A DNA stretch of 64,000 nucleotides from Podarcis cretensis (lineage: Eukaryota). The DNA lies in the NCBI GenBank assembly GCA_951804945.1, contig OX638149.1, forward strand, positions 61,876,001 through 61,940,000. Reading direction: 5' to 3'. Position 1 is the first letter of the stretch; the number at the start of each line of letters is the position of its first letter. The position numbers and the translations under genes were made by a program. This document shows positions 1 through 64,000 of the stretch, in pieces. A model generated the notes under the pieces. It was not told the DNA's origin and did no database searches. It saw only the letters and a list, made by a program, of their open reading frames with translations.

Positions 1-219
1 CAGTCTGATAAACAAAAGGCAGAAGGACTTTTCCAGAGTCACTGGGGGCAGAATTCAGTGCTCTAGTGTTTTAAGGGTGACTCTTTTCTTCCTACTGTTG
101 CATTAATAGGATGGTGAAGTTTTCAAAAATATGCCCCCCAGATATTCAAAAACATGCCACCCAAATGTGATCTCAATTGTCATGACTTTTTACCATATTA
201 CAAGAAGTGGCTTCAATGA

Positions 220-426
<207 letters not shown>

Positions 427-1340
427 GGACTACTCCACAGCTAGCTTTGAAATGTATAAAATGAATAAAAACAATGGTTGTTTGGATCAACAACTTCAAA
501 ATACGTTTTTCTGGAAATGATAGTGCTAGAAAGTGTGTTCCCATAGACTGTTGGTTCTTCTCTGCAGGCTATTTCATACAATCTGAAGCAGTTAGTAGAA
601 GAAACCACGAGGGAATTAAGTTTATTGCAAGACTGCTATCGTGAGCGTGAGCAGTGCAACTTTAAAAAATACTTTTGACCTGTTAATGAAATCATACTAA
701 GTTGTACTCAGAGTAGAGTCAATGAAATAAATGAATTGAAGATATGCATGACTAAGTCAGTTGATTTCAATGGGTCTACTCTGAACATGGCATTGTTGGA
801 TACCGTTCTTTGATAGTTAAGTATTTTGAAACATAGCCAAGGTTCTTGACAAGGAGTCTGCTGGGATTTACTAATTGCAATTTCCCCCCCAGTTTTGGCC
901 TCCTTTAGATGGGCAAAACATTATTTTTCCTCAAGTATTTTTATATTACAACTGAAAAAAATAAAGTTTTATTATGTGTATTATAAATTTATTATGTGGA
1001 CTATGAGATTTTTGTATTGAGCCACCTGTTGAGACTTTGAGGTATCAGTCTTGTCAATTCTTTGTTTTGCTAACTTGTCACACTTGGTATTATATGCCCT
1101 TCTACATACAGGATAAAATCCCATCACCCATTAAGATTGTCATACTTTAAATCTGTAAACTGTAACAAGACATGCACAATACATCATGACATACTATTGC
1201 CTATCTGATGACAATCCAACAGATTCAGAATACCGCAATTGCCATTCGTAATCAGTACTGCTGCTTACGGTACATTGATTTGAGTTAAAGACCGATCTGG
1301 TTTTAACATACACCTGGATTCTTTGGCTACCTGAAATAAA
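427..1340 (+). other. PRMT3: PRMT3 3' UTR region with candidate polyadenylation signals
   Basis: AATAAA at 464-469, 726-731, 960-965 and 1335-1340 downstream of the stop codon. The signal actually used cannot be determined from sequence. Confidence 0.5.
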
Positions 1341-2009
1341 GAATAGCACAAATAGGCACATAGGTTTTGTTTTTTTAAAAGTCATGTGCAATCTGCTGCA
1401 ATACCATGAAAGATAGGTGAGCATTCTGTAACTCTTTAGAAAAATATTCTTTTCCCCTTCACTACTAGATGTTTGAGGCTATGCGCGTGTCTTTACAACA
1501 AATGGTGCAGAGGGCAAGATGGCAGCATGAAACAGTAGACACCTAAATAGGTTTAGTGTGAATTTATCTAATGCATTTTCTGCCCTCCAGCATGCAGTCA
1601 GAAGGAGTGACTGCCCCTAGCCTTTTAGTAATTATCCTTGTCACCTTAAGGACACTTGGCTATCCATTTTGTCACTTTCTCCTTGATTCTCTATGTATTG
1701 CAGAGAATTCAAGTGAGGTACTTGAGTGTGTTTTGAGATGAACTTTAGAGCAGGCTGGAGGTTCTGTCTATTTCAAAGATCTGCATGTGACCTGCCCTCC
1801 ACCTTGACATGTACACAGAACTGGGGAGTAGGGAAATGCTAGTCGTAGCCAAAGGGGTACACACGCTCATTTAAAGTGTTCTTGTCTGTGATGGAGGGAA
1901 CTGCAAAGGTCATCTTATTTAGCAGAAAATCCACTACTGCAGTACACCCAACAGGAGATTCCTTTAAGCAGAATCTGCTGCATGCCCACTTAGAAATGAG
2001 AGACCACCA

Positions 2010-2330
2010 CTGCCATCTTCAGAGATAGTCTTCTCCACTGTCAACACAGCCAGTGCAGTTGGGAACATTCTTACTAATGTTTAATCTAAATCATTTTCTG
2101 TTTTAATGTGAATCCGTTGGTTTAGATCCTACCCTCTGGAGCAAAAGAAAACCAGTTTTGCACATTTATGTAATAGCCCTTCAAATATTGGAAGAAAACT
2201 GTCATGTTGCCTTTTAAATATGGTAATCTCTTCTCCAGGCTAAACAGCTCCAGCTCTTCACATCCTTGTTCTCTATCCCCAAACCATCTGTGTTGTCATC
2301 CTCTAAATATATTCCAGTTTGCGGATCATC
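2010..2330 (-). mobile_element. Degraded CR1 LINE 3' fragment
   Basis: Collinear similarity to the CR1 at 40900-41220 (ctaatgtttaa, ctctggagca..agaaaac, tctcttctccaggctaaaca). Confidence 0.7.
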
Positions 2331-4744
2331 TCTATGCATTTGCAGTCATTGCTGTATAGAACACTTCTTTCCCTCCTGTCTCCATAAGGCTATAGCCTGG
2401 GCCATATTGGGAATTAACACTGCAAACTGATTCTGCATGAAGTTCAGTCACCAGGGAAAATTTTGTGATGTTCCACCAAGAGTGCTTAACTGCCCTTTCA
2501 TTTCCCTCAAAGATTGTTCTGTCAAGGGTGTGGGCCAATACATTTTTTGCTAACAAATTGTCACTAACTCCCCCATTTTTAGAACTTGCTTTTGCAGCCA
2601 AAATCATTGCCCCTTAATTTACCAACCTCTTTCCCGTCAGTGCATTACTAAAGAAAACGGTTCTTTTAATAAATTCTTACAAGTGGTGCTAATACTTAAA
2701 AATAAGATCTCGAATTAATCACATCACTAAATAGTTTATTAATGATGCAAAGCCACATGGGCTATTAAAGCTAAGAGGTTTGTCATTAGCTGATGTAACT
2801 ACAGTTTGTGCAGACTGTTTTTATATTTAATGATTCCTTTAACTATTTAAGGCAATGATATGACTAGCCATTGAAGATGGAACGTTTGCTGTATATAGGC
2901 ACCAGGTCTGGGAATCATGAAGAGTGCTATAGGGTAAACTCCTGTAGCTAATAATTAAAAGTTATTCAGAATGGGCAAATACTCCAGTATAATAATCATA
3001 AATCCCATTATTATTTTCATCTACTACCATTTTGCAATTGGCTATACGAAAATAATTTTCAAAGCTGTTTTTGGAGACATTTTCCAAAAGCTAGCTATGT
3101 TACACTGGGGAGAACACAGGAGCCCTATCACAGATAAGAAGCAAGAAAAAACTCTTGGACTGTGAGGTAAGCTATTACTCATCAGATTCCTTTTTAGTTG
3201 TTCCTGGATAAATTAGAATCGGTTGTATACATGTGGAGTTTCCAGAAATTCAGAAGTATTATCCAGAACTGAGTTTGACCCAACCTTTCCTGGTTATTTT
3301 TGCTAAAGTATAAAATAGGATTTATTTCTGGGTGTCAAGTGTATATAAAGAAATAAAACACGCTTCTATGGAACTGGAAAACAGTATTATCCCCACAAGG
3401 GAACTTTTCCATTTATAATACGCCACCAGATTATTTCGGAGTGTGTCAGCAACTGAGCTGCAAAACTGAGCATAGCTTTGTCATTGGACAAGGGAAAGCC
3501 ATTAATATGGCGGCTGCTCTGGGTCTTTTCTTAAGAAATGAGCCTCCTATTGGGGCCTTTAATAGATTTGGGGTTTTCCCCCATCTCACACTTTCTTGGT
3601 TGTCCTTTGTTTTTAATTCTCTAGGACATAGTGTGTTTACTTTAATGAGATGCAGGGCCTGTGATCCAGCAGGAAGAGTGCTTAATCTTAAACTCGACAA
3701 TGTTCTAATGGGTAAAGGAATGCAGAGAAGCATGACAGATCGTTTCATACAATCGCTGTAGCCGCCTGATTCAGATCCTTTAAAAAGAGGGTTATCCTTA
3801 TTCCCAGACGATGTCGAAGTGGCATGATTATATAAGAGTGCTTACTGATGGAGAAGTTGGACTGCGTGGTGGGGGGGGGCATACTGAAGAACACAAGGCT
3901 ACCTGGGCAATCCTAAAATGTGGGGAGAGGGGAAATCCCACAGCTGAAGAACTTCCTAATCGTTGCTGCCTCTATCTGGCTAGCATGGAAGAAGGTGGAA
4001 TTATCTTGTTTGCTCTGTCCACCACCCCTGATTTATTTATTTCTGTTGCTAATGTTCCCTTTGATATTAACATAATGGATAGAAAATCACTACACTCTCT
4101 CCAGGACTGGTGTAGGATTCTGCCCCCCTTTTCAGGATTGTTTCGGGAACAAGTATTTGGGATCCTGCAGGACCACATCCACCCTTTCTTAACCCTGTGA
4201 AAAACTGCTGATGGTACAATTACACCAGCTGAGCTTTATGGGGCCTCCTTAAGAGCATAAGTGCTGCCTCCACCTGCAGAGTAATACTTACACCATCTCC
4301 CAATACGTACTCCTTAGGCAGACTTTGACCTGCTTTAGAAGTGCAGCCTCTAGTATCATTCATAAACAAGGGACACTTGAAATACATAGGGCCTACAGAT
4401 GCTACCAAATGAGAAAATTGGGATCAAGTGTGAGAAGTCATGTCATCTCGGCCTACTTTCCTTGCTACAGGAGGTATCGAGCAAAACAGGGAAGCAGAAA
4501 AGGAAGTTGATAAACTCCCATGGACCGGTCAGTGTCTTGGACTAGGTCAAATCCCAGCAAAAGCAATAGTCACCAAACATTGTCCTTCGCTCACATGTGA
4601 GTACTGCAAGGCTGCCTCTGCAAATAGGCAGAGTGATCAGCTGCTTCAGGCAGCAAACCCTACTTTGTGTGTGCTGCTGCTTCCTGCCATTCTTCCTGAG
4701 CACCCTAGTTTGCATTGCACCACGTGAGCTGAAATGCTCATGTC

Positions 4745-4883
4745 ACAGAATCATAGAACTGTAGAGTTGGAAGGGGCCACAAGGGTCTAGTCCAACCCCT
4801 TGCAATGCAGGAATCTTTTTGTCCAACCTGATGCTCGAACCCACAGCCCTGAGATTAAGAGTCTCATGCTCTACCAATTGAGT
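4745..4883 (-). mobile_element. tRNA-Lys-derived SINE with CR1 3' tail
   Basis: Reverse complement has a tRNA-Lys-like head (ctcaattggtagagcatgagactcttaatctcaggg..gggttcgag) and ends in the CR1 tail ccttccaactctac..ttctatgattct, shared with the CR1 at 40749. Confidence 0.8.
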
Positions 4884-4982
4884 CTTCTGTCAGTTTTGAA
4901 GCAAGAGGCAACTTCTACTCCAGTCTGCTTCTGTATGTAAAATGGAGGACAAATCAACTTGACCTTCATCTTGGGCAACAAA

Positions 4983-5233
4983 GGGTTGTATCCAATGTAG
5001 TGCTAAGCTGAAGTCACTTAGCAATATACTTTTTCTGCTAGCAAAACATTTTGCACCATCAGGACATGGTTGCACAAGAGAATGCATACGCAAGTTGCTG
5101 CTAACTATGTTGCACAATAGATTGTGCAATCTGTTACACAATTCATTTCTGCTAGCAGAATTGTTGTGTTGGATTCCTTGGTTGTGCAACATTAAAGAAC
5201 CTTTGCACTAGCAGAGAACATTGGATGCAGCCC
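4983..5233. mobile_element. MITE with terminal inverted repeats
   Basis: gggttgtatccaatgt ... acattggatgcagccc termini and internal tgctagcag repeats. Confidence 0.6.
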
Positions 5234-6047
5234 AAAATGTCCTCAGCTGGTCCTAGGGAAAATAGCAATAAATTAAGTTCCAGATTTGGGGACTTTATTC
5301 AAGATAATCTGCACCATGGGTTGGAAAACCTAATGGCATTCTGCCATGCTAAGATAAACTTGCCTAAGCAGCTGGGAAAAGTGAAGGAGATGCTGTTAAG
5401 GTTTTTACTAAACACTTCCAACCATCTCAGATAGATGCTGGTAACAGTGGCAGCACATGAAATGATCCATTATAGCAACTAAATGCAAGTACCATGGAAT
5501 GAGCTCAGTGCTGCTTTTGACTTTCCACTGCTGCTGTTCCTACGGCTGTTGGCAGTGGGTAACCAAAGCTAAACACACAAAAAAAACCCCAAGCCACTTA
5601 ATGGGGCCCATACAAATTAAAGAGGAATAAAAATTACTCAACAAGTTAATTTGATTTTCCACTTGGGTATGACTCAAACTCCCATGGAAATGTGTATAAT
5701 GTAGTGGAATAAAGCTCTAGAGAACAAAATAGGGTTGGTGCACCCAGATAGTTGACTAATATATCCAAAAATGGATTCCATTGTGTTTTATAGTAGCGTC
5801 ACCAATATTCAGACACTGACATTTGTTTTAAGATGCTTTACACTGATCATTTTTATGTGGTTGGTGCAACTGAGCATTAAGGATACTGTTCTGTCGGCAC
5901 AAGCATTTCTGCATGTCTGGTGGAATGATCTCCACTATTCTCTCATCCCTCCAGAGCAGATTTGAGAAGGGGCAGGAGGTGTGAAAAGGGGAAGTCCCAT
6001 TGCACTGATTTCCTGTAGCTCAACTATCTAGAAGAAATTGGCCAATT

Positions 6048-6607
6048 ATTGAAATATACATTTGTTAAAAAACCAGAAGCTTTTCTACTAGGTATTGTAG
6101 GTATGGACATTAATAGACAAGATAACAAGTTATTTTTATAACGGCTGTGAGAATATTGTTGGCACAGAAATGGAAACAAGAATTGCTGACAAAGGAGGAC
6201 TGGCAGATAAAACTGATGGACTACGCAGAATTGGATAAAGTGACAGGAAGGATTCGTAACCAGCGGGACCAGAAGTTCTTGAAAGACTGGAGTATATATG
6301 CGAAATATTTGAAAGACAATTGTAGTAATTTGACTACGCTTGTAGGACTACAAGAAGTTGTGTAAGGAGAATAATACAAAATATTACAAAAAAGGATTTA
6401 GGAAACAGTTTTTATTGAAGATTTGAACTGTTAAAGTAATATGGACAATAACAAAGTGCAGAATTAAGACGTAAAGTTTGAAAATCATTGGTTGTGGTTG
6501 ATGGAAGTAGTAGGCTAAAACATAGCCAAATGGGCATACAAATTGAGAAGACATGTTGTGTTTTTATCTTTTGTTTGTTTGTGTAAAAATCAATAAAAAT
6601 ATTAAAA
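6048..6607 (+). mobile_element. 5'-truncated L1-type LINE
   Basis: ORF2 C-terminal remnant (KKPEAFLLGI...RILLAQKWK...W..KLMDYAEL), 3' UTR ending in aataaaaatattaaaaa, and a perfect 16-bp TSD AAGAAATTGGCCAATT (6032-6047 and 6608-6623). Confidence 0.85.
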
Positions 6608-7644
6608 AAGAAATTGGCCAATTGTATTTTTTTTACTAAGGATTACACCTATAGTAAACTCACAACATGGCTACTAAATTGTAAAGGTGTTCAAAACCTG
6701 AAGAGCTGGCAACCAGGAGAGGGGGTAGAAAGAAAGCTTAAGTCTACTGGTTCTTGGGCTAACAATGATCTTTCACTCTTCATTTAAATGGATTTTTCCC
6801 TGTTGCTGCCCCAGGAAGACTGGCAATTTGGAAGCACACTCACTCTGAAATGCCAAACCAAATTTCTTAACTTCTTCTCCATCCCGGCTTCCTGATGTTC
6901 TGTGGCAGTGATTCTCTTTAGGAGAGGGGGTGGACAGACTCACATGCTAGATACATGGACCGTAAGATATGATCATATGGGGCAGGCCAATTATGGGTCT
7001 CTCCTGGCATCTGGGAATAACGGGGGGAAGGCTAATGTTGCATCATGGTTATTGAACTTAACAAAGTTCAGTTGTATATACAATTGAGCTTTTATTGAAC
7101 CTCTCGATGAAGTGTGCAATGAACTAGTAATGAGCAACTTAGGTGGGGGAGGATCTCTTAATAGCATTGACCTTTGTCACATTACTGGATAGCCTTAACC
7201 CACTGTCCATTCAGCTGGAAAATTGGATTGGGGGAGTGCATGTGGTGGAACTTCTCTGCTATTCAGGAACTGTAGTAAAGCTATGCTTTCCCCATGTGAG
7301 TGAATTGATTCCTGCATTGGAAACAGAAACATAAGGAAACTACTAGTGGTGGTTCATTCCTTTTGTCTGTAAGCCACCTAACCAAAACTTTAAAAGACAG
7401 ATTTTCTAAGGTATTCATACCTCCAAATTTTCCCAAAACAACTGTAAAACCTCAGATTCATTACCTTATAAGATGACCTTTCCTCAAGCAGCAGTGAGGA
7501 ACTGATCTGGAGCAACCAATGTCCCCTTCCCCAGTGAAACAAGTTGTAGGTTAAGCATCCACCATCCCTATTCCCTTGCTCCCCATCATCCCTTATGATG
7601 CTGCTTTTCAAACATAAATCAATTCAAACCAGTTAAGTGCCTTT

Positions 7645-8020
7645 AAAAAGGCAAAGGACCCCTGACAGTTAAGTCTAGTCGCAAACGACTCTGGGGTTGC
7701 GGCGCTCAACTCGCTTTACTGGCCAAGGGAGCCGACGTTTGTTCGCAGACAGTTTTTCCGGGTCATGTGGCCAGCATGACTACGCCACTTCTGGCACAAT
7801 GGAACACAGAAACCAGAGCAGTGCATGGAAATGGCGTTTACCTTCCCGCCGGAGCGGTACCTATTTATCTACTTGCACTTTTTTGGCATGCTTTCGAACT
7901 GTTAGGTTGGCAGGAGCAGAGACCGAGCAATGGGAGCTCACCCCATCGTGGGGATTCAGACCATCAACCTTCTGATCAGCAAGCCCTAGGCTCAGTGGTT
8001 TAGACCACAGCACTACCCGC
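7645..8020 (-). mobile_element. Sauria SINE (Squam1-type)
   Basis: Reverse-complement similarity along its length to the element at 16198-16560 (ctatttatctacttgcac, ctttcgaactg.taggttggcagg). Confidence 0.85.
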
Positions 8021-8342
8021 CATCAATATATATGTGGGATATGTGCAAAAAGGAATAAATATATGACCTTTAAAAGTATTTCATAATCAATTATCAAATT
8101 GGAATAAAAGGTGATGGAATTGATTATTTCATCAGTAGACTATTAAAATATGGTGTTGTTTTTCTCAGTGTTCTTCAGTGATACTCTTGCTAGGCAAAAA
8201 TTCTTAGACAGCACAATTCTAACCATGTGGAATTCAGTAGGACTTAATTCCACGTAAGTGGGGTTGGGATTGCAGCCTCGATCATATAAATCAGATGCTT
8301 ACTTAGAAAATCCAGATCTGCTGGTTGGAACCACCTTATTCC

Positions 8343-8746
8343 CAGTGGCATAGTGTGGGTTGCCAGTGCCCGGGGCAAGGCAAGTATCCTTGGCACTGTC
8401 CACCGATAGGCTAGAATGAAGGGGCAATAGCTCAGCAACCTACCCGAGTGGCAACTGCAGTGCTCCATGAGCGGCGAGTACAGCAGAGAGTGGGATGGGG
8501 GATTGGTCAGGAGTGGGTATCTTTCTAAAGCCCTCCAGAAGGTGCCCTAGCAACCAGCCATCTCCCAAATCCACTCCGCAATCCACCCAGACAAATATTG
8601 GGAGATTTTCTGTGTGAGGGAGAGGCTGTGCTATTTTTAAAATTTATTATTACTACTTTATTCTTTTTTCTTTTGAAATTTTGCGCCCCTAAGAATTTTG
8701 CCCCCAGGGCAACTGGCCCTGGGGCCCCCCCAAAACTATGCCAATG
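8343..8746. mobile_element. hAT-type MITE
   Basis: Termini cagtggcatagt...actatgccaatg and an 8-bp TSD cttattcc/cttcttcc. Confidence 0.7.
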
Positions 8747-10285
8747 CTTCTTCCTGTTCCCCCATATTTTAAACCCCAGATTTTATGCTGGCATTCATAT
8801 GGCCCTGTTGTTACGTTCCATTATTTAGAAATGCTTTCCATTATTATACCACAACGTCAGTTTTCCAGGGTAAGCAGAGACATAAGGCTAATTTACCTTA
8901 TTTTCTGCTTCTGAATCAAGCTGCTAGCACTTTTCTCCCTGCTATCGCTATTTAATAAAGGTTGCCCTGATCGCCTCTTGAAGTTCAAATTTTAAAAGCC
9001 TTGGTGTGGCAGGCTGTTTTCTTTCAGCATTTCAAATCACTAAAATGTGATACAATTCAACAGTTAATATTAAACCTGCCTGAGAGAAGGTTGTTTTAGA
9101 AGTCTCTCTGAGCAGATCCAGCGCTTTGGGAAGGGCAGAGGACCAAACATCAATCCTGCCATTGCTGCTGAAATGATTCTCTGCTACTCCCCGATTGTGC
9201 AGGCATGAATCAATGGACAGACAAGAAGATAGTCTTGCCAGACATACAGTATCTAGGATTGGTAGCAGATACACAGGACTGTCTCAGGTAAATCCAGATG
9301 TGTGGAGAGTGAGCATGCTCATGAAATAATCTTGTTGGCTTTTTTTATATTTAAGGGGGTTCAAGCAAGCATCTAGATAACCGAAAAGGATATGTGCTGT
9401 TGTAGCCAATGATCTCTTAATCAATTTCACCATCATTGCAATCCTGTGAACCATCTGCCCCTTGGGAATCTGCCAGCATATTAAGCATTATGTCAGACTG
9501 ACTTATCTGGATGGCCAAGCAGTGGAAGAGCAGAATGAGAGAACCAAGATAAGAGGCCTTAACAGCCTATGTATTGTAGATGCAATGGAGGAGAAATATT
9601 CTGTTTTCTTTCACTAGGCCTGTGCTGTGCTGTTTGCATCTCTAGTGGGGAGAATAACTGAAGAGCATGTGTCCAGATTTTTTCCTGCATTTTCTCTACC
9701 TTTGCAAGTAGCTTCTGTATTTTAAGAAGGTTCCTCCCGCTTATGGTTTACACTTCCGCTTTTGTACTAAGATGCATGGAAATTAATTTAGCCAAGGACA
9801 TGGGAGTGCAAGTCCAGGTATATCTCACTAGATAGCCTTCATCAAGAGATACCTAAATGTCAGAACATACACACAGAAATATATAATTAACATTCTGATT
9901 AATTAACATTTTACTGTTTTAACCATAGTATGTTATTTGATCAGTATCTTGAATGTTGGGCTACTGAGGTATCTGCACAATAGATACAGAAAGAAGTTGG
10001 TTTAAATATTTATAATTCTGATATACTTCCTTTCAAAATGTCGTAATTTTTGAAAAGTTGTATGATATTTTCCAGGCTTAACTATATTTTGTCTGCACTT
10101 ACCCTCCTTATGCTATATTTCTGTATGTATATTCTTCATTTTATATCTCCCATGATAAAGGACATATTTTATATTATGCCTTTTTCCCTGATGGGACTCA
10201 AGGTGGCTTACAGATAAAAACAAGAATCAATAAAAACATAGAAAAACAACAACATAAAAAACTATTAAACATTGATAGAATTAAA

Positions 10286-10287
<2 letters not shown>

Positions 10288-10323
<36 letters not shown>

Positions 10324-10353
10324 TGTGTGGTGTGTGTGTGTGTGTGTGTGTGT
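10288..10353. repeat. (TG)n microsatellite
   Basis: Direct inspection. Confidence 0.95.
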
Positions 10354-10416
10354 GAAATATCTATTTAAAAATACACATAATTACAATAAAAACAGCCTGG
10401 GACCAGCCCCTCCATT

Positions 10417-10580
10417 CAGTGGCATAGCGTGGGGGGTGCAGGGGGGGCCGGCCGCACCGGGTGCAACATCTGGGGGGGGCACTCGCACTCGCAGCTCTCT
10501 GCCCCTACTAAAATCCACGGGTTAGGGAGCGCAAATTACTTGCCTTGCCCTGGGTGCTGACAACCCACGCTACGCCACTG
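10417..10580. mobile_element. hAT-type MITE nested in L2
   Basis: TIR cagtggc(a/g)tagcgtggg and a perfect 8-bp TSD CCTCCATT (10409-10416 and 10581-10588). Confidence 0.9.
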
Positions 10581-11376
10581 CCTCCATTAAAAGCAGCTCC
10601 CAAAAGCCTGGTTGCAACAAGAGTGTCTTTGTCTGTTGGCGGAAGCACAGGAAGGAGGGAGCCAGTGTAGCTTCTCCAGGGAGGAAATTCCAGAGTCTGG
10701 GAGCAGCCACCAAGAAGGCCCACTCCCACATCCCCACCAAGCATGCCTTTGAGAGTGGTGGGACCAAGAAAAGGTCCTATTTTAACTTGAAAAACATTGC
10801 AGTTCAATCAATTACCTCCAAGATTTTGCATTTATTGCTTAACTCTTTGCGCCCATTGTTGATTGGGTGCTGCCCTCTTACTGTGCTTTTTCACATATGT
10901 AAGAAGCAACTATTAAGGTGGCAGTCTTGTTTCCTCCTACCTGGGTATATATAACCCCAATTCAACTCAATGGGACTTACTTCTGGGTAGACATCCTTAG
11001 GATTGCACAAAAACTAACCAGACCCACCAAGAAGTGGCTTCTCTGAATTCATCCCTTGCTCTTTCTTCATCTAAATGCCTCTGTCCTCCTCACTCTTACT
11101 TGGAAAATGGTCCATTGTGGAGATATTCCAGAATTATACCTTTAATGTCCTGCTGCTGTCTGAGAAATATGCTAGTGAAGTGGATGGCAGTTGCAGGATC
11201 TGTATTCAATTGCTTTAACTTCAGAATAATAGGTCCTTTGTGCTCGCTTTTTCAAAAATTGCGCTTGCACAATGGAGGAAAAAATCCTGCCCAAAATAAA
11301 TTTGACAGTAGCCAAAAAGCTCAGCACTACAAATTATTCGCCATTGTTGAGAAATCAAACTCCTTTCTGTTGGAAA

Positions 11377-11377
<1 letters not shown>

Positions 11378-11423
<46 letters not shown>
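11378..11423. repeat. (TG)n microsatellite
   Basis: Direct inspection. Confidence 0.95.
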
Positions 11424-11427
<4 letters not shown>

Positions 11428-11849
11428 CTACTGAATTTCAGTCTTAAGGACTTATTTCTTTCACGTTCCACATATTGAGGAATGAAACCTGTCAGTGTAA
11501 AATAGGTCAGCACTTGTTCTGCTGCAAGATAAACCACACTTCAAAGTGAACCAAGCAAACTATTTTCCTCAGGAGGACCAGGCTGAACTTATTGGTACTT
11601 GGAGATAACTTCGTTCTCAGTAAATTTCTGGGGCAGAGACTATTGCTTGTCAAGGCGAATCCGGATTTTAGTGGTCATATAGCTGGTCAAGAAAACTGCA
11701 GGTGAGGTTTGTTTCCAAGGGTTCACCTTGTTTTACAGCAGCGGTGAGCAATCTTTGCCCACCACGGTTGTTGGATTCCATGTCCCATCAGTCCCAGTCA
11801 GCATGCCCAATGGTCAGGGATGTTGGGAGCTGCAGTCCAGTAACACCTA

Positions 11850-12120
11850 AGGGAGACTTACAGCGCCTGCTGTGGCTGTAGAGACCAATATAGGAGAGAC
11901 ATGTTTTGTTGCAGCTGGGGCAGATGAAGGCATCTGTAGGTGTTGATGCTGATGTAGGTGTGTCACGGCATTTATTCTTTCTGTGCTTCTCCCAGCGGTC
12001 ATTCCTCCTCTCGTCACTGCTGTGGATGCACAGCTGGACTGATTGTCTCCAGGCTCTGCAGCCATCTGCAAGGAATTCCCACACAGTGGGGTTGATGTTG
12101 CCAGCCTTCATGTCACGTAG
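11850..12120 (-). mobile_element. RTE-clade LINE ORF C-terminal fragment
   Basis: WE.LA..R.AWRQ motif plus terminal C2H2 finger FICPSCNKTCLSYIGLYSHSRRC in ORF 11788-12111. Confidence 0.7.
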
Positions 12121-12379
12121 CCTTCATGTAGGTTAAAAAACCCCCCTTGTATTCTACTGCCCCGCAGTTCAGTGCACCAGTACACCATTATTACTGTTTA
12201 TTACTGAGATTTGTTTATTTAGATAAACCCTTATTCTGAGCTTTTACTTGAACTTAGATTCAGTTTCAGCCTTGAGGGGAGATGTGGAATAAGGGTTCAG
12301 TTTAGTTTGACACCCTGACTGACATTTTTTTTGCTGAAACCATAGATGTCTATAAGGTGTGTATTCTAGAAATATGATA

Positions 12380-12621
12380 CAGTGGTACCTCAGGTTAAGT
12401 ACTTAATTCGTTCCGGAGGTCCGTTCTTAACCTGAAACCGTTCTTAACCTGAAGCACCACTTTAGCTAATGGGGCCTCCTGCTGCTGCTGCGCCGCCGGA
12501 GCACGATTTCTGTTCTCATCCTGAAGCAAAGTTCTTAACCTGAAGCACTATTTCTGGGTTAGTGGAGTCTGTGACCTGAAGCGTATGTAACCTGAAGCGT
12601 ATGTAACCCGAGGTACCACTG
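12380..12621. mobile_element. Tc1/mariner (pogo/Tigger-like) MITE, copy 1
   Basis: TA|cagtggtacctc...gaggtaccactg|TA, 242 bp. Confidence 0.9.
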
Positions 12622-14487
12622 TATAGTGGGCAGCAGAAATCCTTGGTGGCATAGAGGGTACATGGTCAGGGGACAATAGATGTTAGCAGCGTGACTGCCT
12701 GGCCAGTGATGCAGAAACTTCCTCCAGATGCATCTGTCCCTCTCACAACCGTGCACCCGATCCCCTTGAGCTCCCAACTTCCAATATTATTAAATGAAAC
12801 TTCCCTGACAGAAGCCAAGTCCCCTATTCACAGTCTTCTTACTGTCTAGATTCATAGCTGTGTCAGAATTCAGAATGTGTATTTGAACATTCCAGCAGCT
12901 GCTGTGTAAATAAATTAAAGCAATTGGAGACAAGAACACAAGGCTAGGTGCACATCCTGCTTCCACCGCTTGATGAGTTAACACAAGCTGCCACAGAGAA
13001 GCCTAACCGCACAAGCAATTAATGCTTTAAAGATTTACCAGACCCTTCATTATCTGGGGATAATTTCAACTGAAATGAGAGAGAACTTTTATCAGAGAGC
13101 TCTTATAAAGGTAATGATTTCCCTGTCCAAGAGACTTGGCTCTTTATTAACTGAAAGGACCTACGCTAGGAAATTCTGTACAGTTACAGAAGAAGGGGGC
13201 ACTCATATTCCAGCCAGCCAGCAATATTTAAAACCGTGATTAGAACACCACCAGTAGCAAATCAAAATTAAATTCAACCAATCTAACCTGCAGCTTACTG
13301 TGGCAGGCAACACAATCATGTGCTATATACTTTATATCACATATAATAAATTGCAGAAAGTTAATTTTAACAGGAAATTGGTAGGTCATAATAATCTGAT
13401 GTAATTCAGGAAAAAAGATTAAATTAATGGACTTTCATAAGCCAGCGTGCATTATTTCTTAATATGAGCATTACATTAAAAACAGGTTAATAATTTGTTT
13501 CCATATCTAAGAAAAGTTTTAAAATATAGCTTTTCATTTTAAAAAGAGAGAGAGCAGGGAAAGTACAAAGAAATGTGTCACCTTTAGCAAAGTCTGTTTT
13601 ATCTCCCCATGCTTTGATGGCTTTGTTCTGCAGTAAAAGGAGCTACAGAAATCCAAGAAACAGCCTTGCGTGACTGATTGCATGCTAGTCTTATTTCCCT
13701 TTTTATAATCTAAATGGTAAAACAAGCCAGTCATTTAAAACATGCAAGAGGAGAAATGTTCATGCACCTCTGTTTGTTTATTATTTTATTTATTCAATTT
13801 AATGTTCATCAGAAGTAGATTTTGCTTAACATACAATTGGCTGAGATTAGTCCTGAAAATGATCAGCCAGAATGAGAGAGAGAACGCAAGAGATGAGCTG
13901 TAACCTCAGCCATGCAATATTTCCTAATTCCTGGGATGTGCAGTATTGAAATCATCTAATGGCCCAGCTGTATGACTGGCAGCTGCCATTGCTGGACCTT
14001 GTTCACAGCTGCCATCTGTGGTGCGGCAGCACCTGCCTTTGGCATGGCTGGTTCCATTGTCTGCCCTTCACTTCAGTCAAGCTTCTTAAGAGCCATGCAA
14101 TGACACTTGTGTGGCATTGGTGAGAGATGGCGCCATTACATTCTGAAGGGCCATTAACAAAACCTTAGGACAACCACGCACTTGGTATTTTCGGGGGGGA
14201 ATTATGCTGCAGCTGAAGCTATGTGGTCAGTGTGGCATGCAGGGCAAAGTGATTCAACTAGCTAGCAACCCATCTTCCTTGAAAATGAAGTTACATGGTA
14301 GTAGGGACCGTTTGTGGGCTTATCTAACTGTTCTGGCTCCATTCACAGCAGAACCATGTAGGCCCCTGGTGTGCTAAGAGCTGCAGTTCATTCTCTTGCT
14401 TGCGCTGAAAAGTTTGATTCTTTAGAACAGGTGTGGGTGGAAATCTGTCATTGGCCTCCAACTTCCATCAATCTTAGTGAGCATAGT

Positions 14488-15138
14488 TGTGGGAACGTTG
14501 AGGAAGGCAGGAGAGGATGTATTGATTAAATATTATTCCTCCTCACTCATGCTAGTGAGCAAGCAGCAGAGCACATTCCCTTACAGATTGCTGGAAGCAA
14601 GTTGATGATTCGTTAGAATCCTTTAATTTAAGCAATCCAATCTGGATTGTCCAGTCTGGATTGTTCCTGGTAAATTTCCCCTTTATTTCCCTCTTAAAAT
14701 AAGAATTACATGACAGTCTTCTTTAAAAGTAAGAGTAAAGTGTACTTACATTCAGTTCACAGCAGTAATCTGAAGGCAGGCTTTATCTTGTGGTTACAGT
14801 TACTTTTGTAGAGAAAAGAAGTCTGAGCTACGCCTCAGATTTTCCACATTGTCCATCATCCGTAAGGATGAGCCATGTGCTGGCTAAGAGCCAAAAGAGG
14901 AGGTCCAAGAGAGAAGTCTGAAATGAGAAAATGGAAAAGGGAAGATGGCTGCATGGCTAGCCCTTTTACATGGTCAGCTAGGGTCACACCCATCTACCTG
15001 GTCACACACAGGGGGACGAGGCACCAGAATAAGTATGACAGGAAGTCCTCCCTGTCTGGGGCCACATCCCCCTGTGTGTCCACTCTAGGCAACAGGAAAA
15101 TGTTGTACTTGACTGCTTCAGTGATGATACATCCCACA
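14488..15138. mobile_element. Solo LTR inserted in a hairpin hAT MITE
   Basis: Ends TGTGGGA...TCCCACA with a 5-bp TSD ATAGT (14483-14487 and 15139-15143). The flanks rejoin into a MITE of the family seen at 47485. Confidence 0.8.
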
Positions 15139-15807
15139 ATAGTCAATGGCCAAGGGCAGCATCTGAAGGTCCACAGGTTCCCCATCTCTGCGCTCGCACT
15201 CTCACTGTAGTCTGCCCTTCGAGAATGCTCAGGAATGAAGAAAATGAGAGCACTAAGAAGAGAGCGAGAGAAAGAAGAGAAAGACCTGTAGAAAATAAGC
15301 TAACAAATAATGTTGTGTTTGTTTAATCCAATATCAGATACAGTATTTCTGGATGCAAAGAAAAACTGCTTTTCAAGAGACAAGAAAACAATTCCAGGAG
15401 AACTTTGCTGTTACTGCCCAATGTTTCAGAAATCCTGCCTAATGGGTTACTATCGAAAGCCTCTTATGGTGATCATGTGTAGTATGCTAAATACTGACAA
15501 AGTGAGTCAGATGGTCGGACCTGAAACAAGCAGTGAGGCACATGGTTTTCACTAAATAATTGAGGCTGATCAATCTGCACTAGTTTTTGAACATCAGATT
15601 TGTAGATCAACATTCTAATAGGATGCTGCTTCAGCTGCATCTAAAAAGGGCGTTTAGGTTTGGGCTATACAAATATTTAAAATGCCCTTATGCATGTTTG
15701 ACTTGCCATTCTAAATGCACATACACAATTGATGCAGTCAATCCATTAAATCATTTCTGGGTTATTTGATTTAGTACATCATCATCATGATTATTAAAAA
15801 GTCTATA

Positions 15808-16045
15808 CAGTGGTACTTGGGGTTTACAAACACTTCGGGTTACAAACACAGGGTTACAAACTCCGCTAACCCAGAAGTAGTACCTCGGGTTGTGAAGTTT
15901 CCCCAGGATGAGAACGGAAATTGTGCGCCGGCGGCCCGGCGGCAGTGAAGGGCCCATTAGCAAAAGTGTGCCTCAAGTTAAAAGTGGTTTCGAGTTAAGA
16001 ATGCACCTCCAGAACAAATTAAGTTCATAACCCGAGGTACCACTG
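15808..16045. mobile_element. Tc1/mariner MITE, copy 2 (opposite orientation)
   Basis: TA|cagtggtac...gaggtaccactg|TA, internal sequence similar to copy 1. Confidence 0.85.
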
Positions 16046-16197
16046 TACTTCCCTTCATCTGAGGATGACAGGGTAGTATACATTTTAAAAATCTGTTGAA
16101 GCTTAAGCACATCACTTTTTATACGTATGTGTTATTAGCAGTGTACATTTTTATATGTCCTCTTAATTTCAGTTGGAGACAGCTAAGCATGTACAAA

Positions 16198-16560
16198 GGG
16201 ACGCAGGTGGCGCTGTGGGTTAAAGCCTCAGCGCCTAGGGCTTGCCGATCGAAAGGTCGGCGGTTCGAATCCCTGCGGCGGGGTGCGCTCCCGCTGCTCG
16301 GTCCCAGCGCCTGCCAACCTAGCAGTTCGAAAGCACCTCCGGGTGCAAGTAGATAAATAGGGACCGCTTACCAGCGGGAAGGTAAACGGCGTTTCCGTGT
16401 GCGGCTCTGGCTCGCCAGAGCAGCGATGTCACGCTGGCCACGTGACCCGGAAGTGTCTCCGGACAGCGCTGGCCCCCGGCCTCTTAAGTGAGATGGGCGC
16501 ACAACCCCAGAGTCTGTCAAGACTGGCCCGTACGGGCAGGGGTACCTTTACCTTTACCTT
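16198..16560 (+). mobile_element. Young full-length Sauria SINE (Squam1-type)
   Basis: Pol III box A/B head (tggcgctgtgg..ggttcgaatcc), (acctt t)n-type tail, intact CpGs and a perfect 13-bp TSD TAAGCATGTACAA (16184-16196 and 16561-16573). Confidence 0.92.
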
Positions 16561-19370
16561 TAAGCATGTACAATCCTTGATCTTATTAGCATTTAAGCAT
16601 GTTTAATTCTGGTTGGATAATGCCCTAATTGTTTTTGCTTCTGCCTTTTCAGCAGTTCTCTCATATCATCATAAAACTTGAAGGAATCAAAAGACCAGCT
16701 AGTTTTAGAATCCCATTTTCTACTATTCACTCCCAAATGCCATTCAGTCCAGATTAAAGCATGCCAACATCACAGAGCAGGTGTGCTGCCGTACAGTGCC
16801 AAAACAGTGAGCCAAGCCATATGCTAAAGCAGGGGTGGGGAGGAGATTGTGTGGTCCTCCAGGGTGACTTGACTACATCAGCTCTTGATCATGGGCTATG
16901 GGCCTAGGGCTGACAGGAGTTGGAATTGACTGGGACTGACATCAGGAGGGTCAGTTCGCCACCCTTGAGATAAAGTGAAGTTTGTGAGTGTGTGAGTTAT
17001 AGGGTTAGTTTTCACCCTCCCAGTATCTTAAGGCTATTGATCAATGATTCTCCCTGTTTACCTCCACTCCTGAACTATTAGGCCTCCCCCTGCAGTTTTG
17101 CATTTTGAAATCTGAGCTTTCCTTTCCATAACTCCAACATTCATACGATTAGGATTCTTTCCCCCTGCATTTATTTATTTATTTATTTATTTGCTTATCT
17201 GCAAGGACTTGGAGTGGGGGGCAAGGTACCGATGGGAGAGGAGGGGGAGATGCGAGCTGATCCAGGACAAGATCAATTACTATTTTTCATCTTTGACAAA
17301 GTAATTAAGGCTGTAGTGACTTGTTAATTCAATCCGAATGGCTGCTGTGGTGATAGATGCAGATTTACAATCAGTTCTGCTTCAGCGTAGGGAAATGATT
17401 ATCCACTGCAAGCAGGAGGCCTGAGAGCAGGGAATCACTCCAGGGAGACGTGTTTCCTTTTTTAAAGAGACTGCAGGCTGCGCTACAGAGACAGAAAAAA
17501 GCACATATGAAGGGAGGGGTGAGAGAGAGCTGCCCTCATCTTCTCTAACACCCATATTAACACTTACATATACAGTGGGTTGGAAACCATGTATGCAAAG
17601 GATTACTGCGCATACAGCTCTCACAACTGGATCCCTGAAGCCAATATGTGAGATGATGTGTGTGCAGTGCCCAATGCTGGATTGGGGCCATGTGCGCCAT
17701 GCCAGACAGATGGTCAGCGCTATCAGCTTTGACAGGACTTGTTCCTGCATCCTTTCATCCCCTCATCCCAATCACAACCAATAGCACTAGCCTTCTGACT
17801 GGTGAGGCTCAGTGTGCAGAGATACAGCAATTTCCTTATAGAATGAAAGCTTGATCCATTTACTACAGAGAGCAAATCCATATGGCCAATCTGGCAAGTT
17901 GAGGCTTGAGGGCAGATTGAGTTTGTCTGTGCAGCATTCTACCCAAGGGTAAAATGGTGATGTTATTTGCTGCTTCTTGAACACAACACACATTTAAGCT
18001 TTATTCACACTATAAATGTATGTTGGCTTTAGATCACTTAATTGTCATGGCTTCCCCAAAGGAACCCTAGGAATCATCGTATGGAAAGGGTCTGATTAAT
18101 CTGTTCCCATTCTGATTCCCTAGCCCTGCCCCTTTCATGATACAATTCTCAGGACTGTCTTATAGAAGGAGTGATTTTTCAACCAGGATAAGTTCATAAT
18201 ATATATTCTGAATGTTTAACCAGATTTGGGGCAGATTTACTTCAGTAACTATTCACCTGTGCTGTGAGCTGGAAATATTCTGAACTCACGGCAGGTCCAA
18301 CAACCTCAATACCACAGAGAGCATGCAAATCCTTCAGAGATCTACTCAGCCTATATGTCAAGCATGTGAATTTACACTGTGACACGAAGTCATGCAAATC
18401 TACACAAAGTTTGTCAAATACAAACAGCTGTTTCTTAAAATGGCATCAAAGCAGTGCATGATAGCATGGGTGCCTGTTTCCAAATTTTACTTCTTACATA
18501 ATCTCTGTAGAATAAAATAGACCACGGCACCCTGTTTTAAACGCCTTTTGATCAGGCAGCTTTCTATGTACCACACACTTAGGAAAACACAGCAGATTTC
18601 TGTGCAGCCAGTTTGAGGAACATCAGTGACCGAGTGCACCGCATGGGCTGCCTCAAAGATGGAACTTCTCAAAGCTAACTGATGTCAAGGTAGCCCCAAG
18701 GTCAAATTTGTGATGGAATAATAAGAAATGCTTTCATACATTTTTGATGGGAATATCGGAAGTCTCAGGATTTCTGGTGGTTTGTGTATGCTACATGCTC
18801 AAGTATGCTGTGCCAAGAGGCCAACATGGTAACATGGATCCAGCGTTAGCCTTTTAAATCTTTGTTTTGTGGGAGGAATAAGGCCATTTTGTTTGAAACT
18901 TTGACAACTCACCTCCTTGTTGCAGCTCTCATGGAAGTTGCACACTTTGGGGGACGTGACAGGCAGTTTGATAAAGGGAGGTGGTGTGGCAGGATATGGC
19001 AGCTAGCATTGGCTGACAAATTAACACAGCAATGCAAACTGTCTGGGGGTGAAATTGAGTGGGACACTTATTCTGAAGGCTGGATGCGCCTACATTAATT
19101 CTAACCCTAGGGAATCCAGATCCAGCCTGCCTGCCAGCCAGCTCAGTGTTCCTTTTGGACAGACACCTTGGTATAGCTGGGAATTTATGCCCTTGGTCAA
19201 TGTTGTATTGTTTATTCTTTCTGCTTATTTGAAGAAAAAAAATGATGTTTGCTTACATGGTAGTCATGGGTCTTTTCTTCTACAACTGGATGGGATGTGC
19301 ATGTTTGTGATCTTATTCTTACTGTTGAGGTTGCAATTGTTACTGTCTTTCAATTCAAGGGAAAAAAAGG

Positions 19371-20011
19371 CATGGAGATGTTCAGGGTGTCAGGAGAGGA
19401 TATATTGTTTATTAATATCCTTCCTAACTTGCGATAGAGTTTACATCATAAGCAGAGTTTACATTCCCCTTCTCACATACAGCAGAAAGCTGGTTGCAGG
19501 CTCGTTAGAACCTCTTACTATTATGCAGTTTAATCTGCCTCAGATTGAATTGTATATTCCTGGTAAAATCCCCTGTAAAAATCCCTCCTAAAAGAATAAA
19601 GACAACGCCATCTTATTCATAAGCAATAAAAAGAAAGTTTACTCATGATCAGGCAGAGCACAGTGTGATTCTTGTAGGCAGGCTTTAGGCTTAAAGATAC
19701 AAATTTATACTAACAGGTTTATCCCATAAGGGAGATGACCTGGGCGACTGCTTGGCTGGCAGCCAGCAGTTCATTCCAGGAAGTTCGTAGGATGGAAGGA
19801 AAATGGAAAAGAGAGAGAGTGGCAGCATGCCTTGGCCTTTTACCGGGTCTGGAAAGATCATGGCCACCCACTAGTCACATGCAAGGAAGGATGCTGCAGG
19901 CCAGGAGGAACAGGAAGTTTTGACTGGCTGGACCAAACATTCTCTTGCATGTCCACTCTAGGAAAACAAGGAATGTTGTATCTGACTGCTCCCAGTGGAT
20001 TACATCCCACA
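19371..20011. mobile_element. Diverged solo LTR of the same family
   Basis: Collinear with 14488-15138 (caggagaggat.tattg, tcgttagaa, ttcctggtaaa, tgtccactctagg, acatcccaca). Confidence 0.7.
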
Positions 20012-21389
20012 ACAAGAAGGACCCTTTAGTCTGCAACTTATTTTGCCAGGAAACATGTTTCTGATGGAGTGGGGGGACGGGGCTGGCACATGGGCACTCA
20101 TGTGATTGTTTCCAGGGAGGGCAAAGGAAACAAACAAATATAACTAGCATCAACTAACAGATGTGTCATTTATGGGAAATCTGGTGATTCAGTGGTAGAG
20201 AGGCCTGGGTAGATCTGGCCTCTGACAAACTTGCAACCCAGATTCATCCTTCCACTGTTTTGCTGTATATCTGTGGGTAGCCTTAGTATCCAGACAATAT
20301 TTAACACTTATTGCACTTATATCTTTTTTTATTATTCAATGAGTTTAAGATGTTATACTGGAGATGGTTCTCCTCTCCCTCATTTAATCCTCGCAACCTT
20401 GTGACTACTGAAACCCTCAGTCCATTCTCTGGCATCCTTCACTCCCTCCCCCCTTAATTAATTGCAGATATCTGGAATTTTAACATAAAAACAAAAGGTA
20501 GATTCAAAGGAAGGAGTGCTTTCTAACAAGGGTATATGGAAAAACGTCTTCCTGAATGCTGGAGAACTGTATGTTTAACCTTAGGAAGTGTGATGTCTGA
20601 GTTCCATGAATTTCAAGTCTCCAGGTCAAATTCTTACTCTTATTTCAAATATGTTCTCTTAAGTAGGCCTCCCAGTGTGGTTTCCCATCCAGGTATATTA
20701 TCATATTCACCCAGTTTCAGGAAGGCTGCAGCATCAAGGTTCCAATTCTGGGCCCAAATTCTGGGAATTCTAAAGGCACAAAGAAATGAAAAGATTGAAC
20801 ATCAGCCAAATAGACACTGAAGGCAGGGATTGAATTTTTTTTTAAATTTTTTTTTTGCTGCCTCTTTTCTTCTAAGGAGGATCTCTGACCCTCTTCATGT
20901 CATCAAAACAGAAGCAGCGCCCATCTCTTCCAGGAACCTGCCTCCCATGGTGGCCAACTTTCAGCCAGAATTTCTATAAGCAATCTGTACAGGGTTGCCT
21001 TCACAGCACAAAGCCACTGCTGCTTCATTGGCCAACTTCCCATGCTCTTTCTAGCTCCCTGTTAACAAAGAGGAAACAAATACCAGCAGTGTTGGTGCAG
21101 ATCTCCCATAAGTTTATGGAGGGATTTTTTAAAGCGACGTAGATTATGTAGAGGGGTAGTTCACCTGCCCCCCCACTCATTTCCGGGCCAGGACCCTTTC
21201 AAGCTGGCACAGTGATCTATCTAGCCCTGCAATAAAAAAAGAAAACCGTCCATCCCACGAGGGTTAAAAGAAAAATAAAAAGCCCCCCCTCCACCTCTTT
21301 CCCCTTTTTCTTCCTAAGGTCTCAACAAATGAAACTGATTTGTAAAAATGTTACATGGGGGGAAAATACGAGAGAGACATTACACACAC

Positions 21390-24300
21390 TTCTGTGAATC
21401 AAGAAAATCTTTAATAAAACAAAAAAGATGGAAATTGACACTTTGTAGCTGGGACGCAGAGTTTACTAGAAATTGGCCCTCTAGCCGCCGTCTCCCCTTC
21501 TTCCACTTCTACCCGCCTCTACTGCACCAAAGAGCATGTACAGATTGCTCTCTCCTCTTCGAGGCGCAACTGCGGCTGGGGTGCAAGGGGAAAGGCTCCA
21601 GTCCTGGTTTTGCTGCTCCCTTGTGTATCGGATGGGGTCGTGCAGATGTAGACGCCTCCTTCGGTGGTAGCAAAACGGCACGACTTTGACTCGCTTTTGT
21701 TTGCAGGAATTTACGCTGTGCGCTTCAAACTTCAATTGCTTCGGTTTAAATCCGCAGGATTCTGAGTCACTGATGCGCCAGTCCCTAAATCTCTGCTGCT
21801 CCTCCTCCTCCTCCTCTAACTCCCGTTGCGAACAGTCCCGCTCGTGAACTTGACTGGAAAGAGGCAAATCCCAGATAGGCAGCCCTCTTCGTTCTGCAGC
21901 AACGCGGAAACAAAAGGCTCCCTGGACGCAGGAGGCGCTTTGAGCACAGACCAAGCGCTGAGAGTTCCTTCTTGCCGCGGTCTTTGCTCTGAAGCTCCTC
22001 TCTGCAGCGGGCTGGGATGACGCGGGTTCCAGGCCCTCCTCGGCAACGCAGTTGCCCGCCCTTCTTGCCCTCAAAAGGAAGAAAGGTTTAAATAAAGAGG
22101 GAGGGGGGGAGCTGATGAGCAACGGGCAAAGGTTGTGGAGAGTTAAAGAAGGGGAGGGAGCGCTTACCAGGTTTAGCTATTTATAACATCCCTTCAAATC
22201 AAGAAGATCAATGAGTACGAAATTGTTGGCGCCTGATGTGCGCTTTATTAAATATGACGCCAGTAGACGCGCATTGGACCACCTTAGAGAGTGCGGAGAA
22301 AGGGGCTTGGGATACTCCCCGTTAACTCTTCCTCGTGTAGAAAATAATCTGATGAATAATACACTGGATGTCTCCGCACAAATGAAAGCTAATTAGATTA
22401 CATTGGAGACAAAATGAATCTATTTCCATCTACATTTATTTAAGCGCTACAACCATTCCTTGCTTTGGTTCTCTTGTGGAACCAGCGCATTGTAGTTGGG
22501 TGAGTTTGGGCGCTGCGAAGATTAGTTTTGAGAATACTGAGAGAGGGGAGGCTCGGGGGGTATAATTTAACCACTACCGAGATCTTCTTGCATAGGAAAA
22601 CTAGCTCTGTATTATTCTTCAGCCAACTTCTAATGAGGTTAATGGACTTGTTTGACTTCGGTAAAAGTGTGTGAGAGAGGGGCGGGATGAAGCTCTGAAA
22701 AGTTAAATGTTATGAGCTTGGAAAGCACCCTGAAACTCTCTTCCTAGTTCACTTAGTTAATCACCCATTTGCAATTATGTGAGTTTCCACTTCCAATTCA
22801 TCGATGTGGCTAACAAAATTCTGCTGGTGTGTTTTTCACTGAAGATAAAGATGTCCGGTTGTTGTTACTACTTTATTGTTCCACTTTCAAATTTAATAAA
22901 TTAACAGTGCGCTAAAACGGCCAGAAATTTATCAGCAGATTCCTGTAGTTCGAACCCTACCTTATTTATCGAAGTCTCCTGCTCCGGACAGTGAAACTGT
23001 GGCAAACAACACTAGTCCTTTAAGACGGATGGTTTGTCTCTTTTAATTTAGTTCATGTATTTTAAAGGGATTACTCTAATTTGGGGGGGTCTGGGTGACA
23101 CCAAAAGTAAAAAAACAAATCTGTTCTGTAACCCACAGCTGTATCTGCAATTGAATTGAAACCTTGGGCACGATTCAGCTACAGCTTGGTGCTTTTAAAT
23201 GGCGTTGATTTCAATAGGATAGTTAAGCTATCAACAGCGTGACTCTGTCACATCTACTTAGAGGCAAATAACATTGAATTCAATGGGACTTACTCTTGCT
23301 GAAAGCTGAAGTCCTATACACTCTTACCTAGGAGTAAGCCCCACTGAACGCACTTCTGAGTGAGTACAAGACTGCGCTGTAAGAAACACAGTAAGGAAAA
23401 CATTTCAAAGCAAGATGCAAATTATTTTATTTATGTTCTGATAAATACTCCCACCACCACCGGTGTTATATGCGTGCGCGGTACACATCTTTCTTAATTT
23501 TTTTTTAAATCGTATATTTTGATTCACGATTTTTATTTTCTTTTAAGCACACAGCAATGCCTTCGGAAATAAGTCCTACTGTGTTCAGTGCGGTTGAGTC
23601 TCAAGTGTGCCTGACTCCTAAAAAGCCAAGAGAGCTGCCGGCCCAACTTTTTAGTAGCATATCTGATGCTGCAGCACTGAGATAATGTGGGTTAATAGAA
23701 GTTTGCTAATGTCTTCAGTTGGAATCCGTGCTAGACATCTGAAGGGCATCGAACGAAGCAGGATATTGCTTGTATTTTTAAATTGCAAGTGTGCATTTCA
23801 TAATTGTATACACAGAGATACATAAAAGGCGGGTGGAATATTCTTTTCCACAATGTGCACAAGGCCACTATACATACGTACATATATGTTCAAAACTCAC
23901 GCTGATCCTAAATGCGTTTGCTTGAAATAATGCTGCATTGATTTTAAGGGAAATTGTTTCCTCATAAGAGTGACTGGTTAGGATCGCAGCATGTACCCTG
24001 TACTGTCCAGTTTGGGAAGCGTGCAAAAAATATAATCGTGTTCCTTTTACGGCTGCTGTTCTGTAACTAAAGCTTTTACTTACACATCGAAGCTACATGG
24101 GAAACAATGAGCCAGAGCTGCTTAGAGAATCTCGGGAATTCTCTAGGATGCGCAGAGTTGTCCAAAGGGCGCTTCAACTTTGCGCTCGAAGATTGGATCC
24201 AACAGTTCCTCCTTACCTGCTCAACCTCAAGCATTTTTTAAACGCATCAAATATGCTCAGCATGTCTTTTTCTCTTCACCCCACTGCCCTAAAGATGACC

Positions 24301-24730
24301 TCGATGGATATTAACACATTCCTGAGCTGCTTGGGTTGATTTCGTCTGTGTTATGTCTCCAGTTGCGTTTTGTGGACAGAAGCCGGGAGAGGGGAGATTC
24401 CTCCCCTTTCCTGAAGATCTGTTACATTAAATCAAAACGCTGCCGTGGCCAGCCTGCAGCTGAAAGGCAGGGAGAAGAAGGCGCACGGGCTGAAGCGTCT
24501 AAAAAAAAAGTCGAAAGACGTGGTGGAATGGGGTGTGTCCATTGCAGAGGTTCTGGCTTGAAGCGTAAGGAGACGTAGAGCGGTGCTCGCAGGAGGGAGG
24601 CGGAGGCGGGGAGGTCTTTCGCGGCTCGCGTTTGTGCTTTGGGTGCAATAGGACGTGTTCCTCACATGTTCTTTTTCTAATTACCAGCAAGAAAGTTCTG
24701 CTTTCGTTGGGCTTGGCTTATTCAGCATAT
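21390..24730 (-). ncRNA. Putative spliced antisense/divergent transcript (lncRNA or orphan coding gene)
   Basis: Chain of minus-strand splice signals defining exons about 24730-24685, 24498(or 24459)-24217, 22282-22168 and 22069-21390, with ATTAAA at 21415-21410 followed by a GT-rich tract. Predicted from signals only. Confidence 0.45.
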
Positions 24731-24840
24731 CCCCCCGCCCCAATGAGTCACACCGAACACGTAATCCCAACCGCTGCCTGAGTGACAGCGAGCCGGCGCG
24801 CAGGCTTCTTGTTGTCCCTTTAAAATCCGAATCCAAGGGT
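24590..24840. promoter_or_regulatory. Probable SLC6A5 promoter (possibly bidirectional)
   Basis: GC boxes (gggaggcggaggcgggg near 24595, ccccgcccc near 24733), CCAAT near 24740, AP-1 TGAGTCA near 24744 and TATA-like tttaaaa near 24818, all 200-400 nt upstream of the ATG in CpG-rich DNA. The TSS is not directly visible. Confidence 0.6.
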
Positions 24841-25030
24841 AATGATTTATCAAGCTCGTATTATCAAGAAAATGTCATACGAAGGGCACCTTGCTATGCA
24901 CTGACGCAAACCCAGTCTTTCCCACGGAGGTATAGAAAGCTTTGGTCTTGCCGGAGCAAAACCCAGTCTACCCATTTTGCCTGTGCTGCTGTTTTTACCT
25001 CTGCGGGTTCTATCTGATGCTACTTTAGAC

Positions 25031-63414
<38,384 letters not shown>

Positions 63415-63504
63415 TAGTACATCTTTGATTAATTTTTAACGTAACTGGTTACAAGCAGGAGCCTAGCACATACCCAAGGTTTTCAGGCAAAATAAACATA
63501 CAGG

Positions 63505-63595
63505 CAGTACACTTGTATGCATGTCTGCTCAGAAATAAATCCGACTGAGTTCAGAGGGACTTAGTCCCAGGTAAGTGTGTGTAGGATTAGAGCCA
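63505..63595. repeat. About 90-bp hairpin repeat family (other copies near 8210, 10920, 23240, 23900, 27490, 36820, 37920, 44408, 56150)
   Basis: Recurrent consensus atgcatgtctactcagaagtaagtcccactgagttcaatgggacttactcccaggtaagtgtgtataggattgcagc. Confidence 0.7.
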
Positions 63596-64000
63596 AAACT
63601 GATTTTGAGGTTAAACCCCAGTACTAGAATTGACCTCAGTGAAAATATGTCACAGCAGGAGCCATACAGAAGTTAATTACCACATTCAAGTTGCCTAGAC
63701 CTGTAGAGAGAGTGACCCACATACTGCAACCAAACTTGAGCAAAAGTGGAGGTTTTCACTTCATGGAAGGGGCTAGACAGTGGTTCCCAAACCCCCTTCG
63801 TTCCATGGACCACCTGAAAATTGTTGAGGGTCTTAATTATTTCCCCCCTGTTGTATTGGTTTTACCCATCCTTACTTGCTATATGCTGTATTGGTTTTAC
63901 CCATCCTTACTTGGTGTCTCTCAATGATACCACTCATATTGAGAGTATCTAGGCTGCTGAGGAGGAAAGAAGACTTCTGTTTCAAGGGAGGGGGAGAGAG

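What the first reader, a model, noticed from the sequence alone, without database searches (positions are those of the whole stretch)
21390..24730. Hidden spliced antisense gene head-to-head with SLC6A5, with a possible 211-aa orphan protein
Seen on the minus strand, in order: donor CTG|gtaatt (24685); acceptors ttttttttag (exon starts 24498) or ttctccctgcctttcag (24459); donor CAG|gtaagg (24217); an exon 22282-22168 with donor CTG|gtaagc; a 98-nt pyrimidine-rich intron ending cctttcttccttttgag; then a terminal exon from 22069 with ATTAAA (21415-21410) and a GT-rich tract. An ATG at 24263 (gacATG, in-frame stop just upstream) reads MLSIFDAFKKCLRLS and ends in phase 2. Splicing 24217 to 22069 is in frame with the long ORF ending at 21481, giving 211 aa (MLSIFDAFKKCLRLSR-ARRAGNCVAEEG...ELEEEEEEQQ...YHRRRR...GDGG*), with the stop 65 nt before the polyA signal. 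Inference: a divergent lncRNA or young de novo gene sharing the GlyT2 promoter. Caveats: the last acceptor is the rare GAG type, frame agreement has a 1-in-3 chance prior, and GC-rich DNA favours long ORFs.
Basis: partly seen in the sequence, partly recalled or inferred. Interest (0 to 1): 0.85.

Follow-up and report, generated by a model that had tools for sequence, protein, structure and literature searches.

The report
Possible antisense RNA beside GlyT2 promoter
Just upstream of the glycine transporter gene SLC6A5, on the opposite strand, the DNA carries good splicing and poly(A) signals that could make an ordinary non-coding "divergent" RNA, but the proposed 211-residue protein shows no sign of being real, and no RNA data could be obtained to show the transcript exists.

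Summary
SLC6A5 does start head-to-head with the model. Its exon 1 ends ATG|gtaagt at 25033 (+) and joins exon 2 at 26516, giving the 8-residue GlyT2a-type N-terminal extension.

On a crude splice ruler applied to both strands of the window, minus-strand exon 24459-24217 is the strongest acceptor/donor pair. It beats every true SLC6A5 exon. ATTAAA at 21415 is one of only 5 of 202 poly(A) hexamers followed by a (GT)3 tract. A spliced divergent transcript is therefore plausible, at about 0.45.

The protein reading is not supported:
- The stop-free stretch (231 codons, 22176-21484) has no codon-position periodicity (p=0.46, against 2e-6 for SLC6A5 exon 2).
- It has no homologue, no Pfam match and no confident fold (pLDDT 34).
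- Three to five upstream ATGs precede the start codon.
- Including exon 22282-22168 cuts the ORF to 50 aa.

The ORF lies in a CpG-rich, probably unmethylated block, which favours long chance ORFs.

If real, this is an ordinary divergent lncRNA.

The parts
24700..24830 (.). Core of the SLC6A5 promoter, probably shared by both directions. On the + strand it carries a GC box (CCCCGCCCC), a CCAAT, an AP-1-like TGAGTCA and a TATA-like CTTTAAAAT near 24818. CpG observed/expected is about 0.9.
   Evidence: Read directly. CpG profile. No TSS data.
24850..25033 (+). SLC6A5 exon 1 (GlyT2a-type): 5' UTR ending in the start codon, ATG|gtaagt. The 5' end is a guess; the 3' end is firm.
   Evidence: sequence. 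Donor score 6.1. M plus DYASQKE precedes the second Met, an 8-residue extension as described for mouse GLYT2a (PMC6084908).
26516..27022 (+). SLC6A5 exon 2 (N-terminal cytoplasmic domain), with a second, stronger acceptor 19 nt upstream at 26497.
   Evidence: tblastn with P0015. 45 GlyT2 N-terminal homologues. Acceptor and donor scores.
24686..24730 (-). Its existence as a separate exon is doubtful.
   Evidence: Donor score 2.8, at background level. An alternative weak donor, CAT|gtgagg, lies at 24666.
24217..24459 (-). Best candidate exon of the antisense transcript (alternative start 24498). Acceptor ttctccctgcctttcag, donor CAG|gtaagg. Contains the ATG at 24263.
   Evidence: Acceptor 10.9 is one of only 5 sites scoring 10 or more in 128 kb. 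Donor 8.0 ranks 4th. It is the strongest pair in the window.
22168..22282 (-). Optional middle exon, 115 nt. It contains CCAAT, AATAAA (22249) and TATAAATA motifs. Including it cuts the ORF to 50 aa.
   Evidence: Acceptor 7.4, donor 5.7. ORF arithmetic and PAS list.
21392..22069 (-). A better CAG acceptor at 22111 is in the same frame.
   Evidence: Acceptor 22069 scores 2.8 and 22111 scores 6.7. The junctions give 211 aa and 225 aa respectively.
21484..22176 (-). Stop-free stretch of 231 codons. It has no ATG until codon 207 of the 231 and is best read as a chance ORF in CpG-rich DNA.
   Evidence: length and shuffles; no periodicity; no homologue; no Pfam; pLDDT 34.
21381..21415 (-). Well-formed poly(A) site: ATTAAA, CA 13-18 nt downstream, then a gtgtgtgta tract.
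   Evidence: Only 5 of 202 AATAAA/ATTAAA hexamers in the window have a (GT)3 tract downstream.
21400..22600 (.). Upstream CpG-rich block (CpG o/e 0.64-0.89, GC up to 0.56). It is the left edge of a roughly 10-kb CpG-undepleted domain running to about 32000. Immediately upstream, o/e is 0.06-0.3.

Best explanation
This is most likely a divergent, non-coding transcript made from the SLC6A5 (GlyT2) promoter region on the minus strand.

Inferred mechanism: RNA polymerase II initiates in both directions from the GC-box/CCAAT core at about 24700-24830. In the antisense direction it meets no poly(A) hexamer for about 1.2 kb. It does meet a very strong 5' splice site at 24217, preceded by a very strong acceptor at 24459. 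That combination favours a spliced, elongated RNA over an early-terminated one. The RNA would then splice to one of several downstream acceptors and end at a poly(A) site, the best-formed being ATTAAA at 21415.

The 211-aa ORF is a by-product of CpG-rich DNA and is not translated into a functional protein.

Shown here: the motifs, their relative strength, the head-to-head geometry and the lack of coding signature. Inferred only: that the RNA exists, where it starts, and which junctions it uses.
For: - SLC6A5 exon 1 ends at 25033 (+) and exon 2 starts at 26516, so the candidate exons lie directly upstream on the other strand.
- Exon 24459-24217 is the strongest acceptor/donor pair on either strand of the 64-kb window. 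It is stronger than all ten mapped SLC6A5 exons.
- Its donor ranks 4th of all GT sites, and its acceptor is one of 5 sites scoring 10 or more in 128 kb.
- Minus-strand donors scoring 5 or more number 4 in this 3.4-kb block. That is the maximum seen in any block, and only 2 of 72 block-strands reach it.
- The + strand has only weak donors here (best 4.4) upstream of SLC6A5's own exon 1 donor at 25033.
- The first minus-strand poly(A) hexamer is at 23537. The ATTAAA at 21415 is among the 5 of 202 hexamers with a (GT)3 downstream element.
- Bidirectional initiation at vertebrate promoters is the rule (abstract of PMC11230626).
- Non-coding reading: no codon periodicity (chi2 5.7, p=0.46, against p=1.8e-6 for SLC6A5 exon 2 and 1.7e-4 for a LINE ORF), no homologue, no Pfam, pLDDT 34, and 3-5 upstream ATGs.
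Against:
- The splice ruler is a crude PWM built from remembered consensus frequencies, and it gives decoys. An equally good pair sits at 41119-41265 (+) inside a LINE. Two of the five best acceptors sit in an intronic CpG island, so CpG-rich DNA throws up acceptor-like tracts by chance.
- The donor of the supposed first exon (24685) is weak, so the upstream partner of the strong 24459 acceptor is unclear.
- Most antisense promoter transcripts are short and unstable.
- To my knowledge (unchecked here) no SLC6A5 antisense lncRNA is named in mammals, and a paper search found none.
Confidence: 0.45

Rival explanations
1. There is no stable spliced transcript. The motifs are chance matches inside a CpG-rich, probably unmethylated regulatory domain upstream of SLC6A5 (promoter flank or enhancer). 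At most a short, unstable upstream-antisense RNA is made.
For: - CpG o/e jumps from 0.06-0.3 to 0.6-0.9 at about 21300 and stays high to about 32000. The whole interval looks like a methylation-free regulatory domain, not a gene body.
- Decoy exon-like pairs and acceptors occur elsewhere in the window.
- Donor 24685 and acceptor 22069 are at background level.
- Seven further poly(A) hexamers lie between 23537 and 22249 on the minus strand.
- Antisense promoter transcription usually terminates quickly (PMC11230626).
Against: The best exon-like pair of the entire window falls in the 3.4 kb where a divergent transcript would be expected. That is roughly a 3% coincidence for one decoy placed at random in 128 kb. 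No poly(A) hexamer lies before the strong donor.
Confidence: 0.35
2. One reading: a young de novo gene whose mRNA (24263 ATG, junction 24217 to 22069 or 22111) is translated into a 211- or 225-residue orphan protein.
For: - The ORF arithmetic is right, and a second, better acceptor (22111, CAG type) keeps the same frame.
- The stop-free stretch is the third longest in the window and is reached by only 0.35-0.6% of local shuffles.
- The stop lies in the last exon, 65 nt before a good poly(A) signal.
Against: - No codon-position periodicity, as in the chance ORFs of the window.
- No homologue among 5.8 billion protein clusters and no Pfam family.
- Single-sequence AlphaFold gives pLDDT 34.
- Three to five upstream ATGs precede the start codon.
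- The long exon has no ATG of its own until codon 207 of the 231-codon stretch.
Confidence: 0.03
3. The CpG-rich block 21400-22600 is an alternative upstream promoter or first exon of SLC6A5 itself, on the + strand. It would be the counterpart of the non-coding alternative first exons of mouse GLYT2b/c and would splice to the 26497 or 26516 acceptor. This does not exclude an antisense RNA.
For: - Mouse GLYT2 has three 5' variants from alternative first exons (PMC6084908).
- The block is CpG-rich like a promoter.
- It holds a TATA-like palindromic TATTTATA/TATAAATA (22183-22190), a CCAAT and a CRE-like TGACGCCA (read).
- A + strand donor TGG|gtgagt at 22499 scores 4.4, within the range of true SLC6A5 donors.
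- Exon 2 has two tandem acceptors.
Against: No + strand donor scoring 5 or more lies anywhere in 21300-24800. There is no transcript evidence. The position of the mouse alternative exons relative to exon 1a was not checked.
Confidence: 0.1
4. The strong 24459-24217 exon is an internal exon of a longer natural antisense transcript. That transcript would start inside SLC6A5, for example at the intronic CpG island at 28000-31000, and splice over SLC6A5 exons 1-2, rather than starting at the shared promoter.
For: - An internal-type acceptor as strong as 24459 needs an upstream donor, and the local ones are weak (24685 at 2.8, 24666 at 3.8).
- Strong minus-strand donors lie further upstream at 27498 (CAG|gtaagc, 7.7) and 31325 (7.3).
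- The interval 30000-31000 has GC 0.60 and CpG o/e about 0.8.
Against: This rests on motifs only, and such donors occur by chance at about 0.06-0.1 per kb per strand.
Confidence: 0.07

Closest known systems
Divergent (bidirectional-promoter) long non-coding RNAs of vertebrate protein-coding genes
   Same: Opposite strand. The candidate exons begin a few hundred nt from the coding gene's first exon. The promoter core is CpG-rich. A strong 5' splice site lies early in the antisense direction, with no poly(A) hexamer before it. A canonical poly(A) site follows a few kb on. There is no coding signature.
   Different: No transcript has been shown here. The supposed first-exon donor is weak. To my knowledge no such partner is named for SLC6A5 in mammals, and a paper search found none.
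Upstream antisense RNAs / PROMPTs (short, unstable promoter by-products; background in PMC11230626)
   Same: Same origin, by bidirectional initiation at a promoter.
   Different: PROMPT regions are, from general knowledge (the U1-PAS axis; I did not read the primary paper here), poor in 5' splice sites and rich in early poly(A) signals. Here the first 1.2 kb has a top-ranking 5' splice site and no AATAAA/ATTAAA.
De novo (orphan) protein-coding genes arising from non-coding or promoter-associated transcripts
   Same: A long ORF with no homologues, in a putative young transcript. It is predicted to be disordered and lies in GC-rich DNA.
   Different: None of the tests that could be run supports coding (periodicity, start-codon context with upstream ATGs, robustness to alternative junctions). 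Translation and lineage comparisons were not possible.
Alternative 5' exons of the GlyT2 gene (mouse GLYT2a/b/c; Ebihara et al. 2004 as cited in PMC6084908)
   Same: The lizard gene has the GLYT2a arrangement: an ATG at the very end of exon 1 and an 8-residue extension before the exon-2 Met.
   Different: The candidate exons are on the opposite strand, so they cannot be such exons. Only the CpG-rich block at 21400-22600 might host one, on the + strand.

Membership tests
Divergent promoter-associated lncRNA | Transcription start on the opposite strand within about 1-2 kb of a protein-coding gene's start | tested here: inconclusive
   The geometry fits. SLC6A5 exon 1 ends at 25033 (+), and the candidate minus-strand exons start at or below 24730. 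No TSS data were available.
Divergent promoter-associated lncRNA | An RNA is actually made (RNA-seq, CAGE, cDNA) | not testable with these tools
Divergent promoter-associated lncRNA | Splice and poly(A) signals able to give a stable processed RNA | tested here: met
   Exon 24459-24217 is the best acceptor/donor pair in the window. ATTAAA, CA and a (GT)n tract lie at 21415-21381. This is at motif level only.
Divergent promoter-associated lncRNA | No protein-coding potential | tested here: met
   No codon periodicity, no homologue, no Pfam, pLDDT 34, upstream ATGs present.
De novo / orphan protein-coding gene | An ATG-initiated ORF that survives the transcript's actual splicing | tested here: inconclusive
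   211 or 225 aa arise only with junctions 24217 to 22069 or 22111. Eight other plausible acceptors give 29-139 aa. Which junctions are used is unknown.
De novo / orphan protein-coding gene | Coding signature in the sequence (codon-position bias) | tested here: not met
   Chi2 5.7, p=0.46, the same as chance ORFs. True coding controls give p=1.8e-6 and 1.7e-4.
De novo / orphan protein-coding gene | ORF kept open under purifying selection in close relatives, and non-coding in outgroups | not testable with these tools
   No homologue was found. The database also holds no close relative of this species: the best GlyT2 exon-2 match is 76% identical. Contig retrieval was closed.
De novo / orphan protein-coding gene | Evidence of translation (Ribo-seq, peptides) | not testable with these tools
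   No such data were accessible.
PROMPT / upstream antisense RNA | Early poly(A) signals and few 5' splice sites in the antisense direction, giving a short unstable RNA | tested here: not met
   The first AATAAA/ATTAAA on the minus strand is at 23537, about 1.2 kb from the promoter core. A top-ranking 5' splice site at 24217 comes first. RNA stability itself was not tested.
SLC6A5 alternative first exon (+ strand) | A + strand exon with a usable donor upstream of exon 2 | tested here: inconclusive
   Only weak + strand donors lie in 21300-24800, the best being 22499 at 4.4. Some true SLC6A5 donors score as low.

The most novel reading that the evidence does not exclude
A lineage-restricted de novo protein of 211-225 residues is translated from a spliced divergent transcript of the GlyT2 promoter. 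This would be a protein-coding gene born from promoter-associated antisense transcription in CpG-rich DNA.
Probability: 0.03. Interest if true: 0.5.

Novelty: new member of a known kind. Interest (0 to 1): 0.15.

Why it matters
If the transcript is real, it adds one more divergent lncRNA to a very large class. It might be of local interest for how the glycinergic-neuron marker gene SLC6A5 is regulated, because divergent lncRNAs sometimes modulate their coding neighbour. It would not change any general view. The orphan-protein reading would be more interesting as a case of de novo gene birth, but nothing found here supports it. The practical value of this check is negative: a long ORF in CpG-rich promoter-flanking DNA, joined in frame through hand-picked splice motifs, is not evidence for a protein.

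Tried and rejected
- **Orthologous loci.** No comparison of the upstream region in other squamates was possible. I did not scan metagenome contigs for GlyT2 because the conserved part of exon 2 could pull in human-derived contigs, and the expected gain was small.
- **Homology of the long ORF.** There were no hits at E<=0.01, no Pfam and no confident structure. I made no fold search because the model is too poor to search with.
- **Known RNA families.** Rfam at gathering thresholds found nothing in 18000-32000.
- **Repeats.** There is no repeat family or transposon copy explaining 21400-22300 or 24200-24700.
- **Upstream neighbour.** A motif search for a PRMT-type methyltransferase (a remembered THW loop and others) found nothing convincing in the window. 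The gene upstream of 21000 stays unidentified.
- **GC skew.** It gave no consistent strand signal over 25200-21200.
- **Literature.** No paper linking SLC6A5 to an antisense or divergent lncRNA was found.
- **Earlier notes of this scan.** Nothing bears on this place.
- **The joined protein.** The joined (spliced) protein was not sent to any search or folding tool. Exon pieces were sent by reference only. Joined coordinates were used only inside local scripts to count ATGs and ORF lengths.
Full report
**What is there**

I read the minus strand of 21300-24800. Every element in the finding is at the stated coordinate:
- Donor CTG|gtaatt after 24685.
- Acceptors ending at 24499 and 24460, so exon starts at 24498 and 24459.
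- Donor CAG|gtaagg after 24217.
- A 115-nt exon-like piece at 22282-22168 with donor CTG|gtaagc.
- A 98-nt pyrimidine-rich interval ending ttttgag.
- A long G+C-rich stretch from 22069.
- ATTAAA at 21415-21410, followed by CA and a gtgtgtgta tract.

The ATG at 24263 has an in-frame TGA 15 nt upstream, reads MLSIFDAFKKCLRLS and ends in phase 2. Local arithmetic on the coordinates gives 211 aa for the junction 24217 to 22069.

**Context**

SLC6A5 lies on the + strand. A tblastn of a full-length GlyT2 representative (P0015) maps exons 2 to 11 between 26513 and 63363. Pfam SNF matches confirm two of them.

Upstream of exon 2, the + strand reads ...ctactttagacATG|gtaagt at 25033. Joined to the acceptor at 26516, this gives [12 protein letters not shown]..., an eight-residue extension in front of the exon-2 methionine. 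That is the arrangement described for mouse GLYT2a, where the ATG sits in exon 1a and the protein is eight residues longer than GLYT2b/c (PMC6084908).

The core between the two units (about 24700-24830) carries a GC box, a CCAAT, an AP-1-like site and a TATA-like element. Its CpG observed/expected is about 0.9.

**Are the splice signals more than chance?**

I built a crude ruler: a donor PWM from remembered consensus frequencies, and an acceptor score from pyrimidine content. I applied it equally to both strands of the whole window. It is only a relative measure.

| Site (minus strand) | Score | How it ranks |
|---|---|---|
| Donor 24217 | 8.0 | 4th of all GT sites in 128 kb |
| Acceptor 24459 | 10.9 | one of 5 sites scoring 10 or more |
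| Donor 24685 | 2.8 | background |
| Acceptor 22069 (GAG) | 2.8 | background |

- The pair 24459-24217 is the strongest exon-like pair in the window. It beats all ten true SLC6A5 exons.
- This 3.4-kb block holds four minus-strand donors scoring 5 or more. That is the maximum of any block, and only 2 of 72 block-strands reach it. Upstream of SLC6A5's own exon 1 donor at 25033, the + strand has none.
- There are many better acceptors between 24217 and the poly(A) site: 23738, 23376, 23090, 22536, 22282 and 22111.
- The ruler also yields decoys. An equally strong pair sits inside a LINE, and two of the five best acceptors sit in an intronic CpG island.

I read this as real but moderate support for one exon.

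**Poly(A) signals**

The window has 202 AATAAA/ATTAAA hexamers, and only 5 have a (GT)3 tract downstream. The one at 21415 is among them.

On the minus strand, the first hexamer after the promoter core is at 23537. A strong 5' splice site therefore comes before any poly(A) hexamer. From general knowledge of promoter directionality, that order favours a stable, elongated antisense RNA over a PROMPT-like one. Background on bidirectional initiation is in PMC11230626.

**Is the ORF a gene?**

The stop-free stretch runs 22176-21484 (231 codons). It is the third longest in the window, after a LINE ORF and the stretch holding SLC6A5 exon 2. A run of 213 or more codons arises in 0.35-0.6% of dinucleotide-preserving shuffles of the local 771 nt. 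That is unusual locally but expected many times over in a vertebrate genome.

Against coding:
- Nucleotide use does not depend on codon position (chi2 5.7, p=0.46), just as in seven chance ORFs of the window. SLC6A5 exon 2 gives p=1.8e-6 and the LINE ORF gives 1.7e-4.
- No protein among 5.8 billion clusters resembles it.
- It matches no Pfam family.
- A single-sequence AlphaFold model has mean pLDDT 34.
- Of ten plausible acceptors, only 22069 and 22111 keep the long frame, giving 211 and 225 aa.

One caveat applies to the homology blank. The database contains no close relative of this species. The best match to the GlyT2 exon-2 peptide is only 76% identical. The blank therefore says nothing about sister species.

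**Why a long ORF here?**

CpG observed/expected rises abruptly from 0.06-0.3 (19000-21200) to 0.6-0.9 at about 21300-21400, and it stays high to about 32000. The candidate terminal exon is thus the left edge of a roughly 10-kb CpG-undepleted domain around the SLC6A5 5' end. Such a domain is presumably unmethylated in the germ line. DNA like this is G+C-rich and poor in stop codons.

The block could equally be a regulatory element or an alternative + strand promoter. It holds TATA-like, CCAAT and CRE-like motifs at 22183-22280 and a weak + strand donor at 22499.

**What could not be done**

As the message instructed, I went on with other tools. No letters of it were sent to DNA-pattern, genome, paper or findings searches.

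The joined spliced protein was never sent to a search or fold tool. The exon pieces were sent by reference, and the joining was done only as coordinate arithmetic in local scripts.

**Verdict**

| Reading | Probability |
|---|---|
| Ordinary divergent, spliced, polyadenylated non-coding RNA sharing the SLC6A5 promoter region, with exon 24459-24217 its most credible part and an uncertain 3' structure | about 0.45 |
| Nothing stable is made; the motifs are chance matches in a CpG-rich regulatory domain | about 0.35 |
| Alternative + strand SLC6A5 first exon in the 21400-22600 block | about 0.1 |
| Longer overlapping antisense RNA fed from donors at 27498 or 31325 | about 0.07 |
| Orphan protein | about 0.03 |

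Interest is low. If real, this is a new member of a very common class.

Noticed in passing
window 26497 and 26516 (+): SLC6A5 exon 2 has two tandem acceptors 19 nt apart: ttttcag|TGT at 26497 (score 9.9) and ctttcag|GAT at 26516 (6.7). Only 26516 keeps the exon-1 ATG in frame (GlyT2a-type, +8 residues). Use of 26497 would shift the frame and leave the exon-2 Met (MSKQ...) as the start, a possible route to a GlyT2b-like protein from the same first exon.
   Followed up: partly
window 28000-31000: There is an intronic CpG island between SLC6A5 exons 2 and 3 (GC up to 0.63, CpG o/e 0.7-0.9). It holds two of the five strongest acceptor-like sites in the window (30167 and 30475, +), minus-strand donors at 31325 and 27498, and chance-looking ORFs of 150-165 codons on the minus strand. 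It could be an alternative promoter or a regulatory island.
   Followed up: no
window 40834-41646 (-): The longest ORF of the window (258-270 codons) looks like the C-terminal part of a CR1-type LINE reverse transcriptase. The Pfam RVT_1 match is only weak (E=0.1), so the family name rests on my memory of the sequence type. It lies in the SLC6A5 intron between the exons at 37206-37379 and 47835-47976. On its opposite (+, SLC6A5-sense) strand sits a strong exon-like pair at 41119-41265.
   Followed up: partly
window 19000-21400: There is a sharp boundary in CpG depletion. Observed/expected is 0.06-0.3 up to about 21200, then 0.5-0.9 from about 21300 onward. This coincides with the candidate poly(A) site at 21415.
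   Followed up: partly
window about 23290-23370 (-): A stretch reading ...ggggcttactcctaggtaagagtgtataggacttcagc... resembles the core of a common squamate SINE (from memory, not tested). It supplies one of the minus-strand donor-like sites (23328).
   Followed up: no
A separate short TATA-driven unit from about 22155 to 21393 cannot be excluded.
   Followed up: no
window about 10300-10400 and 11390-11430 (+): (GT)n microsatellites are visible as CVCVCV runs in ORF translations.
   Followed up: no
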